Part shown: in pieces, positions 1 to 64,000 of the stretch | How the letters are laid out: the number at the start of each line of letters is the position of its first letter | Numbering within the stretch: position 1 is the first letter of the stretch | DNA from: Escherichia coli | Lineage (GTDB): Bacteria > Pseudomonadota > Gammaproteobacteria > Enterobacterales > Enterobacteriaceae | Strand: one strand, 5' to 3' | Assembly: GCF_024502345.1 (NCBI RefSeq) | Contig: NZ_JALDNN010000001.1 | DNA length: 64,000 bases | Made by a program: the position numbers and the translations under genes | The notes under the pieces: model-generated | What the model was told of the DNA's origin: nothing | Database searches by the model: none | The model's input: the letters and a program-made list of their open reading frames with translations, nothing else

Positions 1-114
1 AGTTATTTACGCTCGCTGCAATCCTGGGACCACCATTTCCCTGGATTTGAACACGAAACTGAAGGGACTGAAATTATTGACGGTATTTACCACGTTATGT
101 GCGTGAAAGCGTAA
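1..114 (+). CDS. adiA: 3' end of biodegradative arginine decarboxylase (partial, start lies outside window)
   Basis: Frame ending at TAA 112-114 translates to ...DGIYHVMCVKA; sits upstream of adiY-adiC in the same orientation as the known adiA-adiY-adiC order. Confidence 0.6.
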   Translation, partial: SYLRSLQSWDHHFPGFEHETEGTEIIDGIYHVMCVKA

Positions 115-231
115 CCACTATTCCGCTGAAGGCGTAATTGTTTAAATAACATTACGCCGCCTGGCCTTAGGCCTTTTGAGTATGGCAACGTTTTCATAAA
201 AATTGCTGCAAACAAAAATGTCATACTTTTT

Positions 232-258
232 GCGCGGCCCCACCCCGCGCTTTTTTTT
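232..258 (+). terminator. Rho-independent terminator after adiA
   Basis: GC stem gcgcgg/ccgcgc followed by an 8-T run. Confidence 0.55.
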
Positions 259-438
259 GCCTGTTATTTATCCTGTAAAAAAATATGTACATGAGAAATT
301 ACTATAAAAATTTGTAATATTAGTAAAACTCGTTATTTTTATGCATGTTTATATTCATCATACAATTATATAACCATTTCCCGGTATCGCTTTGCTTTAG
401 CGAGAACTGGTCTTTTATTCGCACTCAGGAGTACATGT

Positions 439-1200
439 ATGAGGATTTGCAGCGACCAACCTTGTATTGTTTTATTGACTGAAAAAGATGTCTGGATAAG
501 GGTGAATGGGAAAGAACCTATTAGCCTTAAAGCTAACCATATGGCGTTATTAAATTGTGAAAATAATATTATCGACGTCTCCTCTCTTAACAACACTTTG
601 GTTGCTCATATTAGTCACGACATCATCAAAGATTACCTCCGGTTTCTGAATAAAGATCTCTCGCAAATACCAGTATGGCAACGTAGCGCTACGCCCATAC
701 TCACCCTGCCATGCCTGACGCCAGACGTCTTTCGCGTTGCCGCGCAACACAGCATGATGCCCGCAGAAACTGAGTCAGAAAAGGAACGAACACGCGCATT
801 ATTATTCACGGTGCTATCCCGTTTTCTCGACAGTAAAAAATTCCTTTCATTAATGATGTATATGTTACGTAATTGTGTAAGTGACAGCGTTTATCAAATT
901 ATTGAAAGCGATATTCACAAAGACTGGAATCTTAGTATGGTAGCCAGTTGTTTATGTCTTAGCCCAAGTCTGTTAAAGAAAAAGCTGAAAAGCGAAAACA
1001 CCAGTTATAGCCAAATAATCACCACCTGCCGCATGCGTTATGCCGTAAATGAATTAATGATGGACGGTAAAAATATCTCTCAGGTATCACAGTCCTGCGG
1101 CTACAACAGTACGTCGTACTTTATTTCTGTCTTTAAAGACTTCTACGGTATGACGCCGCTGCATTATGTTAGTCAGCACAGAGAACGCACTGTCGCCTGA
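439..1200 (+). CDS. adiY: AraC-family transcriptional activator of the arginine decarboxylase system
   Basis: 253-aa ORF with C-terminal AraC-type HTH region; position between adiA and adiC. Confidence 0.9.
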   Translation: MRICSDQPCIVLLTEKDVWIRVNGKEPISLKANHMALLNCENNIIDVSSLNNTLVAHISHDIIKDYLRFLNKDLSQIPVWQRSATPILTLPCLTPDVFRVAAQHSMMPAETESEKERTRALLFTVLSRFLDSKKFLSLMMYMLRNCVSDSVYQIIESDIHKDWNLSMVASCLCLSPSLLKKKLKSENTSYSQIITTCRMRYAVNELMMDGKNISQVSQSCGYNSTSYFISVFKDFYGMTPLHYVSQHRERTVA

Positions 1201-1336
1201 TTTTTAACCTTAACGAAGAGCTATATTAATAACGGCATCAGCGATAACCCGGTCGATAATAATTCAACTATCGAATGCAGGCGTATGATATGACGTAATT
1301 TATTGTCACGAAGCTCGCCTTCGCAGGAGTTTAATT

Positions 1337-2674
1337 ATGTCTTCGGATGCTGATGCTCACAAAGTGGGCTTAATCCCCGTCACCCTGATGGTGTCGGGGA
1401 ATATTATGGGGTCAGGTGTTTTTCTGTTACCTGCAAACCTGGCCTCTACTGGCGGGATTGCCATTTATGGATGGTTGGTGACGATTATCGGTGCACTGGG
1501 GCTCTCGATGGTATACGCCAAAATGTCGTTCCTCGACCCAAGTCCTGGTGGTTCTTACGCTTACGCCCGCCGCTGCTTTGGCCCGTTTCTCGGTTATCAA
1601 ACCAACGTCCTCTACTGGCTGGCCTGCTGGATCGGCAATATCGCCATGGTGGTCATTGGCGTAGGATATTTAAGTTACTTCTTCCCGATTCTGAAAGATC
1701 CATTGGTATTAACCATCACCTGCGTCGTGGTGCTGTGGATCTTCGTCCTGCTGAACATTGTCGGTCCGAAAATGATCACCCGTGTGCAGGCCGTTGCCAC
1801 CGTGCTGGCGCTGATCCCCATCGTCGGGATTGCCGTATTTGGCTGGTTCTGGTTTCGTGGTGAAACCTATATGGCGGCATGGAACGTCAGCGGCCTGGGC
1901 ACCTTCGGTGCAATTCAAAGTACCCTTAACGTTACGCTGTGGTCGTTCATCGGTGTGGAAAGTGCCTCCGTTGCCGCAGGTGTGGTGAAAAACCCGAAAC
2001 GCAACGTCCCTATAGCCACCATTGGTGGGGTATTGATTGCCGCCGTTTGCTATGTGCTCTCCACCACCGCGATTATGGGGATGATCCCTAATGCCGCACT
2101 GCGCGTTTCTGCCTCGCCATTCGGTGATGCCGCACGGATGGCGTTGGGTGACACCGCCGGGGCCATCGTTTCCTTCTGCGCAGCTGCGGGTTGCTTAGGT
2201 TCACTGGGCGGCTGGACATTGCTGGCGGGTCAAACGGCGAAAGCCGCTGCCGATGACGGACTGTTCCCACCGATTTTTGCCCGTGTAAATAAAGCGGGTA
2301 CGCCAGTGGCGGGGCTGATTATCGTCGGTATTTTGATGACCATCTTCCAGCTCAGCAGCATTTCACCAAACGCGACCAAAGAATTCGGTCTGGTTTCTTC
2401 CGTCTCGGTCATCTTTACACTGGTGCCATATCTTTACACCTGTGCGGCGTTACTGCTGCTCGGACACGGTCACTTTGGTAAAGCACGCCCGGCATATCTG
2501 GCAGTTACTACCATTGCCTTCCTCTACTGCATCTGGGCCGTGGTGGGGTCCGGGGCGAAAGAGGTTATGTGGTCATTTGTCACCCTGATGGTCATCACCG
2601 CCATGTATGCGCTGAATTACAACCGGCTGCATAAAAACCCGTATCCCTTAGATGCACCAATAAGCAAAGATTAA
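1337..2674 (+). CDS. adiC: Arginine:agmatine antiporter (APC superfamily)
   Basis: 445-aa polytopic membrane ORF; recognised N-terminus and length. Confidence 0.93.
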
Positions 2675-2698
2675 TTCCCCTTAATCCAGCAAAGATAA

Positions 2699-2738
2699 AA
2701 GCCAACCTTAAGAACTTAAGGTTGGCTTAATTTTGCTT
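2699..2738 (+). terminator. Hairpin terminator after adiC
   Basis: Inverted repeat gccaaccttaag/cttaaggttggc followed by a T-rich tract. Confidence 0.5.
2715..2731 (+). promoter_or_regulatory. BasR/PmrA box upstream of eptA
   Basis: Direct repeat CTTAAG-N5-CTTAAT about 47 bp upstream of the eptA ATG. Confidence 0.55.
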
Positions 2739-2777
2739 TGCGAGCATATGCGCACTTTGTTCGATGGAAACACCGTG

Positions 2778-4421
2778 ATGTTGAAGCGCCTACTAAAAAG
2801 ACCCTCTTTGAATTTACTCGCCTGGCTATTGTTGGCCGCTTTTTATATCTCTATCTGCCTGAATATTGCCTTTTTTAAACAGGTGTTGCAGGCGCTGCCG
2901 CTGGACTCGCTGCATACCGTACTGGTTTTCTTGTCGATGCCGGTCGTCGCCTTCAGCGTGATTAATATTGTCCTGACACTAAGCTCTTTCTTATGGCTTA
3001 ATCGACCGCTGGCCTGCCTGTTTATTCTGGTTGGCGCGGCTGCACAATATTTCATAATGACTTACGGCATCGTCATCGACCGCTCGATGATTGCCAATAT
3101 TATTGATACCACTCCGGCAGAAAGCTATGCGCTGATGACACCGCAAATGTTATTAACGCTGGGATTCAGCGGCGTGCTTGCTGCGCTGATTGCCTGCTGG
3201 ATTAAAATCAAACCTGCCACCTCGCGTCTGCGCAGTGTTCTTTTCCGTGGAGCCAATATTCTGGTTTCTGTACTGCTGATTTTGCTGGTAGCCGCACTAT
3301 TTTATAAAGACTACGCCTCGTTGTTCCGCAACAACAAAGAGCTGGTGAAGTCCTTAAGCCCCTCTAACAGCATTGTTGCCAGCTGGTCATGGTACTCCCA
3401 TCAGCGACTGGCAAATCTGCCGCTGGTGCGAATTGGTGAAGACGCGCACCGCAACCCGTTAATGCAGAACGAAAAACGTAAAAATTTGACCATCCTGATT
3501 GTCGGCGAAACCTCGCGGGCGGAGAACTTCTCCCTCAACGGCTACCCGCGTGAAACTAACCCGCGGCTGGCGAAAGATAACGTGGTCTATTTCCCTAATA
3601 CCGCATCTTGCGGCACGGCAACGGCAGTTTCAGTACCGTGCATGTTCTCGGATATGCCGCGAGAGCACTACAAAGAAGAGCTGGCACAGCACCAGGAAGG
3701 CGTGCTGGATATCATTCAGCGAGCGGGCATCAACGTGCTGTGGAATGACAACGATGGCGGCTGTAAAGGTGCCTGCGACCGCGTGCCTCACCAGAACGTC
3801 ACCGCGCTGAATCTGCCTGATCAGTGCATCAACGGCGAATGCTATGACGAAGTGCTGTTCCACGGGCTGGAAGAGTACATCAATAACCTGCAGGGTGATG
3901 GCGTGATTGTCTTACACACCATCGGCAGCCACGGTCCGACCTATTACAACCGCTATCCGCCGCAGTTCAGGAAATTTACCCCAACCTGCGACACCAATGA
4001 GATCCAGACCTGTACCAAAGAGCAACTGGTGAACACTTACGACAACACGCTGGTTTACGTCGACTATATTGTTGATAAAGCGATTAATCTGCTGAAAGAA
4101 CATCAGGATAAATTTACCACCAGCCTGGTTTATCTTTCTGACCACGGTGAATCGTTAGGTGAAAATGGCATCTATCTGCACGGTCTGCCTTATGCCATCG
4201 CCCCGGATAGCCAAAAACAGGTGCCGATGCTGCTGTGGCTGTCGGAGGATTATCAAAAACGGTATCAGGTTGACCAGAACTGCCTGCAAAAACAGGCGCA
4301 AACGCAACACTATTCACAAGACAATTTATTCTCCACGCTATTGGGATTAACTGGCGTTGAGACGAAGTATTACCAGGCTGCGGATGATATTCTGCAAACT
4401 TGCAGGAGAGTGAGTGAATGA
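2778..4421 (+). CDS. eptA: Lipid A phosphoethanolamine transferase
   Basis: 547-aa product from ATG 2778 (tool ORF begins 15 codons earlier); N-terminal membrane region plus sulfatase-like domain; overlaps basR start by 4 nt. Confidence 0.92.
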
Positions 4422-5086
4422 AAATTCTGATTGTTGAAGACGATACGCTGTTATTGCAGGGACTGATTCTGGCGGCGCAAACCGAAGGCTACGCGTGCGA
4501 TGGCGTGACAACCGCGCGGATGGCGGAACAAAGCCTTGAGGCCGGTCATTACAGCCTGGTGGTACTGGATTTAGGGTTACCCGACGAAGATGGACTGCAT
4601 TTTCTCGCCCGTATCCGGCAGAAAAAATATACCCTGCCGGTACTGATCCTCACCGCTCGCGATACGCTGACCGACAAAATCGCCGGGCTGGATGTCGGTG
4701 CCGATGACTATCTGGTGAAGCCTTTTGCGCTGGAAGAGTTACATGCCCGTATCCGCGCCCTGCTACGACGCCATAATAATCAGGGCGAAAGTGAGCTGAT
4801 TGTTGGCAATCTGACGCTGAATATGGGTCGCCGTCAGGTATGGATGGGCGATGAAGAGTTGATTCTGACGCCCAAAGAATATGCTCTGCTGTCACGGTTA
4901 ATGCTCAAAGCAGGCAGTCCGGTGCATCGGGAAATTCTCTACAACGACATCTATAACTGGGACAATGAACCCTCGACCAACACCCTGGAAGTGCATATCC
5001 ACAATCTGCGCGACAAAGTGGGCAAAGCCCGTATCCGCACCGTGCGCGGCTTTGGCTATATGCTTGTCGCGAATGAGGAAAACTAA
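4418..5086 (+). CDS. basR: Two-component response regulator (OmpR family)
   Basis: 222-aa ORF with receiver domain and winged-helix C-terminus. Confidence 0.95.
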
Positions 5087-5095
5087 TTGAATCTG

Positions 5096-6187
5096 ATGCG
5101 TTTTCTGCGCCGACCAATATCGCTGCGCCAACGGCTGATATTGACCATCGGGGCCATTTTGTTGGTGTTTGAGCTGATCAGCGTCTTCTGGCTATGGCAT
5201 GAAAGTACCGAGCAGATTCAGCTGTTTGAGCAGGCGCTACGCGACAATCGCAACAACGATCGCCACATCATGCGTGAGATCCGCGAGGCGGTCGCCAGCC
5301 TGATTGTCCCCGGCGTCTTTATGGTCAGCCTGACGCTATTTATCTGCTATCAGGCGGTACGCCGCATCACCCGCCCGCTGGCGGAGCTGCAAAAAGAGCT
5401 GGAAGCGCGCACCGCCGACAACTTAACGCCCATTGCCATTCACAGCGCCACCCTCGAAATCGAAGCGGTGGTTTCAGCGTTAAACGATCTGGTCAGTCGC
5501 CTGACCAGCACGCTGGATAACGAAAGGTTGTTTACCGCTGACGTCGCGCACGAACTGCGAACGCCACTGGCGGGGGTACGTTTGCATCTGGAACTGCTGG
5601 CGAAAACGCATCACATTGATGTAGCACCGTTAGTGGCACGGCTTGATCAGATGATGGAGAGCGTCTCCCAGCTGCTGCAACTGGCGCGTGCCGGACAGTC
5701 ATTTTCTTCCGGTAATTATCAACATGTAAAACTGCTGGAAGATGTCATTCTCCCCTCGTATGACGAACTCAGTACCATGCTCGACCAGCGACAGCAAACC
5801 CTGCTATTGCCAGAGAGCACCGCCGACATCACCGTTCAGGGTGATGCAACCCTGCTGCGGATGTTATTGCGAAACCTGGTAGAAAACGCCCATCGTTACA
5901 GCCCGCAAGGCAGCAACATTATGATTAAGCTGCAAGAAGATGGCGGAGCGGTCATGGCAGTTGAAGATGAAGGACCAGGTATTGATGAGAGTAAATGCGG
6001 GGAGTTGAGTAAAGCGTTTGTACGTATGGACAGCCGTTATGGCGGGATTGGTCTGGGGTTAAGTATTGTCAGCCGCATTACACAGTTGCATCACGGGCAG
6101 TTTTTCCTGCAAAACCGGCAAGAGACTTCCGGCACGCGGGCCTGGGTACGGCTGAAGAAAGATCAGAACGTGGCAAACCAGATATAA
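5096..6187 (+). CDS. basS: Two-component sensor histidine kinase
   Basis: HisKA H-box (ADVAHELRTPL) and ATPase motifs; start at ATG 5096 or TTG 5087. Confidence 0.92.
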   Translation: MRFLRRPISLRQRLILTIGAILLVFELISVFWLWHESTEQIQLFEQALRDNRNNDRHIMREIREAVASLIVPGVFMVSLTLFICYQAVRRITRPLAELQKELEARTADNLTPIAIHSATLEIEAVVSALNDLVSRLTSTLDNERLFTADVAHELRTPLAGVRLHLELLAKTHHIDVAPLVARLDQMMESVSQLLQLARAGQSFSSGNYQHVKLLEDVILPSYDELSTMLDQRQQTLLLPESTADITVQGDATLLRMLLRNLVENAHRYSPQGSNIMIKLQEDGGAVMAVEDEGPGIDESKCGELSKAFVRMDSRYGGIGLGLSIVSRITQLHHGQFFLQNRQETSGTRAWVRLKKDQNVANQI

Positions 6188-6252
6188 AGAAAGCTGCTGA
6201 CCACCAGCACGCTGAACACGGTAGTTAAACTTTCATAAACACGGTTTTTCAT
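6163..6252 (-). CDS. pmrR: 29-aa small membrane protein PmrR, antisense-overlapping the basS 3' end
   Basis: Manual translation gives MKNRVYESLTTVFSVLVVSSFLYIWFATF; 25-nt convergent overlap with basS. Confidence 0.7.
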   Translation of the reverse strand: MKNRVYESLTTVFSVLVVSSFLYIWFATF

Positions 6253-6296
6253 TGCACTCTCCTCCGTTAACCTGGAGGAGAGTATGCGCGTCAGAG

Positions 6297-6313
6297 ATTA
6301 AGTGAACCTTAAG
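6297..6313 (-). promoter_or_regulatory. BasR/PmrA box upstream of pmrR
   Basis: On the minus strand reads CTTAAG-N5-CTTAAT, about 45 bp upstream of the pmrR ATG. Confidence 0.5.
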
Positions 6314-6322
6314 AGTTCAATT

Positions 6323-6351
6323 GGCCTGATAAGACAGCGTTACATCAGGCC
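6323..6351. repeat. REP-like palindrome between basS/pmrR and proP
   Basis: ggcctgat...atcaggcc inverted repeat. Confidence 0.5.
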
Positions 6352-6363
6352 ATCCGTTTCAGC

Positions 6364-7866
6364 TTATTCATCAATTCGCGGATGTTGCTGCACCAGGCGG
6401 GTACGTTTCGCCTGCAAATCGGCAATCTCGTGGTCAATATCATCGATTTTCTGCTCGATATTATCGTAATGCTCGACGAGAATTTCCTTCGCTTCCTGTA
6501 TATCTGACGCCGCCGGTGTTGCACCTTTCAACGGACGATTTGCCGTCTCTTTCATGGTTACGCCGGTGATTAAACCAACCACCGCCACTACCATCAGGTA
6601 ATAGGCTGGCATCATCAGATTCTGCGAGCTTTCGACCAGCCAGGCCGCCAGTGTTGGCGTCAGACCGGCAACCAGCACCGAAATATTAAATGCCGCCGCC
6701 AGCGCGCTGTAACGGATATGCGTCGGGAACATCGCTGGCAAGGTAGAAGCCATAACGCCCGTAAAGCAGTTAAGGATCACCGCCAGCATCAGTAACCCGG
6801 CAAAAATCAGGCCGATGACGTTACTGTTAATCAGAATAAACGCCGGGATCGCCAACACAAACAGTGCAACACTACCAAGTAGCACAAACGGACGACGGCC
6901 AAAACGGTCACTCAGCAAGCCCATCACCGGCTGGACAAACAGCATACCGATCATAATGGCGATAATAATCAGCACCCCGTGGTCTTCGGAGTAATGCAGG
7001 TTATGCGACAAATAACTCGGCATATAGGTCAGCAACATGTAGTAAGTCACGTTGGTGGCAATTACCAGACCAATACATGTCAACAGGCTGCGCCAGTATT
7101 TAGTGGCAATCTCTTTAAACGAGACTTTCGGGCCATCCTGCAAACCTTCGCGGTCGCCCTGTTCCAGTTTATCAACATGCTGCTGGAACGCCGGAGTTTC
7201 TTCCAGCGCATGGCGCAGGTAAAGCCCGATAATCCCTAACGGCAGAGCAATAAAGAACGGAATACGCCAGCCCCAGTCGAGGAAGTTCGCTTCGCCGACA
7301 ATGGTCGAAATTAACACCACCACGCCCGCACCCAGCACAAACCCGGCAATAGAACCGAAGTCCAGCCAGCTGCCCATAAAGCCACGTTTACGGTCAGGGG
7401 AGTATTCCGCAACAAATATCGACGCCCCGGTATATTCACCGCCGACCGAGAAACCTTGTGCCATCTTACAGATCAACAGCAGAATCGGTGCCCAAATACC
7501 AATCGTGTCGTAGGACGGTATTAAGCCAATACAGAACGTACTGATCGACATAATCACAATAGTGATAGCGAGGATCTTCTGGCGACCATATTTATCGCCC
7601 AACATACCAAAGAAGAGTCCGCCAAGCGGTCGAATCAGAAAGGGAACGGAGAAAGTGGCAAGTGCAGCAACCATCTGCACGCTGGGGTCAGCCCCCGGGA
7701 AAAAAACTTTACCTAATGCGTAAGCAACAAAACCATAAACACCAAAATCAAACCATTCCATTGCATTACCCAGTGATGCTGCGGTAATGGCTTTACGCAG
7801 TTTACCGTCATCAATAATGGTGACATCACGAAGGGTAATTGGTTTTACTTTTTTCCTTTTCAGCAT
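6364..7866 (-). CDS. proP: Proline/glycine betaine:H+ symporter (MFS osmosensor)
   Basis: 500-aa product from internal start MLKRKKVKPITLRD; MFS topology with C-terminal coiled-coil tail. Confidence 0.95.
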   Translation of the reverse strand: MLKRKKVKPITLRDVTIIDDGKLRKAITAASLGNAMEWFDFGVYGFVAYALGKVFFPGADPSVQMVAALATFSVPFLIRPLGGLFFGMLGDKYGRQKILAITIVIMSISTFCIGLIPSYDTIGIWAPILLLICKMAQGFSVGGEYTGASIFVAEYSPDRKRGFMGSWLDFGSIAGFVLGAGVVVLISTIVGEANFLDWGWRIPFFIALPLGIIGLYLRHALEETPAFQQHVDKLEQGDREGLQDGPKVSFKEIATKYWRSLLTCIGLVIATNVTYYMLLTYMPSYLSHNLHYSEDHGVLIIIAIMIGMLFVQPVMGLLSDRFGRRPFVLLGSVALFVLAIPAFILINSNVIGLIFAGLLMLAVILNCFTGVMASTLPAMFPTHIRYSALAAAFNISVLVAGLTPTLAAWLVESSQNLMMPAYYLMVVAVVGLITGVTMKETANRPLKGATPAASDIQEAKEILVEHYDNIEQKIDDIDHEIADLQAKRTRLVQQHPRIDE

Positions 7867-8129
7867 AGCTTTCCTCGCAGAGTTGGCCCATTTCCGCAAA
7901 CGCCAGAAAAATCAGCGCGACGGCCGCAAAAGGGGAGCGGGAATTGCAGGATGCAATCTCTGTAACAAGCGTAGCGGGTTTGCTTACACCCTCCGGTTAA
8001 GGAATGTACAATCAAACCAGTTGACGCCTGAATTGGGCAGTTAGTGACCTTTTTACCCTACCAGTGTTTAAATTTGTGATCAACTTCACACATGGATTTC
8101 GTTTAGGACTCATTGATGTAACTAATTAT

Positions 8130-9008
8130 TTACGCCAAATTTACAGAGAAGATTTCCTCGACCATTGCCCCCACCAAACGCTGCGCTGAACAGAGTCGTG
8201 GCATCCCCAGCGCGACAGTTTGCCAACGTTGGGTCACTGACCAGCAAACGGGTTGTTTATCTGCCGTGGTCCACTTTCCCAGCCAACTTAAAAAATCAGC
8301 ATGATCCCCGCCCGTCGGAACGGTCGAAGAGGCAAACCACTGATGGTAATAGTGACGCGTGGTCGGGGCCGCATTGATACTTTCTGCCAGATGTTGTGTC
8401 GCTTTCACGCGCAAATCACCCAGCAACAACGCCACCGCTTGCGGGCTTCCCAGACGGCAGGCATCGCCAAATGCCCCCCAGCGCAACTCTTCGAGAACGA
8501 TAAAACAGCGCCCAGGCAACGACCAGGCGTTATACGCCCCAGCACGCCAGCGGGTAAAAATTTGCTCGCTCTGTTCACCTGCCTGCACCAGTAGGCCCCG
8601 TTGCGTTAACGCCTTTTCCTTCCAGCGACAACGGGCTGAAAACCACTCATACAAGGCGGCAATTTGCTGGGGGAGCTCCGGGAAAGCAGAGTGCTGGCGG
8701 TGATCCATTTTTTGCAGCAGTGCCAGATGCTGCGCGATCTGCGTCAGTGCCAGATGACCGGGATCCAGCATCGACGCCAGTTTTTCCACCAATGTCAAAC
8801 GCAGGCTAAGCGGCGCATTTAACATTCCGCCGTTCGTCCATGTCTGAAGCTGCACGCGCGCAAGAAGTTCCTGCATCAGTCGTTCACGAAACTGCTGCTG
8901 ATGGGCTTGTGGAAGGCGGGCATCATCGCCCTGCGCCAGATCCACTAAAAAGCGCGGATGAACCGACTCCAGCACGCGACCGGGGCCGTCCAGTAACGTC
9001 TTGGTCAA
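8130..9008 (-). CDS. yjcZ: Uncharacterised protein co-transcribed with crfC
   Basis: 292-aa ORF overlapping the crfC stop by 4 nt. Confidence 0.85.
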   Translation of the reverse strand: MTKTLLDGPGRVLESVHPRFLVDLAQGDDARLPQAHQQQFRERLMQELLARVQLQTWTNGGMLNAPLSLRLTLVEKLASMLDPGHLALTQIAQHLALLQKMDHRQHSAFPELPQQIAALYEWFSARCRWKEKALTQRGLLVQAGEQSEQIFTRWRAGAYNAWSLPGRCFIVLEELRWGAFGDACRLGSPQAVALLLGDLRVKATQHLAESINAAPTTRHYYHQWFASSTVPTGGDHADFLSWLGKWTTADKQPVCWSVTQRWQTVALGMPRLCSAQRLVGAMVEEIFSVNLA

Positions 9009-11233
9009 TATCGTTCTGCCGTGAAAAGTGTTTGAATATCATCGCGTAACAGCTGAGCGTCGGTGTAAATCCAGCCGTGAGTCATCACAGTCTGCTGCAA
9101 TTGCTGTTGCATCAGCCTGACCACCGATTCATTTTGTTGACGCAGAGCCAGACTTTCGCGTAAACGCGTCTGTAATTCCGTCAAACATGAAGCGAACTCA
9201 GCGAAAAAAGTATTCATGCCTGCCGTAACAGATTCATCGACCTGCTCTGCCAGAACTTTAGCCATTTGTTGGCAATAGAGATCGACTTCTGCGCTTAATG
9301 CTCGTTGCAACACACTGTAATCAACCGTTTCTGTCGGGGATTTCTCATTTCCCCGTCCCCAGTCGGGCTGATTCAACCAGCGCGAAAAAGTCTCACGCAC
9401 AACGCCTAAACGCGTGCTCTGCTCGTCCGTTGCTTCCTGGCGCGAAATGACTTCACTGAACAGCTGGCGAGTGTTGAAGTGGGGAACTACGCCGTGAAAA
9501 ACAGGAAAATGAAACCCAGGACGAAACCCTGACTCGCTCAATTCTATTTTGATTTGTTGCTCAATGGGGCGAATAACATCGGTTAACACCCGGCAAAGGG
9601 TGGATTCCAGCTCGGCAAAACGCAGCGTAAAGTCGCGACTGATGGTGTTCTGCGCCGTCTGTAACAGTGTCTCACAGCGGGTACGAATCTCGCTTAATGA
9701 CCCCGAATCATCCTGAAACAAGGCGGCAAACTGCGCATTCAGCGCATCTTGCTGTTGACGCAGAAAGTGGTTGGCGGAGGTCAGGGCCAGCTCGATTTCA
9801 TGTTTAATCTCGCCGCTCACCTGCGCCTGATTGAGTTGCAATAGCTGCAAACTTTCTTCGACCTGATGGATATTTTGCCGCAATTGTTCACAAGCGACGT
9901 TTAACCCGTGCGCACGAAAATCCAGGTATTCCCGCGCCTGCTGCGCGTAATTCAACAGTTTATGCGCGGCAGATCGCAGAGCATACAACGAGGCGTTAGC
10001 GTAAGCGGCATGAAGCAACGCCTGAATTGGCTGGGCGAACAGCGAATCTTCCCACAACTGATCGGCAGCATGACGAATATGTTCGAGGTCCGCCAGATCG
10101 GCATGACGCCAGCGCCTGCCGAGCGCGGCATGGGCAAAATCTTCCACCCAGCGTTGTTGCTCTGGCGGTGGTAACTTACCGTTGTTGGCTAACTCATGGC
10201 GCGCCCGATTCGCCAGGTAGCCCCACATCGACGACACCGGAAATATCTGCTGTGGCGTAATACAGCCTTTCATCAGCGTCCCGGAAATCAGTGCCCGCAC
10301 CTGGTCGGCGTCGTCACTGTTACGATCCTGTTGATCGAACTTATTGACCAGCACATACAGCGGCACCGATTGCCCCACCGCCAAAATCGCCTCACGGACC
10401 TCTTCATCGGAGATCGATTTCAGTTGCGTATAATCCAGCACCGCCAGTACCGCCGAGGCGCGAGCCATCTGCTGGTTAAGCATTTTTTGCAGATGCGGTT
10501 GCCCGGCTTCATTTGGCCCGGGGGTATCCAGTAACGTCAACTGACCGGGATAACTCTCCAGCCCCGCCAGATGGACAAACTCCACTTCAATCACGGGAAT
10601 ATGCTCAATGGCGGCGTAAGCAGAAAAAGGAAAATCGACGTCCAGCGCCTTCGCCAGTCGCACTAAATCATTCAAACTTTTCAGACAATGAAAAATAGGC
10701 TGGGCACCCAGATAATATTTTTCGAAAGCGACGCCATTTTCGATCCGCTGCATAAGCGCACGCATATCTTTATCTATTTCCAGCACATCGGTCAGATGCT
10801 TAATATCGCAATCACGCAGGCGCTGTTGTAATTGTTGAATTAAACAATCGATTGGCGCGACATGTGAAAAATGCAGTACCGGTTCCTTTTGCCCGGGCGT
10901 ATGGCGAATAAGCGTTGGCAGCGCAGTCATAGGGCGATTGCGATTAGGCAGAACCTCCGTACCAACAATGGCATTAATGGTGGTTGATTTCCCTGCTTTC
11001 ATAGTACCGACAATCGCCAGCACCATTTCCAGTTGGGAAATTTTACGCAACTCATTATTCAGCATCGCGTGACGCTCGGCGATATTAGGCTGACTCCAGG
11101 GTAAAGCCAGTTGTGGCGCATCATCTCCGGGTACAGAGAGAGGCATTTTTTCCAGTAACTGCAACTGTTGGCGAGAAAGCTGTAACAGGCGTTCAGCCTC
11201 CTGACTTAACTCATACAGGGTCTGTGTGTACAT
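9005..11233 (-). CDS. crfC: Dynamin-like GTPase (clamp-binding sister replication fork colocalisation protein)
   Basis: 742-aa ORF with P-loop GTMKAGKSTT and coiled-coil-rich C-terminus. Confidence 0.9.
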   Translation of the reverse strand: MYTQTLYELSQEAERLLQLSRQQLQLLEKMPLSVPGDDAPQLALPWSQPNIAERHAMLNNELRKISQLEMVLAIVGTMKAGKSTTINAIVGTEVLPNRNRPMTALPTLIRHTPGQKEPVLHFSHVAPIDCLIQQLQQRLRDCDIKHLTDVLEIDKDMRALMQRIENGVAFEKYYLGAQPIFHCLKSLNDLVRLAKALDVDFPFSAYAAIEHIPVIEVEFVHLAGLESYPGQLTLLDTPGPNEAGQPHLQKMLNQQMARASAVLAVLDYTQLKSISDEEVREAILAVGQSVPLYVLVNKFDQQDRNSDDADQVRALISGTLMKGCITPQQIFPVSSMWGYLANRARHELANNGKLPPPEQQRWVEDFAHAALGRRWRHADLADLEHIRHAADQLWEDSLFAQPIQALLHAAYANASLYALRSAAHKLLNYAQQAREYLDFRAHGLNVACEQLRQNIHQVEESLQLLQLNQAQVSGEIKHEIELALTSANHFLRQQQDALNAQFAALFQDDSGSLSEIRTRCETLLQTAQNTISRDFTLRFAELESTLCRVLTDVIRPIEQQIKIELSESGFRPGFHFPVFHGVVPHFNTRQLFSEVISRQEATDEQSTRLGVVRETFSRWLNQPDWGRGNEKSPTETVDYSVLQRALSAEVDLYCQQMAKVLAEQVDESVTAGMNTFFAEFASCLTELQTRLRESLALRQQNESVVRLMQQQLQQTVMTHGWIYTDAQLLRDDIQTLFTAERY

Positions 11234-11634
11234 AGAAAATTCTTCCTTAAAGCAAATTTTGTTACTTTTATTTAGCCAGATTGTTTTTGAGTTCTGTTTT
11301 CGGCTTTTATAATTACTGCAAGAAATAATTTTATATTTAGCGTGTTGTTTTTTATTATAATAAATAACGTCTTCCGATACGTTTAAAACGTCAGAAAGAT
11401 AAAAATATCATGTGAATTAAAAAAAGAACAAGTAGAGCATTAACATTATCTTAAATAATAAATAGAGGCAAAAAGATTATTTTCTTTTTGCGTTCCCTTT
11501 CAAATGAAAACGATCGTCGTCTAAAATCAGCAGTACCCCCGACAAACTCAGGGATTTTGTGTATAATTGCGGCCTTTTTCGGCAATCTGCCGTTTTTTGG
11601 CGCTTTTGCCCTGCTGACTTTTGAGGAAATCCAC

Positions 11635-11970
11635 ATGTCATTACCACACTGCCCAAAATGCAACTCCGAATACACCTACGAAGATAACGGCATGTACATC
11701 TGCCCGGAATGTGCCTACGAATGGAACGACGCAGAACCTGCACAGGAAAGCGACGAGCTGATCGTTAAAGATGCTAACGGCAATCTGCTGGCTGACGGCG
11801 ACAGCGTTACCATCATTAAAGATCTGAAGGTGAAAGGTAGCTCTTCGATGCTGAAAATTGGCACCAAAGTGAAAAACATCCGCCTGGTTGAAGGCGACCA
11901 TAACATCGATTGCAAAATCGACGGTTTTGGTCCGATGAAACTGAAATCTGAGTTTGTGAAAAAGAACTGA
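11635..11970 (+). CDS. yjdM: PhnA-like zinc-ribbon protein
   Basis: 111-aa product [26 protein letters not shown]...; the tool ORF from 11488 is an upstream extension with no support. Confidence 0.88.
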
Positions 11971-11987
11971 TTGTATTGTGATCGGTA

Positions 11988-12165
<178 letters not shown>

Positions 12166-12227
12166 CCTCTCATCTGTATAAATTTCGAACTACACTTAAC
12201 TGGCTTCTCTTAACTGAGGTCACCATC

Positions 12228-12671
12228 ATGCCGTTAAGTCCCTACCTCTCTTTTGCCGGTAACTGTGCCGACGCAATTGCTTATTATCAACGTACGTTGG
12301 GCGCTGAACTGCTCTATAAAATCAGCTTCGGCGAAATGCCAAAATCAGCGCAGGACAGCGCCGAGAACTGCCCTTCCGGAATGCAATTTCCCGATACCGC
12401 CATCGCCCACGCCAATGTGCGCATTGCCGGAAGCGACATCATGATGAGCGATGCCATGCCGTCAGGAAAAGCCAGCTACTCCGGCTTTACGCTGGTGCTC
12501 GATTCGCAACAGGTCGAAGAAGGAAAACGCTGGTTTGACAATCTTGCCGCTAACGGAAAAATCGAAATGGCCTGGCAGGAAACTTTCTGGGCGCATGGCT
12601 TTGGCAAAGTCACCGATAAATTTGGCGTACCGTGGATGATTAATGTCGTCAAACAACAACCAACGCAATAA
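12228..12671 (+). CDS. yjdN: VOC/glyoxalase-like protein (PhnB-like)
   Basis: 147-aa ORF in the conserved position upstream of phnC. Confidence 0.85.
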   Translation: MPLSPYLSFAGNCADAIAYYQRTLGAELLYKISFGEMPKSAQDSAENCPSGMQFPDTAIAHANVRIAGSDIMMSDAMPSGKASYSGFTLVLDSQQVEEGKRWFDNLAANGKIEMAWQETFWAHGFGKVTDKFGVPWMINVVKQQPTQ

Positions 12672-12726
12672 TCCGCCGGGAGGCCCGCCCTCCCGCACTG
12701 TCATCGAATTCCCGTTAACTCTTCAT

Positions 12727-12759
12727 CTGTTAGTCACTTTTAATTAACCAAATCGTCAC
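12727..12759 (+). promoter_or_regulatory. Pho box (PhoB binding repeats) of the phnC promoter
   Basis: Three 11-bp-phased repeats (ctgttagTCAC, ttttaatTAAC, caaatcgTCAC) 45-77 bp upstream of phnC; an extra CTGTCAT heptamer at 12698. Confidence 0.55.
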
Positions 12760-12803
12760 AATAATCCGCCACGATGGAGCCACTTTTTTAGGGAGGCTGC
12801 ATC

Positions 12804-13592
12804 ATGCAAACGATTATCCGTGTCGAGAAGCTCGCCAAAACCTTCAATCAGCATCAGGCGCTGCATGCGGTTGATCTGAACATTCATCACGGTGAAATGG
12901 TGGCTCTGCTTGGGCCGTCGGGTTCCGGCAAATCCACCCTTTTACGTCATTTAAGCGGTTTGATTACCGGCGATAAATCCGCCGGTAGCCATATCGAGCT
13001 ACTGGGCCGCACTGTCCAGCGCGAAGGCCGCCTGGCCCGCGATATCCGCAAAAGCCGCGCCAACACCGGCTACATCTTCCAACAATTCAACCTGGTGAAC
13101 CGCCTGAGCGTACTGGAGAACGTGCTGATTGGCGCGCTCGGCAGCACGCCGTTCTGGCGCACCTGTTTTAGCTGGTTCACCGGCGAGCAGAAACAGCGCG
13201 CGTTACAGGCGCTGACCCGCGTTGGCATGGTGCATTTTACCCATCAGCGCGTTTCCACCCTCTCCGGCGGCCAGCAGCAGCGTGTGGCGATTGCCCGCGC
13301 GCTGATGCAGCAGGCGAAGGTGATTCTGGCCGATGAACCGATCGCCTCGCTGGACCCGGAATCGGCGCGCATCGTGATGGACACCCTGCGCGACATAAAC
13401 CAGAACGACGGCATCACCGTGGTCGTCACGCTGCATCAGGTGGATTACGCCCTGCGCTACTGCGAGCGCATCGTCGCCCTGCGTCAGGGGCACGTCTTCT
13501 ACGACGGCAGCAGCCAACAGTTTGATAACGAACGTTTTGACCATCTCTACCGCAGCATTAACCGCGTCGAAGAGAACGCGAAAGCTGCCTGA
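12804..13592 (+). CDS. phnC: Phosphonate ABC transporter ATP-binding protein
   Basis: Walker [13 protein letters not shown] signature LSGGQQQR, Walker B ILADEP. Confidence 0.95.
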
Positions 13593-13616
13593 CATCCCCA
13601 TCATTGAGGAAAACGA

Positions 13617-14633
13617 ATGAACGCTAAGATAATTGCCTCGCTGGCCTTCACCAGCATGTTCAGCCTCAGCACCCTGTTAACCCCGGCGCATGCCGAAGAG
13701 CAGGAAAAGGCGCTGAATTTCGGCATTATTTCAACGGAATCACAGCAAAACCTGAAACCGCAATGGACGCCGTTTTTACAGGATATGGAGAAGAAGCTGG
13801 GCGTGAAGGTCAACGCCTTCTTTGCCCCGGATTACGCGGGCATTATCCAGGGAATGCGCTTCAACAAAGTGGATATCGCCTGGTACGGCAACCTGTCGGC
13901 GATGGAAGCGGTGGATCGCGCCAACGGTCAGGTCTTCGCTCAGACCGTAGCGGCGGACGGATCGCCGGGTTACTGGAGCGTGTTGATCGTCAACAAAGAT
14001 AGCCCGATCAACAACCTGAACGATCTGCTGGCGAAGCGGAAAGATCTCACCTTCGGCAATGGCGATCCTAACTCCACCTCTGGCTTCCTCGTCCCCGGTT
14101 ACTACGTCTTTGCCAAAAACAATATCTCCGCTAACGACTTTAAGCGCACCGTCAACGCCGGGCATGAAACCAACGCGCTGGCCGTCGCCAACAAGCAGGT
14201 GGATGTTGCCACCAACAACACCGAAAACCTCGACAAGCTGAAAACCTCCGCGCCGGAGAAGTTGAAAGAACTGAAAGTGATCTGGAAGTCGCCGCTGATC
14301 CCAGGCGATCCGATCGTCTGGCGCAAAAATCTTTCCGAAACCACCAAAGACAAGATCTACGACTTCTTTATGAACTACGGCAAAACGCCGGAAGAAAAAG
14401 CGGTGCTGGAACGCCTGGGCTGGGCACCGTTTCGCGCTTCCAGCGACCTGCAACTGGTGCCGATTCGCCAGCTCGCGCTGTTTAAAGAGATGCAGGGCGT
14501 GAAAAGCAATAAAGGACTGAATGAGCAGGACAAGCTGGCAAAAACCACCGAGATTCAGGCGCAGCTGGATGACCTGGACCGCCTGAACAACGCGCTAAGC
14601 GCGATGAGTTCGGTGAGTAAAGCGGTGCAGTAA
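13617..14633 (+). CDS. phnD: Phosphonate ABC transporter periplasmic binding protein
   Basis: 338-aa ORF with signal peptide. Confidence 0.95.
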   Translation: MNAKIIASLAFTSMFSLSTLLTPAHAEEQEKALNFGIISTESQQNLKPQWTPFLQDMEKKLGVKVNAFFAPDYAGIIQGMRFNKVDIAWYGNLSAMEAVDRANGQVFAQTVAADGSPGYWSVLIVNKDSPINNLNDLLAKRKDLTFGNGDPNSTSGFLVPGYYVFAKNNISANDFKRTVNAGHETNALAVANKQVDVATNNTENLDKLKTSAPEKLKELKVIWKSPLIPGDPIVWRKNLSETTKDKIYDFFMNYGKTPEEKAVLERLGWAPFRASSDLQLVPIRQLALFKEMQGVKSNKGLNEQDKLAKTTEIQAQLDDLDRLNNALSAMSSVSKAVQ

Positions 14634-14635
14634 AT

Positions 14636-14728
14636 CGTAGGTCGGATAAGACGCCCCGGCGTCGCATCCGACAATGTGCAGGCGTTGATGCCGGATGCGG
14701 TGCAAGCACCTTATCCGGCCTACAGACC
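14636..14728. repeat. REP pair between phnD and phnE
   Basis: gtcggataagacg...gcgtcgcatccgac and gccggatgcgg...ccttatccggcc palindromic units. Confidence 0.75.
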
Positions 14729-14738
14729 GGAGCCAAAC

Positions 14739-15518
14739 ATGCAAACCATCACCATCGCCCCACCCAAGCGCAGCTGGTTCTCGCTTCTGAGCTGGGCCGT
14801 TGTACTCGCCGTGCTGGTCGTCTCGTGGCAGGGCGCGGAAATGGCCCCGCTCACGCTGATTAAAGACGGCGGCAACATGGCGACTTTCGCCGCCGACTTC
14901 TTCCCGCCTGATTACAGCCAGTGGCAGGATTACCTCACCGAAATGCTCGTCACGCTGCAAATCGCCGTCTGGGGCACGGCGCTGGCGGTGGTGCTCTCCA
15001 TCCCCTTCGGCCTGATGAGCGCCGAAAACCTGGTGCCGTGGTGGGTTTACCAGCCCGTTCGCCGCCTGATGGACGCCTGCCGCGCCATTAACGAAATGGT
15101 CTTCGCCATGCTGTTCGTGGTCGCCGTCGGCCTCGGCCCGTTCGCTGGCGTGTTGGCGCTGTTTATCCACACCACCGGCGTGCTCTCCAAACTGCTTTCC
15201 GAAGCGGTGGAAGCGATTGAACCCGGCCCGGTGGAAGGCATTCGCGCCACCGGCGCCAACAAGCTGGAAGAGATCCTTTACGGCGTGCTGCCACAGGTAA
15301 TGCCGCTGCTGATCTCCTACTCCCTCTATCGCTTCGAATCCAACGTCCGCTCGGCGACCGTCGTCGGCATGGTCGGTGCAGGCGGGATCGGCGTCACCCT
15401 GTGGGAAGCGATTCGCGGTTTCCAGTTCCAACAAACCTGCGCCCTGATGGTGCTTATCATCGTCACGGTCAGCCTGCTGGATTTCCTCTCTCAACGGTTG
15501 CGTAAGCACTTTATCTGA
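14739..15518 (+). CDS. phnE: Phosphonate ABC transporter permease (apparently intact)
   Basis: Continuous ~259-aa frame from MQTITIAPP to the stop; the tool ORF starts upstream inside the REP element. Confidence 0.88.
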
Positions 15519-15538
15519 TAAGCGAGGCATTGATATCT

Positions 15539-16264
15539 ATGCACTTGTCTACACATCCGACCAGCTACCCAACACGCTATCAGGAGATAGCCGCAAAACT
15601 TGAGCAGGAGCTTCGTCAACACTACCGCTGCGGCGACTATCTTCCCGCCGAGCAGCAACTGGCGGCGCGCTTTGAGGTGAACCGCCACACCCTGCGCCGC
15701 GCCATCGACCAACTGGTGGAAAAAGGCTGGGTACAGCGCCGTCAGGGCGTCGGCGTGCTGGTGCTGATGCGCCCGTTCGATTACCCGCTCAACGCCCAGG
15801 CGCGTTTTAGCCAGAACCTGCTGGATCAGGGCAGCCATCCCACCAGCGAAAAACTGCTGTCAGTATTGCGCCCGGCCTCCGGTCACGTCGCTGACGCGCT
15901 GGGGATCAAGGAGGGCGAGAACGTTATCCACCTGCGCACCCTGCGCCGGGTCAACGGCATCGCGCTCTGTTTAATCGACCACTACTTCGCGGACCTCACC
16001 CTCTGGCCGACGCTGCAACGCTTCGACAGCGGCTCGCTGCACGATTTTCTGCGCGAGCAAACCGGGATTGCACTGCGCCGCAGCCAGACACGGATCAGCG
16101 CCCGCCGCGCCCAGGCCAAAGAGTGCCAGCGTCTTGAAATCCCGAATATGTCGCCGCTGCTGTGCGTGCGCACCCTTAACCACCGTGACGGTGAAAGCAG
16201 CCCGGCGGAGTACTCCGTCAGCCTGACGCGCGCCGACATGATTGAATTCACTATGGAGCACTGA
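15539..16264 (+). CDS. phnF: GntR-family repressor of the phn operon
   Basis: N-terminal GntR HTH plus UTRA-like C-terminus; ATG at 15539. Confidence 0.9.
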   Translation: MHLSTHPTSYPTRYQEIAAKLEQELRQHYRCGDYLPAEQQLAARFEVNRHTLRRAIDQLVEKGWVQRRQGVGVLVLMRPFDYPLNAQARFSQNLLDQGSHPTSEKLLSVLRPASGHVADALGIKEGENVIHLRTLRRVNGIALCLIDHYFADLTLWPTLQRFDSGSLHDFLREQTGIALRRSQTRISARRAQAKECQRLEIPNMSPLLCVRTLNHRDGESSPAEYSVSLTRADMIEFTMEH

Positions 16265-16717
16265 ATGCACGCAGATACCGCGACCCGCCAGCACTGGATG
16301 TCCGTACTGGCACACAGCCAACCGGCAGAACTGGCAGCCCGCCTGAACGCGCTGAACATCACCGCCGACTATGAGGTGATCCGCGCCGCCGAAACCGGCC
16401 TGGTGCAGATTCAGGCGCGAATGGGCGGCACCGGCGAACGCTTTTTTGCCGGCGACGCCACGCTCACCCGCGCCGCCGTACGCCTGACTGACGGCACGCT
16501 CGGCTACAGCTGGGTGCTGGGGCGCGACAAACAGCACGCCGAACGCTGCGCGCTGATTGACGCGCTGATGCAGCAATCTCGCCACTTTCAAAACTTATCA
16601 GAAACGCTTATTGCCCCGCTGGACGCTGACCGTATGGCACGCATTGCCGCACGCCAGGCCGAAGTGAACGCCAGCCGGGTCGACTTCTTTACGATGGTTC
16701 GCGGAGACAACGCATGA
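16265..16717 (+). CDS. phnG: C-P lyase core complex subunit
   Basis: 150-aa ORF; operon position. Confidence 0.92.
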
Positions 16718-17298
16718 CCCTGGAAACCGCTTTTATGCTTCCCGTGCAGGATGCCCAGCACAGTTTTCGTCGCCTGTTAAAGGCCATGAGCGAGCCGGGC
16801 GTGATTGTCGCCCTGCATCAGCTTAAACGCGGCTGGCAGCCGCTGAATATCGCCACCACCAGCGTGCTGCTGACGCTGGCCGATAACGACACGCCGGTGT
16901 GGCTTTCTGCCCCATTAAGTAACGATATAGTCAGCCAGAGCCTGCGTTTTCATACCAACGCGCCGCTGGTCAGCCAGCCGGAACAGGCGACCTTCGCGGT
17001 AACGGATGAGGCGATTTCCAGCGAACAGCTTAACGCCCTTTCAACCGGCACCGCCGTTGCGCCGGAAGCGGGCGCGACGCTGATTTTACAGGTCGCCAGC
17101 CTGAGCGGCGGGCGCATGTTGCGCCTCACCGGCGCGGGCATTGCCGAAGAACGAATGATCGCCCCGCTGCTGCCGGAGTGCATTCTGCACGAACTCACCG
17201 AGCGCCCGCACCCGTTCCCGCTCGGCATCGACCTGATCCTGACCTGCGGCGAGCGCCTGCTGGCTATTCCGCGAACCACTCATGTGGAGGTGTGCTGA
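16714..17298 (+). CDS. phnH: C-P lyase core complex subunit
   Basis: 194-aa ORF, translationally coupled to phnG. Confidence 0.92.
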
Positions 17299-18362
17299 TG
17301 TACGTTGCCGTGAAAGGGGGCGAAAAGGCGATCGATGCCGCACACGCCCTGCAAGAGAGCCGACGCCGGGGCGATACCGATTTGCCTGAACTGAGCGTCG
17401 CCCAGATTGAACAGCAGCTTAATCTTGCGGTGGATCGCGTGATGACCGAAGGCGGCATTGCCGACCGCGAACTGGCGGCGCTGGCGCTGAAACAGGCCAG
17501 CGGCGATAACGTCGAAGCAATTTTCCTGCTGCGCGCCTACCGCACCACGCTGGCGAAGCTGGCGGTGAGCGAACCGCTCGACACCACCGAGATGCGTCTC
17601 GAACGGCGTATCTCCGCTGTTTATAAAGATATTCCCGGCGGCCAACTGCTTGGCCCAACCTACGACTACACCCATCGCCTGCTCGATTTCACCCTGCTGG
17701 CAAACGGCGAAGCGCCGACGCTGACCACCGCCGACAGCGAACAACAGCCGTCGCCGCACATTTTCAGCCTGCTGGCGCGTCAGGGGCTGGCGAAGTTTGA
17801 AGAGGATAGCGGCGCACAGCCGGATGACATCACCCGCACGCCGCCGGTTTACCCCTGCTCACGTTCTTCCCGTTTGCAGCAGTTGATGCGCGGCGACGAA
17901 GGCTATTTGCTGGCGCTGGCCTACTCCACCCAACGCGGTTACGGGCGCAACCACCCGTTCGCGGGTGAAATCCGCAGTGGTTACATCGACGTGTCGATTG
18001 TGCCGGAAGAGCTGGGATTTGCGGTGAACGTCGGCGAATTGCTGATGACTGAGTGTGAAATGATCAACGGTTTTATCGACCCGCCGGGTGAGCCGCCGCA
18101 CTTCACGCGCGGCTACGGGCTGGTGTTCGGCATGAGCGAGCGCAAAGCGATGGCGATGGCGCTGGTCGATCGTGCGTTGCAGGCTCCGGAGTACGGCGAG
18201 CACGCGACAGGCCCGGCGCAGGATGAAGAGTTCGTGCTGGCGCATGCCGACAACGTCGAAGCCGCAGGCTTTGTCTCGCACCTCAAACTCCCGCACTACG
18301 TCGATTTCCAGGCCGAACTGGAGCTACTCAAACGTCTGCAACAGGAGCAGAACCATGGCTAA
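17298..18362 (+). CDS. phnI: C-P lyase subunit PhnI (ribosyl transfer to phosphonate)
   Basis: 354-aa product from [12 protein letters not shown]; the tool ORF from 17178 is an in-frame upstream extension. Confidence 0.92.
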   Translation: MYVAVKGGEKAIDAAHALQESRRRGDTDLPELSVAQIEQQLNLAVDRVMTEGGIADRELAALALKQASGDNVEAIFLLRAYRTTLAKLAVSEPLDTTEMRLERRISAVYKDIPGGQLLGPTYDYTHRLLDFTLLANGEAPTLTTADSEQQPSPHIFSLLARQGLAKFEEDSGAQPDDITRTPPVYPCSRSSRLQQLMRGDEGYLLALAYSTQRGYGRNHPFAGEIRSGYIDVSIVPEELGFAVNVGELLMTECEMINGFIDPPGEPPHFTRGYGLVFGMSERKAMAMALVDRALQAPEYGEHATGPAQDEEFVLAHADNVEAAGFVSHLKLPHYVDFQAELELLKRLQQEQNHG

Positions 18363-19200
18363 TCTGAGCGGCTACAACTTTGCCTACCTCGACGAGCAGA
18401 CCAAACGCATGATCCGCCGCGCCATCTTAAAAGCGGTGGCGATCCCCGGTTATCAGGTGCCGTTTGGCGGGCGTGAGATGCCGATGCCGTACGGCTGGGG
18501 AACCGGCGGTATTCAGCTTACCGCCAGCGTGATTGGCGAAAGCGACGTGTTGAAGGTGATTGACCAGGGCGCGGATGACACCACCAACGCCGTGTCGATT
18601 CGCAACTTTTTCAAGCGCGTGACCGGGGTAAACACCACCGAGCGCACGGACGATGCAACGGTCATCCAGACGCGTCACCGCATCCCCGAAACGCCGCTGA
18701 CCGAAGATCAGATAATTATTTTCCAGGTGCCGATCCCGGAACCACTGCGCTTTATCGAGCCGCGCGAAACGGAAACCCGCACCATGCACGCGCTGGAGGA
18801 GTACGGCGTGATGCAGGTGAAACTGTATGAAGATATCGCCCGCTTCGGTCATATCGCCACTACCTACGCCTATCCGGTGAAGGTGAACGGGCGCTACGTA
18901 ATGGACCCATCGCCGATCCCGAAATTCGATAACCCGAAAATGGACATGATGCCCGCCCTGCAACTGTTCGGCGCCGGGCGTGAGAAGCGCATCTATGCGG
19001 TGCCGCCGTTTACCCGCGTGGAAAGCCTCGATTTCGACGATCACCCGTTCACCGTTCAGCAGTGGGATGAGCCATGCGCCATCTGCGGATCGACCCACAG
19101 CTATCTTGATGAAGTGGTGCTGGATGACGCCGGAAACCGCATGTTTGTCTGCTCCGATACCGATTATTGCCGCCAACAGAGCGAGGCAAAAAGCCAATGA
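18355..19200 (+). CDS. phnJ: C-P lyase catalytic subunit (radical SAM, carbon-phosphorus bond cleavage)
   Basis: 281-aa product from MANLSGYNFAYLDEQ; C-terminal Cys cluster CAICGS...CSDTDYC. Confidence 0.92.
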   Translation: MANLSGYNFAYLDEQTKRMIRRAILKAVAIPGYQVPFGGREMPMPYGWGTGGIQLTASVIGESDVLKVIDQGADDTTNAVSIRNFFKRVTGVNTTERTDDATVIQTRHRIPETPLTEDQIIIFQVPIPEPLRFIEPRETETRTMHALEEYGVMQVKLYEDIARFGHIATTYAYPVKVNGRYVMDPSPIPKFDNPKMDMMPALQLFGAGREKRIYAVPPFTRVESLDFDDHPFTVQQWDEPCAICGSTHSYLDEVVLDDAGNRMFVCSDTDYCRQQSEAKSQ

Positions 19201-19955
19201 ATCAACCGTTACTTTCGGTCAATAACCTGACCCACCTTTACGCGCCGGGCAAAGGCTTTAGCGATGTCTCTTTTGATTTATGGCCGGGGGAAGTGCTGGG
19301 CATTGTCGGGGAATCCGGTTCCGGGAAGACCACGCTGCTGAAATCAATTTCCGCGCGTCTGACGCCGCAGCAGGGGGAGATTCACTATGAAAACCGTTCC
19401 CTCTATGGCATGAGCGAGGCCGACCGCCGTCGCCTGCTGCGCACCGAATGGGGCGTGGTGCATCAGCATCCGCTCGACGGCCTGCGCCGCCAGGTGTCGG
19501 CAGGCGGCAATATCGGCGAGCGGCTGATGGCGACCGGGGCACGTCATTACGGCGATATTCGCGCCACCGCGCAGAAGTGGCTGGAAGAGGTGGAAATTCC
19601 CGCCAACCGGATCGACGACCTGCCGACCACCTTTTCCGGCGGCATGCAGCAGCGTTTGCAGATTGCCCGCAACCTGGTGACGCATCCGAAGCTGGTGTTT
19701 ATGGATGAACCGACCGGCGGGCTGGATGTGTCGGTGCAGGCGCGCCTGCTCGACCTGCTGCGCGGCCTGGTGGTGGAGCTGAATCTGGCGGTGGTGATTG
19801 TCACCCACGATTTAGGCGTCGCCCGCCTGCTGGCGGACCGTTTGCTGGTGATGAAGCAGGGGCAAGTGGTGGAGAGTGGGTTAACCGACCGCGTGCTCGA
19901 CGACCCGCACCATCCGTATACACAACTGCTGGTGTCATCGGTTTTGCAGAATTGA
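19197..19955 (+). CDS. phnK: C-P lyase-associated ABC-type ATPase
   Basis: 252-aa product with Walker [10 protein letters not shown]. Confidence 0.92.
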
Positions 19956-19961
19956 GCCGGT

Positions 19962-20050
<89 letters not shown>

Positions 20051-20065
20051 ACCACGAGGCGAAAA

Positions 20066-20746
20066 ATGATTAACGTACAAAACGTCAGTAAAACCTTCAT
20101 CCTGCACCAGCAAAACGGCGTGCGCCTGCCCGTCCTCAACCGCGCCTCGCTCACCGTCAACGCGGGCGAATGCGTGGTGCTCCACGGCCATTCCGGCAGC
20201 GGAAAATCAACCCTGCTACGCTCGCTGTACGCCAACTATCTGCCCGACGAAGGGCAAATCCAGATCAAACACGGTGACGAATGGGTCGATCTGGTCACCG
20301 CGCCAGCGCGCAAAGTGGTGGAAATCCGCAAAACCACCGTTGGCTGGGTGAGCCAGTTTCTGCGCGTCATCCCGCGTATTTCAGCACTGGAAGTGGTAAT
20401 GCAGCCGCTGCTCGATACCGGCGTACCGCGTGAAGCCTGCGCCGCTAAAGCCGCGCGTCTGCTCACCCGCCTGAACGTGCCGGAACGCCTGTGGCATCTG
20501 GCGCCATCGACCTTCTCCGGCGGCGAACAGCAGCGCGTCAACATCGCCCGCGGCTTTATCGTCGACTACCCGATTCTGCTGCTCGACGAACCTACCGCCT
20601 CGCTGGACGCTAAAAACAGCGCCGCCGTAGTGGAACTGATCCGCGAAGCCAAAGCCCGTGGCGCAGCCATCGTCGGCATCTTCCATGACGAAGCCGTACG
20701 TAATGACGTCGCCGACCGCCTGCACCCAATGGGAGCCTCTTCATGA
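20066..20746 (+). CDS. phnL: C-P lyase-associated ABC-type ATPase
   Basis: 226-aa product from [11 protein letters not shown]; Walker [10 protein letters not shown]. Confidence 0.92.
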
Positions 20747-21879
20747 TTATCAATAACGTTAAACTGGTGCTGGAAAACGAAGTCGTACACGGTTCGCTGG
20801 AGATGCAGGACGGCGAAATCCGCGCCTTTGCCGAAAGCCAGAGCCGCCTGCCGGAGGCGATGGACGGCGAAGGCGGCTGGCTGCTGCCGGGGCTGATTGA
20901 GCTGCATACCGATAACCTGGATAAATTCTTCACCCCGCGCCCGAAAGTCGACTGGCCTGCCCACTCGGCGATGAGCAGCCACGACGCGCTGATGGTGGCG
21001 AGCGGCATCACCACCGTACTGGATGCCGTGGCAATTGGCGACGTGCGCGACGGCGGCGATCGGCTGGAGAATCTGGAGAAGATGATCAACGCCATCGAAG
21101 AGACGCAGAAACGCGGCGTCAACCGCGCCGAGCACCGCCTGCACCTGCGCTGCGAGCTGCCGCACCACACCACGCTGCCGCTGTTTGAAAAACTGGTGCA
21201 GCGCGAACCGGTGACGCTGGTGTCGCTGATGGACCACTCGCCGGGCCAGCGCCAGTTCGCCAACCGCGAGAAGTATCGCGAATATTATCAGGGTAAATAC
21301 TCGCTCACTGATGCGCAGATGCAGCAGTACGAAGAAGAGCAACTGGCGCTCGCCGCACGCTGGTCGCAGCCGAATCGCGAATCCATCGCCGCCGTGTGCC
21401 GCGCGCGAAAAATTGCGCTTGCCAGCCACGATGACGCCACGCACGCCCACGTTGCCGAATCCCACCAGCTTGGCAGCGTGATCGCCGAATTTCCCACCAC
21501 GTTTGAAGCAGCGGAAGCCTCGCGCAAGCATGGCATGAACGTGCTGATGGGCGCGCCAAATATCGTGCGCGGCGGTTCGCACTCCGGCAACGTGGCGGCC
21601 AGTGAACTGGCGCAGCTTGGCCTGCTGGATATCCTCTCTTCCGACTACTACCCCGCCAGCCTGCTGGATGCGGCGTTCCGCGTCGCCGATGACCAGAGCA
21701 ACCGCTTTACGCTGCCGCAGGCAGTGAGGCTGGTAACTAAAAATCCGGCGCAGGCGCTTAATCTCCAGGATCGCGGGGTGATTGGCGAGGGCAAACGCGC
21801 CGACCTGGTGCTGGCGCATCGCAAGGGCAACCACATTCATATCGACCACGTCTGGCGTCAGGGTAAAAGGGTGTTCTGA
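20743..21879 (+). CDS. phnM: Amidohydrolase-family C-P lyase component (triphosphate ester diphosphatase)
   Basis: 378-aa ORF; operon position. Confidence 0.92.
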
Positions 21880-21881
21880 TA

Positions 21882-22436
21882 ATGGGAAAACTGATTTGGT
21901 TAATGGGGCCGTCCGGCTCCGGGAAAGACAGCCTGCTGGCGGAACTCCGCCTGCGGGAACAAACTCAGCTACTGGTGGCGCATCGCTACATCACGCGCGA
22001 CGCCAGCGCCGGAAGCGAAAACCATATCGCCCTGAGCGAGCAGGAGTTTTTTACCCGCGCGGGGCAAAACCTACTGGCCTTAAGCTGGCACGCTAACGGT
22101 CTGTATTATGGCGTCGGCGTCGAGATCGACCTCTGGCTGCACGCCGGATTCGACGTGCTGGTCAACGGCTCACGCGCCCATCTGCCGCAGGCGCGGGCGC
22201 GCTATCAATCGGCGCTGCTGCCCATCTGCTTACAGGTTTCGCCAGAGATCCTGCGACAGCGCCTGGAAAACCGTGGACGCGAAAACGCCAGTGAAATTAA
22301 CGCCCGGCTGGCGCGCGCTGCCCGCTATACTCCACAGGATTGCCATACGCTCAATAATGACGGTAGCCTGCGCCAGTCGGTCGACACGCTGCTGACGCTG
22401 ATTCATCAGAAGGAGAAACACCATGCCTGCTTGTGA
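21882..22436 (+). CDS. phnN: Ribose 1,5-bisphosphate phosphokinase
   Basis: P-loop GPSGSGKDS; 184-aa ORF. Confidence 0.92.
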
Positions 22437-22857
22437 GCTTCGCCCGGCCACGCAGTACGACACCGACGCGGTTTACGCGCTGATTTGCGAGCTAAAACAG
22501 GCGGAGTTTGACCACCACGCGTTTCGCGTGGGCTTTAACGCCAACCTGCGCGACCCGAACATGCGCTACCATCTGGCGCTGCTGGATGGCGAAGTTGTCG
22601 GCATGATCGGCCTGCATTTGCAGTTTCATCTGCATCATGTCAACTGGATCGGCGAAATTCAGGAGCTGGTGGTGATGCCGCAGGCGCGCGGCCTGAACGT
22701 CGGCAGTAAATTGCTGGCGTGGGCAGAAGAAGAAGCCCGCCAGGCCGGGGCCGAAATGACCGAACTTTCCACCAACGTGAAGCGCCACGACGCACACCGT
22801 TTCTATCTGCGCGAAGGCTACGAGCAGAGCCACTTCCGCTTCACGAAGGCGCTGTAA
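22423..22857 (+). CDS. phnO: Aminoalkylphosphonate N-acetyltransferase (GNAT)
   Basis: 144-aa GNAT-like ORF. Confidence 0.9.
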
Positions 22858-22858
22858 C

Positions 22859-23617
22859 ATGAGCCTGACCCTCACGCTCACCGGCACCGGCGGCGCACAG
22901 GGCGTTCCGGCATGGGGCTGCGAGTGTGCGGCCTGCGCCAGAGCGCGGCGCTCGCCGCAGTATCGCCGCCAGCCGTGCAGCGGCGTAGTAAAGTTTAACG
23001 ACGCAATCACCCTGATCGACGCCGGGCTGCACGATCTCGCCGATCGCTGGTCGCCCGGTTCGTTCCAGCAGTTTTTGCTGACGCACTACCATATGGATCA
23101 CGTGCAGGGGCTATTCCCGCTGCGCTGGGGCGTGGGCGATCCGATCCCGGTTTACGGCCCACCGGATGAACAGGGCTGCGACGATCTGTTTAAACATCCG
23201 GGCCTGCTTGATTTTAGCCACACGGTGGAACCGTTTGTAGTGTTTGATTTGCAGGGATTGCAGGTCACGCCGCTGCCGCTCAACCACTCAAAACTGACCT
23301 TCGGTTATCTGCTGGAAACGGCACACAGCCGGGTGGCGTGGCTGTCTGACACCGCTGGCTTGCCGGAAAAAACGCTGAAATTTTTACGCAATAATCAGCC
23401 GCAGGTAATGGTGATTGATTGCAGCCACCCGCCGCGCGAGGATGCGCCACGTAATCACTGTGATTTAAACACCGTGCTTGCGCTGAATCAGGTTATCCGC
23501 TCGCCGCGCGTGGTTCTGACCCATATCAGCCACCAGTTTGATGCGTGGCTGATGGAAAACGCACTGCCGTCGGGGTTTGAGGCGGGGTTTGATGGGATGG
23601 AGATTGGGGTGGCGTGA
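22859..23617 (+). CDS. phnP: Metallo-beta-lactamase-fold phosphodiesterase
   Basis: HxHxDH motif ([10 protein letters not shown]); 252 aa. Confidence 0.92.
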
Positions 23618-23640
23618 TGAGAGGGAATGTGCGCGCTGGC

Positions 23641-23740
23641 CCCCTCACCCTAACCCTCTCCCCAGAGGGGCGAGGGGACCGATTGTGCTCGATATTGAAT
23701 ATTACGCTGGTTTTCTCCCTCTCCCCATTGGGGTGAGGGG
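23641..23740. repeat. Pair of GC-rich imperfect palindromes downstream of phnP
   Basis: ccctctcccc-aga-ggggcgagggg and ccctctcccc-att-ggggtgagggg, flanked by cccctcaccc / gggtgagggg. Confidence 0.5.
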
Positions 23741-23763
23741 CGATGCCTGCTCCATACCCAACC

Positions 23764-24093
23764 TCATCGCCCATACTCATCTTCCATTCTCCGCTCTTCA
23801 TCTTCTAGCTGCCGACGCTCCTGATCAAGCTGGCGCTGGCGATCGTCCAGCTGCCTGCGGCGATCTTCAAACTGGCGGCGGCGGTCGTCATATTGTCTGC
23901 GCCGATCGTCGCTCACTTCACGCTGCCAGCCGTCGTCGCGCGAATCTTCATAGTCTCGCCCACGGTCAGGGTTATAAGCGTCGTTAATCGCCTGCTGAAT
24001 ATTGCCAATGGTGTCGTCGATAATATCGGCCTGGGCCGGTACGGTGGTCAGCGTGAGCAGGGTGAATAAAAGAAATAGCGGAAAGCGTTTCAT
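23764..24093 (-). CDS. yjdP: Secreted low-complexity Asp/Arg-rich protein
   Basis: 109-aa ORF with signal peptide then DDRRRQ-type charged repeats. Confidence 0.8.
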   Translation of the reverse strand: MKRFPLFLLFTLLTLTTVPAQADIIDDTIGNIQQAINDAYNPDRGRDYEDSRDDGWQREVSDDRRRQYDDRRRQFEDRRRQLDDRQRQLDQERRQLEDEERRMEDEYGR

Positions 24094-24161
24094 TAGCCAA
24101 CCTCAAAAAGAAACTCTATCCACATTAGTCATTACTCATCCATGCAAGTAGTGGATGAATC

Positions 24162-24479
24162 TCAATTTCTCCGCTGCTCTATTGCCGTAATCGCTTCCAC
24201 GCTTTGTTGATGACGACCGCCTTCGTACTGTGCGCCCAGCCACGCATCCACAATCATTTTTGCCAGTTCGAGGCCAACCACTCGTGAACCAAAAGCCAGT
24301 GCAACTTCACTGGCGTAATGCGGATAATCAGTGCGCTCTGACGACCTGGTTTCTTTATCAATCCCCTCACTCATTGACCATGAATAAAAGGCTGGCACAG
24401 CAACACAGAATCCTGCGGTGCCAGCGACATGACCGCCCATTGCTCCGGTACGTTTTTTAATAAAAAACACCGGTTGCAT
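24162..24479 (-). pseudogene. rpiB: Decayed remnant of ribose-5-phosphate isomerase B
   Basis: 105-codon ORF whose C-terminus (FGSRVVGLELAKMIVDAWLGAQYEGGRHQQ.VEAITAIEQRRN) and SSERTDYPHYAS segment match RpiB as I recall it (about 149 aa), with about 44 codons missing internally and a diverged N-terminus. Confidence 0.5.
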
Positions 24480-24731
24480 TGATTAATTGTGCTCAGTATT
24501 TGCCGAAGTACAATATATATAATAAATATATAAAACACCTCATATTATTTACAGAGATAATAAATTCGCGTACTTTTCCCTCTTCAGCACAAATGCCTAA
24601 TAAAATGGATCGTTCCGCTCACACTTCCACTTATTAAAGTCGCAATTTCCCAATTATGATAACGCCAGCTTTAAATGACGTATTTTGCATGGATTACATA
24701 TTTACGACATAAATGATAAATGGAGATTTAT

Positions 24732-26717
24732 ATGAATAACTCTCGGTTATTCCGTTTGAGCAGGATTGTTATTGCGTTAACTGCCGCCAGCGGCATGATG
24801 GTAAATACCGCTTACGCGAAAGAGGAAGCGAAAACCGCCACTCAATATACCCAACAGGTTAATCAGAATTACGCCAAATCATTACCGTTTAGCGATCGTC
24901 AGGATTTTGACGATGCCCAGCGTGGATTTATCGCCCCGCTGCTGGATGAAGGTATTCTGCGTGATGCGAACGGTAAAGTTTACTACCGCGCAGACGATTA
25001 CAAATTTGATATTAATGCCGCTGCGCCGGAAACCGTAAACCCCAGCCTGTGGCGTCAGTCGCAGATCAACGGCATTTCTGGCCTGTTCAAAGTCACCGAT
25101 AAAATGTATCAGGTGCGCGGCCAGGATATCTCTAACATTACGTTCGTTGAGGGGGAGAAAGGCATTATTGTCATCGACCCGCTGGTGACGCCGCCTGCCG
25201 CAAAAGCCGCACTTGACCTTTACTTCCAGCATCGTCCGCAAAAACCGATTGTTGCCGTTATCTACACTCACAGCCACACCGACCACTATGGTGGCGTGAA
25301 AGGCATTATCTCTGAAGCCGATGTTAAATCCGGCAAAGTACAGGTGATTGCCCCTGCTGGCTTTATGGACGAAGCCATCAGCGAAAACGTGCTGGCGGGT
25401 AACATCATGAGCCGCCGTGCGCTCTACTCTTACGGTCTGTTACTGCCACACAACGCGCAAGGCAACGTGGGTAATGGCCTTGGCGTGACGCTGGCAACGG
25501 GCGACCCGAGCATTATTGCACCGACTAAAACTATCGTCAGAACTGGCGAGAAGATGATTATCGACGGCCTGGAGTTTGACTTCCTGATGACCCCAGGTAG
25601 CGAAGCACCAGCCGAAATGCACTTCTATATTCCGGCCCTGAAAGCCCTGTGTACCGCCGAAAACGCCACGCATACCCTGCACAACTTCTACACTCTGCGC
25701 GGCGCGAAAACCCGCGATACCAGCAAGTGGACCGAGTACCTGAACGAAACGCTGGATATGTGGGGTAACGACGCGGAAGTGCTGTTTATGCCGCACACCT
25801 GGCCGGTCTGGGGCAATAAGCATATCAATGATTATATTGGTAAATATCGCGATACCATCAAGTATATTCACGATCAAACCCTGCATCTGGCGAACCAGGG
25901 CTACACCATGAATGAAATCGGCGACATGATTAAGCTGCCGCCTGCACTTGCCAATAACTGGGCCAGCCGTGGCTATTACGGTTCTGTCAGCCACAACGCC
26001 CGCGCGGTGTATAACTTCTATCTTGGCTATTACGACGGTAACCCGGCTAACCTGCATCCGTATGGTCAGGTAGAGATGGGCAAACGTTACGTGAAAGCGC
26101 TGGGCGGTTCTGCCCGTGTCATCAACCTGGCGCAAGAAGCGAACAAGCAAGGTGATTACCGCTGGTCGGCAGAACTGCTGAAACAGGTGATTGCCGCCAA
26201 CCCGGGTGACCAGGTCGCGAAGAATCTGCAAGCGAATAACTTTGAACAGCTGGGCTATCAGGCCGAGTCCGCCACATGGCGCGGTTTCTACCTGACCGGC
26301 GCGAAAGAGCTGCGCGAAGGGGTGCATAAGTTCAGCCACGGCACCACCGGTTCCCCGGACACCATTCGCGGAATGTCGGTCGAAATGCTGTTCGACTTTA
26401 TGTCCGTTCGCCTCGATAGCGAAAAAGCCGCGGGTAAAAATATCAGCCTGAACTTCAATATGAGCAACGGCGATAACCTCAACCTGACGCTGAACGATAG
26501 CGTGCTTAACTACCGTAAAACGCTGCAATCCCAAGCTGACGCCTCTTTCTACATCAGTCGTGAAGATCTGCACGCCGTGCTGACCGGACAAGCCAAAATG
26601 GCAGATCTGGTAAAAGCGAAGAAAGCCAAAATTATTGGCAATGGCGCGAAACTGGAAGAAATTATCGCCTGTCTGGATAATTTCGATTTGTGGGTGAATA
26701 TCGTAACCCCAAATTAA
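24732..26717 (+). CDS. yjcS: Secreted metallo-beta-lactamase-fold alkyl sulfatase-like protein
   Basis: 661-aa product with signal peptide and HxHxDH motif (HSHTDHYGG). Confidence 0.9.
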
Positions 26718-26726
26718 TGTCACTCG

Positions 26727-26770
26727 CTTTTGGGGGCCCTGAAGCCCCCAAAAGCATTTATTTTAAAAAT
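26727..26770 (+). terminator. Rho-independent terminator after yjcS
   Basis: Stem cttttgggggc/gcccccaaaag followed by a T-rich tract. Confidence 0.6.
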
Positions 26771-26925
26771 ATATACAGCCAATTAATAAATAAAATATAT
26801 AAGTTATGAATGCGGTGGCTGAATAAAGCTATTTTTATTCATCGAGAAAATAGCCATACTGACGCCTTCAATGGATATTGATATTCACTACAGATATTGT
26901 TCGCAGCAGACAGGATGTATTTAAT

Positions 26926-27201
26926 ATGCCAACAGTTCTCTCTCGCATGGCGATGCAACTCAAAAAAACAGCCTGGATAATTCCCGTCTTCATGGTATCG
27001 GGATGCTCATTATCTCCGGCAATCCCGGTGATCGGCGCTTATTATCCCAGCTGGTTTTTCTGCGCCATTGCCAGCCTTATATTGACGCTCATCACGAGGC
27101 GAGTTATTCAGCGGGCAAATATCAAGCTGGCATTTGTCGGAATTATTTATACCGCCCTTTTTGCTCTCTACGCCATGCTGTTCTGGCTGGCATTTTTCTA
27201 A
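26926..27201 (+). CDS. ytcA: Small lipoprotein-like membrane protein preceding mdtNOP
   Basis: 91-aa product from MPTVLSRMAMQLKK with lipobox-like VSGC; the tool ORF is extended upstream. Confidence 0.75.
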   Translation: MPTVLSRMAMQLKKTAWIIPVFMVSGCSLSPAIPVIGAYYPSWFFCAIASLILTLITRRVIQRANIKLAFVGIIYTALFALYAMLFWLAFF

Positions 27202-27219
27202 TCTATTTGAGACGCGCTC

Positions 27220-28251
27220 ATGGAAAGTACGCCGAAAAAAGCTCCTCGCAGTAAATTCCCTGCTCTGTTAGTGGTTGCGTTGGCGCTGGTTGCCCTTGTT
27301 TTCGTTATCTGGCGCGTAGACAGTGCGCCATCAACTAATGACGCTTACGCGTCAGCAGATACCATTGATGTGGTGCCGGAAGTCAGCGGTCGCATTGTAG
27401 AACTGGCGGTCACCGACAACCAGGCAGTCAAACAGGGCGATTTGCTGTTCCGCATCGACCCGCGCCCGTACGAAGCCAATCTGGCGAAAGCCGAAGCCTC
27501 CCTCGCGGCGCTGGATAAACAAATTATGCTCACCCAGCGTAGCGTTGACGCGCAACAGTTTGGTGCCGACTCGGTTAATGCCACGGTAGAAAAAGCCCGT
27601 GCCGCCGCGAAACAGGCCACAGATACATTACGCCGCACCGAGCCATTACTGAAAGAAGGTTTTGTCTCAGCGGAAGACGTTGACCGTGCGAGGACCGCGC
27701 AGCGCGCCGCAGAAGCGGATCTTAATGCCGTATTGTTACAGGCGCAGTCAGCCGCCAGCGCCGTCAGCGGCGTGGATGCATTAGTTGCCCAGCGTGCGGC
27801 GGTCGAAGCGGATATTGCCCTGACCAAACTGCATCTGGAAATGGCGACCGTTCGCGCACCGTTTGATGGCCGGGTCATTTCCCTCAAAACCTCCGTCGGG
27901 CAATTTGCTTCTGCCATGCGCCCTATTTTTACCCTAATCGACACTCGTCACTGGTACGTGATCGCCAACTTCCGCGAAACCGATCTGAAAAATATTCGCT
28001 CAGGTACACCCGCAACGATTCGCCTGATGAGTGACAGCGGCAAAACTTTCGAGGGTAAAGTGGATTCAATTGGCTACGGCGTGCTACCGGATGACGGCGG
28101 CCTGGTGCTGGGCGGCCTGCCGAAAGTTTCTCGTTCTATTAACTGGGTCCGCGTTGCCCAGCGTTTTCCGGTCAAAATCATGGTTGATAAACCTGACCCG
28201 GAAATGTTCCGCATCGGCGCTTCGGCAGTCGCTAATCTTGAGCCGCAATAA
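27220..28251 (+). CDS. mdtN: Membrane fusion protein of a putative efflux system
   Basis: 343-aa ORF with single N-terminal TM then coiled-coil/HlyD-like region. Confidence 0.9.
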   Translation: MESTPKKAPRSKFPALLVVALALVALVFVIWRVDSAPSTNDAYASADTIDVVPEVSGRIVELAVTDNQAVKQGDLLFRIDPRPYEANLAKAEASLAALDKQIMLTQRSVDAQQFGADSVNATVEKARAAAKQATDTLRRTEPLLKEGFVSAEDVDRARTAQRAAEADLNAVLLQAQSAASAVSGVDALVAQRAAVEADIALTKLHLEMATVRAPFDGRVISLKTSVGQFASAMRPIFTLIDTRHWYVIANFRETDLKNIRSGTPATIRLMSDSGKTFEGKVDSIGYGVLPDDGGLVLGGLPKVSRSINWVRVAQRFPVKIMVDKPDPEMFRIGASAVANLEPQ

Positions 28252-30302
28252 TGAGCGCACTCAACTCCCTGCCATTACCGGTGGTCAGGCTGCTGGCGTT
28301 CTTTCATGAAGAGTTAAGCGAGCGGCGACCAGGTCGCGTGCCGCAGACCGTGCAACTCTGGGTAGGCTGCCTGCTGGTGATTCTGATCTCGATGACCTTT
28401 GAGATCCCTTTCGTGGCGTTATCGCTGGCAGTGCTGTTTTACGGTATTCAGTCGAACGCGTTTTACACCAAATTTGTGGCGATCTTGTTTGTGGTTGCCA
28501 CGGTGCTGGAGATCGGCAGCCTGTTTTTGATCTACAAATGGTCATACGGCGAGCCTCTGATCCGGCTGATCATCGCCGGACCGATCCTGATGGGCTGCAT
28601 GTTTTTGATGCGCACCCATCGGTTGGGGCTGGTCTTTTTCGCCGTCGCCATTGTCGCTATTTACGGGCAAACCTTCCCCGCCATGCTCGACTATCCGGAA
28701 GTGGTCGTGCGCTTAACCCTGTGGTGTATCGTTGTCGGCCTCTACCCGACGTTATTGATGACGTTAATCGGCGTGCTGTGGTTTCCCAGTCGTGCCATTT
28801 CGCAAATGCATCAGGTGCTTAATGATCGGCTTGATGATGCCATTAGCCACCTGACGGACAGCCTCGCACCGCTACCCGAAACGCGGATTGAAAGAGAGGC
28901 GCTGGCGCTGCAAAAACTCAATGTCTTTTGCCTCGCGGACGATGCCAACTGGCGAACTCAAAGCGCATGGTGGCAAAGCTGCGTGGCAACGGTAACCTAC
29001 ATTTACTCGACGCTGAATCGCTACGATCCCACCTCTTTTGCTGATTCTCAGGCAATTATTGAATTCCGACAAAAATTAGCTTCAGAAATCAACAAGCTGC
29101 AACATGCCATTGCCGAAGGTCAGTGCTGGCAAAGCGACTGGCGGATCAGTGAAAGTGAAGCGATGGCGGCACGGGAATGTAACCTGGAGAATATCTGCCA
29201 GACGCTGTTACAGCTTGGTCAGATGGACCCGAATACGCCGCCAACGCCCGCCGCCAAACCGCCATCAATGGTCGCCGATGCTTTTACCAATCCAGACTAT
29301 ATGCGCTACGCGGTAAAAACGCTGCTCGCCTGTTTGATCTGTTACACCTTCTACAGCGGCGTGGACTGGGAAGGCATTCACACCTGTATGCTGACCTGCG
29401 TGATCGTCGCTAACCCAAATGTCGGTTCGTCGTACCAGAAGATGGTGCTGCGTTTTGGCGGGGCCTTTTGCGGCGCGATTCTGGCGCTGTTATTCACGCT
29501 ACTGGTCATGCCCTGGCTGGACAATATTGTCGAATTACTGTTTGTGCTGGCACCGATTTTCCTGTTGGGCGCATGGATTGCCACCAGCTCTGAACGCTCT
29601 TCTTATATCGGCACACAGATGGTGGTCACCTTCGCGCTCGCCACGCTCGAAAACGTTTTTGGTCCGGTGTACGACCTGGTGGAAATTCGCGATCGCGCCC
29701 TGGGTATCATCATTGGTACCGTGGTGTCTGCGGTGATTTACACCTTTGTCTGGCCTGAAAGTGAAGCGCGCACACTGCCGCAAAAACTGGCCGGTGCGCT
29801 GGGTATGCTAAGTAAAGTAATGCGGATCCCACGCCAGCAGGAAGTCACGGCTCTGCGCACTTATCTGCAAATTCGTATAGGTCTGCATGCGGCGTTTAAT
29901 GCCTGTGAAGAGATGTGCCAACGCGTGGCGCTGGAGCGTCAACTGGACAGCGAAGAACGCGCCTTACTGATTGAACGTTCGCAAACGGTTATTCGTCAGG
30001 GCCGCGATCTTCTTCACGCCTGGGATGCCACCTGGAACTCGGCGCAGGCGCTGGATAACGCACTACAGCCGGACAGAGCAGGTCAGTTTGCCGACGCCCT
30101 GGAAAAATACGCTGCCGGTCTGGCAACCGCACTCAGCCGTTCTCCTCAAATAACGCTTGAAGAGACACCCGCCTCGCAGGCCATCCTGCCCACCTTATTA
30201 AAACAGGAGCAACACGTCTGCCAGCTTTTCGCCCGCTTGCCAGACTGGACAGCCCCGGCATTAACGCCCGCCACGAAACAGGCACAAGGAGCCACGCAAT
30301 GA
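28251..30302 (+). CDS. mdtO: Inner-membrane efflux component (aromatic acid exporter-like)
   Basis: 683-aa ORF with two hydrophobic TM clusters; coupled to mdtN and mdtP. Confidence 0.9.
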   Translation: MSALNSLPLPVVRLLAFFHEELSERRPGRVPQTVQLWVGCLLVILISMTFEIPFVALSLAVLFYGIQSNAFYTKFVAILFVVATVLEIGSLFLIYKWSYGEPLIRLIIAGPILMGCMFLMRTHRLGLVFFAVAIVAIYGQTFPAMLDYPEVVVRLTLWCIVVGLYPTLLMTLIGVLWFPSRAISQMHQVLNDRLDDAISHLTDSLAPLPETRIEREALALQKLNVFCLADDANWRTQSAWWQSCVATVTYIYSTLNRYDPTSFADSQAIIEFRQKLASEINKLQHAIAEGQCWQSDWRISESEAMAARECNLENICQTLLQLGQMDPNTPPTPAAKPPSMVADAFTNPDYMRYAVKTLLACLICYTFYSGVDWEGIHTCMLTCVIVANPNVGSSYQKMVLRFGGAFCGAILALLFTLLVMPWLDNIVELLFVLAPIFLLGAWIATSSERSSYIGTQMVVTFALATLENVFGPVYDLVEIRDRALGIIIGTVVSAVIYTFVWPESEARTLPQKLAGALGMLSKVMRIPRQQEVTALRTYLQIRIGLHAAFNACEEMCQRVALERQLDSEERALLIERSQTVIRQGRDLLHAWDATWNSAQALDNALQPDRAGQFADALEKYAAGLATALSRSPQITLEETPASQAILPTLLKQEQHVCQLFARLPDWTAPALTPATKQAQGATQ

Positions 30303-31765
30303 TCAATCGTCAACTTTCACGTCTGCTGTTGTGCAGCATTCTCGGCAGCACGACGCTGATTTCCGGCTGTGCCCTGGTACGCAAGGATTCTGCGCCTCAT
30401 CAACAGCTCAAACCGGAACAAATCAAACTGGCCGATGATATTCATCTTGCCAGCTCCGGCTGGCCGCAGGCGCAGTGGTGGAAACAACTCAATGACCCAC
30501 AGCTGGATGCGCTGATCCAACGGACGCTAAGTGGTTCACACACCCTCGCCGAAGCGAAACTGCGGGAAGAAAAAGCGCAGTCCCAGGCCGATTTGTTAGA
30601 TGCCGGTTCACAATTACAGGTCGCAGCGTTAGGGATGCTCAACCGCCAACGCGTCTCGGCGAACGGCTTTTTAAGCCCTTATGCGATGGATGCGCCCGCA
30701 CTGGGTATGGACGGGCCGTACTATACGGAAGCCACAGTAGGTTTGTTTGCCGGACTGGATCTTGATTTGTGGGGTGTGCATCGCTCAGCGGTTGCCGCCG
30801 CCATTGGCGCGCATAATGCCGCGCTGGCAGAAACCGCAGCAGTAGAGCTATCGCTGACCACGGGCGTAGCGCAGCTTTATTACAGTATGCAGGCCAGCTA
30901 TCAGATGCTCGATCTGTTAGAACAAACTCGCGATGTGATTGATTACGCGGTGAAAGCGCACCAGAGTAAAGTGGCGCACGGTCTGGAAGCACAAGTGCCT
31001 TTCCACGGCGCGCGGGCACAGATTCTGGCGGTCGATAAACAAATTGCTGCCGTCAAAGGGCAAATCACCGAAACGCGAGAATCTCTGCGTGCATTGATTG
31101 GCGCGGGGGCCAGCGATATGCCGGAGATCAAACCGGTGGCATTACCACGAGTCCAGACCGGCATTCCGGCGACACTCTCTTATGAGTTGCTCGCCAGACG
31201 CCCGGATCTGCAAGCCATGCGCTGGTATGTTCAGGCGTCATTAGATCAGGTGGATTCCGCGCGGGCGCTGTTCTACCCGAGCTTTGATATCAAAGCGTTT
31301 TTCGGCCTTGATGCCATCCACCTGGATACCTTATTCAAAAAAACCAGTCGCCAGTTCAACTTCATCCCGGGTCTGAAATTGCCGCTGTTTGACGGTGGAC
31401 GGTTGAATGCCAATCTCGAAGGCACGCGCGCCGCCAGCAACATGATGATTGAACGTTACAACCAGTCAGTACTGAACGCGGTGCGTGACGTTGCCGTCAA
31501 CGGCACGCGTCTGCAAACGCTCAACGACGAGCGAGAAATGCAGGCTGAACGCGTGGAAGCAACGCGCTTCACCCAGCGCGCTGCCGAGGCCGCCTATCAG
31601 CGCGGCTTAACCAGCCGCTTACAGGCCACTGAAGCCCGGTTGCCAGTACTTGCCGAAGAGATGTCATTACTGATGCTGGACAGCCGCCGGGTGATCCAAA
31701 GCATTCAGTTGATGAAATCGCTGGGCGGCGGGTATCAGGCGGCTCCCGTCGTCGAGAAAAAATAA
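30299..31765 (+). CDS. mdtP: Outer-membrane efflux lipoprotein (TolC/OMF family)
   Basis: 488-aa ORF with lipoprotein signal (LISGCAL). Confidence 0.9.
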   Translation: MINRQLSRLLLCSILGSTTLISGCALVRKDSAPHQQLKPEQIKLADDIHLASSGWPQAQWWKQLNDPQLDALIQRTLSGSHTLAEAKLREEKAQSQADLLDAGSQLQVAALGMLNRQRVSANGFLSPYAMDAPALGMDGPYYTEATVGLFAGLDLDLWGVHRSAVAAAIGAHNAALAETAAVELSLTTGVAQLYYSMQASYQMLDLLEQTRDVIDYAVKAHQSKVAHGLEAQVPFHGARAQILAVDKQIAAVKGQITETRESLRALIGAGASDMPEIKPVALPRVQTGIPATLSYELLARRPDLQAMRWYVQASLDQVDSARALFYPSFDIKAFFGLDAIHLDTLFKKTSRQFNFIPGLKLPLFDGGRLNANLEGTRAASNMMIERYNQSVLNAVRDVAVNGTRLQTLNDEREMQAERVEATRFTQRAAEAAYQRGLTSRLQATEARLPVLAEEMSLLMLDSRRVIQSIQLMKSLGGGYQAAPVVEKK

Positions 31766-31895
31766 AATGTCTGCCGCGTGATGGCTGTCACGCGGTATTT
31801 CGTTTCGTCACGTCAAAACTGACGACAGCCTGTTTTTCGTCAGAGTTTTGAATAAATAGTGCCCGTAATATCAGGGAATGACCCCAAATAAAATG

Positions 31896-31911
31896 TGGCA
31901 TAAAAGATGCA
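31896..31911 (+). promoter_or_regulatory. Sigma54 (-24/-12) promoter of fdhF
   Basis: TGGCAT-N6-TGCAT with GG and GC 12 bp apart, about 50 bp upstream of the fdhF ATG; upstream inverted repeats near 31795-31850 are candidate FhlA sites. Confidence 0.6.
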
Positions 31912-31962
31912 TACTGTAGTCGAGAGCGCGTATGCGTGATTTGATTAACTGGAGCGAGACCG

Positions 31963-34110
31963 ATGAAAAAAGTCGTCACGGTTTGCCCCTATTGCGCATC
32001 AGGTTGCAAAATCAACCTGGTCGTCGATAACGGCAAAATCGTCCGGGCGGAGGCAGCGCAGGGGAAAACCAACCAGGGTACCCTGTGTCTGAAGGGTTAT
32101 TATGGCTGGGATTTCATTAACGATACCCAGATCCTGACCCCGCGCCTGAAAACCCCCATGATCCGTCGCCAGCGTGGCGGCAAACTCGAACCTGTTTCCT
32201 GGGATGAGGCACTGAATTACGTTGCCGAGCGCCTGAGCGCCATCAAAGAGAAGTACGGTCCGGATGCCATCCAGACGACCGGCTCCTCGCGTGGTACGGG
32301 TAACGAAACCAACTATGTAATGCAAAAATTTGCGCGCGCCGTTATTGGTACCAATAACGTTGACTGCTGCGCTCGTGTCTGACACGGCCCATCGGTTGCA
32401 GGTCTGCACCAATCGGTCGGTAATGGCGCAATGAGCAATGCTATTAACGAAATTGATAATACCGATTTAGTGTTCGTTTTCGGGTACAACCCGGCGGATT
32501 CCCACCCAATCGTGGCGAATCACGTAATTAACGCTAAACGTAACGGGGCGAAAATTATCGTCTGCGATCCGCGCAAAATTGAAACCGCGCGCATTGCTGA
32601 CATGCACATTGCACTGAAAAACGGCTCGAACATCGCGCTGTTGAATGCGATGGGCCATGTCATTATTGAAGAAAATCTGTATGACAAAGCGTTCGTCGCT
32701 TCACGTACAGAAGGCTTTGAAGAGTATCGTAAAATCGTTGAAGGCTACACACCGGAGTCGGTTGAAGATATCACCGGCGTCAGCGCCAGTGAGATTCGTC
32801 AGGCGGCACGGATGTATGCCCAGGCGAAAAGCGCCGCCATCCTGTGGGGCATGGGTGTAACCCAGTTCTACCAGGGCGTGGAAACCGTGCGTTCTCTGAC
32901 CAGCCTCGCGATGCTGACCGGTAACCTCGGTAAGCCGTATGCGGGTGTAAACCCGGTTCGTGGTCAGAACAACGTGCAGGGTGCCTGCGATATGGGCGCG
33001 CTGCCGGATACGTATCCGGGATACCAGTACGTGAAAGATCCGGCTAACCGCGAGAAATTCGCCAAAGCCTGGGGCGTGGAAAGCCTGCCTGCTCATACCG
33101 GTTATCGCATCAGCGAGCTGCCGCACCGCGCAGCGCATGGCGAAGTGCGTGCCGCGTACATTATGGGCGAAGATCCGCTACAAACTGACGCGGAGCTGTC
33201 GGCAGTACGTAAAGCCTTTGAAGATCTGGAACTGGTCATCGTTCAGGACATCTTTATGACCAAAACCGCGTCGGCGGCGGATGTTATTTTACCGTCAACG
33301 TCGTGGGGCGAGCATGAAGGCGTGTTTACTGCGGCTGACCGTGGCTTCCAGCGTTTCTTCAAAGCAGTTGAACCGAAATGGGATCTGAAAACGGACTGGC
33401 AAATCATCAGTGAAATCGCCACCCGTATGGGTTATCCGATGCACTACAACAACACCCAGGAGATCTGGGATGAGTTGCGTCATCTGTGCCCGGATTTCTA
33501 CGGTGCGACTTACGAGAAAATGGGCGAACTGGGCTTCATTCAGTGGCCTTGCCGCGATACTTCAGATGCCGATCAGGGGACTTCTTATCTGTTTAAAGAG
33601 AAGTTTGATACCCCGAACGGTCTGGCGCAGTTCTTCACCTGCGACTGGGTAGCGCCAATCGACAAACTCACCGACGAGTACCCGATGGTACTGTCAACGG
33701 TGCGTGAAGTTGGTCACTACTCTTGCCGTTCGATGACCGGTAACTGTGCGGCACTGGCGGCGCTGGCTGATGAACCTGGCTACGCACAAATCAATACCGA
33801 AGACGCCAAACGTCTGGGTATTGAAGATGAGGCATTGGTTTGGGTGCACTCGCGTAAAGGCAAAATTATCACCCGTGCGCAGGTCAGCGATCGTCCGAAC
33901 AAAGGAGCGATTTACATGACCTACCAGTGGTGGATTGGTGCCTGTAACGAGCTGGTTACCGAAAACTTAAGCCCGATTACGAAAACGCCGGAATACAAAT
34001 ACTGCGCCGTGCGCGTCGAGCCGATCGCCGATCAGCGCGCCGCCGAGCAGTACGTGATTGACGAGTACAACAAGTTGAAAACTCGCCTGCGCGAAGCGGC
34101 ACTGGCGTAA
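31963..34110 (+). CDS. fdhF: Formate dehydrogenase H, selenocysteine-containing molybdoenzyme
   Basis: Two tool ORFs (31963..32382 and 32431..34110) are one frame joined through in-frame TGA at 32380-32382 (codon 140); N-terminal Cys cluster CPYCASGC. Confidence 0.93.
32380..32425 (+). other. UGA selenocysteine codon plus downstream SECIS hairpin
   Basis: In-frame TGA immediately followed by cacggcccatcggttgcaggtctgcaccaatcggtcgg, which can fold as a stem-loop. Confidence 0.7.
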
Positions 34111-34123
34111 TACAGTCCTTTCT

Positions 34124-34152
34124 ACAGCCTCCTTTCGGAGGCTGTTTTTTTA
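34124..34152 (+). terminator. Rho-independent terminator after fdhF
   Basis: Stem acagcctcc/ggaggctgt followed by a 7-T run. Confidence 0.7.
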
Positions 34153-34203
34153 TCCATTCGAACTCTTTATACTGGTTACTCCCTACCCAATCGTATTATC
34201 AAA

Positions 34204-34893
34204 ATGAAAAAAATTATCGCATTGATGTTGTTTTTGACATTCTTTGCCCACTCCAACGACTCCGAGCCTGGCAGCCAGTATTTAAAGGCAGCAGAGGCCG
34301 GGGACCGACGCGCACAATATTTTCTTGCCGACAGCTGGTTTAGCTCCGGCGATTTGAGCAAAGCCGAATATTGGGCACAGAAAGCCGCCGACAGCGGTGA
34401 TGCTGATGCCTGCGCGCTGCTGGCGCAGATCAAAATCACCAATCCGGTCAGTCTGGACTATCCACAAGCAAAAGTTCTTGCAGAGAAAGCGGCGCAAGCG
34501 GGCAGTAAAGAAGGTGAAGTAACGCTGGCGCATATTCTGGTAAATACTCAAGCGGGTAAACCGGATTATCCAAAGGCAATTTCGCTGTTAGAAAACGCCT
34601 CGGAAGATCTGGAGAACGACTCTGCCGTCGATGCCCAAATGCTGCTTGGTTTGATTTACGCCAACGGCGTGGGCATTAAGGCCGACGATGACAAGGCAAC
34701 CTGGTATTTCAAACGCAGCTCTGCAATTTCCCGAACCGGTTATTCCGAGTACTGGGCGGGAATGATGTTCTTAAACGGTGAGGAAGGTTTTATCGAGAAG
34801 AACAAACAAAAGGCGCTGCACTGGTTGAACCTGAGCTGTATGGAAGGGTTTGATACCGGGTGTGAAGAGTTTGAAAAATTAACCAACGGTTAA
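34204..34893 (+). CDS. yjcO: Secreted Sel1/TPR-like repeat protein
   Basis: 229-aa ORF with signal peptide and repeated AxxWxxKAAxxG-type motifs. Confidence 0.85.
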   Translation: MKKIIALMLFLTFFAHSNDSEPGSQYLKAAEAGDRRAQYFLADSWFSSGDLSKAEYWAQKAADSGDADACALLAQIKITNPVSLDYPQAKVLAEKAAQAGSKEGEVTLAHILVNTQAGKPDYPKAISLLENASEDLENDSAVDAQMLLGLIYANGVGIKADDDKATWYFKRSSAISRTGYSEYWAGMMFLNGEEGFIEKNKQKALHWLNLSCMEGFDTGCEEFEKLTNG

Positions 34894-34894
34894 G

Positions 34895-35158
34895 GTAGGC
34901 CTGATAAGACGCGTTAAGCGTCGCATCAGGCGTTGATGTCGGATGCGGCGTAAACGCCTTATCCGACCTACAAAATCACGCTAAATCAGGCTATTGCGCT
35001 GTCTGGCGTAGGCCTGATAAGACGCGGCAAGCGTCGCATCAGGCATTGATGTCGGATGCGGCGTAAACGCCTTATCCGACCTACAAAATCACGCTAAATC
35101 AGGCTATTGCGCTGTCTGACGTAGGCCTGATAAGACGCACCAGCGTCGCATCAGGCAT
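34895..35158. repeat. Tandem BIME/REP array (two ~114-bp units plus a partial third)
   Basis: Near-identical units taggcctgataagacgc...gcgtcgcatcaggc...gtcggatgcggcgtaaacgccttatccgacctacaaaatcacgctaaatcaggctattgcgctgtctg. Confidence 0.85.
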
Positions 35159-35195
35159 CCACACATTGCCGGGGGATAACCCCGGCAATCTTCAA

Positions 35196-36509
35196 TTATT
35201 GATCCGCAGTTTTATCAAATTTGCCCAGCACTTCACGCTCATAAGCCAGCGCCTTTTTGCGGTCAAATTTGTGTTCCCACTTGGCAATCACCAGCACCGC
35301 CAGCGCATTACCCACCACGTTCAGCGCAGTACGCGCCATGTCGAGGATACGGTCAACACCAGCAATAAACGCCAGACCTTCCAGCGGAATACCTACGCTA
35401 CCCAGCGTTGCCAGCAACACCACAAACGACACGCCCGGCACGCCAGCAATCCCTTTCGAGGTCACCATCAGCGTCAGCACCAGAATGATTTCCTGCCAGA
35501 TGGACAGGTCAATGCCATACAGCTGAGCGATGAAAATAGCGGCAATACTTTGATACAGCGTCGAACCATCAAGGTTAAAAGAGTAACCGGTCGGCACCAC
35601 GAAGCTGGTGATCGACGCCGGTGCTCCGTAGGCTTCCATCTTCTCAATAATTCGCGGCAGTACGCTTTCAGAGCTGGCAGTGGAGTACGCCAGAATCAGC
35701 TCATCTTTCAGAATACGAATCAGGATCCAGACGCTTAACCCGCACAGGCGCGCCACAATTCCCAGCACTACCAGCGCGAAAAACAGAATGGCGAAATGCA
35801 CCAGCAGCACCAGTTTCGCCAGTGGCCACAGAGAAGAGAAACCAAAGTTAGCCACCGTCACCGCAATCAGCGCAAACACACCCACCGGTGCATAACGCAT
35901 CACCATGTGAGTCACTTTAAACATGGTTTCAGAGATGGAGCGGAACACGGTCACCAGCGGTTCACGATGCGTCGCGGGCAGGGAGGAAAGCCCCAGACCA
36001 AACAGCACCGAGAAGAAGATGATCGGCAGCATTTCGCCTTTCGCCATCGACGCCACAATGTTCGTCGGCACCAGCGACAAAATCGTGCCCATAATGCCGT
36101 GGGAACTGCTTTGTACCGCTTCCGTAGTGCTCTGATATTTCGAGATATCGACGGTCGCCAGCTGCGACATATCCACCCCGGCACCGGGCTGGAAGACGTT
36201 CGCCAGAGTGATCCCCAAAATGATGGCGACGGTGGTGATCACCTCGAAGTAAATAATGGTTTTCGCGCCAATACGCCCGAGCTGTTTGGCATCACCCACA
36301 CCCGCGATACCCACCACCAGCGTGGAGATCACAATCGGCACAACAATCATTTTAATCAGATGGATGAAGATATCACCCGCCGGAGAGAGCAAATTGACGA
36401 CCAGCCAGTCGCGGCTGTCGCTATGGTAGTGCAGGTAGCTTCCCAGGAGAATGCCCAGCACCATAGCAAACAGAATCTGCCAGGCCAGGCTGAATTTTAT
36501 ACTTTTCAT
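35196..36509 (-). CDS. gltP: Glutamate/aspartate:proton symporter (DAACS family)
   Basis: 437-aa membrane ORF. Confidence 0.93.
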   Translation of the reverse strand: MKSIKFSLAWQILFAMVLGILLGSYLHYHSDSRDWLVVNLLSPAGDIFIHLIKMIVVPIVISTLVVGIAGVGDAKQLGRIGAKTIIYFEVITTVAIILGITLANVFQPGAGVDMSQLATVDISKYQSTTEAVQSSSHGIMGTILSLVPTNIVASMAKGEMLPIIFFSVLFGLGLSSLPATHREPLVTVFRSISETMFKVTHMVMRYAPVGVFALIAVTVANFGFSSLWPLAKLVLLVHFAILFFALVVLGIVARLCGLSVWILIRILKDELILAYSTASSESVLPRIIEKMEAYGAPASITSFVVPTGYSFNLDGSTLYQSIAAIFIAQLYGIDLSIWQEIILVLTLMVTSKGIAGVPGVSFVVLLATLGSVGIPLEGLAFIAGVDRILDMARTALNVVGNALAVLVIAKWEHKFDRKKALAYEREVLGKFDKTADQ

Positions 36510-36850
36510 CAGAATAACTTCCTCAATGGAGCGCCGTTCCCCGTTCAGAAACGCGAGAACGTGACATACTGCCAGGGCATGAATTGTGTTGCGTTGGTTT
36601 GTAGATTTTTTTAACGCTTATGATCAGTATCATTTGCGCGGTATGTTGCGCAACCCTTTAACAACAGAGCTTTTCGCTGCATTAATGCATAATAACGCGA
36701 GTTTATGGCAGGATTAATGAATAACCATTTGTTATGGAAAGATTTTTATTTGTTTAATCTGCAATAATACTGATTAGTGATTATTTTTGGCATATGTTTA
36801 TTCGATTATTTTTTATGCAGCTCAATAACATAATCTTCATCACCAGATGA

Positions 36851-37447
36851 TTAATCCGATCTCCGCTGCAACAATTTCGCCATATTAATCGACTCGACCA
36901 GCTGTGTCCGGTTGATTCGGGGTGAGTTGAGATCCATCACTTTTTGCCATAGTTCGATGGCTTGCGCGTAATTCGCCTGCATAAACGCATCGGAAGCCAG
37001 CAGCATCAGAGCGGTGATTTCGTTAGAGTCCAGCGCGAGGGCTTTATCGATCATTGCGCGAGTCTGGGCGGTCATATGCTGGCTGGCCTGGTAATAAAGC
37101 ACCGTCGCCAGCGCCGCATACAGTTCAGCGTTCTCACCACGTAGTTGCAACGCCTGACGATACGCCAGCAGCGAATTGCTGTAATCGTTTTGCCACAGAT
37201 AATACTCGCCCAGTAACGCCCACTGTTCGCTGTTTTGTGGATTAGCGCGGATTTTATCCTGTAATGCCTGAAGCTGCGCTTCCGGGGTTTGCTTGCTGGC
37301 AAACTGATGTAGCGGATCGCGCTGACGCTGATACTCCGCACGTACCGCCTGCCATTTTGGGCTTAACAGATAACTGCCGACACAGAGAAATACCATCAAT
37401 ATCGTGAGTGTTGTCAGCATTTTCACCGGTATTTTGGGCTGTTTCAT
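36851..37447 (-). CDS. nrfG: TPR-repeat cytochrome c maturation accessory protein
   Basis: 198-aa product from [14 protein letters not shown]; TPR repeats. Confidence 0.88.
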
Positions 37448-37827
37448 CGCTTCGCCCTCACTCGCCAGAGGATCAGTGCCATCAGCAGTAACAACACCAC
37501 TGGCAGCGCCCACAACACCAGCGTCTGACCCGTTAACGGTGGGTTATAGCGAACAAAATCTCCGTAGCGTTCGGTCATCCAGCCAATGATTTCGACTTCG
37601 TTCTTCCCCTCCGCCACCATGCTGTAAACCTGATGGCGCATACTGACTGCCACCGGCGCGTTGGATTCCAGTAAGTTTTGATTCTGGCACTGCGGACAAC
37701 GTAACTGGCTGGCAATATTTAACGCCTGTTGCTGTTGTTGCGGATTGGCGAATTGCCAGGTGTCTACGACCTGAGCGCGCGCAAAACAGGTAAATAACAG
37801 CAGTAGCGTGAGAAGCCCTTTATTCAT
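37444..37827 (-). CDS. nrfF: Cytochrome c-type biogenesis protein (CcmH-like)
   Basis: 127-aa ORF with CPQC motif. Confidence 0.88.
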
Positions 37828-39502
37828 CGCGCTTCTTCCCCCGCCATCCGCTTAACAATGCGCCCGCAATCATCAACAATCCTCCCCCCCAGATCCAGCG
37901 CACACCGCTTTGTACATACAAACGAAAAGCGTAACGATCCGCTCCGGTTTTTTCACCCATGACCGCATACCAGTCATGGATGCCGTTCCAGCGAATTGAC
38001 GGTTCCATCATTTGCTGACGACGTGCTTCGTAAAAACGCCGCTCCGGCATTAGTTCACCAATGCGTTGCTGATGGTCAAACAGTGCCACTATCGCTTTTT
38101 CGCTGGTGTAATTGCCTTTGGCTTGCAGATCGAGGCGCTCAAAACGGAAGGTGTATCCTGCCAGCGTCACCTGCTGACCCGGCTGTAAATTCAGGCTGAT
38201 CTCCTGACGGCTGACGCTGGAAACCACGATCCCCGCGGCAAATAACAGCACGCCCGCATGAGCTACCAGCGCCGGAAGCTGCACGCGTTTGCCAGAGACA
38301 AACGTCGCCAGCACAATCACCACCAGCATCAACAGGCCAAACGGTAACGTCGCGCGGTTAAAATACGGCGCGCCAACGGAGAGGCGTCCCCAGCCCAGCA
38401 GGCCGTAAATCATCGGATAAAGCGTTCCCACCAGCACGATCAGTAGCACTGCGCAAAACAGCAACAGCGTAGCGAGGATTAACATTTCCCGCGATAACCC
38501 CGAAAAACGCACCACCGCACCACCGTCCCGCGCTCGCCAGCCATACAGAGCCAGAGACGCAAGGCTAATCAGTGCAAACAGGCTGAACAACGGCACGGCG
38601 CGGACGTTATCCAGTGCGAACGCATGAACCGAAACCAGAATGCCAGAACGGACAATTAAGGTACCCAGTAGCGACAGCATCAGAGTTACTATCGCCAGCA
38701 ACAGCGACCAGTGGCGGAAAATCTCCCGCTGGCGTGTCAGGGACAAACTGTGCAGCAGCGCAGTGGCAGAAAGCCAGGGTAATAAAGAGGCGTTTTCCAC
38801 CGGATCCCAGAACCACCAGCCGCCCCAGCCCAGTTCGCAATAGGCCCACCAGGAACCGAGGATGATCCCCGCCGTTAATGCGCTCCAGCCAGGTAGTGCC
38901 CAGCGCCAACAAATTCTGGCGCAGGCACCATCAAACTCGCCGCGCAGTAAACTCGCCAGCGCCACGCTCGCCGCCACCATCAAACCGCCATAGCCAAGGT
39001 AAAGCAGCGGCGGATGAAAGATAAGACCGGGATGTTGCAGCATCGGATTGAGATCGCGGCCTTCGATTGCTGGTGGAAATATCCGCACGAAGGGATCGGA
39101 CCACAGCACCACAAACAGTAGCAGTGCGGCGAGCATGAGAGATAAAACGGCTAACGTCAGCGGAAATAGCGGATCGGTTTGCTGCCGATAATGCCAGGCA
39201 AACAGCGCGCTCCAGGCGGAAAGCAGCAGCACCCAAAGCAGCAGCGAACCTTCATGGCCGCCCCACACCGCTGCCAGCTTGAGTTCCCACGACAGCAGGC
39301 TATAGCTATGTTGCGCGACATAAATGACCGAGAAATCGCTGATGAGAAAACAATACGTCAGTACGCCAAAGGCGAGCAGCAGGAGCGCGAACTGCGCCAG
39401 AATGCCGATGCAAGTGAGTCGCATCATGGCAGGCCAGCGCAACCGCACTCCCGCAAAGGCCGTCAACGGGGTCAACACGTTGACCCCGAGACTTAACAAC
39501 AA
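37820..39502 (-). CDS. nrfE: Heme lyase for NrfA (CcmF-like)
   Basis: About 552-560-aa polytopic membrane ORF; exact start uncertain. Confidence 0.85.
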   Translation of the reverse strand: MLLSLGVNVLTPLTAFAGVRLRWPAMMRLTCIGILAQFALLLLAFGVLTYCFLISDFSVIYVAQHSYSLLSWELKLAAVWGGHEGSLLLWVLLLSAWSALFAWHYRQQTDPLFPLTLAVLSLMLAALLLFVVLWSDPFVRIFPPAIEGRDLNPMLQHPGLIFHPPLLYLGYGGLMVAASVALASLLRGEFDGACARICWRWALPGWSALTAGIILGSWWAYCELGWGGWWFWDPVENASLLPWLSATALLHSLSLTRQREIFRHWSLLLAIVTLMLSLLGTLIVRSGILVSVHAFALDNVRAVPLFSLFALISLASLALYGWRARDGGAVVRFSGLSREMLILATLLLFCAVLLIVLVGTLYPMIYGLLGWGRLSVGAPYFNRATLPFGLLMLVVIVLATFVSGKRVQLPALVAHAGVLLFAAGIVVSSVSRQEISLNLQPGQQVTLAGYTFRFERLDLQAKGNYTSEKAIVALFDHQQRIGELMPERRFYEARRQQMMEPSIRWNGIHDWYAVMGEKTGADRYAFRLYVQSGVRWIWGGGLLMIAGALLSGWRGKKRDE

Positions 39503-39557
39503 CGCCAGAAAACCGACTTCAGGAAGGAATACGTCCAGAAACCACCTCTTTTCTGGC

Positions 39558-40514
39558 TTACGCCACCGTCAACTGTCCGGCGTAGAGAATGAAAAAGCGC
39601 AGCATCAACACGCCGACCAGACTGGCCCCACACGCCGCCAGCACGGCAGGAATGCCGGAACTGCGATTGACCCACGGTTTGAGCAACATTGGCACAATCA
39701 GCCCCAGCCCGGCGACACCAAGCCAGAACCACCACGTCCAGAAACCGCCACCTAATGCCGCCACCAGCGCACGCACTTTACCGTCATCGCCCAGCGCCAG
39801 ACCGACAAAAAACGCCACCAGCAGGAAGATTTCACCCCATACCACGGGGATTTCCATACGGTGTACAAACTGCGCTTCCGTGGAATGCGGGTTACTGCGT
39901 TGGCGTATCGCCATGGCGATCAGCGCCACCGCCGCACCGGACGAGATGCCGGAGAAGAGGAACAGCACCGGCAGGATCGGGTTATTGAGGAACGGATACG
40001 ATTTCAGCGCCGACAGTAGAAAGCCGGTATAAGCCCCCAACAACACCGCCAACACCAGCATCAATGTTTCCAGTCCGCGATGAACGGGCGTCAGCAGGCT
40101 CAGAACCTTTTGCACGATCCCCAGCTTCGGCAACCAGCGTTGTTGCAGGGCAAGCAAATCATGTTCAAAGATTTTCGCCAGCCACAGCACCAGCACCACC
40201 ATGTAGAGCTGAAACAGCATCACCCCCATCGACATCACCGAGGTAAAACTGTAGTGGAACATCAGCTTCCAGAAGGTCCACGGTCTTGTCAGGTGGAAGA
40301 CGAGGATCAACAGACCGAGGATCACCGCGCCCGGCCCGACAATCAGCGTGGTGCGCAGCAACGTACTGTCTGCACCGCCCGCCTGCGGGTAGAAGCGACG
40401 TAACAGCACGGCCAGCGTCACCAGACCGGCAGAAATACCAATCAAAAACAGGTAGATGGCAATCGGCCAGTCCCACACCAGCGATTCAAAATGAAATGCG
40501 GAAGTCTGCGTCAT
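39558..40514 (-). CDS. nrfD: Membrane quinol-oxidising subunit (NrfD family)
   Basis: 318-aa polytopic ORF. Confidence 0.9.
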   Translation of the reverse strand: MTQTSAFHFESLVWDWPIAIYLFLIGISAGLVTLAVLLRRFYPQAGGADSTLLRTTLIVGPGAVILGLLILVFHLTRPWTFWKLMFHYSFTSVMSMGVMLFQLYMVVLVLWLAKIFEHDLLALQQRWLPKLGIVQKVLSLLTPVHRGLETLMLVLAVLLGAYTGFLLSALKSYPFLNNPILPVLFLFSGISSGAAVALIAMAIRQRSNPHSTEAQFVHRMEIPVVWGEIFLLVAFFVGLALGDDGKVRALVAALGGGFWTWWFWLGVAGLGLIVPMLLKPWVNRSSGIPAVLAACGASLVGVLMLRFFILYAGQLTVA

Positions 40515-41182
40515 TGGCTCACCTCCCCGTATTTAAACGGTACGCGGTACAGCTTCGGTTTGGTTCCCAGCGCCAGCTTGTAGCGGTAAGTAGGCTTCTG
40601 GCGCAGCAGTTGCGAAATCTCACTGTTAGGATCGTCCAGATTGCCAAACGTCAGCGCCTTCGTCGGGCAAGCCTCAACGCACGCGGGCAGCTTACCGGCC
40701 TGCAAATTGGTTTTACGGCAGAAATCGCATTTGTCCGCCGTCTTCGTGACCGGATGGATAAAGCGCACGCGGTACGGACAGGCGGCGATGCAGTACTGAC
40801 AACCGACGCAGAGATCAGGATTAACATCGACAATCCCGCTAGCGGCATCACGAAAAGACGCACCGGTCGGGCAGACGTCAACGCACGGCGCATGATCGCA
40901 GTGCTGGCAAGACTTACGGAAGAAGCGATATTTCACATCAGGAAATTCGCCCTGCGGCTCGCTACGAATAATCGTCAGGCGCGAGACGCCTTCCGGCACC
41001 TTGTTCACTTCCCGACAAGCATCCATACAGGCGGTACAGCCGATGCATAACGACTCGTCATGCACCATGCCGTAACGCACCCCATTGATATTCAACGTTT
41101 TCGCCACCACGCGCCCTGCGGTGCCGCTGACGGCTGCCAGCACGCCGACGCCGGTGAGAAACTGGCGACGAGACCAGGTCAT
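40511..41182 (-). CDS. nrfC: 4Fe-4S ferredoxin-type subunit with Tat signal
   Basis: [11 protein letters not shown] Tat motif and multiple CxxCxxCxxxCP clusters. Confidence 0.92.

Positions 41183-64000: not shown

Follow-up and report, generated by a model that had tools for sequence, protein, structure and literature searches.

Does one short segment of DNA between two neighbouring genes serve both of them, as the transcription terminator of the first and as the regulator-binding site of the second? The spacer between adiC and eptA raises this question within the 64,000-nucleotide stretch of Escherichia coli DNA analyzed here (the window, whose positions are used throughout). An earlier note on this DNA had assigned one hairpin-forming segment to both roles, as terminator RNA for adiC and as a binding site of the response regulator BasR ahead of eptA-basRS.

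The adiC-eptA spacer and its palindrome

Annotation under genome matches and in K-12 identifies this region of the window as the E. coli adiC-eptA-basRS locus. The arginine:agmatine antiporter gene adiC is an open reading frame at 1337-2674 (+ strand), annotated as such in E. coli genomes and K-12; its stop codon ends at 2674, and its transcript is the one that a hairpin at 2699-2728 would end. The open reading frame at 2778-4421 (+ strand, 547 aa) corresponds in the E. coli and K-12 annotation to eptA, the first gene of eptA-basRS, leaving a gap of 103 bases between two genes on the same strand. A 501-nt query around the hairpin and the box matched 5412 of 5426 complete E. coli genomes, where the matching stretch carries adiC and eptA annotations, and 5376 of 5411 genomes are identical across 2699-2754. 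Setting this identity against that of the neighbouring 56 nt was uninformative, as most of the difference in the neighbour comes from a single common SNP, at which the window has the minority allele. The spacer of K-12 MG1655 (K-12 coordinate = 4338368 minus window position) departs from the window at one base, 2694, and the stretch with the hairpin, box, and promoter is identical.

The first 24 nt past the adiC stop codon (2675-2698, + strand), delimited by a repeat search and an Escherichia comparison, are variable. They contain a lone CTTAAT (2681-2686), and the last 12 nt of adiC (2663-2674) recur as a direct repeat at 2688-2699. A comparison of seven Escherichia lineages found variation at 9 of 19 sites in 2680-2698, compared to 1 of 14 in the adjacent left arm of the hairpin.

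All of the positions given in the earlier note proved correct when the window sequence was re-read, including a stem in which GCCAACCTTAAG (2701-2712) is complementary to CTTAAGGTTGGC (2715-2726). The full perfect inverted repeat is 14 nt, 2699-2712 with 2715-2728, separated by a 2-nt gap. Its left (5') arm AAGCCAACCTTAAG (2699-2712, + strand) is supported by the repeat, the predicted fold, and the Escherichia comparison, and its right (3') arm CTTAAGGTTGGCTT (2715-2728, + strand) by the repeat, the fold, and a terminator scan. The outer part of the left arm (2699-2706) is lineage-specific, being complementary to the 5-nt spacer (N5) of the box described below and unconserved outside of Escherichia and some Citrobacter. 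The 30-nt hairpin alone folds at -17.8 kcal/mol, while the RNA of 2670-2745 reaches -25.9 kcal/mol (z = -6.15, with no equally stable fold among 200 shuffles); the lower energy in context comes from additional pairing of A-rich 2688-2700 with T-rich 2727-2741, which lengthens the palindrome to the 54-nt segment 2688-2741. A search of Rfam returned nothing near a gathering score. By simple arithmetic, the 8 complementary positions beyond the self-complementary CTTAAG, around a fixed centre, give a chance of about 4^-8 for such a palindrome on the box, and coincidence does not account for the perfect 14-nt palindrome found there.

The T-rich tract TTAATTTTGCTTTGC (2727-2741, + strand), recognized from its tail score, the extended structure, and the Escherichia comparison, constitutes both the putative U-tail of a terminator and the 10-nt spacer between the box and the -10 hexamer of eptA. 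None of its 10 sites compared varies among Escherichia.

The eptA promoter and a third half-site

Overlapping the right arm of the hairpin is the PmrA/BasR box CTTAAGGTTGGCTTAAT (2715-2731, + strand), which consists of half-site 1 (CTTAAG, 2715-2720), the spacer GTTGG (2721-2725), and half-site 2 (CTTAAT, 2726-2731); 46 nt separate it from the eptA ATG at 2778. The assignment of this CTTAAG-N5-CTTAAT repeat to BasR control of eptA in the earlier note is borne out by motif counts, conservation, and the literature. The direct repeat has a period of 11 bp, and its pattern YTTAAK-N5-YTTAAK is matched twice across the 64 kb window, where 0.15 matches would be expected, with the second match at 6297-6313 (- strand) upstream of pmrR, another PmrA target. 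A validated member of the PmrA regulon, yjdB/pmrC has been described with the motif CTTAA-N5-CTTAA (PMC1525208); the Salmonella PmrA consensus is a YTTAAK direct repeat (PMC10927774) and E. coli uses the same direct repeat (PMC5053249). Full-text searches of the literature otherwise returned the box sequence only as a primer downstream of pmrB, which corresponds to the pmrR box.

Conservation of the promoter was assessed across 60 loci encoding EptA relatives, with one genome per species. In this set, every member of the Enterobacteriaceae has a box beginning CTTAAGGTT 61-65 nt upstream of the start codon (about -63 relative to the ATG in 50 or more loci), and 46 distinct enterobacterial eptA promoters, from Escherichia to Klebsiella, retain it. 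The alignment of these 46 shows no variation in TTAA (2716-2719), GTT (2721-2723), CTTAA (2726-2730), and A2743. The last of these lies in the -10 hexamer GAGCAT (2742-2747, + strand) predicted from conservation and spacing, as the pattern xAxxAT is at least 90% conserved 10 nt past the box among 55 distinct upstream sequences. The same spacing is present in 50 or more promoters of pmrR orthologues, where the box is followed by 10 nt and cAtACT. A scan for a TTGACA-like -35 element at the eptA promoter found none; a box just upstream of the -10 is the usual architecture where an activator of the OmpR/PhoB family replaces the -35.

The conserved geometry of box and -10 therefore predicts that eptA transcription starts downstream of the box, near a conserved A at 2754 (+ strand, 7 nt past the -10; K-12 4335614). 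The earlier note had named an eptA start upstream of 2715 as an observation that would speak against its proposal. A start of that kind is unlikely, as a scan of the spacer together with the alignment found nothing promoter-like or conserved upstream of 2699.

The inner part of the left arm, which had been read as terminator stem, appears to have a different role. A third TTAA element, an inverted PmrA-type half-site (CTTAAG on the - strand, 2707-2712) recognized from its conservation and motif fit, ends 2 bp upstream of half-site 1. Its TTAA (2708-2711) does not vary in any of the 46 distinct promoters, a conservation equal to that of the recognized half-sites, and it persists regardless of hairpin-forming ability or the presence of a separate terminator. 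Selection on the inner left arm is therefore probably at the level of DNA, and this portion of the supposed terminator stem probably belongs to the eptA promoter, judging from the alignment. The element fits YTTAAK in 38 of the 46 promoters on the - strand and in 17 on the + strand. A third BasR protomer, the C-terminal domain of the RNA polymerase alpha subunit (near -45), or another factor may bind here. The promoters of pmrR have no conservation upstream of the box and the third element is absent from them, thus PmrA boxes do not in general require a third half-site.

Two other interpretations of these bases were discarded. A mirror-image PmrA box on the - strand has a second hexamer, CTTTTA, with only 3 of 6 matches, and the outer left flank is unconserved outside of Escherichia. 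An RcsB box, based on a resemblance to TAAGAAC, conflicts with loop bases that vary between species (AA, TT, AT).

The conservation of the third element allows for a reading in which the palindrome is foremost a DNA operator. BasR or a paralogue such as QseB would bind three PmrA-type half-sites (two direct, one inverted) to tune the autoregulated eptA-basRS promoter, the RNA hairpin would be incidental, and adiC transcription would end by Rho or read through. The invariance of TTAA includes the Klebsiella, Kluyvera, and Raoultella promoters, which have a stem of only 5-7 bp and no U-tract, and this favors an operator, as do the predominant fit on the - strand and a near-copy of the element, TTAGTTTCTTAAGGTT, in the same register at K-12 arnB. 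The first footprinting study in Salmonella reportedly described the PmrA site as an imperfect inverted repeat, TTAAKTTCTTAAKGTT, which we take to be exactly the third element plus half-site 1, and the short palindrome in the PmrA site is therefore probably an old observation. However, a hexameric half-site leaves unexplained the 8 bp of further complementarity that reach into the N5 spacer in Escherichia, as well as the extension of the palindrome to 2688-2741 by the A-tract and T-tract. The lack of conservation upstream of the same box in pmrR is also at odds with such an operator, and dimers of the OmpR/PhoB family usually occupy direct repeats, their normal binding sites. Overall, an operator that by itself accounts for the palindrome is regarded as unlikely, and the invariant inverted third half-site is the one point that is mildly new.

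The hairpin downstream of adiC

A terminator scan flagged the hairpin on both strands as the only terminator-like site in the adiC-eptA spacer. It begins 24 nt past the adiC stop codon and is followed by a U-rich tail, UUAAUUUUGCUUU, with a TransTermHP-style score of -2.6 to -3.8 depending on the assumed stem end; the U-tract is imperfect, with an AA interruption directly past the stem. The convergent units on both sides that characterize a bidirectional terminator are not found here, yet the hairpin still scores on the - strand. The supplements of genome-wide studies that were searched for 3' ends, operons, and start sites hold no entries for adiC or eptA, probably because adiC is silent in standard media. 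A terminator role for adiC in Escherichia is plausible on these features of the sequence.

The distribution of the hairpin among genera is uneven. The gene upstream of eptA is co-directional in every case examined, but its identity depends on the lineage: it is adiC in some and fumB in Citrobacter koseri, yjdF in Intestinirhabdus, and ybhK in Klebsiella, where the ortholog table of a genome-wide study also places K. pneumoniae eptA next to the ortholog of b0780 (ybhK). The long hairpin is restricted to Escherichia, some Citrobacter, and Intestinirhabdus, and these lineages have no other terminator-like structure past the stop codon of the upstream gene. In Escherichia and C. amalonaticus, the spacer from stop codon to box is 35-42 nt and holds a box hairpin of -17 to -20 kcal/mol with almost no other structure. 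Conversely, the box hairpin is weak, at -1.6 to -3.6 kcal/mol, in Salmonella and the C. freundii group, whose longer spacers carry a separate upstream REP-like hairpin of -21 to -29 kcal/mol that is GC-rich and lacks a U-tract. A stable stem is lacking in Salmonella, although the T-tract and inner left arm are retained. Only members of the Escherichia/Citrobacter/Salmonella clade have this T-tract past half-site 2. The corresponding sequence in the Klebsiella group (Klebsiella, Kluyvera, Raoultella) is CTTAAAA, with 5-7 bp of A/T-rich complementarity, and the box hairpin is weak in Klebsiella; there is therefore no terminator at the box in these genera, and some loci of the group carry a separate terminator.

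The strengths of the box hairpin and of the upstream hairpin are inversely related (Spearman rho -0.47, p = 0.0016, n = 43, uncorrected for phylogeny), a correlation that probably reflects only three or four independent events. This inverse relation is a further feature for which an operator of three half-sites offers no explanation. Changes on both arms that preserve complementarity were seen as a C-G pair in E. coli that is A-T in three loci (L012, L014, and L052) and as GACAACC/GGTTGTC in a fourth (L024). Formal covariation among orthologues is weak because the right arm is frozen by its role in the box: 76.9% of cells are paired compared to 74.4% in shuffles, and both partners have changed in only two pairs. 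RNA-level selection on the + strand was also considered from an excess of G-U pairs, but this was dropped as uninformative, since 10 of 14 possible left-arm transitions would wobble-pair regardless.

The REP-like hairpins at the equivalent position in Salmonella and the C. freundii group, GC-rich and without U-tracts, suggest selection for some hairpin after adiC, and open the way to a role in mRNA stability. As a REP-like stabilizer of the 3' end or barrier to processing of the adiC mRNA, the hairpin would not terminate transcription, and RNA polymerase would run on into eptA or be stopped further on by Rho. The imperfect U-tract is compatible with this role, but the sequence of A-tract, stem, and T-tract is the canonical architecture of an intrinsic terminator and read-through would cross the eptA promoter directly. 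A stabilizer in place of a terminator is thus quite improbable.

Read-through was also the basis on which the earlier note linked acid-induced adiC to the lipid A modification genes, a link that is pure speculation. Regulated read-through might place eptA-basRS under acid/AdiY control, or BasR bound to the right arm might block polymerase and alter the formation of the adiC 3' end. The only evidence for such coupling is the physical overlap of terminator and box, together with the acid responsiveness of both systems, with PmrAB known to respond to mild acid (PMC1525208). A strong hairpin argues at least as much for insulation of the two genes, and the arrangement is not conserved, as Salmonella, C. 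koseri, Intestinirhabdus, and Klebsiella keep the box beside different neighbours. Full-text searches found no paper linking adiC and eptA expression. Coupling in either form is considered highly improbable.

Shared bases and comparison with known systems

Considered together, the promoter and hairpin evidence makes it likely, as a sequence-based interpretation, that 2688-2754 is a compact dual-use intergenic signal, read as BasR promoter DNA and as adiC terminator RNA. Under this interpretation, phosphorylated BasR would bind the two direct half-sites (2715-2731) head to tail and recruit RNA polymerase to the -10 hexamer GAGCAT of an activator-dependent promoter without a -35 element, such that transcription of eptA-basRS would begin near 2754, with the inverted half-site at 2707-2712 as a putative additional part of the promoter. 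In Escherichia, the adiC RNA of 2699-2728 would form the 14-bp hairpin followed by UUAAUUUUGCUUU, acting as a Rho-independent terminator and as a protector of the adiC 3' end. Transcripts of adiC would end at about 2731-2740 (about -23 to -14 relative to the predicted start), inside the eptA core promoter, and termination at this point would shield the promoter from upstream transcription. BasR/PmrA control of eptA rests on the literature, whereas we infer the actual termination, the start site, and binding at the third element.

The likely origin of the arrangement is the outward extension of a promoter palindrome formed by half-site 1 together with the inverted half-site. The left flank may have come, in the Escherichia lineage and in some related ones, to complement the N5 spacer of the box (GCCAACC/GGTTGGC plus A/T extensions), and the extended palindrome together with the T-rich promoter spacer would then have provided a canonical intrinsic terminator for the upstream gene.

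The proposal of a segment with two uses in the earlier note is thus upheld for the locus, for the box, and for a plausible terminator in Escherichia. It requires amendment in that the terminator is lineage-specific and its stem is in part promoter DNA. Similarly, terminator and box do share bases, but the stem does not simply contain the right arm of the direct repeat as had been described; rather, the right arm of the hairpin holds half-site 1, the N5 spacer, and the CTT of half-site 2.

Both components, a PmrA/BasR box and an intrinsic terminator, are well known, and their overlap is unremarkable intergenic compaction. A full-text literature search on adiC and the eptA promoter found no description of this overlap. 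The picture of PmrA/BasR regulation is unchanged by it, but it provides a clean, small example of how an activator site that already contains a palindrome can give rise to a terminator when that palindrome is extended. Additionally, the division of the 103-bp region, base by base, into promoter and terminator of the neighbouring gene may aid in the design of reporter constructs and in the interpretation of clinical isolates that carry IS insertions or mutations in this promoter.

A more far-reaching version, in which the overlap is functional (polymerase handover to the eptA promoter, or modulation of adiC termination by BasR) and, separately, the three half-sites act as an operator with autoregulation, is held to be rather improbable. 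Should it be true, the extreme-acid arginine system would be mechanically coupled to lipid A modification, and eptA-basRS would have a promoter with autoregulatory behaviour missing from other PmrA promoters such as pmrR.

It is in comparison with known systems that the ordinary and the particular features of the segment can be separated. The promoters of the PmrA regulon (pmrC/eptA, pbgP/arnB, pmrR, ugd) place YTTAAK-N5-YTTAAK 10 nt before the -10 and have no -35, and the eptA promoter analyzed here is built the same way; its box does not differ from known PmrA boxes and is the known site. Set against the pmrR promoter, the invariant inverted half-site is present in eptA only. RNA polymerase can slide and re-initiate near terminators in vitro (PMC6978322, PMC6978380, PMC10372574), and in such recycling systems a terminator lies within a few tens of bp of a co-directional promoter, a geometry shared by adiC-eptA. 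The eptA promoter, however, needs BasR, and the likeness is one of geometry alone. Compared to the intrinsic terminators of E. coli, the adiC hairpin has the same stem, short loop, and U-rich tail, the same upstream A-tract, and the same position shortly after a stop codon, but its stem is relatively A/T-rich (5-6 G-C pairs) and its tail is interrupted by AA. Terminators with an upstream A-tract that also score on the opposite strand are known in E. coli; here, no convergent gene accounts for the good tail on the - strand. The right arm and tail of this terminator would double as the activator site and the promoter spacer of the next gene.

Promoter and reading frame of eptA

Upstream of its annotated start, the eptA frame is open as far as a TTG at 2733 (region 2733–2777), with an in-frame ATG on the way at 2748. 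The conserved -10 element occupies 2742–2747, and start codons this far upstream would therefore fall outside the mRNA; the upstream extension of the frame lacks conservation in Citrobacter and Salmonella.

One of the 5411 genomes carries an IS1 element directly after the PmrA box, at the position corresponding to 2736 of the window. This locus (E. coli strain 1506, NZ_CP059288.1, 2539–3307, equivalent to the window from 2736 onward) has lost the -10 element together with the 5′ portion of eptA; the gene is annotated as a pseudogene, and expression of basRS is left to IS1 or internal promoters. Three records in the comparison look mislabelled or contaminated. The first (L024), titled Chryseobacterium sp. 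18061, holds an eptA promoter and gene of Enterobacteriaceae type (71% identity). The other two (L059 and L060) come from assemblies of a Comamonadaceae and a Methylobacterium; they are contigs of 230–250 bp that match E. coli eptA at 100% identity.

Repeats and strand polarity around the adiC hairpin

The final 12 nt of adiC, including the stop codon (AGCAAAGATTAA, 2663–2674), recur 25 nt downstream as AGCAAAGATAAA at 2688–2699, where the second copy directly abuts the hairpin and supplies its A-rich flank, the pairing partner of the T-tract. This copy may be the relic of a small duplication that contributed to the extended palindrome. Read as a terminator on the - strand, the hairpin (2699–2728) has a score of -4.8 with the tail TTTTATCTTTGC, better than on the + strand, and despite this good score no gene is convergent on it. 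The - strand structure could stop antisense transcripts originating inside eptA; alternatively, its score may be no more than a consequence of the A-tract, which makes the terminator on the + strand stronger.

The variable spacer that separates adiC from the hairpin also contains an additional, lone CTTAAT (2681–2686), 34 bp upstream of half-site 1 of the PmrA box. This motif is present in most Escherichia lineages, has been lost in one of the loci compared (L002), and is absent from those outside Escherichia. It is probably a chance occurrence.

A second PmrA box at pmrR

A second, perfect PmrA box (CTTAAGGTTCACTTAAT) lies on the - strand at 6297–6313, within the spacer between the convergent genes basS and proP. 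On this strand the box comes after a REP-like hairpin (approximately 6321–6349) located downstream of proP, and is followed by a 29-codon ORF (MKNRVYESLTTVFSVLVVSSFLYIWFATF) that overlaps the 3′ end of basS and is pmrR (b4703 in K-12); the region concerned is 6164–6349 (- strand). The box and its -10 element are conserved across at least 50 loci. The pmrR and adiC/eptA regions share a common order of gene, hairpin, box, and target, but the hairpin at pmrR is separate from the box, whereas at adiC/eptA the two overlap.

Follow-up and report, generated by a model that had tools for sequence, protein, structure and literature searches.

Small membrane peptides and the pmrR gene

MgrB, which acts on PhoQ, and MgtS, which acts on MgtA, are, like PmrR, very small single-pass membrane peptides that are induced by two-component systems, and each of the three modulates, after translation, a membrane protein that belongs to the same stress response (PMC11429745). 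There is no sequence relationship between PmrR and the other two peptides, and the target of PmrR is an enzyme, LpxT, rather than a sensor kinase. Furthermore, the feedback of PmrR on PmrB is indirect and operates via LPS charge, and, unlike the case for MgrB and MgtS, the pmrR gene is physically joined to the 3' end of the kinase gene. Direct binding of PmrR to LpxT and an Fe3+ feedback loop were reportedly described in Salmonella by Kato et al. (2012, Mol Cell 47:897).

Both the annotation of pmrR and the part it plays in lipid A remodelling and in resistance to polymyxin and bile are already known and published. Tian et al. (2021) drew the same gene overlap and PmrA box for E. coli (PMC8129183), and deletion of the PmrA box in the pmrA-constitutive strain WD101 produces polymyxin sensitivity, with resistance restored by deletion of lpxT or by ectopic pmrR (PMC8129183). 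In E. coli K-12, Ribo-RET reads at the pmrR start codon increase 5-fold in low Mg2+, PmrR-6xHis fractionates with membranes, and the phenotype of a pmrR deletion is complemented by the wild-type gene and not by an ATG>TAA mutant (PMC11429745). In E. coli B lines adapted to Fe(III), the pmrR mRNA also rises, together with those of eptA, arn, and basR (PMC13405929). The mRNA rise and the start-codon reads already speak against the refuting case named in the original prediction, a lack of transcript or translation over 6163..6252. In E. coli, BasR responds to low Mg2+ only indirectly. A YFP reporter of the pmrR upstream region showed no significant low-Mg2+ induction in K-12, and the low-Mg2+ growth phenotypes of both pmrR deletion and pmrR overexpression are independent of lpxT, suggesting that LpxT may not be the sole PmrR target (PMC11429745).

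The window analyzed here is a stretch of 64,000 nucleotides of E. coli DNA (contig NZ_JALDNN010000001.1), and the features under discussion are collected in Table 1. The minus-strand ORF was predicted to encode a 29-aa hydrophobic peptide, which its translation bears out, and to be too short for the ORF track; the mechanical list carries it with its ATG start. PGAP names exactly this interval 'LpxT activity modulator PmrR', under which the peptide is publicly known along with PMRR_ECOLI. The NCBIfam equivalog NF033224 (PmrR) matches the peptide with 72.7 bits (cutoff 30, E = 1.5e-20), with residues 1-29 aligned to positions 1-29 of the 29-position profile, and the orthologues of Salmonella and Citrobacter are assigned to Pfam PF28106 (PmrR). 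The peptide shows the PmrR pattern of about 29 aa, one hydrophobic helix, and an F21-x3-W25 core. Of the 5426 complete E. coli genomes in RefSeq, 5408 have pmrR annotated at the same location; the annotation is also present in O157:H7 and BL21, and the K-12 gene is b4703. The initial identification of a BasR/PmrA-dependent gene that encodes a small membrane peptide, converges with basS, and has a PmrA box of its own is therefore correct (PGAP, b4703, NF033224, PMC8129183). The best explanation, held with a probability of roughly 95%, is that pmrR is a bona fide protein-coding gene whose product is a 29-residue single-pass inner-membrane peptide that is induced by BasR and inhibits LpxT.

Table 1. 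Coordinates of features at the pmrR locus and of the comparator box at eptA, in window positions
Feature	Coordinates	Strand	Basis and remarks
basS/pmrB, sensor kinase, 366 aa (PGAP model)	5087..6187	+	ORF list, PGAP
pmrR coding sequence, 29 aa plus stop, ATG start, product MKNRVYESLTTVFSVLVVSSFLYIWFATF	6163..6252	minus	ORF list, translation
Convergent pmrR/basS 3'-end coding overlap, 25 nt	6163..6187		ORF list, PGAP; contains A/T SNP at 6167
Rfam RF02052 'STnc630' match (PmrA box, hairpin, whole pmrR ORF)	6156..6321	minus	178.5 bits vs gathering score 55
Conserved hairpin, ACUCUCCUCC / loop AGGUUAAC / GGAGGAGAGU	6256..6283	minus	Fold, covariation
pmrR Shine-Dalgarno (SD), GGAGGAG	6259..6265	minus	Sequence; GGAGG core ends 8 nt before ATG
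Predicted PmrA-dependent transcription start	6272..6274	minus	Box/-10 geometry
Predicted -10 hexamer, CATACT, exactly 10 nt 3' of PmrA box	6281..6286	minus	Conservation at box+10
PmrA (BasR) box, CTTAAG-GTTCA-CTTAAT, CTTAAGGTTCACTTAAT	6297..6313	minus	Motif search, comparison, published deletion
REP-like palindrome, GGCCTGAT...ATCAGGCC	6323..6351		Fold; between proP stop and PmrA box
proP, co-directional, upstream of pmrR, possible read-through source	6364..7866	minus	PGAP
Second box, CTTAAGGTTGGCTTAAT, comparator, eptA-basRS operon promoter	2715..2731	+	Motif search

The window carries an O157:H7-like allele. The SNP at 6167 alters both proteins, giving PmrR a C-terminal F rather than Y (residue 29), the only difference from the K-12/BL21 peptide, and PmrB an N in place of Y; among 5407 matching E. 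coli records, 1861 share the identical 57-nt stretch that spans it. The Salmonella PmrR (MKTRIYESLTTVFSLLIVSSFLYVWVSSY) is 69% identical to the peptide of the window and is encoded at the same site between proP and pmrB. Its PmrA box (CTTAAGGTTGACTTAAT), the 10-nt spacing to the -10 hexamer, and the CTCCTCC/GGAGGAG hairpin are as in the window. In contrast, the overlap with pmrB is 7 nt in Salmonella, the REP-like palindrome is absent, and the proP stop lies about 24 nt from the box. The palindrome in the window probably serves proP and/or basS as a 3'-end structure.

The PmrA box promoter and its conservation

The PmrA box of eptA (pmrC) and arnB (pbgP) is a direct repeat with the consensus CTTAAG-N5-xTTAAT, and the pmrR box fits this published definition (PMC3973317). 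A perfect CTTAAG-N5-CTTAAT repeat had been placed about 45 bp upstream of the ORF on the same strand, and this claim holds, with 44 nt (6296..6253) separating the box from the ATG. The motif CTTAAK-N5-CTTAAK has two matches in the window against 0.00 expected (100 shuffles). The other match precedes eptA, a known BasR-activated operon, and is followed 10 nt later by GAGCAT, with the eptA ATG at 2778. The two promoters share the same geometry of box, 10 nt, -10-like hexamer, and short leader, and on sequence grounds the pmrR box is a perfect one that lies at the activating position. The assignment of the -10 hexamer is supported by its conservation, as an A at position 2 and a T at position 6 occur together at box+10 in 53 of 54 distinct sequences and in 0-1 at offsets 8, 9, and 11. 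A sigma-70 consensus scan of 5900..6600 returned no promoter, as would be expected of an activator-dependent promoter that has no -35 element. Searchable E. coli transcription start supplements from Cappable-seq (PMC4782308) and SMRT-Cappable-seq (PMC6131387) contain no entry for pmrR, basS, proP, or the expected coordinates.

The conservation of the locus was probed in 80 pmrB loci from other species, together with Salmonella, C. freundii, and E. fergusonii. A PmrR-like ORF is present in 55 of the 80 loci, all of which have a box (0-1 mismatch) 40-46 nt upstream, while none of the 25 loci lacking the ORF has a comparable box, one of them containing only a T-rich match with one mismatch. In these 55 loci and the three additional species the ORF is 28-33 aa long with invariant F21 and W25; among 32 diverse peptides, M1, F21, and W25 are the only invariant residues. 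The peptides have diverged to 21-38% identity across genera, yet ORF length, start, stop, and F21/W25 are retained. A purine-rich SD is conserved in all loci, and in the window as well as at 58 other loci the gene directly follows pmrB/basS and converges with it. Judged by sequence comparison, the unit that is conserved (59 loci, about 15 enterobacterial genera) is the box, 10 nt, the -10 hexamer, a covarying SD hairpin, and an ORF of 28–33 aa directly downstream of pmrB. The gene upstream of pmrR encodes ProP in Escherichia and is an ORF of about 670-715 aa in most other genera, confirmed as UvrB at one Klebsiella locus. The PmrR counterparts of Klebsiella, Raoultella, Kluyvera, and Phytobacter are without names in databases; MQKINFREYLAVATALVIIVAFFHQWVLTF is an example of the Klebsiella-type peptide.

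These features suggest the following mechanism. First, phosphorylated BasR (PmrA) would bind the repeat at 6297..6313, in the -35 position 10 nt upstream of CATACT, and recruit RNA polymerase to start near 6273, as expected from the geometry. Next, a leader of about 21 nt with a strong GGAGG ribosome-binding site would allow the PmrR peptide to be made, its translation and membrane association having been demonstrated in E. coli K-12. PmrR would then bind and inhibit LpxT, which adds the second phosphate at lipid A position 1; binding has reportedly been demonstrated in Salmonella, and the support from E. coli is genetic. With LpxT blocked, EptA would add phosphoethanolamine at this position, reducing the negative charge of the surface, raising polymyxin resistance, and lowering deoxycholate resistance. 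Finally, in Salmonella the lowered charge reportedly also reduces Fe3+ binding, providing negative feedback on PmrB.

The hairpin over the ribosome-binding site

A distinction between the pmrR and eptA promoters is the hairpin at pmrR, for which eptA has no equivalent. The 3' arm (6265..6256) consists of the SD and the spacer, and the 5' arm (6283..6274) is an anti-SD located between the -10 hexamer and the predicted transcription start, so that the roughly 21-nt 5' UTR predicted from that start would lack the anti-SD arm. The hairpin folds with a centroid energy of -18.6 kcal/mol (z = -3.1). In the cross-locus alignment 82.8% of stem cells are paired, compared with 36-51% in slid registers, and compensatory cells number 51, where shuffles give 16.6 (0/500). 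The sequence of the hairpin is close to a palindrome and can fold on either strand; the two strands are almost equal in canonical cells (483 vs 485) and differ little in MFE (−16.6 vs −15.4 kcal/mol, p = 0.047, calculated on non-independent sequences). The inner seven stem pairs contain 35 G.U and 7 A.C cells, and thus the wobble leans toward the pmrR-sense strand. The hairpin was also considered as a canonical intrinsic terminator, and this identity was rejected, as the stem is present and a U-tract is found on neither strand; after the stem the minus strand continues with GCAAUGAAAAAC and the plus strand with AUGCGCGUCAG, and a terminator scan did not report 6256..6283.

It is tentatively proposed, at somewhat less than even odds, that the hairpin functions as a translational insulator embedded in the promoter. 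Transcripts started by BasR would lack the anti-SD arm and be translated, whereas read-through transcripts would retain it and keep the pmrR ribosome-binding site locked, and the same palindrome would also lie in the 3' UTR of eptA-basRS. The source of read-through in this proposal is proP in Escherichia and Salmonella, and uvrB in Klebsiella and many others. If the insulator proposal is correct, the palindrome in the eptA-basRS 3' UTR and the pmrR promoter would jointly explain the need for +103 to +126 nt beyond pmrB that Xu et al. observed for colistin resistance. As a corollary, a PmrR counterpart that has no name yet and is driven by the same kind of promoter would be present in Klebsiella, Raoultella, Kluyvera, Kosakonia, Phytobacter, and several Enterobacter species.

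Convergence with pmrB and the STnc630 entry

The last 25 nt of basS were predicted to be overlapped convergently by pmrR, which the coordinates bear out. It was further suggested that this overlap could couple basS 3' processing to pmrR expression, an idea that finds no support in that form. Across genera the length of the coding overlap varies between -8 and +66 nt, and given this variation it is incidental, a by-product of tight packing; a conserved overlap stretch of the kind expected for cis-antisense control is not found, since 21 of the 59 loci have a coding overlap of zero or less. What is conserved is the convergence itself and a hairpin common to both transcripts, and as the downstream region has a published effect on the level of pmrB mRNA (PMC8004244), some cis interplay between the pmrR region and pmrB may exist.

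The likeliest alternative, which takes up this coupling idea, is that the locus not only encodes PmrR but also regulates by virtue of its convergence, either through cis-antisense action of the pmrR transcript or polymerase collision at the basS 3' end, or through the 6256..6283 palindrome acting as a stabilizing 3' hairpin on the eptA-basRS mRNA. Since the distance of pmrR from the pmrB stop stays between -8 and +66 nt throughout, the transcripts, as opposed to the coding sequences, are likely to overlap, and the near-palindromic hairpin is available to both. Xu et al. (2021) showed that pmrB(BL21) confers colistin resistance only with at least 103 bp of downstream DNA, and pmrB mRNA is about 315-fold lower with the +86 than with the +126 construct (PMC8004244). 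BL21 is collinear with the window, and +86 corresponds to 6273, inside the hairpin loop, +103 to 6290, where the hairpin and the -10 are restored, and +126 to 6313, the outer edge of the PmrA box. However, these endpoints fit equally well the loss of a functional plasmid-borne pmrR promoter, and the half-life of pmrB mRNA is alike in the +86 and +126 constructs, with the ORF-only construct giving the highest mRNA level (PMC8004244). The unconserved length of the coding overlap, the lean of the inner seven pairs toward the pmrR-sense strand, and the lack of a U-tract beside the hairpin also argue against a regulatory role for the convergence, which is considered unlikely, though it deserves some weight.

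A second alternative is that the locus specifies a non-coding small RNA in which the ORF is incidental. Rfam files RF02052 (STnc630) as 'Gene; sRNA' at the same locus and strand as pmrR, and the match in the window (6321..6156) is full length, covering model positions 1-166 of 166, with a consensus structure that contains the SD hairpin. However, model positions 9-25 are the PmrA box, indicating that RF02052 includes promoter DNA and that its 5' boundary is not a transcript end, and the model encloses a conserved, translated ORF whose length, start and stop, and F21/W25 are kept despite 21-38% identity. Initiating ribosomes are seen at the ATG, the tagged peptide is found in the membrane, and the failure of the ATG>TAA mutant to complement refutes an exclusively non-coding reading, which is thus very improbable. 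STnc630 is not mentioned in the searchable papers. The curated Rfam "sRNA" STnc630 is the pmrR mRNA plus its promoter.

Lastly, there is the view that chance alone produced the ORF and the box in an intergenic region or 3' UTR. The small size of the ORF (29 codons, with 6.5 kb containing 95 ORFs of 20 aa or more) might speak for this view, which is rejected as scarcely credible given that no such box is expected in 64 kb, that box and ORF co-occur perfectly over 80 loci, that the family match has the E value given above, and that experiments support pmrR (PMC8129183, PMC11429745, PMC13405929).

With pmrR taken as a BasR-induced protein-coding gene, the value added by this analysis is comparative, in that the box, the −10, the SD hairpin, and the ORF are conserved and the basS overlap is not. 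In clinically important genera such as Klebsiella, a counterpart without a name occupies the equivalent position behind the same PmrA-box promoter; the NCBIfam model misses it, and this counterpart could matter for reading colistin-resistance mutations at the pmrB 3' end. Additionally, the puzzling effect of the "pmrB 3'-downstream region" on colistin resistance maps base-for-base on the pmrR hairpin, −10, and PmrA box, which suggests a simple explanation for it.

pmrR and its promoter in the window

The original prediction placed a small peptide gene on the minus strand in convergent overlap with basS (pmrB); translation and the open reading frame (ORF) list confirm the ORF, and the position of the basS stop codon confirms the 25-nt overlap. 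Its identification as the BasR-dependent pmrR is borne out as well. Across its 321 nt, the region matches E. coli O157:H7 chromosomes at 100% identity; of 5426 complete E. coli genomes, 5408 contain it, and PGAP labels the ORF there "pmrR: LpxT activity modulator PmrR". The K-12 counterpart is b4703, "small regulatory membrane protein PmrR", and BL21(DE3) also has pmrR. Against NF033224, the NCBIfam equivalog, the peptide aligns end to end and scores 72.7 bits (cutoff 30), and in public collections both the F29 and the Y29 alleles are named PmrR or PMRR_ECOLI. The F29 allele reflects a single A at position 6167, where K-12, BL21, and other Escherichia carry T; because the two coding sequences overlap, this one base alters both PmrR (Y29F) and, six residues from its C-terminus, PmrB (Y>N). 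This allele is common, as an identical 57-mer across the site is found in 1861 of 5407 matching E. coli records.

The PmrA box predicted for pmrR itself is likewise present. The CTTAAK-N5-CTTAAK pattern has two matches in the 64-kb window (0.00 expected in shuffles), the second of which precedes eptA. Exactly 10 nt past the box, 53 of 54 distinct sequences have a hexamer whose second base is A and whose sixth is T (GACACT, GATACT, GAAACT, CAAACT, and TACTCT in other loci), while the same combination at offsets of 8, 9, and 11 nt is found in 0, 0, and 1 sequences. The eptA promoter has the same layout, with a box, 10 nt, and GAGCAT. This arrangement is expected for class II activation by OmpR/PhoB-family regulators, and its geometry predicts that pmrR transcription starts near 6273 with a leader of ~21 nt. 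Upstream of the eptA box, extra half-site-like hexamers (2670..2712) may be additional BasR sites. All of the elements originally described are therefore correct and are not due to chance.

Features of the pmrR region and other window elements (window coordinates unless a locus is named; gene order from PGAP)
Feature	Position	Strand	Remarks
Half-site-like ATTAAT-N4-CTTAAT	2670..2685	+	upstream of eptA box
Half-site-like CTTAAG	2707..2712	+	2 nt before eptA box
Second PmrA-type box	2715..2731	+	precedes eptA
eptA	2778..4421		
basR	4418..5086		
basS (pmrB)	5087..6187	+	end also in ORF list
pmrR	6252..6163	-	also in mechanical ORF list; translates to MKNRVYESLTTVFSVLVVSSFLYIWFATF then stop
pmrR/basS overlap	6163..6187		
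Terminator-like hairpin	6195..6209	-	UGCUG-GUGGU-CAGCA then GCUUUCUUUAU
Shine-Dalgarno hairpin	6283..6256	-	ACUCUCCUCC / AGGUUAAC / GGAGGAGAGU; −18.6 kcal/mol, z = −3.1
Predicted −10 hexamer CATACT	6286..6281	-	10 nt after PmrA box
PmrA box CTTAAGGTTCACTTAAT	6313..6297	-	44 nt between box and ATG
Rfam RF02052 "STnc630"	6321..6156	-	typed sRNA; full-length match, 178.5 bits
REP-like palindrome	6323..6351		GGCCTGAT...ATCAGGCC; between proP stop and PmrA box
proP	7866..6364	-	
+34 from pmrB stop	6221		inside pmrR ORF; colistin MIC 0.5
+86	6273		hairpin loop, without anti-SD arm, −10, or box; MIC 0.5
+103	6290		whole hairpin and −10, just past −10 hexamer; MIC 4
+126	6313		last base (outer edge) of PmrA box; MIC 16
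naRNA4 (REP-type), two	11988, 12088	+	Rfam
naRNA4 (REP-type), four	14640, 34898, 35011, 45615	-	Rfam
SECIS_2 selenocysteine insertion element	32375..32429	+	Rfam
sraL sRNA	52925..53065	+	Rfam
PmrR-like ORF, K. pneumoniae	3550..3642 (locus L019)	-	
pmrR ORF, E. fergusonii	3078..3167 (locus L085)	-	ORF, box, and hairpin intact

PmrR was reportedly defined in a Salmonella study by Kato et al. in 2012, and in E. coli pmrR is already known and experimentally characterised. Tian et al. 2021 (PMC8129183) illustrate the same overlap for E. coli and place a PmrA box in the pmrR promoter. Deletion of that box alone in a pmrA-constitutive strain gave polymyxin B sensitivity and deoxycholate resistance, and polymyxin B resistance was restored by additional deletion of lpxT or by ectopic pmrR. 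The window box also fits the CTTAAG-N5-xTTAAT definition of experimentally verified PmrA boxes (PMC3973317). In Vellappan et al. (PMC11429745), low Mg2+ increased Ribo-RET reads 5-fold at the start of pmrR, PmrR-6xHis was recovered in the membrane fraction, and a pmrR deletion impaired growth in low Mg2+, a defect complemented by pmrR and not by an ATG>TAA version. In that study the growth effects in low Mg2+ were lpxT-independent, and a YFP reporter of the pmrR upstream region was not induced by low Mg2+. When E. coli B is adapted to Fe(III), mRNA of pmrR goes up along with that of eptA, arnABC, ugd, and basR (PMC13405929). An absence of transcript or translation, which was to count against the original prediction, is thus contradicted by published mRNA and Ribo-RET data.

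Conservation and annotation of the pmrR module

To compare genera, 80 pmrB loci were fetched from species-representative genomes with BasS as anchor. A hydrophobic ORF of 28–33 aa lies antisense at the pmrB 3' end in 55 of these (Escherichia, Citrobacter, Klebsiella, Raoultella, Kluyvera, Kosakonia, Phytobacter, Pseudocitrobacter, Trabulsiella, Yokenella, Pluralibacter, several "Enterobacter", and a Pantoea). In all 55, a PmrA box with at most one mismatch to YTTAAK-N5-YTTAAK ends 40–46 nt upstream of the ATG. No comparable box was found within 300 nt in the 25 loci lacking the ORF, one of which has only a T-rich 1-mismatch match; these include Pectobacterium, Rahnella, Rouxiella, Ewingella, Serratia, Chimaeribacter, Superficieibacter, and Pseudescherichia. 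Salmonella, C. freundii, and E. fergusonii, reached via PmrB homologues, carry the same module. The peptide sequences differ greatly, with identity to the window PmrR as low as 21–38%, and only M1, F21, and W25 are invariant.

It was originally suggested that the coding overlap couples basS 3' processing to pmrR expression. The overlap is 25 nt in most Escherichia, 66 in E. fergusonii, 7 in Salmonella and C. freundii, 22 in Klebsiella, 4 in Raoultella, 57 in Pseudocitrobacter, 0 in several genera, and −6 in Kluyvera. Consequently, the overlap is not a conserved feature, and its conservation lends the suggested coupling no support; it is the adjacency and convergence of pmrR and pmrB that are conserved. 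The upstream co-directional neighbour is proP in Escherichia, Salmonella, and C. freundii, while in most other genera (loci L008-L062) the eptA-pmrAB-pmrR block borders a co-directional ORF of ~670–715 aa beyond the box that is not proP, confirmed in one Klebsiella locus as uvrB (TIGR00631, 1106 bits). As this neighbour varies, pmrR travels with pmrB and not with the gene on its other side. In many loci just 20–45 nt separate the end of this neighbour from the box. Salmonella lacks the REP-like palindrome, with the proP stop ~24 nt from the box and no separate proP terminator.

Several database entries do not reflect this module. The RF02052 model takes in the PmrA box (positions 9–25), the Shine-Dalgarno (SD) hairpin, and the entire pmrR ORF, so Rfam STnc630, entered as an enterobacterial sRNA, in fact represents the pmrR mRNA together with its promoter. 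PmrR-like ORFs of 30 aa with the same box, −10, and hairpin lie at the pmrB 3' end in loci L010-L062, from Klebsiella, Raoultella (L017), Kluyvera (L056), Kosakonia, Phytobacter (L029), Pseudocitrobacter, and others. Six non-Escherichia counterparts (K. oxytoca-type, Pseudocitrobacter, Phytobacter, Enterobacter ENT03, Pantoea A4, and Yokenella) score 0–18 bits against NF033224, under the cutoff. Public collections list the peptides of Klebsiella, Raoultella, Kluyvera, and Phytobacter only as "hypothetical protein", and no discussion of PmrR in Klebsiella was found in the literature searched. In E. fergusonii, PmrB is extended to 380 aa and runs antisense through most of pmrR, which is missing from the gene list of the assembly. 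No tRNA genes were found in the window.

A conserved hairpin and the region downstream of pmrB

The SD sequence forms the 3' arm of a hairpin between the −10 hexamer and the ATG, which is also seen in Salmonella and in the RF02052 consensus structure. In an alignment of 53 distinct sequences (11-pair stem, columns 30-40 and 51-61), the stem is 82.8% paired compared with 36–51% in slid registers, and contains 51 compensatory cells compared with 16.6 in shuffles (0 of 500 reach 51); one pair varies among CG (18), AU (17), GC (6), and GU (6). Conservation of the hairpin, with compensatory changes, extends over about 15 genera. Canonical cells over the whole stem number 483 on one strand and 485 on the other, and the difference in minimum free energy between strands is marginal; in the inner seven pairs, the pmrR sense has 35 G·U wobbles and 7 A·C mismatches. 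A separate terminator-like hairpin, also part of the STnc630 consensus structure, lies within the pmrR coding sequence, where termination would yield a non-stop mRNA.

The 5' (anti-SD) arm sits between the −10 hexamer and the predicted start, and BasR-initiated mRNA should therefore lack it. Read-through RNA from the co-directional upstream gene would carry this arm, and the pmrB 3' UTR would carry its complement. The SD is predicted to be more accessible in the short RNA (0.35) than in the read-through RNA (0.10), and the difference has this direction in 42 of 51 sequences. Candidate functions of the hairpin are translational insulation from read-through, or pmrB 3'-UTR structure.

A published deletion series bears on this region. 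Xu et al. 2021 (PMC8004244) found that colistin resistance from pmrB(BL21) depends on how much downstream DNA is included, the highest MIC being reached at +126 or more. Shortening the construct from +126 to +86 lowered pmrB mRNA about 315-fold, and the half-life did not differ. Because BL21 differs from the window by two SNPs and no indels, the two are collinear and these endpoints can be converted to window positions. The text consulted names pmrR and draws no link between the endpoints and the pmrR promoter; from sequence position, we infer that the endpoints map onto the pmrR hairpin, −10, and box. This mapping is equally compatible with a need for a functional pmrR promoter and with a cis role of the hairpin. 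Together, the conserved hairpin shared by the convergent transcripts and this one published deletion series pose a modest, testable regulatory question.

Follow-up and report, generated by a model that had tools for sequence, protein, structure and literature searches.

The closest described counterparts of the locus studied here are the phnE alleles of other Escherichia coli strains. An 8-bp duplication in phnE renders K-12 Phn- (PMC3463581, PMC6469041, PMC4759930), and the gene is flagged as a pseudogene in the K-12 record NC_000913.3. The duplication is lost by slippage (PMC3463581, PMC4759930), and K-12 PhnE has been reactivated by deletion of GCTGGCGT at positions 407-414 of the ORF (PMC6469041). 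According to a literature that includes PMC3463581 and PMC6469041, PhnE regains its function when the 8 bp are lost, and most E. coli have a functional phnE.

We analysed a stretch of 64,000 nucleotides of E. coli DNA, called the window below, in which a first-pass annotation had read phnE as intact. The explanation that best accounts for our data, and that we consider very probable, is an ordinary functional phnE in an intact, PhoB-activated 14-gene C-P lyase operon on a non-K-12 E. coli-type chromosome, with a predicted Phn+ phenotype.

The phnE gene and its 8-bp repeat tract

The phnE coding sequence lies on the + strand, from an ATG at 14739 to a TGA ending at 15518, and encodes 259 amino acids (MQTITIAPP...LRKHFI) with zero internal stops. 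This assignment draws on the open reading frame, on the family model TIGR01097, and on comparison with the alleles of E. coli B and of a K-12 revertant. It agrees with the continuous frame of about 259 residues, starting at MQTITIAPP, that had been described earlier. The range given with that description, 14636-15518, was right at its end but not at its start: position 14636 lies just past the phnD stop (14633), and the first ~100 nt (14636-14738) are noncoding. Read mechanically, the ORF reaches further upstream to a GTG at 14676, giving 280 residues, and the 21 added codons are REP sequence. The TIGR01097 model gives the 259-aa and 280-aa forms an equal score, its alignment beginning at residue 16 of the shorter one. 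The ATG equivalent to 14739 is the phnE start in the RefSeq annotation of E. coli C, E. coli B, and FDAARGOS_944, and a Shine-Dalgarno-like GGAG, as read from the letters (14729-14732, + strand), is found 6 nt upstream of it.

The REP sequence belongs to two inverted, BIME-like REP elements that occupy the phnD-phnE intergenic region (14637-14723, unstranded), outside phnE. They were recognised as inverted repeats and by the REP consensus, and the segment is identical in K-12. The consensus had seven matches in the window, compared with zero expected. Further copies were noticed at 11982-12163, where a tandem pair sits in the yjdM-yjdN spacer and the copy number is higher in K-12, at 19962-19995 in the 110-nt gap between phnK and phnL, and at 34938-35084 and 45655-45688.

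The protein was assigned to its family with a wide margin. It scored 312 bits against NCBIfam TIGR01097, the PhnE equivalog (E = 2.8e-93, model positions 8-251 of 252), and the curated whole-protein cutoff of that model is 216.7 bits. A protein identical to the window's PhnE carries a precomputed match to Pfam PF00528 (BPD_transp_1, the ABC permease transmembrane domain). The genes of the cognate ATPase, phnC, and of the binding protein, phnD, are both immediately upstream of phnE. PhnCDE is an ABC importer of phosphonate/phosphate, and the phnE product is, as judged from its sequence, its membrane permease, with transport as the predicted function.

Alignment to K-12 placed the 8-bp repeat tract at 15144-15159 (+ strand), where the window has two units, GCTGGCGT GTTGGCGC. 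The tract of K-12 MG1655 consists of three units, GCTGGCGT GCTGGCGT GCTGGCGC, and that of E. coli B REL606 of two, GCTGGCGT GCTGGCGC. Over 911 nt, the sole length difference between the window and MG1655 was the absence of one 8-bp unit from the window, and this alignment contained no compensating indel in phnE. The window thus lacks exactly one unit relative to K-12 and has the same number as B. The frameshifting duplication that the first-pass annotation had given for K-12 is borne out by the extra unit in MG1655, by the pseudogene flag, and by the literature. It is because the tract has two units, compared with three in K-12, that phnE is in frame in the window. The encoded protein is identical in 257 of 259 residues to the PhnE of REL606 and to an in silico revertant of K-12 from which the 8 bp were deleted. 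The differences from these two, F59Y and A70L, are both conservative, and E. coli C shares Leu-70.

The second unit differs from the canonical one by a synonymous C>T substitution at 15153 (Leu, CTG to TTG), which breaks an otherwise perfect repeat. As a result, perfect tandem homology no longer spans 15 nt (GCTGGCGTGCTGGCG) but is limited to 5-nt TGGCG blocks. A perfect tandem repeat able to slip reversibly would read GCTGGCGT GCTGGCGC; the second unit found in the window is GTTGGCGC, and TRF detected no tandem array in the two-unit tract at 15144-15159. The phnE gene of the window is therefore ON, but its tract departs in sequence from the canonical switchable one.

The phn operon and its predicted phenotype

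All 14 cistrons, phnCDEFGHIJKLMNOP, are present in the window in this order and without interruption, as the first-pass annotation had stated, and all 14 were found intact. Upstream of phnE lie phnC, encoding the 262-aa ABC transporter ATPase (12804-13592), and phnD, encoding the 338-aa periplasmic phosphonate-binding protein (13617-14633). Downstream, phnF encodes a GntR-type regulator of 241 aa (15539-16264) and is followed by phnG, phnH, phnI, phnJ, and phnK, the C-P lyase core and ATPase (16265-19955), and by phnL, phnM, phnN, phnO, and phnP (20066-23617); all are on the + strand. The genes phnC, D, F, G, H, I, J, K, L, M, O, and P match their K-12, B, and C counterparts in length, begin with proper start codons, and are free of internal stops. 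Of the two adjacent Met codons at the start of phnN (21879-21884), the leading one reads ATA and not ATG (21879-21881), which gives a predicted protein of 184 aa compared with 185; further public assemblies call the 184-aa PhnN as well.

Compared with K-12, B, or C, the operon has ~280-305 synonymous and 30-38 nonsynonymous differences, corresponding to a dS of ~0.12-0.13, a dN of ~0.004-0.005, and a dN/dS of 0.03-0.04. This low ratio indicates sustained purifying selection on the phn operon. The amino acid differences seen in these comparisons are spread over the 14 Phn proteins; PhnM, for example, has six and PhnH four. Like F59Y and A70L in PhnE, the ~30 substitutions in the other Phn proteins all look conservative.

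The promoter of phnC contains a Pho-box region, CTGTTAGTCAC TTTTAATTAAC CAAATCGTCAC A (12727-12760, + strand), within which the PhoB ChIP-seq motif ATTAACCAAATCGTCACA is placed at 12743-12760 by identity to the mapped site of K-12. The whole yjdN-phnC intergenic region is identical across the window, K-12, and E. coli C. In K-12, the PhoB site has been mapped, and phnC RNA amounted to 32,470 reads in the wild type and 13 in a ΔphoB mutant (PMC10294691). The earlier suggestion of Pho boxes upstream of phnC therefore stands, since the window and K-12 have the same promoter sequence, with no difference in the ChIP-mapped PhoB site. A search with the generic Pho-box consensus CTGTCATAWAWCTGTCAY, allowing up to three mismatches, gave no match at phnC. 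The PhoB site of phnC is reported to be of low affinity (PMC4447250), and the miss is consistent with a site of this kind. The phoBR and pst genes lie outside the window.

Taken as a whole, the predicted Phn+ genotype is well supported, because the 14 genes are intact, dN/dS is low, and the promoter is identical to that of K-12; growth on phosphonates is its prediction. Under phosphate starvation, PhoB~P would activate the phnC promoter, phosphonates (and Pi) would enter through PhnCDE, and the C-P bond would be cleaved by PhnG to PhnP, making the strain Phn+. We infer expression, transport, and growth on phosphonates from the open frame, the repeat number, the intact genes, the promoter identity, and the low dN/dS.

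This prediction was weighed against two other explanations. The 8-bp duplication might be truly present, with the in-frame reading produced by a compensating change or by a sequencing or assembly error. We found no evidence supporting this explanation and regard it as next to impossible. A duplication combined with a compensating change was looked for by alignment and is excluded by the clean absence of 8 bp, with no other gap across the 911 nt. Over the C-terminal 120 residues, the window's PhnE and that of E. coli B are the same. Around phnE, 6.8 kb of the window recur with 100% identity in an independent public assembly, GCA_050022275.1, and with 99.94% identity in two others; the in-frame phnE is therefore not a sequencing artefact of this record. 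The other explanation accepts the frame and supposes that the strain is nevertheless Phn-, either because a missense change affects one of the Phn proteins or because phoBR or pst, outside the window, is defective. The ~30-38 amino acid differences from K-12, B, or C over the 14 Phn proteins leave room for such a change, the start of PhnN is displaced by one codon, and the IS1 in nearby pdeC shows that this genome carries gene-inactivating events. However, a dN/dS of 0.03-0.04 speaks for function having been maintained, B or C has many of the same substitutions, stops and frameshifts number zero, and the same PhnE and PhnM proteins were found again in many independent assemblies, drafts and gut metagenomes among them. 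We consider a Phn- strain with this operon unlikely, and a functional phnE in an intact operon remains our preferred explanation.

Repeat copy number among E. coli genomes

The state of the tract was surveyed in 5,426 complete E. coli genomes with junction-specific megablast queries, whose 28-nt seed cannot form across a wrong copy number. The gene is present in 5,394 of the genomes, of which the queries classify ~4,400-4,700; the remainder carry other SNPs in the flanks. Two canonical units with K-12-type flanks were found in 2,462 of the 5,426 genomes and two canonical units with B-type flanks in 1,201, a set that overlaps the former; combined, the two sets comprise at least ~3,340 genomes. 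The two-unit GTTGGCGC variant of the window was present in 45 genomes as an exact match and in 58 in total, its carriers including E. coli C, WG5, and O145:H28. Three or more units were counted in 1,012 of the 5,426. An in-frame phnE is thus the majority state in E. coli: of the 5,426 complete genomes, ~3,400 or more have two-copy in-frame alleles.

The cryptic three-copy allele occurs in ~19% of complete E. coli genomes, including clinical and animal isolates, and the bovine isolate OkiPb01713 has seven units and a phnE annotated as frameshifted. The three-copy OFF allele is thus not a laboratory oddity of K-12; the copy number of the tract varies in nature. An intact phnE is the wild-type majority state and already well known, and it says little about a strain beyond its not being K-12 or a close relative. 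The window represents a non-K-12 strain whose genotype predicts that it uses phosphonates, as E. coli normally does, and the observation in itself matters little.

A further reading concerns the C>T substitution at 15153, which might hold phnE in the ON state by making the slipped-strand gain of a third unit, that is, the switch to OFF, much rarer than in canonical two-copy alleles. We regard this as a real possibility, though one that falls somewhat short of an even chance. The interruption of the repeat is visible in the sequence, and 45-58 complete genomes have the T variant in its two-copy form, with a three-copy derivative of it in none of the complete genomes, whereas canonical-unit alleles reach three or more copies in 1,012 genomes, and seven in one of these. 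On the other hand, the T-variant genomes come from few clonal lineages, so that 0 of ~58 is weak evidence, and clonal relationship likewise links most of the three-copy genomes, which are K-12 derivatives and phylogroup A relatives. This reading can hold alongside the main explanation of an ordinary functional phnE and is not an alternative to it. Extended to its carriers, it would make the substitution a natural lock that stabilises phnE ON; the lineages concerned (those of the window, E. coli C, and O145:H28) would have given up phase-variable phosphonate uptake, and the phnE repeat, of which 2, 3, and as many as 7 copies are seen, would act as a genuine contingency locus in E. coli in the wild. 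We put this extension forward tentatively and would lean against it at present. The few lineages with an interrupted repeat, that of the window included, may switch less readily.

Strain background and comparison with described alleles

The first-pass annotation had concluded from phnE and an IS1 in pdeC that the DNA does not come from a standard K-12 MG1655 background, and the comparison of the phn genes leads to the same conclusion. Over the 13 comparable phn genes, the window differs from K-12 at 317 nucleotides (~3%), with ~97% identity across the operon. The IS1 in pdeC (yjcC) is complete (768 bp, 54879-55646, minus strand) and is bordered by a perfect 9-bp target duplication, AACTGTCGC, at 54870-54878 and 55647-55655. 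It divides pdeC into two ORF fragments. In E. coli B REL606, pdeC is likewise annotated as a pseudogene, but by a different lesion, an internal stop.

Two other loci in the window were noticed. The interval between phnP and yjcS (23618-24720) lacks the alsRBACEK operon and an intact rpiB; it is ~7.5 kb long in K-12, B, and C and ~1.1 kb in the window, where it consists of yjdP and a short rpiB remnant according to the annotation of the collinear FDAARGOS_944. The fdhF gene (31964-34110) is listed only as a 559-aa ORF (32431-34110), as expected, because the gene, which is 715 aa long in the annotation of collinear strains, is split by an in-frame TGA that encodes selenocysteine.

Among complete E. 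coli genomes, the best identity to positions 10-34 kb of the window is 97.8%, and 34-54.5 kb reach up to 99.6%, to B1-type strains. We interpret the phn-yjcS-mdtNOP segment, at ~12-31 kb, as a recombination mosaic haplotype. A 1-kb sliding comparison, in which the mosaic runs from ~12 to 30 kb, resolved this segment into blocks with 90.6%-100% identity to the best match, and its flanks are 99.2-99.8% identical.

Set beside the described alleles, the phnE of the window resembles the functional ones. The phnE of E. coli B and of the K-12 phnE+ revertant, as far as they are presented in PMC3463581 and PMC6469041, which cite Makino et al. 1991 and Iqbal et al. 2004, have two units and the same frame, stop, and operon position as the window. 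At the nucleotide level, REL606 phnE differs from the window at 26 positions, and its second unit is GCTGGCGC, compared with GTTGGCGC in the window. The closest allele class in a complete genome is that of E. coli C (NZ_CP020543.1; protein WP_001302225.1), with 99.0-99.1% nucleotide identity. This allele shares the T-variant repeat tract and Leu-70 with the window and is one amino acid (F59Y) and 9 nucleotides apart from it, whereas the rest of the operon is only ~97% identical. The cryptic OFF allele of K-12 MG1655 (pseudogene b4583) occupies the same locus, with the same flanks, REP elements, and promoter as in the window. In MG1655, however, three units lead to a frameshift after codon 141, aberrant residues, and a premature stop, whereas the two-unit phnE of the window has none of these and is read through to its TGA.

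Follow-up and report, generated by a model that had tools for sequence, protein, structure and literature searches.

Between the convergent genes phnP and yjdP of Escherichia coli lie two conspicuous GC-rich palindromes, and we asked what kind of element they represent and whether they have a function at this place. The DNA analyzed is a stretch of 64 kb, referred to as the window, in which the open reading frame list and the annotation show the two genes converging on a gap of 146 nt (Table 1). For this gap, the MG1655 RefSeq record contains no annotated feature, repeats included, and searching Rfam covariance models yielded no match within 23000–24500 at E-values up to 1.

An earlier note, made from the letters of the window, had described two near-identical imperfect palindromes here. 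The repeat finder recovered them as 24-nt elements at 23654–23677 (CCCTCTCCCCAGAGGGGCGAGGGG) and 23717–23740 (CCCTCTCCCCATTGGGGTGAGGGG), forming a direct repeat 63 nt apart with 88% identity, and additionally detected a long-range inverted repeat pairing 23641–23653 with 23728–23740 (92% complementary). The pattern CCCTCTCCCCNNNGGGGNGAGGGG, allowing for up to three mismatches, matched the two palindrome sites alone within the window, each on both strands, whereas 100 dinucleotide-preserving shuffles gave a mean of 0.00 matches, confirming the observation. Its details needed some correction: the distance of 100 bp from phnP holds for palindrome 2 (about 100 nt), whereas palindrome 1 begins 37 nt past the phnP stop codon; what was taken for the left flank, CCCCTCACCC (23641–23650), constitutes block 3 of the first repeat unit, and what was taken for the right flank, GGGTGAGGGG, is nothing but the 3′ arm of palindrome 2.

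Our analysis identifies the structure as an inverted pair of BoxC repeats, comprising one complete type A unit and one type B unit lacking 12 nt, without a dedicated function at this site, a reading to which we assign a probability of about 0.9. The observation stands; the element was known before under four names, and two catalogues list this particular copy.

Table 1 Features of the phnP–yjdP gap (window coordinates), alleles of the gap in other strains and RNA 3′ ends at sister units (MG1655 coordinates).
Feature	Position	Strand	Description or basis
phnP, last gene of the phn operon (context)	22859–23617	+	ORF list, MG1655 annotation
Outer flank of type A unit	23630–23640		TGCGCGCTGGC; resembles block-3-side flank at other paired loci (weak, qualitative)
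Whole composite, inverted [A(−), B(+)] BoxC pair	23641–23740		40-nt spacer
Unit 1, complete BoxC/PIT/TMECO type A ('A mm') unit	23641–23676	−	Published-consensus regex match; catalogues
Unit 1, block 3 complement	23641–23650		Plus-strand layout
Unit 1, loop TAA	23651–23653		Plus-strand layout
Unit 1, block 2 complement	23654–23663		Plus-strand layout
Unit 1, loop	23664–23666		Plus-strand layout
Unit 1, block 1 complement	23667–23676		Plus-strand layout
Palindrome 1	23654–23677		Block 1/block 2 hairpin of type A unit
Family-conserved tail of type A unit	23677–23690		GACCGATTGTGCTC; likeness to MG1655 loci
Family-conserved head of type B unit	23706–23716	+	GCTGGTTTTCT; likeness to other MG1655 type B units
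Unit 2 (palindrome 2), read as truncated type B unit	23717–23740	+	Block 1 CCCTCTCCCC, loop ATT, one G block GGGGTGAGGGG
yjdP, encodes DDRRRQL repeat protein (convergent neighbor, context)	23764–24093	−	ORF list, annotations
Allele, 158-nt gap			Complete pair (FXCREC043)
Allele, 146-nt gap			Window and MG1655
Allele, 95-nt gap			Nord1; A and B fused into one five-block palindrome, fold −38.1 kcal/mol
Allele, 76-nt gap			O157:H7; 70-nt deletion between AGGGGCGA microhomologies
Allele, 41-nt gap			Strain 33E
Allele, 34-nt gap			E2348/69; only GGGTGAGGGG remains
Allele, 27-nt gap			AZ162, MS20653; no block remains
Sister 3′ end	3781065	+	lldD primary end, TMECO 17; type A tail
Sister 3′ end	164636	+	Downstream of hrpB, TMECO 2; type A tail
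Sister 3′ end	4231270	−	Degenerate A unit; type A tail
Sister 3′ end	632098	+	After cstA, degenerate A unit; type A tail
Sister 3′ end	3959467	−	Downstream of ppiC, TMECO 20

The first palindrome belongs to a catalogued type A unit

On the minus strand, the segment beginning 24 nt past the phnP stop codon reads CCCTCGCCCC-TCT-GGGGAGAGGG-TTA-GGGTGAGGGG, comprising three blocks, of which the first two form palindrome 1. Entry no. 22 of the TMECO catalogue, CCCTCGCCCCTCTGGGGAGAGGGTTAGGGTGAGGGG of type 'A mm' at 4,314,285–4,314,320 of MG1655, is the same sequence, base by base, as the minus strand of 23641–23676. The window aligns with the reverse complement of MG1655 (97% alignment), and the phnP coordinates convert 23641–23676 exactly to this interval. 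Likewise, HPGQ no. 51 of group HPG1 (midpoint 4314309; distances of 24 nt to phnP and 101 nt to yjdP) coincides with this unit. Based on the match in sequence and coordinates to the former and in location to the latter, unit 1 is a catalogued BoxC element.

In line with the HPG1 definition, unit 1 exhibits four G3+ tracts, the conserved loops and a C-rich 5′ flank, and its G-rich minus strand (23640–23663) contains the sole canonical G-quadruplex (G4) motif that a regular expression detected in the window. RNA folding of 23636–23684 yielded −23.2 kcal/mol for the plus strand (z −1.85) and −32.3 kcal/mol for the minus strand (z −3.85). Four further MG1655 loci show counterparts of the conserved tail behind their type A units (GACCGTTCGGCGCT, GACCGATCGAGCAC, GACTGTCTGAGCAC and GACTGACCGAGTCC).

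A dispersed chromosomal family with four names

The motif was first described in the 1990s as BoxC and is identical with TMECO (Holder et al. 2015, PMC4666352); BoxC is credited to Bachellier, Clement, Hofnung et al. in that decade. Cozzuto et al. (2008, PMC2267715) give a size of 56 bp and 32 copies from the literature and found 22 members of 50 bp themselves. The PIT element (potential intrastrand triplex) of Hoyne, Edwards, Viari and Maher (2000), as summarized in PMC4666352, is BoxC rediscovered, and the putative G-quadruplex–hairpin switch HPG1/HPG2 represents the BoxC family as well (Kaplan et al. 2016, PMC5100583). The TMECO consensus reads CCCTCNCCC-N3-6-GGGNGAGGG-N3-GGGNGAGGG, with 23 copies in MG1655 given in Table 1 of that study (PMC4666352) and 3,610 copies reported for 262 proteobacterial genomes (Holder et al.). 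Closely spaced elements combine one A unit (TTA loop) with one B unit (CCG loop) on opposite strands (PMC4666352; also PMC5100583); such inverted pairs occur at five MG1655 loci and are outnumbered by single units (PMC4666352). The elements are found in both orientations, more frequently upstream than downstream of ORFs, and show no association with gene class, with distance or with operon position (PMC4666352).

A blastn query with the gap, which contains the unit, was run against 5,426 complete E. coli genomes. All but one of them (5,425) gave matches, 77,694 places in total, and a single genome has up to 27 of them (median 16); 31 of these places were on plasmids and the rest chromosomal. 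Such a number of places per genome indicates a dispersed repeat rather than a locus-specific signal, and rules out uniqueness of the unit in the genome, the outcome that the earlier note had named as speaking against its reading. Together with the identity of unit 1 with TMECO no. 22 and HPGQ no. 51, it bears out that note's suggestion of a box-C-type repeat. The dispersed, multicopy, strictly intergenic and chromosomal character of BoxC is thus found here, the copy under study being intergenic. A phage search returned four weak records among 50,697, indicating no phage association.

Scanning species-representative genomes with the consensus yielded at least 120 loci. Among the 80 loci listed, 69 belong to one genome of Mitsuaria chitosanitabida, eight to a Methylomirabilota MAG and three to Contendobacter, with no Escherichia loci among them, showing occurrence in distant phyla among the matches listed rather than providing a taxonomic census. 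In these distant genomes the three blocks are unchanged, and the first loop is GCTTGC in 128 of 166 copies. Close pairs in Mitsuaria have the [−,+] arrangement in 28 of 34 cases, and the spacers within pairs span 16–59 nt in MG1655 and 15–272 nt in the distant genomes. A mention of boxC in a 2026 genomic SELEX paper proved to be a false lead.

The second palindrome as a shortened type B partner

Unit 1 comprises all three blocks of the BoxC consensus (Holder 2015) and unit 2 of the window two only, which accounts for the absence of unit 2 from both catalogues. At the equivalent position, strain FXCREC043 carries 12 extra bases and with them a complete three-block unit, CCCTCGCCCCATTGGGGAGAGGGCCGGGGTGAGGGG, with CCG as second loop, that matches the consensus regular expression on the strand opposite to unit 1. 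Relative to this allele, unit 2 lacks the 12 nt GGGGAGAGGGCC, comprising one G block and the CCG loop. Unit 1 with its TTA second loop (A) and the complete unit 2 allele with its CCG loop (B) on the opposite strand follow the published pairing rule. Based on the complete B unit of FXCREC043 and this rule, palindrome 2 is, judged by its sequence, a type B unit minus one of two tandem G-block repeats of 12-nt periodicity. Placing it as the 12-nt-deleted type B partner within an allelic series is what the present analysis adds to the catalogued unit.

Slippage of one 12-nt-periodic direct repeat against the other would have caused the loss. We infer the direction of the change, from the complete to the deleted B unit, from the architecture rather than from a tree; conversely, gene conversion with another BoxC locus as donor could have rebuilt the complete B unit in the few genomes that carry it.

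The architecture of the composite resembles that of the family. Its outer blocks, CCCCTCACCC and GGGGTGAGGGG, constitute the long-range inverted repeat, and the same [−,+] arrangement of A and B is present at lldD-trmL in MG1655. The 40-nt spacer consists mostly of the GACCGATTGTGCTC-like A tail and a GC..GTTTTCT B head; block 1 of type B units is preceded by GTTTTCT or CTTTTCC at hrpB-mrcB, ygfF-gcvP and alx-sstT and by TTTTTCT at lldD-trmL. Including the conserved tail or head, the unit size amounts to about 50–56 nt, as in the classical BoxC description. With one G block gone and two G tracts left, unit 2 can form a hairpin only, being neither a triplex nor a G4 motif; RNA folding of 23708–23748 yielded −22.0 kcal/mol (plus) and −17.5 kcal/mol (minus). 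Folds of the whole gap gave z values of −2.3 and −2.4, modest compared with shuffles, and a larger structured RNA across the gap was rejected, as the whole-gap folds were little better than shuffled sequence.

An allelic series across strains

In the 5,426 E. coli genomes, a query with the complete B unit gave 64 records at identities of at least 99%, 98 at 95–99% and 3,134 at 80–90%. Taking the last band as the form with the 12-nt gap, and deriving allele frequencies from such bands, the complete pair is present in at most ~3% of the genomes and the 146-nt form of the window is the commonest (~55%), whereas shorter forms, with larger deletions or none of the structure, make up ~43%. The gap is preserved to 80% or more in only 3,099 of the 5,426 genomes. 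We distinguished at least eight gap-length classes, comprising those of Table 1 and one of 24 nt in E. albertii. 'Intergenic change', 'TMECO mutated' and 'palindrome effect' are published behaviors of the family (Holder et al., PMC4666352); the series at this site conforms to them, with elevated variability from strain to strain.

Outgroups were compared for the ancestral state. The phn operon is absent beside yjdP in E. albertii and E. fergusonii, and in C. rodentium phnP is absent there, with unannotated genes in its place. E. albertii alone was informative, having lost the phn operon except for ~70 nt at the 3′ end of phnP; behind this remnant is a gap of 24 nt devoid of BoxC, which aligns with the BoxC-free alleles of AZ162 and MS20653. 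Judged by this alignment, the BoxC-free state may be ancestral at this site. These alleles nevertheless keep GCGCCGGCCCC, resembling the outer flank of A units, and may for that reason be old deletions rather than virgin sites.

In the reading that we favor, the pair would be structure-prone, selfish or neutral DNA with no dedicated function at the locus. With its potential to form hairpins, cruciforms, triplexes or G4s, the pair would be especially prone to slippage and microhomology deletions, and the allelic series would follow from this. No function of the BoxC family has ever been demonstrated in the literature. However, that the three blocks are nearly identical even in very distant bacteria is hard to square with purely neutral DNA.

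Presence and absence among strains could also reflect a mobile element of the MITE type, in which the [A(−), B(+)] pair with terminal inverted repeats of ~36 nt was inserted into a gap of 24–27 nt. The alignment of AZ162 and MS20653 with E. albertii fits such an insertion, as do the inverted pairs at five MG1655 loci and in Mitsuaria and the high copy number of the same blocks in unrelated phyla. Yet no target-site duplication was apparent at the junctions compared in a non-systematic look, the spacer is highly variable in MG1655 as well as in distant genomes, single units are commoner than pairs, and the seemingly empty alleles keep the flank-like GCGCCGGCCCC. Given in addition that the repeat is nearly absent from plasmids (31 of 77,694 places) and phages (4 of 50,697) and that we know of no transposase for BoxC, insertion as a unit appears improbable.

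We regard it as similarly improbable that BoxC units are copied or moved by a putative trans-acting enzyme recognizing the three-block fold, as RAYT does for REPs. Such an enzyme would explain why the site is BoxC-free in E. albertii and some E. coli and why pairs always join both subtypes. The blocks CCCTCNCCC/GGGAGAGGG/GGGTGAGGG occur with lineage-specific loops in Mitsuaria, the Methylomirabilota MAG, Contendobacter and enterobacteria, and their presence in distant genomes in dozens of copies and in [−,+] pairs would likewise find an explanation.

Non-B DNA and protein binding

The conformational properties of BoxC suggest that the minus strand might act as a non-B DNA switch regulating transcription or replication locally, by a triplex (Holder) or by transitions between G4, hairpin and duplex (Kaplan). 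Consensus oligonucleotides of types A and B form intrastrand purine-motif triplexes in vitro, as seen by CD and NMR (PMC4666352), and oligonucleotides undergo ion-dependent changes from G4 to hairpin in vitro (PMC5100583); the singular G4 motif of unit 1 in the window and the conservation of the blocks far beyond enterobacteria would fit such a role. In vivo, however, DMS footprinting revealed no triplex protection (PMC4666352), and the duplex wins in double-stranded DNA. With neither gene class nor distance nor operon position linked to the elements (PMC4666352), and the commonest unit 2 allele having lost the very block needed for triplex or G4, we consider a switch at this locus very unlikely.

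The earlier note had also raised a protein-binding site. The three 9-nt blocks are very strongly conserved, in E. coli as well as between phyla, and the loops are free, which could indirectly point to recognition by a sequence-specific protein, be it nucleoid-associated or, as with REP/BIME, one that binds repeats. This appears very unlikely, as the TMECO and HPG1 papers (PMC4666352, PMC5100583) report no binder and many strains dispense with the site.

RNA 3′ ends and the question of a terminator

Two stable GC-rich hairpins between convergent genes call to mind a bidirectional intrinsic (Rho-independent) terminator for phnP and yjdP, each hairpin stopping the polymerase from its side, and Kaplan et al. 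(2016, PMC5100583) speculated on such a role, noting six HPG1 members between convergent pairs. The earlier note had offered the same possibility, with RNA folding and Term-seq as checks. Folding yielded stable hairpins on both strands, but a T/U run is missing behind each of them in both directions. Palindrome 2 has TTTTCT ahead of it on the plus strand, and the minus strand accordingly reads hairpin-AGAAAA. The consensus promoter and terminator scan gave nothing in 23618–23763, both of its matches being inside yjdP. At the lldD sister unit the intrinsic score of 1.32 is below the threshold of 3, PIT elements had neither promoter nor terminator activity in reporter tests (Hoyne & Maher 2002, as cited in PMC4666352), and in ~43% of genomes the structure is largely or wholly missing. 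Despite 3′ ends at sister units (see below), intrinsic termination here is therefore very unlikely, and the earlier proposal is not supported in this sense.

For Term-seq, we used the 3,110 ends listed in Supplementary file 1 of Adams et al. (2021, PMC7815308). This curated MG1655 list, covering LB and M63, has no entry for yjdP, phnP or positions 43142xx/43143xx. As phn is uninduced in these media, the missing end is a weak negative. Five sister units, in contrast, have 3′ ends located 3–11 nt past the block 1/block 2 hairpin (PMC7815308 list; Table 1). Four of the five ends have the orientation that corresponds to phnP mRNA reading its A unit. The lldD end has a Rho score of 1.49 and the entry 'significant Rho termination region: Yes', next to the low intrinsic score (PMC7815308). 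Calculated from 3,110 ends and 12-nt windows after 23–30 units on both strands, 0.19–0.24 ends would be expected, a rough value ignoring expression. The excess reports an association, not selection, as stable transcribed hairpins often hold 3′ ends.

Rho-terminated transcripts end right after stable stem-loops lacking a U tract, which protect against PNPase and RNase II (Dar & Sorek 2018), and the ends at the five sister units make a role in processing or as exonuclease stop plausible. By analogy, a passive block of 3′-to-5′ exonucleases on phn RNA by the hairpin of unit 1 is plausible: when phn is transcribed, the plus-strand RNA hairpin CCCUCUCCCC-AGA-GGGGCGAGGG would probably stop these enzymes, as a side effect. 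From the lldD and hrpB sister units, we predict a phn transcript 3′ end ~4 nt past the stem, at 23680–23681 on the plus strand (MG1655 4314280–4314281, minus). As the curated list holds no end for the gap, this RNA role is proposed here by analogy with the sister units.

A stronger version of this idea is that BoxC hairpins are selected RNA-level elements, kept to define or protect the 3′ ends of Rho-terminated mRNAs in a REP-like manner. The five sister ends against a rough expectation of 0.2, the position of the lldD end within a Rho termination region and the generally established mechanism (Dar & Sorek 2018) all point in this direction, as does the location of the unit 24 nt past the phnP stop codon in the productive orientation. 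Selection would, however, leave the use of both orientations and the preference for sites upstream of ORFs unexplained, a large fraction of strains, like E. albertii, does without the site, and no curated 3′ end falls into this gap, phn being uninduced in LB and M63. Moreover, any stable hairpin would suffice, so that the strict conservation of the third block is not accounted for. We thus regard selection for this role as possible but doubtful. In its scope, such an element would cover the phn operon and possibly yjdP.

Comparison with known systems

For annotation, the identification as a BoxC pair accounts for an eye-catching unannotated structure and guards against calling it a terminator or a small ORF. 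Beyond annotation, the results are small increments to the knowledge of the family: the reading of unit 2 as a deleted type B partner within an allelic series and the coincidence of Term-seq ends with sister units are new in the present analysis. The series at one locus cleanly shows how BoxC decays, by loss of a 12-nt block, fusion of units into one palindrome and microhomology deletions, and the Term-seq comparison points to BoxC hairpins as frequent markers of RNA 3′ ends, leading to a concrete prediction for the phn 3′ end.

Compared with BoxC, a GC-rich imperfect palindrome that is intergenic and present in tens of copies, unit 1 corresponds in full and unit 2 as a truncated copy. In the PIT/TMECO description, unit 1 is no. 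22, and the inverted pairing of A and B as well as the local instability are as published; its partner at 23717–23740 is uncatalogued and, by our reading, a 12-nt deletion derivative of type B. As HPG1, unit 1 is HPGQ no. 51 with its minus-strand G4 motif, whereas unit 2 with two G tracts cannot form a G4. The boxC of lambda nut and rrn antitermination sites, a short RNA motif in antitermination leaders, has the name alone in common and is unrelated to the BoxC repeat in sequence, location and function. Intrinsic terminators resemble the pair in having a GC-rich stem-loop downstream of a stop codon; they differ by their U tract, and the sister-unit score under threshold as well as the negative published tests set the pair apart from them.

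The closest parallel in lifestyle is provided by REP/BIME elements. Their sequence is unrelated, and the REP consensus (GCCTTATCCGGCCTAC-type arm) has 14 matches in the window, none of them in 23600–23800, so that the palindromes were rightly set apart from the window's REP/BIME units in the earlier note. REPs are also far more numerous, are served by a transposase of their own (RAYT/TnpA-REP) and are bound by known proteins, whereas to our knowledge BoxC has neither a dedicated transposase nor a binding protein. Both, however, are dispersed intergenic palindromes that often form inverted pairs and often reside in 3′ UTRs. REP hairpins are classical barriers to 3′ exonucleases, and the role that BoxC RNA would play in the phnP–yjdP gap, by analogy with its sister units, is the same.

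The phnP–yjdP neighbourhood

In both Escherichia albertii (retrieved locus L135, 1490-1680) and Escherichia fergusonii (L136), yjdP adjoins a glyoxalase-family gene that is probably the yjdN/phnB homologue, and the phnC-P operon is absent from this position. A 3'-terminal phnP remnant of ~70 nt persists in E. albertii, so the operon has been deleted there rather than having been originally missing. The phnP 3' end in the window carries a perfect direct repeat of CGGGGTTTGA, one copy of which is missing from the E. albertii remnant. YjdP itself, a DDRRRQL repeat protein (window 23764-24093), differs in size between strains and species, with lengths of 109 aa in the window, 102 aa in many other forms and, by annotation, 118 aa in AZ162, presumably reflecting altered repeat number.

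The ORFs called mechanically across the BoxC pair, including one example of 40 aa containing ...PLTLTLSPEGRGD..., are likely spurious small ORFs of the sort that such repeats generate in automatic annotation. REP-arm matches in the 64-kb window numbered 14 versus 0.35 expected, the cluster at 34895-35136 comprising five alternating REPs.

Table. Repeat features and reading frames in the window and in phage records.
Feature	Coordinates	Source or context	Detail
Direct repeat	window 23571-23592	within phnP 3' end	perfect, tandem-like; 10 nt x2, 12 nt apart
ORF spanning BoxC pair	window 23614-23736 (+)	ORF list	mechanical
ORF spanning BoxC pair	window 23526-23801 (-)	ORF list	mechanical
REP/BIME cluster	window 11985-12100	REP-arm matches
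REP/BIME cluster	window 14637-14723	REP-arm matches
REP/BIME cluster	window 19980-20024	REP-arm matches
REP/BIME cluster	window 34895-35136	REP-arm matches
REP/BIME cluster	window 45612-45688	REP-arm matches
BoxC-pair-like stretch	MG065686.1 13633-13763	Campylobacter phage record	90.7% identity, 65% of query
BoxC-pair-like stretch	MG065691.1 160360-160490	Campylobacter phage record	90.7% identity, 65% of query

BoxC units elsewhere

One 'orphan' Term-seq 3' end, at MG1655 624680 (-), position 381 of the fepB-entC locus L010 and 170 nt upstream of fepB, is strong, with a read count of 103,563. It lies 4 nt before, not after, TMECO 8, the BoxC unit of this gap, and is a misfit to the 'end after the hairpin' pattern.

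The BoxC-pair-like stretches in two Campylobacter phage records are unexpected for such phage and may be foreign DNA within the records. Among the matches listed for distant genomes (L013-L132), the same three BoxC blocks are multicopy in Mitsuaria chitosanitabida, a Methylomirabilota MAG and a Contendobacter MAG, all remote from enterobacteria. Among these same listed matches, loop 1 is lineage-specific, with GCTTGC in 128/166 copies, loop 2 is variable, and close pairs, spaced 15-272 nt apart, adopt the inverted [-,+] orientation in 28 of 34 cases.

Follow-up and report, generated by a model that had tools for sequence, protein, structure and literature searches.

We found that yjdP, a minus-strand gene at positions 23764..24093 of the window (the whole stretch of 64,000 nucleotides of Escherichia coli DNA that was analysed), encodes a protein whose Asp/Arg-rich heptad repeat is precisely conserved, and that a candidate RcsB box, itself conserved across loci, lies upstream of the gene. 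Both are modest additions, since the gene and its repeat were already catalogued. Taking the evidence as a whole, we lean slightly towards an explanation in which yjdP specifies an autonomous exported rod made mainly under Rcs envelope stress. The gene would be an autonomous, Enterobacteriaceae-restricted unit with its own activator-dependent promoter carrying an RcsB-type box at about -49 to -36, and its small, Sec-exported periplasmic product would be made mainly when the Rcs phosphorelay is on, for instance in response to lipoprotein mis-sorting or to outer-membrane or peptidoglycan damage. Read-through from rpiB would supply additional yjdP transcript in K-12. The mature protein would consist of three parts, namely an acidic amphipathic helix, a floppy acidic linker and a helix of ~55 residues built from L-D-D-R-R-R-Q heptads. 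Nearly every charged side chain of this long helix could pair with one of opposite charge one turn away, and these salt bridges would stiffen the helix into a rod with one narrow, sticky seam. The Leu/Tyr/Phe seam and the N-terminal helix may mediate self-association or docking to a partner, and the protein may contribute to envelope protection.

The open reading frame (ATG start, 109 aa plus stop) belongs to the YjdP family as already named. A profile search against NCBIfam gave 148.1 bits for NF041443, 'DDRRRQL repeat protein YjdP', an equivalog model with a curated cutoff of 90, and residues 1-103 were aligned on profile positions 1-101 of 101. This score, together with 108/109 identical residues (99%) in the YjdP of a K-12 BW25113 derivative, bears out the gene name proposed in the earlier note. 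RefSeq gives the same ORF the same product name in E. coli complete genomes, and a match to Pfam PF28054 is precomputed on every YjdP homologue. The local Pfam copy did not include the PF28054 model, and the local scan returned only sub-threshold coiled-coil-bias matches (DUF7900, RNase_Y_N and similar). Weak NCBIfam matches to FlbB, HlyD and RNase Y were dismissed as coiled-coil composition bias. Comparison of the window protein with the family revealed no difference: the match is full-length, the signal peptide and DDRRRQL-type heptads are present and the gene is adjacent to phnP. The window copy is therefore ordinary for E. coli, and the repeat had been noticed earlier by database curators. 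The protein had also been described as having no assigned function, and this agrees with what we found: the family is named without a function, and our literature search recovered mentions of yjdP, none of them functional, and no paper describing the family.

Residues 1-22 (24028..24093, minus strand) read as a Sec-type signal peptide, in keeping with the earlier proposal. The N-terminus, read by rule, consists of MKR, a 15-residue hydrophobic core and P-A-Q-A, with predicted cleavage between AQA and the following D. An AxA site followed by D or N is present in 72/74 family sequences. Direct reading of the signal region revealed no Cys (no lipobox) and no twin-Arg, and by rule YjdP would be a signal-peptidase-I substrate whose export is predicted. 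The 87 residues of the mature protein include 20 Arg, 0 Lys, 19 Asp, 9 Glu and 10 Gln; 55% are charged, and with 28 Asp/Glu the net charge is -8. Family medians are D 21, E 7 and K 0. Along the chain the charge is blocked, at -4 for the N-terminal helix, -3 for the linker, +3 for heptads 1-3 and -4 for the tail.

The first 39 mature residues are non-repeat. They comprise the conserved acidic amphipathic N-terminal helix DIIDDTIGNIQQAINDAY (residues 23-40; 23974..24027, minus strand), in which Ile/Ala/Tyr are spaced 3-4-3-4 along the sequence, and a variable acidic/Arg linker (residues 41-53; 23935..23973, minus strand) that is predicted to be non-helical. Heptads begin at residue 62. Six of them, of the form (D/E)(D/Q)(R/E)(R/Q)R(Q/R)(Y/F/L/M), occupy residues 62-103 (23785..23910, minus strand) and read DDRRRQY, DDRRRQF, EDRRRQL, DDRQRQL, DQERRQL and EDEERRM, followed by EDEYGR, so that the heptad count is six to seven. 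The periodicity is far beyond composition: we counted 27 lag-7 identities versus 7.8 +/- 2.4 in composition-preserving shuffles, and 0/20,000 shuffles reached 27. An Asp/Arg-rich repeat architecture had been proposed for the protein and is confirmed by these results. The accompanying statement that the protein is almost entirely repeats holds only in part: the repeats are real, but they cover ~48/87 mature residues (~55%). Underneath the heptads lies a 21-nt tandem DNA repeat (23825..23890; period 21, 3.2 copies, 76% matches by TRF), which is the substrate of repeat-number polymorphism. Escherichia forms of 95, 102, 109 and 123 aa differ from one another in whole heptads, each a 21-nt slippage unit.

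We used AlphaFold2 to model the monomer from a 14-sequence alignment. Residues 54-108 (23770..23934, minus strand) were predicted as one uninterrupted 55-residue charged alpha-helix with a pLDDT of 85-96, which would be about 8 nm long if straight. The pTM of the model was 0.34, and hence no tertiary packing is predicted. The linker (41-53) was left without secondary structure, with a pLDDT near 50 that fell to <50 at 44-47, and residues 23-40 were assigned as helix by DSSP with a pLDDT of only about 31-64 across two models. Within the long helix, the i/i+3 and i/i+4 pairs are overwhelmingly of opposite charge (36 opposite-charge and 4 like-charge). The resulting net pairing of 32 compares with 0.9 +/- 6.2 in shuffles, and 0/5000 shuffles matched it. 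A single Leu/aromatic stripe, one residue per heptad, runs along the predicted helix. We also modelled a tandem dimer (mature-(GGGGS)6-mature; 26-sequence alignment). The pTM was 0.44 and the long helices were retained at pLDDT 77-89, with the N-terminal helices at <40 and no confident interface. A Foldseek search of the PDB with the tandem-dimer model gave zero matches, and no PDB chain matched by sequence at E = 1. It is conceivable that the acidic N-terminal helix pairs with the basic early heptads, either within one molecule or between molecules, because charge is blocked along the chain and the N-terminal Ile/Ala/Tyr follow a 3-4-3-4 spacing.

The predicted rod resembles two known classes and is a clean member of neither, one defining feature failing in each case. 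With the charged single alpha-helices (SAH, ER/K) of eukaryotic myosins and caldesmon, YjdP shares a long predicted helix without tertiary contacts and dense opposite-charge pairs at i/i+3 and i/i+4, the latter at a level that none of the 5000 shuffles equalled. It differs in that Asp greatly exceeds Glu, Arg is the sole basic residue and Lys is absent. It also keeps a strict Leu/aromatic residue at every seventh position and a conserved Gln, so that the sequence is not the Glu/Lys/Arg-rich helix without a hydrophobic seam by which SAHs are defined. In addition, YjdP is bacterial and predicted to be periplasmic. With leucine zippers it shares a strict heptad with Leu at every seventh residue, and if this Leu is placed at d, positions e and g are oppositely charged (D/E and R). 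At its second core position YjdP has Arg or Gln, where a zipper has a hydrophobic residue, and the YjdP repeats do not have hydrophobic residues at both a and d. Because each heptad offers just one hydrophobic position, this sequence need not form a classical coiled coil.

We next consider how widely the protein occurs. When 1.84 billion representative proteins were searched exhaustively with HMMER, no more than 53 clusters, often fragments, passed E <= 1e-3. We also scanned one genome per GTDB species with a single peptide pattern, which returned 76 loci; 75 were from Enterobacteriaceae (about 20 genera), and 73 of these 75 gave a usable full-length ORF. The 76th locus (Clostridium, L075) was rejected as a false positive, an unrelated Lys/Glu coiled coil. 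Carriers include Escherichia, Citrobacter, Raoultella, Kosakonia, Kluyvera, Buttiauxella, Atlantibacter and Yokenella, as well as Klebsiella oxytoca, Pluralibacter, Phytobacter, Pseudocitrobacter, Trabulsiella, Leclercia and Dryocola. Salmonella was represented neither among the 76 loci nor among the best 120 matches, a result of a single peptide pattern that does not establish absence from that genus. In these scans YjdP was found only in Enterobacteriaceae.

All 73 loci follow a common plan of signal peptide, ADIIDDAIGNIQQAINDAY-type helix, variable acidic/Arg linker and five to seven heptads. The N-terminal helix is nearly invariant across genera and the linker varies in length. With the hydrophobic residue set as a, the heptad profile of the 73 orthologues reads L/Y/F/M at a, D/E at b, D/E/Q at c, R at d and R/Q at e, with R at position f in 91% and Q at position g in 79%. 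Several heptad columns are identical in 72-73/73 orthologues, and the same is true of Leu at a in the core heptads. When the window sequence was compared with equal-length orthologues of Citrobacter and Trabulsiella, dN/dS was 0.05-0.11, with synonymous sites near saturation (pS 0.60-0.87). The repeat segment is the most constrained part of the protein (pN 0.03-0.06, with pS 0.64-0.88), followed by the N-terminal helix and then by the linker and signal peptide; within the mature protein, the linker has the highest pN. The gene is genuine and under selection. The region had been called low-complexity; its repeats form a precisely conserved heptad under strong purifying selection and are not drifting.

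Directly upstream of yjdP lies a remnant of rpiB (24162..24479, minus strand; 105 aa) that matches only positions 102-138 of 138 of the Pfam LacAB_rpiB profile. Homology to K-12 rpiB resumes at about 24302. The remnant abuts yjcS, the alkyl sulfatase gene (24720-26717) that is the neighbour beyond it, and the als operon is missing, as expected from the earlier description of yjdP as sitting beside a deletion scar. The same junction is present in 1568/5426 complete E. coli genomes. We treat the rpiB remnant as context and not as part of YjdP function. On the other side, phnMNOP lie on the plus strand, and phnP, which ends at 23617, converges with yjdP (end 23764); this layout is the same in K-12 and in 44 loci from other genera. 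The upstream gene differs from locus to locus: among ~74 loci it was a hybrid histidine kinase in 26, rpiB in 10, an fdhF-like fragment in 6, yjcS in 5 and other genes in the rest. Functional linkage by gene neighbourhood was rejected, as the upstream gene varies and the downstream phnP is convergent. A long ORF is also present on the opposite strand at 23577-23987.

The interval between phnP and yjdP (23619..23760) is filled with G+C-rich palindromic extragenic repeats, inverted repeats I1 and I3. The RNA fold of this interval is -74.2 kcal/mol (z = -2.1), and several copies occur per genome. The interval has been listed as a hairpin/G-quadruplex element between yjdP and phnP (PMC5100583). 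The palindromic repeats probably serve as the 3' end or as a stabiliser of the phnP and yjdP transcripts. A search of Rfam gave nothing at E = 1 on either strand of 22800-24900, and 'terminators' called inside the yjdP ORF were discarded as repeat artefacts.

To the 5' side of the gene, the 170 nt preceding the start codon were aligned for the window together with the 73 loci. A pseudo-palindrome resembling an RcsB box, TGAGATTCATCCAC, was found at 24151..24164 (minus strand) within an extended conserved element (24148-24165); in the window its start coincides with the rpiB remnant's stop codon. Its consensus, TTGAGATTCCTCCGCTAC, is present in 73/73 usable loci and in the window, 70-75 nt before the ATG (mode 72). 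The box columns carry about 1.8-2 bits, and the 25 nt further upstream about 0 bits. Since different genera have different upstream neighbours, the box travels with yjdP. The consensus derived from structure for the RcsB homodimer box is TN(G/A)GAN4TC(T/C)NA (PMC7913699). The window box agrees with this published consensus at 7/8 specified positions, the final A being C, and shares 11/14 positions with the osmC box of S. Typhimurium, TGAGATTTATCCTA. A loose RcsB pattern was found 6 times in the window, where 8 occurrences are expected by chance. As the pattern is not enriched, the evidence for the box is its conservation and position and not the match itself.

A second conserved block, TTGAnTAACGT, follows at fixed spacing. 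Its E. coli form, TAATGT (24122..24127, minus strand), 23 nt after the box, is a putative -10 hexamer; other genera have TAACGT or TACCGT, and the invariant T, A and final T fit the hexamer. On this reading of the alignment, transcription would start near 24115, the box would lie at about -49 to -36 and the -35 would be poor. A strict sigma-70 scan detected no promoter near yjdP, which is unsurprising if the promoter depends on an activator and has a poor -35. The Shine-Dalgarno sequence GAGG is located at 24101..24104 (minus strand), 7 nt before the ATG, and most loci keep GAGG or GAGA there. The proposed arrangement resembles that of the RcsB-activated genes osmC, osmB, ytfK, ivy and bdm, with which yjdP would share a GA-N4-TC box just upstream of the -35 region; yjdP differs from them in that its box ends in C instead of the consensus A. 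The ytfK box is at -50 to -36, the same position as that deduced for yjdP. Our literature search did not find yjdP as a listed member of the Rcs regulon. We consider RcsB control of yjdP to be probable. In K-12, rpiB is located 68 nt upstream of yjdP on the same strand with no convincing terminator between them, whereas in the window only the proximal promoter can serve yjdP, because the window has lost most of rpiB, and the 5' end of the gene with it.

Published expression data are in line with stress induction. The earlier note had named a failure to detect expression as a refutation of its reading, and at the RNA level this refutation already fails: published RNA-seq detects a stress-inducible yjdP mRNA. 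When E. coli was treated with LolCDE inhibitor, yjdP rose from 10.6 to 100.6 and 112.3 expression units, that is, 9.5- and 10.6-fold (PMC5105897). Genes induced together with it include osmB, bdm, wca/wza, ivy, mliC, yjbEFGH, rcsA, spy and cpxP, and the same list also holds osmY, osmC, otsAB and other osmotic or sigma-S genes (PMC5105897). The authors of that study traced the response jointly to Rcs, Cpx and sigma-S; they did not ascribe it to sigma-E or sigma-H (PMC5105897). As Cpx and sigma-S were also activated, this induction alone is not Rcs-specific. In an imipenem dataset, yjdP was up only 1.4-fold, and its reads were 5-fold above those of rpiB with the opposite direction of change. This excess over rpiB and the opposite change support a promoter of its own for yjdP. 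In the PRECISE compendium, yjdP is grouped with rpiB in the Crp-2 iModulon and not in an Rcs module, which suggests read-through from rpiB in K-12. A GadEWX ChIP study listed yjdP among repressed genes with a genic peak.

At the protein level, the searched portion of a large proteome supplement did not contain YjdP, and no yjdP entry was found in the supplements of PMC8822343, PMC13098195 and Mori 2021. Shotgun proteomics may miss the protein because trypsin shreds its Arg-rich repeats. The peptide DIIDDTIGNIQQAINDAYNPDR would be a suitable YjdP target for mass spectrometry.

We weighed several other explanations against the autonomous, Rcs-induced rod. The 21-nt repeat is G+C-rich and visible in the DNA, and a long ORF runs on the opposite strand (23577-23987), so that yjdP could be thought a spurious ORF arising from that DNA repeat, with no functional protein. 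Selection and conservation exclude this reading, and its probability is close to nil: dN/dS lies at about 0.05-0.11 and synonymous sites are saturated; about 20 genera conserve the signal peptide, the start codon, the Shine-Dalgarno sequence and the promoter elements; the YjdP family has curated HMMs; and yjdP mRNA is detected. An accessory role for YjdP in rpiB, allose or ribose-5-phosphate metabolism, with transcription only as the tail of the rpiB transcript and a box that is unrelated, would account for the K-12 arrangement (rpiB 68 nt upstream on the same strand, no good terminator between) and for the Crp-2 grouping. We judge it very improbable, as rpiB is the upstream gene in only 10/~74 loci, and the window and 1568 genomes have lost the als operon and most of rpiB but keep an intact yjdP under purifying selection. 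Moreover, yjdP reads exceed those of rpiB and change in the opposite direction, and an exported charged rod has no obvious tie to a cytoplasmic isomerase.

Two further alternatives accept an exported, stress-induced protein and differ in what it does. Induction together with spy and cpxP suggests a stress-induced, ATP-independent periplasmic chaperone or signalling adaptor of the Spy/CpxP/ZraP (LTXXQ) type, and YjdP is likewise small, helical, charged and predicted to be periplasmic. No sequence or profile similarity connects it to these proteins, however: searches for an LTXXQ/CpxP-family profile gave no Pfam or NCBIfam match at E up to 10, and the PDB gave no sequence match at E = 1. The YjdP model is a single rod, not a helical-hairpin cradle with a hydrophobic concave face. 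The consensus of CpxR-type repeats is GTAAA-N5-GTAAA, and no such repeat is visible upstream of yjdP. We therefore regard a chaperone of this type as improbable. A composition-driven polyampholyte, acting as a hydrophilin/LEA-like protectant or as an ion or osmotic buffer in which bulk charge is what matters, is compatible with the 55% of charged residues, the net charge of -8, the co-induction with osmB, osmY, osmC, otsAB and other osmotic/sigma-S genes and the lack of a predicted globular fold. Against it stands a position-specific conservation that is tighter than composition needs (R at f in 91%, Q at g in 79%, Leu at a in 72-73/73); the repeats are also the most constrained part of the protein and are gained or lost only as whole heptads. 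We consider it distinctly unlikely, although not to the degree of the chaperone.

The autonomous exported rod made mainly under Rcs envelope stress is the explanation that we retain, with different confidence in its parts. That the rod self-associates or docks by way of its seam and N-terminal helix, rather than being a purely monomeric SAH or acting by composition only, is a tentative element and on balance doubtful. A bolder version, which we think unlikely, would make YjdP an unrecognised direct RcsB target and a periplasmic counterpart of the SAHs: a rod of ~8 nm that assembles with itself or docks via its Leu stripe and acidic N-terminal helix, and that, when the outer membrane or lipoproteins are under stress, protects or spaces the envelope or binds a cationic host or antimicrobial factor.

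The heptad analysis shows that what had passed for a low-complexity region is a precisely conserved structural element. The conserved RcsB-type box and the published stress induction place YjdP, as a hypothesis for this E. coli y-gene, in the envelope-stress response. If this is true, YjdP would be a new member of the Rcs regulon and an unusual Asp/Arg-only charged-helix model protein in the periplasm.

A deletion scar beside yjdP had been proposed in the earlier note, and we found it borne out: the als operon is absent, and an rpiB remnant of 105 aa directly adjoins yjcS. The region spans window positions 24162-24720, with the junction itself near 24289-24305, and all that is kept of the isomerase domain is the last 37 profile positions. 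Because 1568 of 5426 complete E. coli genomes carry the identical junction, in the gene order yjcS / rpiB' / yjdP / phnP, the loss of als beside yjdP is a common lineage polymorphism and not a private scar. In EHEC the yjcS-yjdP site is taken up by the OI-167 island, with lmvK/lmvR (PMC10128022).

YjdP itself varies in heptad number across Escherichia: versions with lengths of 95, 102, 109 and 123 aa were detected, differing by whole units of 7 aa (21 nt), and both the 102-aa and the 109-aa proteins were very common in E. coli. The variable heptad repeat maps to 23825-23890 (proteins P0040, P0117 and P0030). The whole gap that separates phnP from the convergently oriented yjdP (23619-23760) is filled by palindromic extragenic repeats with two G+C-rich units, of the GGGGAGAGGG / CCCTCACCC type. 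Strong folding was calculated for this region (-74 kcal/mol, z = -2.1), several copies of the repeats were found per genome, and they are catalogued as a hairpin/G-quadruplex element in a published survey.

Upstream of yjdP, a perfect 7-bp inverted repeat, TCATCCA-N9-TGGATGA (24136-24158), overlaps the 3' half of the RcsB-like yjdP box. When yjdP upstream regions were compared, the window shared it with K-12 and E. whittamii, and it was not seen in other genera. It could form a weak hairpin at the 3' end of rpiB or else serve as a lineage-specific operator. A hybrid sensor histidine kinase gene with HAMP-HisKA-HATPase-REC domains ends about 70 nt before the conserved yjdP box in many genomes of Citrobacter, Pluralibacter and their relatives (26 orthologous loci, including L003, L006 and L010-L015). 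Elsewhere in the window, the near-palindromic site TTAGATAAATCTTA / TAAGATTTATCTAA (56364-56377) fits the strict RcsB consensus whichever strand is read. An ORF for a pdeC (yjcC)-like CSS-domain protein starts 58 nt downstream of it, and the site falls within the gap on the yjcB side of that ORF. Since about 8 chance matches to the loose RcsB pattern are expected per window, this match may be without meaning.

Finally, we considered expression compendia for the rpiB-yjdP region of K-12 (locus L077, 2765-3612). These assign yjdP and rpiB to one module, 'Crp-2', and this shared membership implies transcriptional read-through from rpiB into yjdP in K-12; in the window's strain, such read-through is impossible.

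Follow-up and report, generated by a model that had tools for sequence, protein, structure and literature searches.

A short als-negative allele between yjdP and yjcS in Escherichia coli, very probably a derived deletion scar of the rpiB-alsRBACEK locus

The window analyzed in this study is a stretch of 64,000 nucleotides of Escherichia coli DNA in which the end of the phn operon (phnM–phnP) is followed by yjdP on the minus strand, yjcS on the plus strand, ytcA, and mdtNOP. The yjdP gene (23764–24093, minus strand), which encodes a DDRRRQL repeat protein, and the yjcS gene (24732–26717, plus strand), which encodes an alkyl sulfatase, are the intact left and right flanks of a variable slot. Their products are each 99% identical in amino-acid sequence to the K-12-type proteins. 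The gap between the two genes (24094–24731) is exactly 638 bp, the length given in the initial annotation, with which the ORF coordinates agree. For comparison we used the corresponding locus of a K-12-type genome (L002), the als region of which is 100% identical to that of a K-12 strain. There the same interval is 7,270 bp long and contains rpiB on the minus strand and alsR, alsB, alsA, alsC, alsE, and alsK on the plus strand, in line with the gene content and length of about 7 kb given for K-12 in that annotation. In E. coli K-12, rpiB-alsRBACEK is the D-allose regulon (Kim et al. 1997; Poulsen et al. 1999; both as described in PMC2808357), and it occupies this same yjdP–yjcS slot.

Compared with the K-12 locus, the window lacks about 6.7 kb and has no regulator, transporter, epimerase, kinase, or active isomerase there; what it keeps are rpiB codons ~29–53 and ~105–149 and the alsK stop codon and terminator. 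A tblastn search with the K-12-type Als proteins found no als homologue (alsR, alsB, alsA, alsC, alsE, or alsK) elsewhere in the 64-kb window; the only matches were generic ABC-ATPase similarities to phn genes and to one locus near 60 kb. The earlier proposal that the als operon is absent, with a decayed rpiB remnant left between yjdP and yjcS, agrees with these results.

Several observations concern the surroundings of the slot. The phnP–yjdP spacer (23618–23763) contains two copies of a G+C-rich palindromic repeat (CCCTCTCCCC..GGGG[C/T]GAGGGG) and is 146 bp long in the window vs. 27–34 bp in strains AST20 and ST131 4433; because its length differs among strains, the repeat block is itself polymorphic. 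For positions 14000–36000, the best match among complete E. coli genomes was only 98.2% over 22 kb, so the lineage of the window is unrepresented among them. On a metagenome contig encoding an identical YjcS (L069), genes for a decarboxylase and an AraC-type regulator directly adjoin yjdP, and the phn operon is thus lacking at that site.

Breakpoints were mapped by blastn of the window against L002 and by a three-way sequence comparison. This alignment to the K-12-type rpiB-als region, which the initial annotation had suggested, revealed two junctions and an orphan segment, beyond the single junction proposed in it. Window positions 23764–24299 (yjdP, the spacer, and the last 138 nucleotides of rpiB) correspond to L002 10001–10536 with 98.3% identity. 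Within this segment the yjdP–rpiB spacer (24094–24161, minus strand) is the same as in intact alleles, with 98.5–100% identity to those of E. coli, and the rpiB 3′ fragment (24162–24299, minus strand), which consists of the stop codon and codons ~105–149, is collinear with L002 10399–10536. Positions 24290–24369 (rpiB codons ~29–53) correspond to L002 10686–10765 with 88.8% identity. They are followed by 8 bases without a match in L002 (24370–24377), which at junction 2 separate rpiB codon ~28/29 from the alsK end; by the last 6 nucleotides of alsK and the hairpin downstream of it on the plus strand (24378–24429; L002 17323–17374, 77% identity); by a 78-bp orphan segment, also without a match in L002 (24430–24507); and by the upstream region and start of yjcS (24508–24900; L002 17376–17769, 95% identity). 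The yjcS promoter/leader region (24576–24731, plus strand) is conserved and common to all alleles.

At junction 1, overlapping blastn segments and the three-way comparison identified a 10-bp microhomology, CAAAAGCCAG (24290–24299), which matches the distal copy, CAACAGCCAG, at 9 of 10 positions. This junction bounds an in-frame deletion of 159 bp comprising rpiB codons ~54–106, and the junction site proposed in the initial annotation (24293|24294, plus strand) falls inside the microhomology. On the minus strand, junction 1 brings a hairpin that already existed in rpiB up against TTTTGG, and a terminator-like match results; this hairpin at 24295–24314 (GCCAGTG-AAGTTG-CACTGGC, minus strand) abuts TTTTGGTT, and the match lies inside the remnant ORF described below, upstream of yjdP. 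Junction 2 bounds a deletion of ~6.56 kb that runs between rpiB codon ~28 and a point 6 bases short of the alsK end; lost with it are the 5′ end of rpiB, the promoter region between the divergent rpiB and alsR genes, alsR and alsBACE themselves, and almost the whole of alsK. The alsK remnant is CCATGA, its last 6 bases, and a hairpin (CTGGCAC...GTGCCAG) is predicted downstream of it. No clear microhomology was detected at junction 2 by blastn and sequence comparison with L002. An IS-mediated deletion was considered and rejected, because no IS or IS end is present at the junctions, junction 1 is a microhomology, and the orphan segment is single copy. In strain EC291 (L004 8288–9029), in contrast, an IS1 adjoins a truncated yjcS; the IS1-associated deletion in that strain extends from yjdM to the start of yjcS, and phn, yjdP, and the slot are gone.

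The chimeric ORF in the gap (24162–24479, minus strand) is 105 amino acids long and is annotated by PGAP as 'RpiB/LacA/LacB family sugar-phosphate isomerase'. It had been called the single ORF in the interval; other ORFs of at least 30 amino acids exist, but it is the sole one with homology. The RpiB C-terminus and the SSERTDYPHYAS segment that had been recognized in it were both found, by BLASTP and by the match to RpiB in the PDB. BLASTP aligned ORF residues 38–62 with RpiB residues 29–53 and ORF residues 63–105 with RpiB residues 107–149, leaving a gap of 53 residues; RpiB from the PDB (1NN4/2VVR) matched the ORF in the same two separate stretches, which are 84–98% identical to E. coli RpiB. 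The alignment to functional RpiB is therefore confined to these two stretches and is not full length. The earlier estimate of about 44 missing internal codons was too low, since the BLASTP gap is 53 codons (159 bp). The supposed diverged RpiB N-terminus is not RpiB at all: the first 37 residues come from non-rpiB DNA, namely the hairpin region downstream of alsK, read in reverse complement, and the 78-bp orphan, and RpiB residues 1–28 are absent.

Compared with functional RpiB/LacAB proteins, the ORF thus lacks the N-terminal strand/loop (residues 1–28), an active-site segment that includes Asp9/His10, and the central catalytic-cysteine segment (residues 54–106). The missing central segment includes the catalytic Cys66-Gly-Thr68 (the ICGTG segment), and no CGTG motif is present in the 105-amino-acid sequence. 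Cys66, the reactive residue, is considered to serve as the catalytic base in the RpiB family (PMC3212906). The Pfam domain LacAB_rpiB (PF02502) was matched at model positions 102–138 of 138 (E = 6.6e-8), with a weak match at 27–49 (E = 1.7), rather than over its full length of about 138 positions. Because the Cys66-Gly-Thr68 block and residues 1–28 are missing, the ORF cannot be an isomerase. The native rpiB–alsR intergenic region (L002 10849–11206) is deleted, no promoter-like match for the ORF was found in a simple consensus scan, and reading of the sequence upstream of its ATG revealed no Shine-Dalgarno-like sequence; a promoter and ribosome-binding site of its own are thus lacking. Judged from these sequence features, the ORF is probably an accidental reading frame, a non-functional remnant rather than an enzyme.

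The frequencies of the slot alleles were determined among 5,426 complete E. coli genomes. With a 1,137-bp scar query, coverage of at least 80% was found in 1,568 genomes; with a 231-bp query spanning both junctions, the same coverage was found in 1,570, with 96.5–100% identity. The scar, with the same two junctions and the same orphan segment, therefore has a frequency of about 29%. The alsR–alsK block was present in 3,404 of the 5,426 genomes, and the Sakai/O157-type 9.2-kb island in about 411–422. Any match to the middle rpiB piece was found in 4,979 genomes. Because this number is close to 1,570 + 3,404, the scar and als+ sets are essentially disjoint, and at the population level scar carriers do not have als genes elsewhere. 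These population counts argue against an als or rpiB copy elsewhere in the window's own genome. We conclude that the scar is a common, old, shared allele and not a strain-specific event. Rare states in which the locus was lost by other routes also exist, among them the deletion in EC291 described above. The O103 strain WL1467 (L081 4012–5543) has a frameshifted alsA in an otherwise intact operon. In Escherichia sp. MOD1-EC7003 (L005), phnP, yjdP, and the als genes are absent from the 10 kb upstream of yjcS, and the ORF lengths in that region match those of window positions 439–7899.

Eight scar alleles were compared with four intact E. coli alleles. From yjdP to junction 1 (206 bp) there were no fixed differences, and the rpiB 3′ fragment likewise had none; the next 70 bp contained six. 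At three of these six sites the scar state is that of an outgroup Escherichia species (L007), unlike that of the intact E. coli alleles. The middle rpiB fragment (24300–24369, minus strand; codons ~29–53) has 88.6–92.6% identity to every intact allele tested, and the intact rpiB closest to it, in about 3,409 genomes, has at most about 91%. The alsK-downstream piece is 75–77% identical to L002 and other intact alleles. Positions 24508–24657 have 86–89% identity to intact and Sakai-type alleles; the part at 24508–24575 (plus strand) is the cassette-linked, diverged part of the yjcS upstream region, with its own haplotype for each of the three slot occupants, and all alleles converge beyond ~24575. 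Scar-specific DNA is about 9–25% diverged from every intact allele, whereas the difference among the intact als operons of E. coli does not exceed about 2.6%; in the private DNA at about 24300–24575, divergence between scar and intact alleles is far above that among intact alleles. There are at least two scar haplotypes, about 4–5% apart in the private segments (middle fragment and orphan), each of which occurs with a different deep yjcS allele. The deep divergence and the presence of at least two haplotypes indicate that the polymorphism is old. Within yjcS itself, an O103 als+ strain and a scar-bearing strain show 79–85% identity across about 600 bp (24958–25558), and the yjcS of strain WWCOL-236 has 71–88% identity along the whole gene; such deep yjcS alleles (L074, L080, and L081 were compared) do not follow the upstream cassette type.

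The 78-bp orphan segment contains an A/T-rich hairpin (about 24446–24474) and the ATG of the chimeric ORF (24477–24479, minus strand). It is single copy per genome among the complete E. coli genomes, and blastn found no counterpart in the intact, Sakai-type, or outgroup loci. Three candidate relationships were discarded. A match to the Sakai-type/Citrobacter flank (TGATTAAT..TGTGC..CGAAGT) that looked suggestive by eye was not significant by local alignment (40 of 500 shuffles), a 15-nucleotide match to the phnP–yjdP repeat region was marginal (7 of 500), and the resemblance of the ORF start MQPV to the start of the Sakai response regulator, MKPV, was dropped because it involves ~12 nucleotides. 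No Rfam family matched positions 23400–25000 at E ≤ 1.

The polarity of the change was examined by a YjcS scan of species-representative genomes followed by tblastn. In E. whittamii (L006) and in the distinct Escherichia species L007, yjdP-rpiB-alsRBACEK-yjcS is present in synteny; because the als locus is intact in two other Escherichia species, the arrangement in the window is derived within Escherichia. The window keeps three collinear pieces of the intact rpiB-als locus, and the retained rpiB and alsK pieces likewise make the als locus the older state in this genus. The E. whittamii locus (L006 2791–9696) is itself a mosaic when compared with that of E. coli: its RpiB and AlsR proteins are 100% identical, its AlsK is only 87% identical, and rpiB has about 13–15 synonymous differences in its 3′ 138 nucleotides vs. 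2 in the middle 70 nucleotides. This pattern suggests between-species recombination inside the locus.

Other occupants of the slot were also found. The Sakai-type island of O157:H7 (ECs_5067–ECs_5074; L003 2781–11931) lies in the same slot as window positions 24094–24510 and shares a right boundary near 24510; it is 9.2 kb long, encodes a hybrid histidine kinase, a response regulator, a sugar ABC transporter, a class II aldolase, and a pfkB-family kinase, and, unlike the scar, contains no rpiB remnant. An island of this type also occupies the slot in Escherichia sp. E1V33 (L065) and in a Citrobacter (L015). Two Kluyvera loci (L011 and L012) have phnP-yjdP-yjcS without als genes, and in Salmonella enterica subsp. 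arizonae (L009) phnP adjoins yjcS, again without als. A Pluralibacter metagenome-assembled genome (L025 555–9633) has an independent rpiB C-terminal remnant (residues 64–148) adjoining yjdP, followed by a 1,478-amino-acid autotransporter-like ORF, a partial Sakai-type island, and then yjcS. At family depth the yjdP–yjcS slot is a hotspot of cassette turnover.

We consider it very probable that 24094–24731 is an als-negative allele of the yjdP–yjcS slot, formed as a derived deletion scar of rpiB-alsRBACEK; the breakpoint map, the 53-residue protein gap, and the intact outgroup loci all agree with the deletion scar proposed in the initial annotation. An ancestral yjdP-rpiB-als-yjcS locus lost the roughly 6.56 kb bounded by junction 2, and a further 159 bp inside rpiB disappeared at the 10-bp microhomology. 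What remains is an in-frame fusion of two rpiB fragments, together with the hairpin downstream of alsK and the 78-bp orphan. The scar may have persisted as a presence/absence polymorphism with flanks homogenized by homologous recombination, and the sequences point to a single old origin. The opposite polarity, in which the short arrangement is an ancestral empty site into which the K-12 als operon was later inserted, seems extremely improbable. The Kluyvera and S. enterica subsp. arizonae arrangements without als genes are consistent with it, and at family depth the als locus probably did enter the slot at some point. An empty site, however, would hold no such fragments as the two rpiB pieces and the alsK stop codon and terminator, which are kept here in intact order and orientation; this reading is therefore refuted for Escherichia, two other species of which carry the intact syntenic locus. 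Two features are awkward for the deletion scar. It does not account for the 78-bp orphan, and simple neutral decay does not predict an rpiB 3′ fragment without any decay, which thus needs gene conversion from als+ alleles or another explanation. A possible, although on balance doubtful, alternative is that the scar did not arise by two independent E. coli deletions and that homology-facilitated illegitimate recombination brought it in from a diverged Escherichia lineage in a single step. The right end would have been anchored by homology upstream of yjcS (about 24575) and the left end joined at the 10-bp rpiB microhomology, with the already deleted locus of the donor replacing the resident 5′ part of rpiB and the als operon. 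Import would suit the position of junction 1 between typical E. coli DNA (0 fixed differences in 206 bp) and diverged DNA (6 in 70 bp), the end of the diverged block at a homologous boundary near 24575, the three of six fixed sites shared with L007 and not with the intact E. coli alleles, and the absence of the orphan from every E. coli als+ allele. However, no donor lineage with a single-deletion scar was present among the Escherichia loci retrieved, the sample sizes are small, and an old scar whose left flank was later gene-converted up to the heterology gives the same pattern. Two routes therefore fit the scar data: either two deletions occurred and gene conversion then acted on the left flank as far as the heterology, or the locus came in by one-step import.

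The state of the ORF also bears on the deletion scar. It is intact in all 8 scar alleles inspected and is a PGAP CDS in every scar genome listed, and its polymorphisms, 7 non-synonymous to 6 synonymous, fall somewhat under the neutral ratio of 3.1:1, although these counts are small and the 3′ part of the ORF can import synonymous variation from functional alleles. Together with the perfectly conserved rpiB 3′ part and the independent retention of an rpiB C-terminal remnant beside yjdP in Pluralibacter, these facts would suit a kept, expressed small protein in a new role, such as an RpiB C-terminal helix interaction module or a yjdP-expression unit. We regard such a role as very unlikely. The ORF has neither a Shine-Dalgarno-like sequence nor a promoter-like match, and it has lost the native rpiB promoter region. 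A stop would be made by only 4.6% of random substitutions in the ORF, so chance alone would be expected to leave it intact over the ~13 substitutions observed. In the part that functional alleles cannot refresh, the ratio is 5:3, and the counts are too small to tell about selection. Sakai-type alleles without any rpiB 3′ part still keep yjdP; they replace everything upstream of the first yjdP codons, which also weakens the idea that the rpiB 3′ fragment is an obligatory yjdP promoter. For the deletion scar as a population-level allele, we put forward only tentatively that it is a very old presence/absence polymorphism, maybe introgressed from a diverged Escherichia or predating the E. coli phylogroups, and held at ~29% beside the als+ and Sakai-type cassettes by niche-dependent rare-sugar selection.

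D-allose, a rare sugar, is promoted as a low-calorie sweetener. Given what the als genes are known to do, a scar carrier would be expected to have lost D-allose catabolism, and it presumably relies on RpiA for ribose-5-phosphate isomerization. Neither the enteroaggregative strain EAEC 042 nor E. coli W has the als operon, and neither uses allose (PMC2808357; PMC3032704), and PCN033, without alsBACEK, is predicted to be unable to use it (PMC4578781). Only 34% of Escherichia metabolic models are predicted to grow on allose, and als status is among the more variable catabolic traits in the genus (PMC9393557). Likened by the published descriptions, in which 042, W, and PCN033 are without rpiB-alsRBACEK, the window has the same kind of allele; in those papers the operon is simply absent, whereas the remnant ORF, the two junctions, and the orphan segment are not described.

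The biology of als-negative E. coli is thus already known, and the scar is real and ordinary. The yjdP–yjcS slot is a tidy three-allele case of cassette turnover rather than new biology. If the scar is indeed a long-held polymorphism, the ~275-bp block of deep divergence (24300–24575) would be a linked footprint of long allele coexistence. The main practical point concerns annotation, where the remnant is labeled as though it were an isomerase: about 1,570 complete genomes carry the PGAP name, which can wrongly lead pan-genome and metabolic-model pipelines to score rpiB as present.

Follow-up and report, generated by a model that had tools for sequence, protein, structure and literature searches.

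The ytcA-mdtNOP genes of Escherichia coli, which lie within the 64,000-nucleotide stretch of DNA analysed here (the window), probably form one transcription unit and encode a FUSC/PET-type (aromatic acid exporter) system whose four components span the envelope, with a probability of about 0.55 for this reading as a whole. What is new is the place given to the first gene product, YtcA, which, by its sequence, looks related to the small AaeX/FusD subunits of related pumps but anchored by a lipid. It would be the fourth, inner-membrane subunit of the exporter, and one that is not strictly required, given the published resistance conferred by mdtOP only. The operon itself is already known and named, and near-universal in E. 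coli, since a megablast search detects it in 5419 of the 5426 complete E. coli genomes and the E. coli records already name the genes ytcA, mdtN, mdtO and mdtP. The dN/dS ratios against an orthologous locus (L083) are 0.24 for ytcA, 0.06 for mdtN, 0.15 for mdtO and 0.07 for mdtP, and purifying selection, as judged from this sequence comparison, acts on all four genes.

According to the ORF listing, the plus strand carries ytcA (26926-27201; 91 aa from the ATG at 26926), mdtN (27220-28251; 343 aa), mdtO (28251-30302; 683 aa) and mdtP (30299-31765; 488 aa). As read from the sequence, 18 nt separate the ytcA stop from the mdtN ATG, the mdtN/mdtO junction is TAATG (1-nt overlap) and the mdtO/mdtP junction is ATGA (4-nt overlap), and the tight coupling of the four genes claimed in an earlier, sequence-only reading of this DNA is exact to the base in both coordinates and junctions. 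The operon described there also goes beyond chance resemblance, in the sense that NCBIfam equivalogs match MdtN, MdtO and MdtP over their full length and the Pfam family Ytca scores above its cut-off. This coupling and overlap, together with terminator-like hairpins on both flanks, form the basis for regarding ytcA-mdtNOP as a single transcription unit, which is slightly favoured, its likelihood being contained in the joint figure given above. The 5' boundary is a plus-strand hairpin (26726-26755) ending the upstream gene yjcS, with a 12-bp stem of which 8 pairs are G-C, followed by ATTTATTTTA; it is kept in five enterobacterial loci by compensatory changes, with 7 pairs altered on both sides, and was not found in the Kluyvera locus, where yjcS is likewise missing. 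The 3' boundary is a plus-strand hairpin after mdtP (31772-31797), with an 11-bp stem containing 6 G-C pairs, followed by TTTCGTTTCG.

MdtN reaches 535 bits with the NCBIfam MdtN equivalog (NF007785; cut-off 376, full length) and 419.7 bits with the EmrA/EmrK subfamily (TIGR00998; cut-off 390.8), matches HlyD_3, HlyD_D23 and Biotin_lipoyl_2 in Pfam, and shows in its translation a run of hydrophobic residues at about 14-31, the predicted N-terminal membrane anchor. By these profile matches it is an EmrA/AaeA-like membrane-anchored periplasmic adaptor, and its earlier naming as a membrane fusion protein stands, with the EmrA/EmrK cut-off exceeded and an AaeA-type beta-barrel Pfam domain in its orthologues. 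MdtP scores 1026 bits with the NCBIfam MdtP model (NF007390; cut-off 597, full length) and 271.2 bits with the outer_NodT subfamily (TIGR01845; cut-off 210). Its NodT membership, its two OEP repeats in Pfam and the lipobox I-S-G-C24 of its translation bear out the outer-membrane lipoprotein that had been proposed, and on these sequence features it is a NodT-type outer-membrane channel lipoprotein. MdtO, MdtN and MdtP would assemble into a continuous conduit, by analogy with EmrAB-TolC, which has a common adaptor and outer-membrane-factor architecture and whose EmrA/EmrK adaptor cut-off is passed by MdtN; EmrB, however, belongs to the MFS, unlike MdtO. Through this conduit, lipophilic weak acids and certain cationic drugs would leave the cytoplasm or the inner membrane.

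YtcA matches the Pfam family Ytca (PF17090) with 58.2 bits (cut-off 28.8) along residues 30-91, which cover profile positions 1-62 of 62, and its signal peptide with the lipobox V-S-G-C27 makes it a predicted prelipoprotein; the lipobox, with its cysteine invariant across the family, sustains the sequence-only reading of a small lipoprotein-like leader. Among 37 diverse homologues, C27, P31, G37, P41, W43 and W87 are invariant and G26 is nearly so. The AF2 model (pLDDT 74) has a short beta-hairpin at residues 32-41 and helices at 42-64 and 71-90, two predicted transmembrane helices joined by the basic loop RRVIQRANIK; the conserved beta-hairpin motif reads P-x-I-x-V-x-G-A-Y-[FY]-P-x-W-[LF]-F-C. 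The dN/dS of YtcA is 0.15-0.27 for the whole gene and 0.11-0.23 for the mature region, and frameshifted or truncated ytcA variants occur in some E. coli and Shigella records. An exhaustive profile search gathered 500 cluster representatives of the family at E <= 1e-3. Gene neighbourhoods were compared in 80 loci, mostly from beta- and gamma-proteobacteria plus one Opitutia MAG. A homologue of MdtN directly follows that of YtcA in 78 of the 79 evaluable loci, and every locus with room for it also has an MdtO homologue, except that of one orphan ytcA homologue (L036) with no pump genes alongside. The outer-membrane gene is present in just 61 of 72 loci, and therefore YtcA is, by gene neighbourhood, more tightly tied to the pair of adaptor and FUSC inner-membrane protein than MdtP is.

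This setting, next to an adaptor and a FUSC gene, is that of the DUF1656 proteins (AaeX, YdhI and FusD), and YtcA has it both in the window and in those 78 of 79 loci. Against DUF1656 (PF07869) YtcA itself scores 21.7 bits (E = 2e-4), below the cut-off of 26.5 and hence outside the family, yet 13 of the 37 members match at E <= 0.01 (best 3.7e-7), which is why the sequences point to a distant relation at the superfamily level and not to membership. Profile comparison with hhalign gives moderate probabilities, 70% (E 4e-5, 38 columns) for YtcA against AaeX and 42% when the wide YtcA alignment is compared with an AaeX alignment (E 2.6e-4, 58 columns), figures to be read knowing that hydrophobic hairpins may yield spurious similarity. 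Mature YtcA starts as C-SLSPAIPVIGAYYP and AaeX as M-SLFPVIVVFGLSFP; the N-terminal motif is common to both, and the matches are weak but reproducible. AaeX starts at this motif, whereas YtcA precedes it with a lipoprotein signal peptide and the invariant cysteine. Homologues of YtcA from Oxalobacteraceae have no signal peptide, with in-frame stops just upstream in 2 of 3 checked.

AaeXAB and YdhIJK have the same core order of small two-helix protein, adaptor and FUSC inner-membrane protein, and the AaeA-type beta-barrel domain of Pfam is matched by MdtN orthologues. Unlike mdtNOP, aaeXAB has no outer-membrane factor of its own, and it has a divergent LysR regulator, AaeR (PMC13395407), whereas the gene calls of the window put yjcS, and no regulator gene, directly before ytcA. 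The known substrates of the Aae system are aromatic acids (p-hydroxybenzoate and aromatic carboxylates for AaeXAB), while the compounds reported for MdtNOP are of mixed kinds. The combination of outer-membrane lipoprotein, FUSC protein, small protein and adaptor is also that of Bucl8-FusCDE (Burkholderia, fusaric acid) and FuaABC (Stenotrophomonas), and the former, with its small protein FusD (67 aa), has been proposed as a "tetrapartite" pump (PMC7682875). The gene order there is OMP-fusC-fusD-fusE, as against small protein, adaptor, FUSC protein and OMP in ytcA-mdtNOP; FusD is described just as a 67-aa protein with a domain of unknown function, lipoprotein features being unreported; and Bucl8 has a collagen-like extension that is missing from MdtP.

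How might YtcA act within the exporter? As the putative lipidated counterpart of AaeX, YdhI and FusD, it would be cleaved by signal peptidase II and, if lipidated as predicted, retained in the inner membrane as the fourth pump subunit, with acylated Cys27 in the periplasmic leaflet, the beta-hairpin motif at the membrane interface and the two helices crossing in and then back out. It probably binds the transmembrane domain of MdtO and/or the anchor of MdtN, and may stabilise or tune the inner-membrane subcomplex in a non-catalytic role resembling that of AcrZ for AcrB. AcrZ is likewise a small inner-membrane protein, accessory to the tripartite pump AcrAB-TolC and with a differential effect on antibiotic resistance (title of ref. 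72 in PMC7682875). However, AcrZ has no sequence or fold relation to YtcA, is a single helix and not a lipoprotein, and is encoded outside the acrAB operon, and AcrB, as an RND protein, bears no relation to MdtO.

The substrate and role of MdtNOP are described as poorly defined in a 2025 review (PMC11762307), as the sequence-only reading also had it. Null mutants of mdtP are reported, as cited in that review, to be more susceptible to puromycin, acriflavine and tetraphenylarsonium, and deletion of mdtO lowers the MICs of sulfamethoxazole, imipenem, erythromycin and streptomycin, with planktonic shifts of 1.5-2-fold only (PMC6598151). When mdtOP is expressed by promoter capture in a tolC mutant, resistance to pyrrolomycin and armeniaspirol rises more than 16-fold (PMC8672772). 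That no compound would give a phenotype, an outcome that the sequence-only reading had named as refuting it, is already contradicted by these reports. According to PMC8672772 (citing Valderrama 2019), an 8855-bp deletion that removes alsRBACEK-yjcS-ytcA-mdtN and puts mdtOP under the als promoter gives full resistance to both compounds in a tolC mutant, and therefore YtcA and MdtN are dispensable for this phenotype, unless AaeX/YdhI and AaeA/YdhJ/EmrA substitute for them.

This result speaks for an alternative that we consider rather improbable, in which YtcA is a small inner-membrane lipoprotein that is transcribed with the pump genes but works apart from them, or an accessory that can be lost without effect on transport, the machine being MdtNOP or even MdtOP alone. 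It would also agree with ytcA being the least constrained of the four genes (0.24 against 0.06-0.15) and with the orphan homologue at L036. However, the adjacency of MdtN and MdtO homologues to YtcA is tighter than that of the outer-membrane gene, the conserved motif and the dN/dS of the mature region indicate a maintained function, and, in transposon fitness screens, the related DUF1656 proteins are cofit with, and show the fitness phenotypes of, their MFP and FUSC partners (bioRxiv 10.1101/072470). Moreover, AaeX and YdhI, as paralogues in E. coli, might hide the effect of losing YtcA.

MdtO matches Pfam FUSC with 59.8 bits (cut-off 30.9) and FUSC_2 with 32.2 bits (cut-off 25.6), as would be expected of the aromatic-acid-exporter-type inner-membrane protein suggested earlier, and the NCBIfam MdtO equivalog with 1368.9 bits (cut-off 821, full length). 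Its AF2 model consists of two repeats, each of 6 TM helices and a cytoplasmic helical domain, a duplication of which the sequence itself gives only a weak signal (E 1.8e-3, probability 15%). The top structural matches of the model, and its closest solved folds, are the plant ALMT/QUAC channels (AtALMT1, AtALMT9 and GmALMT12), with TM-scores of 0.41-0.48 normalised to the target and 9-15% identity, and a single chain of MdtO would plausibly correspond to a homodimer of ALMT, as far as the model goes. Hence, on family and fold matches, MdtO is a FUSC/PET inner-membrane transport protein with an ALMT-channel-like fold. A number of recent papers, reviews among them, classify it otherwise. It has been called an RND transporter (PMC8672772); similarity to RND proteins (AcrB-like) was found neither in sequence nor in fold. 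It has also been called a member of the major facilitator superfamily (PMC11762307, PMC8277102); HMM searches gave no MFS family match, and MFS structures such as GLUT3, MCT8 and EmrB appear at a Foldseek probability of <= 0.15 with TM-scores of about 0.1. A solved structure of a bacterial FUSC pump was sought by sequence and by fold and not found.

The nearest solved relatives of FUSC proteins are channels and not pumps, which counts against the exporter reading. MdtO might be an ALMT-like anion channel that MdtN and MdtP extend across the envelope, with organic anions leaving down their electrochemical gradient and YtcA as gate or anchor. This is unlikely, since the moderate TM-scores and low identity leave the transport mode unsettled, among the substrates on record are cations (acriflavine, tetraphenylarsonium) as well as neutral or zwitterionic drugs, which an anion channel would not let out (PMC11762307), and other adaptor/outer-membrane-factor systems in reviews have an energised inner-membrane component (PMC8277102). 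ALMTs are eukaryotic channels without adaptor, outer-membrane partner or small subunit.

Upstream of ytcA lies a conserved control region on the plus strand (26797-26925; G+C 0.36-0.37). It comprises the block AAGTTATGAATGCGGT (26797-26816), an inverted repeat formed by GCTATTTT (26828-26835) and AAAATAGC (26847-26854), the candidate -10 hexamer CATACT (26855-26860), the block ATATTCAC (26881-26888) and a block at 26893-26919 that includes the Shine-Dalgarno AGGA (26912-26915). These blocks vary little or not at all among six enterobacterial loci, one of them that of Kluyvera with its different upstream neighbour, and they look like DNA-level sites rather than RNA structure, because no covariation was found in the region across the enterobacterial loci. 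The start of ytcA at 26926 is supported by the ATG and AGGA conserved in the same six loci and by the 91-aa length, also present in E. albertii, Citrobacter, Kluyvera and one record labelled Salmonella enterica. No strong sigma-70 consensus was found upstream of ytcA on this strand, and we infer the promoter assignment from conservation; the review describes the promoter as lacking experimental confirmation (PMC11762307). With a weak promoter in an AT-rich region, the operon would normally be poorly expressed. A reading of the operon as a silent relic, without physiological role in E. coli and with phenotypes arising only upon artificial or mutational activation, would fit this upstream region, the promoter capture needed by the resistance mutants, the small MIC shifts upon mdtO deletion and the disrupted ytcA records, but is very improbable in view of the purifying selection on all four genes, the presence of the locus in nearly every complete genome, the control blocks kept across genera despite a different neighbour gene, and the null-mutant phenotypes reported in unmodified backgrounds (PMC6598151, PMC11762307).

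A broader and more tentative proposal, which we hold to be somewhat less probable than its negation, is that proteins of the YtcA type serve a widespread class of exporters with a FUSC/ALMT fold as an obligatory, lipid-anchored fourth subunit, whose acylated N-terminus and beta-hairpin dock on the adaptor anchor and the transporter TM domain and control assembly or gating, AaeX, YdhI and FusD being the same subunit without the lipid. If so, "tripartite" FUSC pumps would in general be four-part machines with a channel-like, and not a classical pump-like, core. The operon belongs to the ordinary, annotated core genome of E. coli, and its conserved upstream region provides concrete targets for locating the promoter and the regulator. 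With MdtO in the FUSC/PET group and ALMTs as its sole solved relatives, its mechanism needs a different approach than the RND and MFS labels imply. Finally, once YtcA is placed with the small subunits AaeX, YdhI and FusD, as their lipoprotein form, its role becomes accessible to direct tests, and an E. coli mutant may have to lose all three paralogues (YtcA, AaeX and YdhI) before a phenotype emerges.

Of 5426 complete E. coli genomes, 5419 contain the ytcA-mdtNOP stretch according to megablast, and its genes carry the names ytcA, mdtN, mdtO and mdtP in RefSeq, with yjcS and fdhF as flanks; it therefore belongs, under established names, to the E. coli core genome. The four open reading frames of the sequence-only reading, namely ytcA (26926-27201), mdtN (27220-28251), mdtO (28251-30302) and mdtP (30299-31765), all on the + strand, agree exactly with the ORF listing; that observation is real and was rightly interpreted, and it was already known. 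As read from the sequence, ytcA and mdtN are separated by an 18-nt gap, mdtN and mdtO overlap by 1 nt (TAATG) and mdtO and mdtP by 4 nt (ATGA), and terminator-like hairpins lie just 5' of the four genes (26726-26755, closing yjcS) and just 3' of them (31772-31797).

The first gene encodes a protein of 91 aa whose signal peptide ends in V-S-G-C27 and is followed by SLSPAIPVIGAYYPSWFFC, a hydrophobic helix, the basic loop RRVIQRANIK and a second helix; the AF2 model (pLDDT 74) has a short beta-hairpin (32-41) and helices at 42-64 and 71-90. An acylated cysteine in the periplasm and a basic loop on the inner side would give an N-out/C-out topology, and YtcA is predicted to be an integral inner-membrane lipoprotein. 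The gene is real and constrained: dN/dS among five enterobacterial orthologues is 0.15-0.27, with values of 0.24-0.42 in the signal peptide and a lower 0.11-0.23 in the mature part. These ratios, together with amino-acid sequences conserved as far as Pseudomonas, Burkholderiaceae, Nitrosomonas and an Opitutia MAG, led to the rejection of ytcA as non-coding or as a regulatory upstream ORF. Starts at Met8 or Met10 were also rejected: neither methionine is conserved, in contrast to the ATG at 26926 and its AGGA. When 1.84 billion representatives were searched exhaustively with a profile, 500 relatives were found at E <= 1e-3, and C27, P31, G37, P41, W43 and W87 are invariant in 37 diverse ones. 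Two long proteins near the top of that search, P0100 (1321 aa) and P0101 (1953 aa), owe their position to 10-13 repeated weak matches and were discarded as score-accumulation artefacts, being by eye unrelated tandem-repeat translations.

What accompanies YtcA elsewhere? A genome scan limited to a single genome for each species yielded 80 loci. They belong to Pseudomonas, Paraburkholderia, Caballeronia, Cupriavidus, Serratia, Pantoea, Nitrosomonas, Duganella/Massilia and an Opitutia MAG, and their ORFs were searched with the window proteins. The scan used a narrower alignment with the pattern [LVA]GAYFPDW, which biases the loci to Burkholderiaceae and Pseudomonas, so the neighbour counts are not an unbiased sample. 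A homologue of the adaptor MdtN lies directly 3' of the YtcA homologue in 78 of 79 evaluable loci, and one of MdtO is present, the same single exception aside, wherever the contig allows; an MdtP homologue occurs in only 61 of 72. The adaptor and FUSC pair thus keeps YtcA as a neighbour more strictly than it keeps the outer-membrane channel. The exception, an orphan from Pararobbsia alpina (L036, 6986-7270), keeps the lipobox and motif, and no adaptor, FUSC or outer-membrane gene was found within 7 kb downstream. Four operons from Duganella, Massilia and Pseudoduganella (L068, L073, L076 and L078) carry, at ~6998-7213, a naked YtcA-family gene with neither signal peptide nor lipobox; no MdtP homologue is encoded in these operons, and their MdtO ends ~100 aa earlier at the C-terminus. 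The cysteine form is present in every one of the 61 operons that do encode an MdtP homologue, but since the naked forms belong to a single clade, this correlation is not independent evidence.

These naked forms bear on the relationship of YtcA to the DUF1656 proteins. The YtcA of the window scores 21.7 bits (E = 2e-4) with Pfam DUF1656, below the threshold of 26.5, and of 37 family members 13 match with E <= 0.01 (3.7e-7 for the best). With hhalign, the probability is 70% for YtcA against E. coli AaeX and 42% over 58 columns for profile against profile; database matches named AaeX confirmed the AaeX sequence used. In the alignment, the AaeX start (MSLFPVIVVFGLSFP) falls onto the mature YtcA start (C-SLSPAIPVIGAYYP), and the Duganella/Massilia/Pseudoduganella genes start as M(NV)EPSINVLGAYFPDW, without a signal peptide. 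Of the three naked genes checked (L073, L076 and L078), the first two have in-frame stops just upstream and the third has an open upstream frame. These signal-peptide-less Oxalobacteraceae forms are a natural intermediate between the YtcA and AaeX architectures. The literature agrees with this relationship: DUF1656 proteins, which include E. coli YdhI and AaeX, have been reported as cofit with the adaptors and FUSC proteins that partner them, in transposon fitness screens (bioRxiv 10.1101/072470), and for Burkholderia a FusC pump containing the 67-aa FusD has been put forward as "tetrapartite" (PMC7682875). Taken with the YtcA match, the published DUF1656 data imply that all three E. coli FUSC systems, aaeXAB, ydhIJK and ytcA-mdtNOP, carry a small two-helix protein in the operon, which is the first gene in aaeXAB and ytcA-mdtNOP. 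YtcA would then be a lipoprotein version, by predicted lipidation, of the AaeX/YdhI-type small protein. No statement of a link between YtcA and AaeX, YdhI or FusD was found in the searchable literature; we infer it as an incremental step, not as a new kind of system.

As for the other components, MdtN matches the MdtN equivalog and also scores above the cut-off of the EmrA/EmrK adaptor subfamily, and its orthologues contain an AaeA-type beta-barrel domain; MdtP, with two OEP repeats and the lipobox I-S-G-C24, is matched both by its own equivalog and by the NodT subfamily of outer-membrane factors. MdtO has been described as RND (PMC8672772) and as MFS (PMC11762307, PMC8277102). In searches with Pfam and NCBIfam-type HMMs it matches FUSC and FUSC_2 and no RND or MFS family, so neither description is supported, and its designation as an aromatic-acid-exporter type in the sequence-only reading was right. 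A PDB sequence search retrieved no related chain for MdtO or YtcA, and a profile of 20 MdtO homologues gave only a marginal match, to the soybean anion channel ALMT12 (E = 0.043); sequence evidence for an internal duplication is weak. MdtO may be either a proton-coupled pump or a channel-like exporter; its sole solved relatives are channels. Three Pseudomonas loci (L057, 8308-9381; L074, 8281-9354; L065, 8189-9418) encode MdtO homologues of only 357-409 aa, aligning with residues ~14-180 and 340-505 of the E. coli protein, so that both transmembrane domains are kept and both cytoplasmic helical domains are missing; YtcA and MdtN homologues precede them and no MdtP follows.

For ytcA-mdtNOP, the structure of the operon, the assignments to families and folds, the synteny and the selection are demonstrated. 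Beyond these, a mechanism may be proposed in which MdtO, MdtN and MdtP would form a conduit across the envelope, with YtcA next to the membrane domain of MdtO, the anchor of MdtN, or both, where it may stabilise or tune the inner-membrane subcomplex. According to PMC8672772, a tolC mutant in which alsRBACEK-yjcS-ytcA-mdtN was deleted, placing mdtOP under the als promoter, was fully resistant to pyrrolomycin and armeniaspirol, and removing mdtOP as well abolished the resistance. Resistance with ytcA deleted counts against a strict requirement for YtcA; the paralogues AaeX/YdhI and AaeA/YdhJ/EmrA might act as substitutes for the lost YtcA and MdtN.

Several further features of the window are worth recording. 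Its segment 26500-32200 is at least 99% identical in only 13 of 5420 E. coli records and 95-99% identical in 5403, which indicates a lineage, or a recombinant segment, uncommon among complete genomes. The downstream fdhF (31963-34110) is split in two ORFs by an in-frame TGA (32380-32382), which is the selenocysteine codon already known from formate dehydrogenase H, and a SECIS_2 element (Rfam, 87 bits, 32375-32429) lies exactly there. Other Rfam matches are the sRNA families STnc630 (6156-6321, - strand, 178 bits) and sraL (52925-53065, + strand, 151 bits) and, at gathering level, six copies of the naRNA4/CssrE family of REP-type repeats (11988-12164, 14640-14720, 34898-35081 and 45615-45685). 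An IS1-like element (54879-55647) is 99.7% identical to IS1B copies of strain 14EC033, in which the espX5-like pentapeptide-repeat effector gene (48621-49251), apparently intact in the window, is IS1-interrupted. Between yjdP and yjcS, 14EC033 has a ~10-kb island (hybrid sensor kinase, sugar ABC transporter, lyxose/mannose isomerase, aldolase, kinase and response regulator genes), the BW25113 background has the als operon upstream of yjcS (PMC8672772), and the window has only ~400 bp (24100-24511); the junction is a variable slot for sugar-use islands, and als-promoter capture of mdtOP is impossible in this strain.

From the yjcS terminator to ytcA there are 170 bp of ~36% G+C, with no strong sigma-70 consensus or promoter found on the + strand 5' of ytcA; a review (PMC11762307) states that experimental confirmation of the promoter is lacking. 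An alignment of six enterobacterial loci, including Kluyvera, where the upstream neighbour is yjdP and not yjcS, revealed conserved blocks at 26797-26816, 26881-26888 and 26893-26919 (the last with the ribosome-binding site), and an inverted repeat, GCTATTTT (26828-26835) and AAAATAGC (26847-26854), abutting CATACT (26855-26860), which we would guess to be a candidate -10 element. A structured RNA leader or riboswitch was rejected, there being no Rfam match in 26700-31800 and RNAalifold covariation solely in the yjcS terminator; with no covariation in them, the blocks resemble sites for protein binding or parts of a promoter more than an RNA structure. Published MdtNOP phenotypes concern puromycin, acriflavine and tetraphenylarsonium (PMC11762307), and sulfamethoxazole, imipenem, erythromycin and streptomycin (PMC6598151), and they show that the system is active in some way in E. 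coli. The useful additions of this analysis are the correct family of MdtO, the relatives of YtcA with a testable role for it, and candidate control sites.

Follow-up and report, generated by a model that had tools for sequence, protein, structure and literature searches.

The window, that is, the whole 64-kb stretch of Escherichia coli DNA analysed here, almost certainly carries an intact fdhF gene in which the UGA at codon 140 is recoded as selenocysteine by means of a SECIS element. This recoding site is already known, fully described and ordinary. Among bacteria, fdhF is the founding case of selenocysteine recoding, and its product FDH-H is the subunit of the formate hydrogenlyase complex that contains selenium and molybdenum. 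The reading frame, the UGA codon, the match and the fold of the SECIS element, the identity of the product and the conservation of the locus were all observed directly and are described below, while SelB binding, delivery of tRNA(Sec) and the catalytic role of Sec140 are established knowledge. The only unusual detail of the locus is a single amino acid exchange, H326Y.

Two open reading frames form one fdhF frame

A mechanical list of open reading frames contains two ORFs on the plus strand, both beginning with ATG, which cover 31963..32382 (139 aa) and 32431..34110 (559 aa). The start positions of the 139-aa and the 559-aa ORF are both 1 mod 3, and they hence share a common frame. Translation of 31963..34110 as one frame revealed 716 codons with a terminal TAA at 34108..34110 and a sole internal stop, the TGA at codon 140. 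A preliminary description of this DNA had already joined 31963..32382 and 32431..34110 into one frame through the TGA at 32380..32382, codon 140, and all of its coordinates were right; the downstream ORF was indeed found in the frame of the upstream one. The ORF list restarts only at 32431 because the 16 codons in 32383..32430 contain no in-frame ATG, GTG or TTG. In an experimental study of fdhF, the UGA was likewise placed at position 140, with a SECIS spanning codons 141-153 (PMC4513850). The coding features are as follows.

31963..34110, plus strand: fdhF coding sequence, 715 codons plus TAA, with the UGA at codon 140 read through (one frame, RefSeq CDS, PDB 1AA6, TIGR01591)
32380..32382, plus strand: UGA codon 140, the selenocysteine codon (Sec140, followed by His141), from the sequence and the non-standard residue X at 140 in the PDB chain

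In RefSeq, the same 2148 nt are annotated as one CDS, fdhF, between mdtP (upstream) and yjcO (downstream), and the gene does not bear a pseudogene flag.

The full-length product is formate dehydrogenase H

For protein searches residue 140 was entered as Cys. The 715-residue product aligned over residues 1-715 to residues 1-715 of the E. coli FDH-H entries PDB 1AA6, 1FDI, 1FDO, 2IV2 and 7Z0T. Its sole difference from the solved chain, which has a non-standard residue X at 140, is H326Y. The NCBIfam model TIGR01591 (formate dehydrogenase subunit alpha) matched with 1093.1 bits against a cut-off of 666.25, along profile positions 1-672 of 672. Enzymes of the FdnG type matched the product in part only (PDB 1KQF, E 1e-44; TIGR01553, 248.7 bits against a cut-off of 814). 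The naming of the gene as fdhF in the preliminary description is thus borne out by the TIGR01591 score of 1093 bits, by near-identity to PDB 1AA6 and by the single RefSeq fdhF CDS between mdtP and yjcO.

A residue check found Cys8, Cys11, Cys15, Cys42, Lys44, His141 and Arg333 all present in the product. Cys8, Cys11, Cys15 and Cys42 are known to be the residues of the [4Fe-4S] cluster, and Lys44, His141 and Arg333 to have roles in electron transfer or the active site. Sec140 belongs to the molybdenum active site of FDH-H. The gene is the same as E. coli K-12 fdhF in its 715 codons, the UGA at 140, the neighbours mdtP and yjcO, the [4Fe-4S] cysteines and the active-site residues. What differs from known E. 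coli fdhF and FDH-H is H326Y (CAT to TAT at 32938), together with a few synonymous changes; from fdhF of E. coli 88-3493 the gene differs at six nucleotides.

Precomputed Pfam hits place PF04879 and PF00384 on the 139-aa piece, and PF00384 and PF01568 on the 559-aa piece. The Molybdopterin domain PF00384 is cut by the UGA, and this arrangement therefore fits a single protein, not two genes.

A SECIS element directly follows the UGA

The Rfam model RF01988 (SECIS_2) matched at 32375..32429 with 87.1 bits against a gathering score of 70 and was covered in full (model positions 1-55 of 55). The E-value of this match was 1.1e-18 in a 4-kb scan and 1.8e-17 for the whole window, and in the Rfam scan of all 64 kb it was the only SECIS match. 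The element agrees with the SECIS_2 consensus at every upper-case consensus position of the alignment shown. At the same site RF01989 (SECIS_3) reached 35.8 bits, which is under its gathering score of 63. Two nested features were delimited.

32375..32429, plus strand: SECIS as modelled by Rfam, with outer helix GUGUC/GGCGC and main hairpin (RF01988 SECIS_2, 87.1 bits)
32394..32410, plus strand: upper 17-nt minihelix GGUUGCAGGUCUGCACC, the SelB-binding part (fold and review PMC8659212; invariant in Raoultella and Citrobacter)

The minimum free energy fold of 32375..32429 gives back the SECIS_2 helices. The segment 32380..32425 folds to one hairpin of -14.9 kcal/mol with the apical loop GGUC and one bulged U; its lower stem is interrupted and extends back to the A of the UGA. 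When the U of the UGA is counted as 1, GGUUGCAGGUCUGCACC occupies nt 15-31 and starts 11 nt past the UGA, the apical loop GGUC lies at nt 22-25 (32401..32404), and the bulged U at 32396/32397 is U17 or U18. According to a review, the E. coli fdhF SECIS comprises 40 nt in all; its upper stem-loop of 17 nt spans nt 15-31 at a distance of 11 nt from the UGA, and U17, G23 and U24 are the critical bases (PMC8659212). In the window, the 17-nt upper stem-loop likewise occupies nt 15-31, the bulged U is at 17/18 and the apical loop includes G23 and U24, so that the element has the geometry which this review gives for the fdhF SECIS. The preliminary description had proposed that the sequence right after the TGA is able to fold as a SECIS and should be compared with the canonical fdhF element. 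The match to the full SECIS_2 model (87.1 bits) corroborates this proposal, and the GGUC loop, the bulged U and the 11-nt spacing all agree with the published element (PMC8659212).

The stability of the hairpin is a different matter. Among 200 shuffles of 32380..32425, 22 were equally stable (z -1.33), and 5-12% of the same-length windows inside fdhF were at least as stable as the SECIS hairpin. With a z of -1.33 and a rank only in the top 5-12% of fdhF windows, folding energy was dropped as decisive evidence for the SECIS. The SECIS_2 match is far beyond chance, whereas the folding energy alone is not, and since hairpin stability alone is unremarkable, the case for the SECIS rests on the specific SECIS_2 match. 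This also bears on the suggestion that the lack of a stable hairpin just 3' of the UGA would speak against recoding. A hairpin is present (-14.9 kcal/mol), but this test discriminates poorly, as the hairpin has only moderate stability (z -1.33), and it is the covariance-model match that identifies the element.

Conservation of the recoding site

Of the 5426 complete E. coli genomes, 5419 contain the 2.5 kb around fdhF, and the best match is 99.7% identical. A segment of 96 nt centred on the recoding site was found in the E. coli collection at 5420 places, and in 5392 of the 5420 records its identity was 99% or higher. Four of these places belong to sequences labelled as plasmids, and two copies occur in one genome. 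The selenocysteine UGA at codon 140 was also found in E. coli 88-3493, Raoultella and Citrobacter.

The comparative set consisted of E. coli, Raoultella and Citrobacter and is thus small and made up of close relatives. fdhF of Raoultella ornithinolytica differs from that of the window at 353 nt, and fdhF on a Citrobacter koseri-type contig at 210 nt. Despite these differences, both Raoultella and Citrobacter retain the TGA at codon 140 and an identical 17-nt upper helix, and the changes that their SECIS elements do carry are confined to the lower and outer helices. They comprise A to G at position 33, which turns an A-U into a G-U pair, A to U at position 12, by which one pair is lost, and U to C at position -3, which turns a U-G into a C-G pair. 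Compensatory double changes in the SECIS helices were not seen among E. coli, Raoultella and Citrobacter, as the set is small and close. Changes at third codon positions affected 2 of the 14 SECIS codons and 276 of the 702 codons in the rest of fdhF in one relative (p = 0.046), and 1 of 14 versus 185 of 702 in the second (p = 0.086). These counts are no more than suggestive of fewer third-position changes in the SECIS codons than elsewhere in fdhF.

Alternative readings of the UGA codon

If the TGA were a true stop, the locus would be an fdhF pseudogene created by a nonsense mutation, or else two genes of 139 and 559 residues. This is what the mechanical ORF list appears to give with its two ORFs, and in public gene calls each fragment is entered as a protein of its own. 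However, 5419 E. coli genomes and two further genera share the TGA at this codon, the TGA splits one Pfam domain, and a full-score SECIS comes after it. The solved structure, moreover, is one chain of 715 residues with a special residue at 140. The 559-aa ORF does not have an upstream region of its own either, as just 48 in-frame bases separate the TGA from its ATG. We therefore regard a true stop as extremely improbable.

It is conceivable in principle that the UGA is read without the selenocysteine machinery, for instance by near-cognate tRNA(Trp) or tRNA(Cys), with the hairpin only slowing the ribosome. Low-level misreading of UGA that is independent of a SECIS does exist and was measured as a control (PMC4513850). 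Against such a reading, the hairpin is a specific SelB-binding SECIS of modest stability and not just any stable structure, and the solved enzyme has a non-standard residue at 140 that was identified as selenocysteine (PMC4513850). Near-cognate decoding thus has a hardly better than negligible chance of explaining the locus, and recoding as selenocysteine, against which no observation speaks, is the reading that we follow below.

The H326Y allele

Codon 326 of fdhF is TAT (Tyr) at 32938..32940, where the solved structure and E. coli 88-3493 have His. The residue lies seven residues ahead of the catalytic Arg333. The 5426 complete RefSeq E. coli genomes gave no match to a 55-nt probe with the T allele at its centre, but 4291 of them matched the control probe, which carries the C allele. 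The H326Y allele recurs in draft and metagenome assemblies. One of the assemblies with this allele, GCA_050029375.1, shares 5.68 kb of identical sequence with the window, whereas another contig with it has 18 further nucleotide differences in fdhF. Position 326 is Ser in Raoultella and Citrobacter, and Gly in four other solved formate dehydrogenases in the alignments shown. H326Y is probably neutral, since position 326 tolerates change in these relatives (Ser or Gly). An effect of the exchange on FDH-H activity, oxygen sensitivity or partner binding is very unlikely.

Predicted regulatory elements flanking fdhF

By established knowledge, transcription of fdhF is under the control of sigma-54, FhlA and formate. 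The sequence around the gene contains the following elements, of which the promoter and the activating region are candidates.

31803..31851, plus strand: candidate FhlA upstream activating region, with TTTCGTCA twice and the inverted repeat TCAAAACT/AGTTTTGA (from the repeats)
31896..31911, plus strand: putative sigma-54-type -24/-12 promoter element TGGCATAAAAGATGCA, 2 mismatches to TGGCAC-N5-TTGCA
31951..31954, plus strand: Shine-Dalgarno sequence GGAG, 8 nt ahead of the ATG (direct reading)
34124..34145, plus strand: intrinsic terminator hairpin followed by TTTTTTT, 14 nt past the fdhF stop, with 9 pairs (6 of them G-C) and a loop of 4

Upstream of fdhF there is also a terminator-like hairpin past mdtP, at 31772..31797. 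The copies of TTTCGTCA start at 31803 and 31835, and the arms of the inverted repeat TCAAAACT/AGTTTTGA are at 31813..31820 and 31844..31851. The repeat-rich stretch 31803..31851 sits about 45-110 bp upstream of the -24/-12 element at 31896..31911. Matches to the sigma-54 consensus in the window (20 observed versus 28 expected) were not above chance. A scan with the FhlA palindrome consensus (PMC7658346), in which 3 mismatches were permitted, gave 117 matches, one of them at 31811..31824, and was too permissive to inform. Pattern scans alone cannot establish sigma-54 or FhlA sites, because these match counts are uninformative. Binding of the RpoN holoenzyme in the fdhF-mdtP spacer has been detected by gSELEX (PMC8743547), and we infer that this binding belongs to the predicted site at 31896..31911. 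Control of fdhF by FhlA and formate has been described as well (PMC11841067). It is plausible that 31803..31851 is an FhlA enhancer and 31896..31911 the fdhF promoter.

Other features in the window

Further RNA features and one antisense ORF were recorded in the window.

6156..6321, minus strand: STnc630, enterobacterial small RNA, full-length match (178.5 bits)
52925..53065, plus strand: sraL, enterobacterial small RNA, full-length match (150.9 bits)
11988..12064, 12088..12164, 14640..14720, 34898..34968, 35011..35081 and 45615..45685: naRNA4 (CssrE), intergenic palindromic repeats of the REP type (Rfam)
31999..32412, minus strand: antisense ORF of 137 aa with a TTG start, over the 5' part of fdhF including the SECIS (ORF list)

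For naRNA4 (CssrE), seven Rfam matches were above threshold at the six positions; the repeat at 34898..34968 scores on both strands, and only its minus strand reaches the gathering score. The antisense ORF of 137 aa has most likely arisen by chance within a coding region that is rich in G+C. In E. coli 88-3493, the closest annotated genome, a gene cluster lies between yjdP and yjcS (3538..12679 of the fetched locus), and its region corresponds to the left part of the window. The cluster encodes a hybrid sensor kinase, a sugar ABC transporter, an isomerase of the D-lyxose/D-mannose family, a ketose-bisphosphate aldolase, a kinase and a response regulator.

A model for decoding of UGA 140

When a ribosome nears UGA 140, the mRNA just downstream would fold as the SECIS hairpin. 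SelB in complex with GTP and selenocysteyl-tRNA(Sec) would bind the apical part of this hairpin, with its GGUC loop and bulged U, and would bring tRNA(Sec) to the UGA in the A site, so that selenocysteine is inserted. Translation would then go on to the TAA and yield the 715-residue enzyme with Sec140 at its molybdenum centre, and ribosomes without SelB service would terminate at the UGA. Recoding of the fdhF UGA has been measured at about 30-40% (PMC4513850). The genes selA, selB, selC and selD were not found within the 64-kb window, and the window does not contain a tRNA gene.

The SECIS elements of fdnG and fdoG, the genes of the other E. coli selenoproteins, follow the same principle, an in-frame UGA with a SelB-binding hairpin immediately after it within the coding sequence. 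They, and RF01989 (SECIS_3), differ from the fdhF element in sequence and in details of the helices. Archaea and eukaryotes likewise recode UGA as selenocysteine with the help of a structured mRNA element and a specialised elongation factor. Their SECIS elements are located in untranslated regions and act at a distance. In contrast, the fdhF SECIS lies within the reading frame, 11 nt past the UGA, and also codes for residues 141-153 (PMC4513850).

Annotation of the split gene

The expectation that automated annotation would mis-call a truncated gene was correct in part. Generic ORF callers do split fdhF, but the NCBI pipeline PGAP annotates the full CDS. At least 1000 contigs have exactly the 139-aa fragment on record, which goes by names such as 'Formate dehydrogenase H'. 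Exact copies of the 559-aa fragment are recorded for 79 contigs, and its 90% cluster has 11,377 members from the genera Escherichia, Raoultella, Citrobacter, Klebsiella and Enterobacter. On the fetched contigs both fragments were called as separate genes. In Raoultella ornithinolytica GCA_901420735.1, only the 559-aa C-terminal piece of fdhF is recorded as a gene, an oddity that concerns 1033..1452 of the locus. The E. coli record NZ_AP045057.1 labels fdhF as 'formate dehydrogenase N subunit alpha, selenocysteine-containing'.

The practical value of the site lies in annotation quality control and in its use as a positive control. Pipelines based on ORFs split fdhF into products of 139 and 559 aa, and public protein collections contain thousands of such fragments. 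A model that is aware of structure is needed here, because hairpin stability alone would not flag a SECIS. A scan for the combination of same frame, TGA and SECIS repairs such split calls.

Follow-up and report, generated by a model that had tools for sequence, protein, structure and literature searches.

Genes yjcO and gltP converge in the analysed window (the whole stretch of Escherichia coli DNA considered here, 64 kb long) and are separated by an intergenic gap of 302 bp, most of which is occupied by an array of REP sequences (Table 1). This location had already been proposed in the first-pass annotation and was confirmed by the ORF list and by genome matches. The stop codon of yjcO (TAA) is found at 34891-34893. 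Among 5,426 complete E. coli genomes, the best match to the window was 99.5% identical. The GC-rich hairpin located between the array and the gltP stop was kept in every allele parsed, and it displayed no canonical U-tract on either strand. Since a simple terminator scan called no intrinsic terminator on either strand of the gap, this hairpin is not claimed as a terminator. A scan of the gap for promoter-like sites found none.

Tandem Repeats Finder described positions 34895-35158 as a single tandem array with a period of 113, 2.3 copies, 95% matches, no indels and a score of 479. A repeat finder placed full copies at 34895-35007 and 35008-35120 (96% identity), and a third recurrence of the first 18 nt of the unit from 35121 onwards. 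Both programs hence recovered the near-identical direct repeats announced in the first-pass annotation; the tandem unit was real, its length having to be corrected from 'about 114 bp' to a period of 113 bp, and the partial third copy turned out to be the terminal Z2 REP. Direct comparison of the two full 113-nt units revealed four mismatches, of which two fall in the loop of the first REP and one each in the short linker and at the end of the long one. Two copies of this length differing at four positions cannot be of chance origin.

On the + strand, each unit opens with a Z2 REP in reverse orientation, joined head-to-head to a Y REP by a linker of 6 nt, and ends with a tail-to-tail linker of 36 nt. 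The complete order is Z2(-) Y(+) Z2(-) Y(+) Z2(-), the third Z2 REP forming the array end. A regular-expression scan with REP consensus sequences detected these five REPs in alternating orientation, including the REP pair previously noticed in each unit, and retrieved 15 REPs from the 64-kb window, against 0 in each of 20 shuffles. All five are imperfect palindromes of ~35 nt which display the conserved GTAG/CTAC foot and a Y or Z2 consensus. Like typical REPs they are extragenic and associated with gene 3' ends, here between the stop codons of two converging genes. The first Z2 REP, which reads GTAGGCCTGATAAG... on the + strand, starts 2 nt past the yjcO stop, and its hairpin stem begins at 34899 according to RNA folds. 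The Y REPs carry a compensated GTC...GAC variant of the stem foot. Folds of both strands of the array were much more stable than those of dinucleotide shuffles (z = -11.1 and -8.6).

Table 1. Features of the yjcO-gltP region, in window coordinates.
Feature	Position	Strand	Length, sequence and basis
yjcO CDS (Sel1/TPR-like repeat protein)	34204..34893	+	ORF list; RefSeq annotation of matching E. coli genomes
Z2-type REP no. 1	34895..34931	-	37 nt; REP scan, RNA fold
S-type head-to-head linker no. 1	34932..34937	.	GTTGAT; parsed architecture
Y-type REP no. 1	34938..34971	+	34 nt; REP scan
L-like tail-to-tail linker no. 1	34972..35007	+	36 nt; alignment to 10 BIME-1 L linkers, IHF core
Z2-type REP no. 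2	35008..35044	-	37 nt; REP scan
S-type head-to-head linker no. 2	35045..35050	.	ATTGAT; parsed architecture
Y-type REP no. 2	35051..35084	+	34 nt; REP scan
L-like tail-to-tail linker no. 2	35085..35120	+	36 nt; IHF core consensus at 35097-35109
Terminal Z2-type REP no. 3	35121..35156	-	36 nt; REP scan, parsed architecture
Rfam naRNA4 (RF02564) matches	34898-34968 and 35011-35081	-	one Y-S-Z2 REP pair each, gltP-sense direction
GC-rich hairpin	35165..35189	.	10 bp, ATTGCCGGGG-GATAA-CCCCGGCAAT; RNA folds; between array and gltP stop
gltP CDS (glutamate/aspartate:proton symporter)	35196..36509	-	ORF list and genome match; converges on array

Further REP clusters were located in the window at 11985-12167 (4 REPs), 14637-14723 (2), 19962-20044 (2) and 45612-45688 (2). 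All four clusters that had earlier been listed at 11988, 14636, 19965 and 45586 were recovered by the REP scan; the last of these starts is accounted for by a truncated REP head (GCCGGATGCG...) at 45587-45611, just upstream of the REP pair. The BIME-2 at 11985-12167 is flanked by a PhnA/YjdM-like ORF (11488-11970) and a PhnB/YjdN-like ORF (12228-12671), which identifies it as REP325, the yjdM-yjdN element published as the naRNA4 locus. It comprised only two units in the window (4 REPs, period 100; Rfam naRNA4 scores of 106.8 and 104.7 bits) as compared to six reported for MG1655, so that the element reported to matter for nucleoid condensation is itself variable in copy number.

Further Rfam matches in the window were features expected of E. 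coli: the selenocysteine insertion element of fdhF (Rfam SECIS_2, 87 bits) at 32375-32429, just before the ORF at 32431-34110, and small RNAs STnc630 and SraL at 6156-6321 and 52925-53065 (Rfam). The RefSeq annotation of strain 21AR0173 (NZ_CP195488.1) includes a 'hypothetical protein' of 52 aa (WP_155951439.1), placed on the - strand inside the array, where it overlaps yjcO at its 3' end; this ORF, called in repeat DNA, is very probably spurious. A low-coverage contig attributed to the myxobacterium Pyxidicoccus caerfyrddinensis (NZ_JAAIYA010000177.1; 240 bp, coverage 0.53) corresponded almost exactly to part of the E. coli yjcO-gltP array, with its Z2, Y and linker units. It almost certainly stems from contaminating E. 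coli DNA, possibly of prey origin, rather than from the myxobacterium. Gene yjcO is mentioned in PMC4632034 only for an unrelated coding SNP.

The 36-nt tail-to-tail linker, AAAATCACGCTAAATCAGGCTATTGCGCTGTCTGRC, was private to the yjcO-gltP locus and occurred exactly twice in the window. It was present in 2,642 of the 5,426 E. coli genomes, in one to eight copies, which track the number of units at this locus and do not represent a dispersed family. The first linker displays the IHF core consensus AATCAGGCTATTG at 34984-34996, a perfect match to WATCARNNNNTTR. This pattern alone is weak, with 11 matches in the window for 4.4 expected, and the linker was therefore aligned to canonical L linkers, ten of which (Y-to-Z, tail-to-tail) were extracted from 140 kb of MG1655. 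It aligned without gaps to these ten BIME-1 linkers, its orientation with respect to the Y REP matching theirs; the mean score was 6.7 versus 2.7 for shuffles (z = 5.6; 0 of 2000 shuffles), while the reverse complement scored 2.4, which is the shuffle level. The shared frame is AAAA-N-C-N-N-GC-N-AA-N-TCA-R-NNN-ATTGC. With its score of 6.7 the linker stood further from the L linkers than most of these do from one another (10-17, leave-one-out), one genuine L linker reaching only 4.1. As judged from this alignment, it is best described as a diverged L-type linker, the kind by which BIME-1 is defined and which bears the BIME-1 IHF site.

The composition of the array combined features of several classes. 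Shared with BIME-2 are the alternating Y and Z2 REPs in inverse orientation and in tandem, the short S linker between REP heads (6-nt GTTGAT or ATTGAT, to be compared with ATTGATT in the BIME at 45648-45654) and a copy number varying from zero to nine units between strains at the same locus. Shared with BIME-1 is an L linker of ~35 nt with an IHF consensus between REP tails; it did not resemble the tail-to-tail linkers of 13 and 17 nt seen in the other Y/Z2 clusters of the window. The pairing of one Y with one Z1 REP, which characterizes BIME-1, was absent, the partner REPs being of type Z2 (36-37 nt), and no match to the Z1 consensus was found in the window at up to three mismatches. Nor was the array single-copy, as it comprises two units here and up to nine elsewhere. 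Ton-Hoang et al. 2012 (PMC3333891) defined BIME-1, BIME-2 and atypical BIMEs, the latter being chimeras which combine motifs of the two types (y, z1, z2, L, S, s, l, r) and 'like BIME-2 ... occur in multiple copies'; the array answers to this description with Y, Z2, S and an L-like linker in tandem. By its sequence, it can accordingly be considered BIME-2-like with respect to Y/Z2 composition and tandem form, and an 'atypical' (chimeric) BIME with respect to its linker. A cruder definition based on REP type only (PMC1187871) would class it as BIME-2. The L-like linker explains why published lists assign the array inconsistently, as BIME-2 by composition, BIME-1 in one table and atypical by linker.

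Among known systems, the closest is the gltP-yjcO BIME of K-12 itself (B319, PMC3333891; 486-bp entry of table DS3, PMC6379681), which displays the same flanking genes, unit, terminal Z2 REP and hairpin. It differs by its number of units (five in MG1655 and four in W3110, against two here), by a few point differences in the REP loops, at a G/A position of the S linker and where the linker ends (GGC or GAC), and by the foot of the yjcO-proximal Z2 REP, which is GTAG in the window (34895-34898) and ATAG in K-12 (MG1655 and W3110). REP325 resembles the array in its alternating tandem Y/Z2 REPs, short head-to-head linker, strain-variable copy number and Rfam naRNA4 matches, but its unit is 100 bp long, with 13 nt between REP heads and, between REP tails, a 17-nt linker unrelated in sequence, whereas the yjcO-gltP linker is 36 nt long and L-like. 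BIME-1 elements (RIP/RIB), composed of a Y REP, an L linker with IHF site and a Z1 REP in a single copy of about 97 bp, share the 35-36-nt tail-to-tail linker, the AAAA beside the Y REP and an IHF-type core whose register and orientation are the same. In contrast to these, the array has Z2 instead of Z1 as partner REP, is tandem instead of single, and carries a linker that departs from the L consensus. By joining Y, Z2, S and an L-type linker in tandem, it fits directly into the atypical BIMEs of the 2012 definition, from which no difference was found.

The number of units was determined in 59 complete genomes, sampled evenly down the ranking, by a query consisting of the flanks only, the gap length being deduced from the match span; representatives of every class were fetched and parsed. 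Some complete assemblies may hold collapsed or mis-sized arrays, and the counts have to be read with this caveat: zero units in 23 of the 59 genomes, one in five (three of them O157:H7 alleles with a 24-nt linker), two in eight, three in three, four in seven and five in one. The only element remaining in the 0-unit alleles was the terminal Z2 REP. The other genomes displayed a second family of end structures, with a degenerate first Z2 REP and without a terminal Z2 REP, in which one, four, five, six and eight Y REPs were encountered in one, six, two, one and two of the 59 genomes, respectively. Strain CFT073 harbored nine Y REPs in a gap of 1,053 bp. Sublines of K-12 also diverged, with five units in MG1655, four in W3110 and several others, and one in GM4792. 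When individual units were typed, MG1655 (...d d e d...) and W3110 (...d e d...) differed by a change of one unit, and CFT073 displayed an x y x y run whose order indicates duplication of a block of two units. The same array was found at the same locus in Escherichia whittamii (two units) and in Escherichia sp. E1V33 (five Y REPs), which implies that it predates the diversification of E. coli.

The prediction of copy-number variation made in the first-pass annotation was thereby upheld for this locus by strain comparison, with zero to nine units across complete genomes. The word 'duplicated' proved too narrow for a locus with that many alleles. By comparison with the sampled strains, the array of the window corresponds to the 2-unit allele, an ordinary and fairly common state of a multi-allelic repeat, and this state may equally stem from contraction of a longer array. 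We consider it well supported (a probability of roughly 0.85) that the yjcO-gltP feature represents the allele with two units of a tandem REP array (BIME) of variable copy number, which fills the gap between two converging genes. As only the terminal REP was kept in about 39% of the sampled genomes, the tandem part is clearly not essential.

An array with alternating tandem Y/Z2 REPs and a short S linker could also be regarded as a canonical BIME-2 whose main role would be to serve as a strong site for DNA gyrase and to insulate the converging transcription units topologically, since the BIME-2 class is enriched for gyrase cleavage and has been proposed to form supercoiling barriers. An element of 486 bp, at 4,300,548-4,301,034 of a W3110 derivative, is filed under 'BIME-1' in table DS3 of Sutormin et al. 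2019 (PMC6379681). After subtraction of a 1,123-bp offset, verified on the named lamB-malM element, its coordinates become 4,299,425-4,299,911 and coincide exactly with the 4-unit yjcO-gltP array of W3110. The published Topo-Seq data assign 0 gyrase cleavage sites to this element under each of four conditions (ciprofloxacin, rifampicin plus ciprofloxacin, microcin B17, oxolinic acid), a count that concerns the 4-unit allele of K-12 and that short-read mapping in repeats may underestimate. Other tandem BIME-2 of the same table score many sites, those of similar size up to 35 (e.g. tldD-yhdP; PMC6379681). The published K-12 map thus gives no sign of strong gyrase cleavage at the locus, and with a published count of zero the canonical strong gyrase site was rejected; the L-like nature of the tail-to-tail linker and the filing of the array under BIME-1 likewise speak against this reading, which we regard as unlikely. 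Of the two kinds of protein-binding sites suggested in the first-pass annotation, gyrase sites were accordingly not retained, whereas IHF sites received sequence support from the L-like linker and the core consensus.

The IHF core was imperfect in the second allele family (CATCAG...), and in the 1-unit allele of O157:H7 (strain 7409) the linker measured 24 nt instead of 36, a 12-nt deletion (AATCAGGCTATT) having taken exactly the IHF-like core. Any role of IHF is therefore dispensable. The supplements of Kasho 2021 contain no mention of gltP, yjcO or fdhF, and REPs are not mentioned in Prieto 2012.

It is quite improbable that the array represents a cluster of naRNA4-like small RNA genes, whose Y-S-Z2 double-hairpin transcripts would condense the nucleoid together with HU as proposed for REP325. 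Both full units did exceed the gathering score of RF02564 on the - strand (79 and 75.2 bits versus 59.5; a third, partial match reached 50.4 bits, below that score), their arrangement (reverse Y, head-to-head linker, Z2) matches that of REP325, and most REPs are transcribed according to Qian et al. 2015. However, the Rfam model is effectively that of a generic Y/Z2 REP pair and also matched four other REP pairs of the window, no promoter-like site emerged from the scan of the gap, and the array is absent from about 39% of the sampled strains.

Assemblers can mis-size short tandem repeats, and complete K-12 genomes differ in their count (one, four or five units), partly perhaps by error; the tandem structure might then be an assembly artefact of a single unit. 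This was rejected, and is given hardly any credence, because the 2-unit allele is common to independent genomes: it makes up eight of the 59 sampled genomes, and an independent complete genome matched the locus at identical length in a single ungapped alignment (99.5%). The array moreover spans only 264 bp, and its four differences make the units distinguishable. A CRISPR-like array, evoked by palindromic repeats of ~35 nt at regular spacing, was discarded altogether, as the spacers are identical to each other and not unique, two repeat types alternate in opposite orientation, canonical REPs are present genome-wide, and the neighbours are yjcO and gltP without any flanking cas genes.

To return to the copy-number-variable array, comparison of strains showed gains and losses of whole units, and at times of two-unit blocks. 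Two routes of turnover are plausible. Units could be gained and lost by replication slippage or unequal recombination, for which no special enzyme would be needed between units that are 96-100% identical. Alternatively, they could be cleaved and rejoined by the REP-associated tyrosine transposase TnpA_REP. A partial BIME of MG1655, 'B319, located at gltP-yjcO', was cleaved by TnpA_REP in vitro at four sites in the linker, with C|T as the essential dinucleotide; cleavage and rejoining were proposed to underlie the diversification and amplification of BIMEs, whose tandem number at one locus differs among strains (Ton-Hoang et al. 2012, PMC3333891). Exactly four CT dinucleotides occur in the 36-nt linker (+ strand), a number that would fit the published count of four cleavage sites. 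Together with the GTAG foot displayed by all Z2 and Y REPs, the array thus has the hallmarks of a TnpA_REP (RAYT) substrate (5' GTAG foot and C|T sites) at the sequence level only. Because GTAG was reported as required for recognition by TnpA_REP (Ton-Hoang et al. 2012, PMC3333891), the yjcO-proximal REP of K-12, with ATAG in its place, may be inert as a RAYT binding site.

Effects on RNA and through IHF can be inferred for the array from established REP biology. The REP hairpins would form very stable 3' structures in transcripts, block 3'-to-5' exonucleases and so stabilise the upstream mRNA. The first hairpin lies 5 nt past the yjcO stop and should dampen translation of yjcO, as REPs within 15 nt of a stop codon lower translation of the upstream gene, a rule restated in PMC12306157. 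In DNA, each unit would offer one IHF-type site. None of these proposed effects can be essential, given that ~39% of strains retain the terminal REP only and that the IHF core is imperfect or lost in some alleles. The number of units (zero to nine) might even serve as a heritable and rapidly changing tuner of yjcO/gltP expression or of local DNA architecture, each added unit supplying one more IHF-type site and one more hairpin pair in the 3'-UTR, but we hold this to be very unlikely.

Variation in unit number also bears on a recurrent variant call. Laboratory-evolution studies have reported a C-to-T change in the gltP/yjcO intergenic region, at 4,296,060 of NC_000913.3; its frequency in populations was about 10-33%, and it was not reported from clones (PMC11510482, PMC12956098). 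This position of MG1655 is the last base of an S linker (ATCAAC versus ATCAAT), a site which differs between units and whose counterparts in the window are the S linkers of Table 1. T is what the yjcO-proximal unit carries at this site, and no other junction than 4,296,060 shares its flanking REP-loop variants. Compared with W3110, strain 8A and CP047127, the MG1655 reference has a proximal Y REP that is shorter by 2 nt. Judging from these sequences, reads of the proximal unit probably map to 4,296,060 with one mismatch, and the C-to-T call would therefore likely be a mapping artefact and not an adaptive mutation.

Both the class of array and the yjcO-gltP locus are already known from the literature, as are REP/BIME arrays and their variable copy number, so that the biological gain is small. 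Were the number of units to act as a tuner, the locus would become a contingency-like one built from REPs, and not merely a case of neutral repeat turnover. Near-identical units trouble short-read work, K-12 assemblies disagree on the unit count, and the yjcO-gltP gap should be treated as a variable-number repeat in variant calling and assembly comparison. For REP biology, the array offers a natural example of a tandemly amplified BIME with an L (IHF-type) linker.
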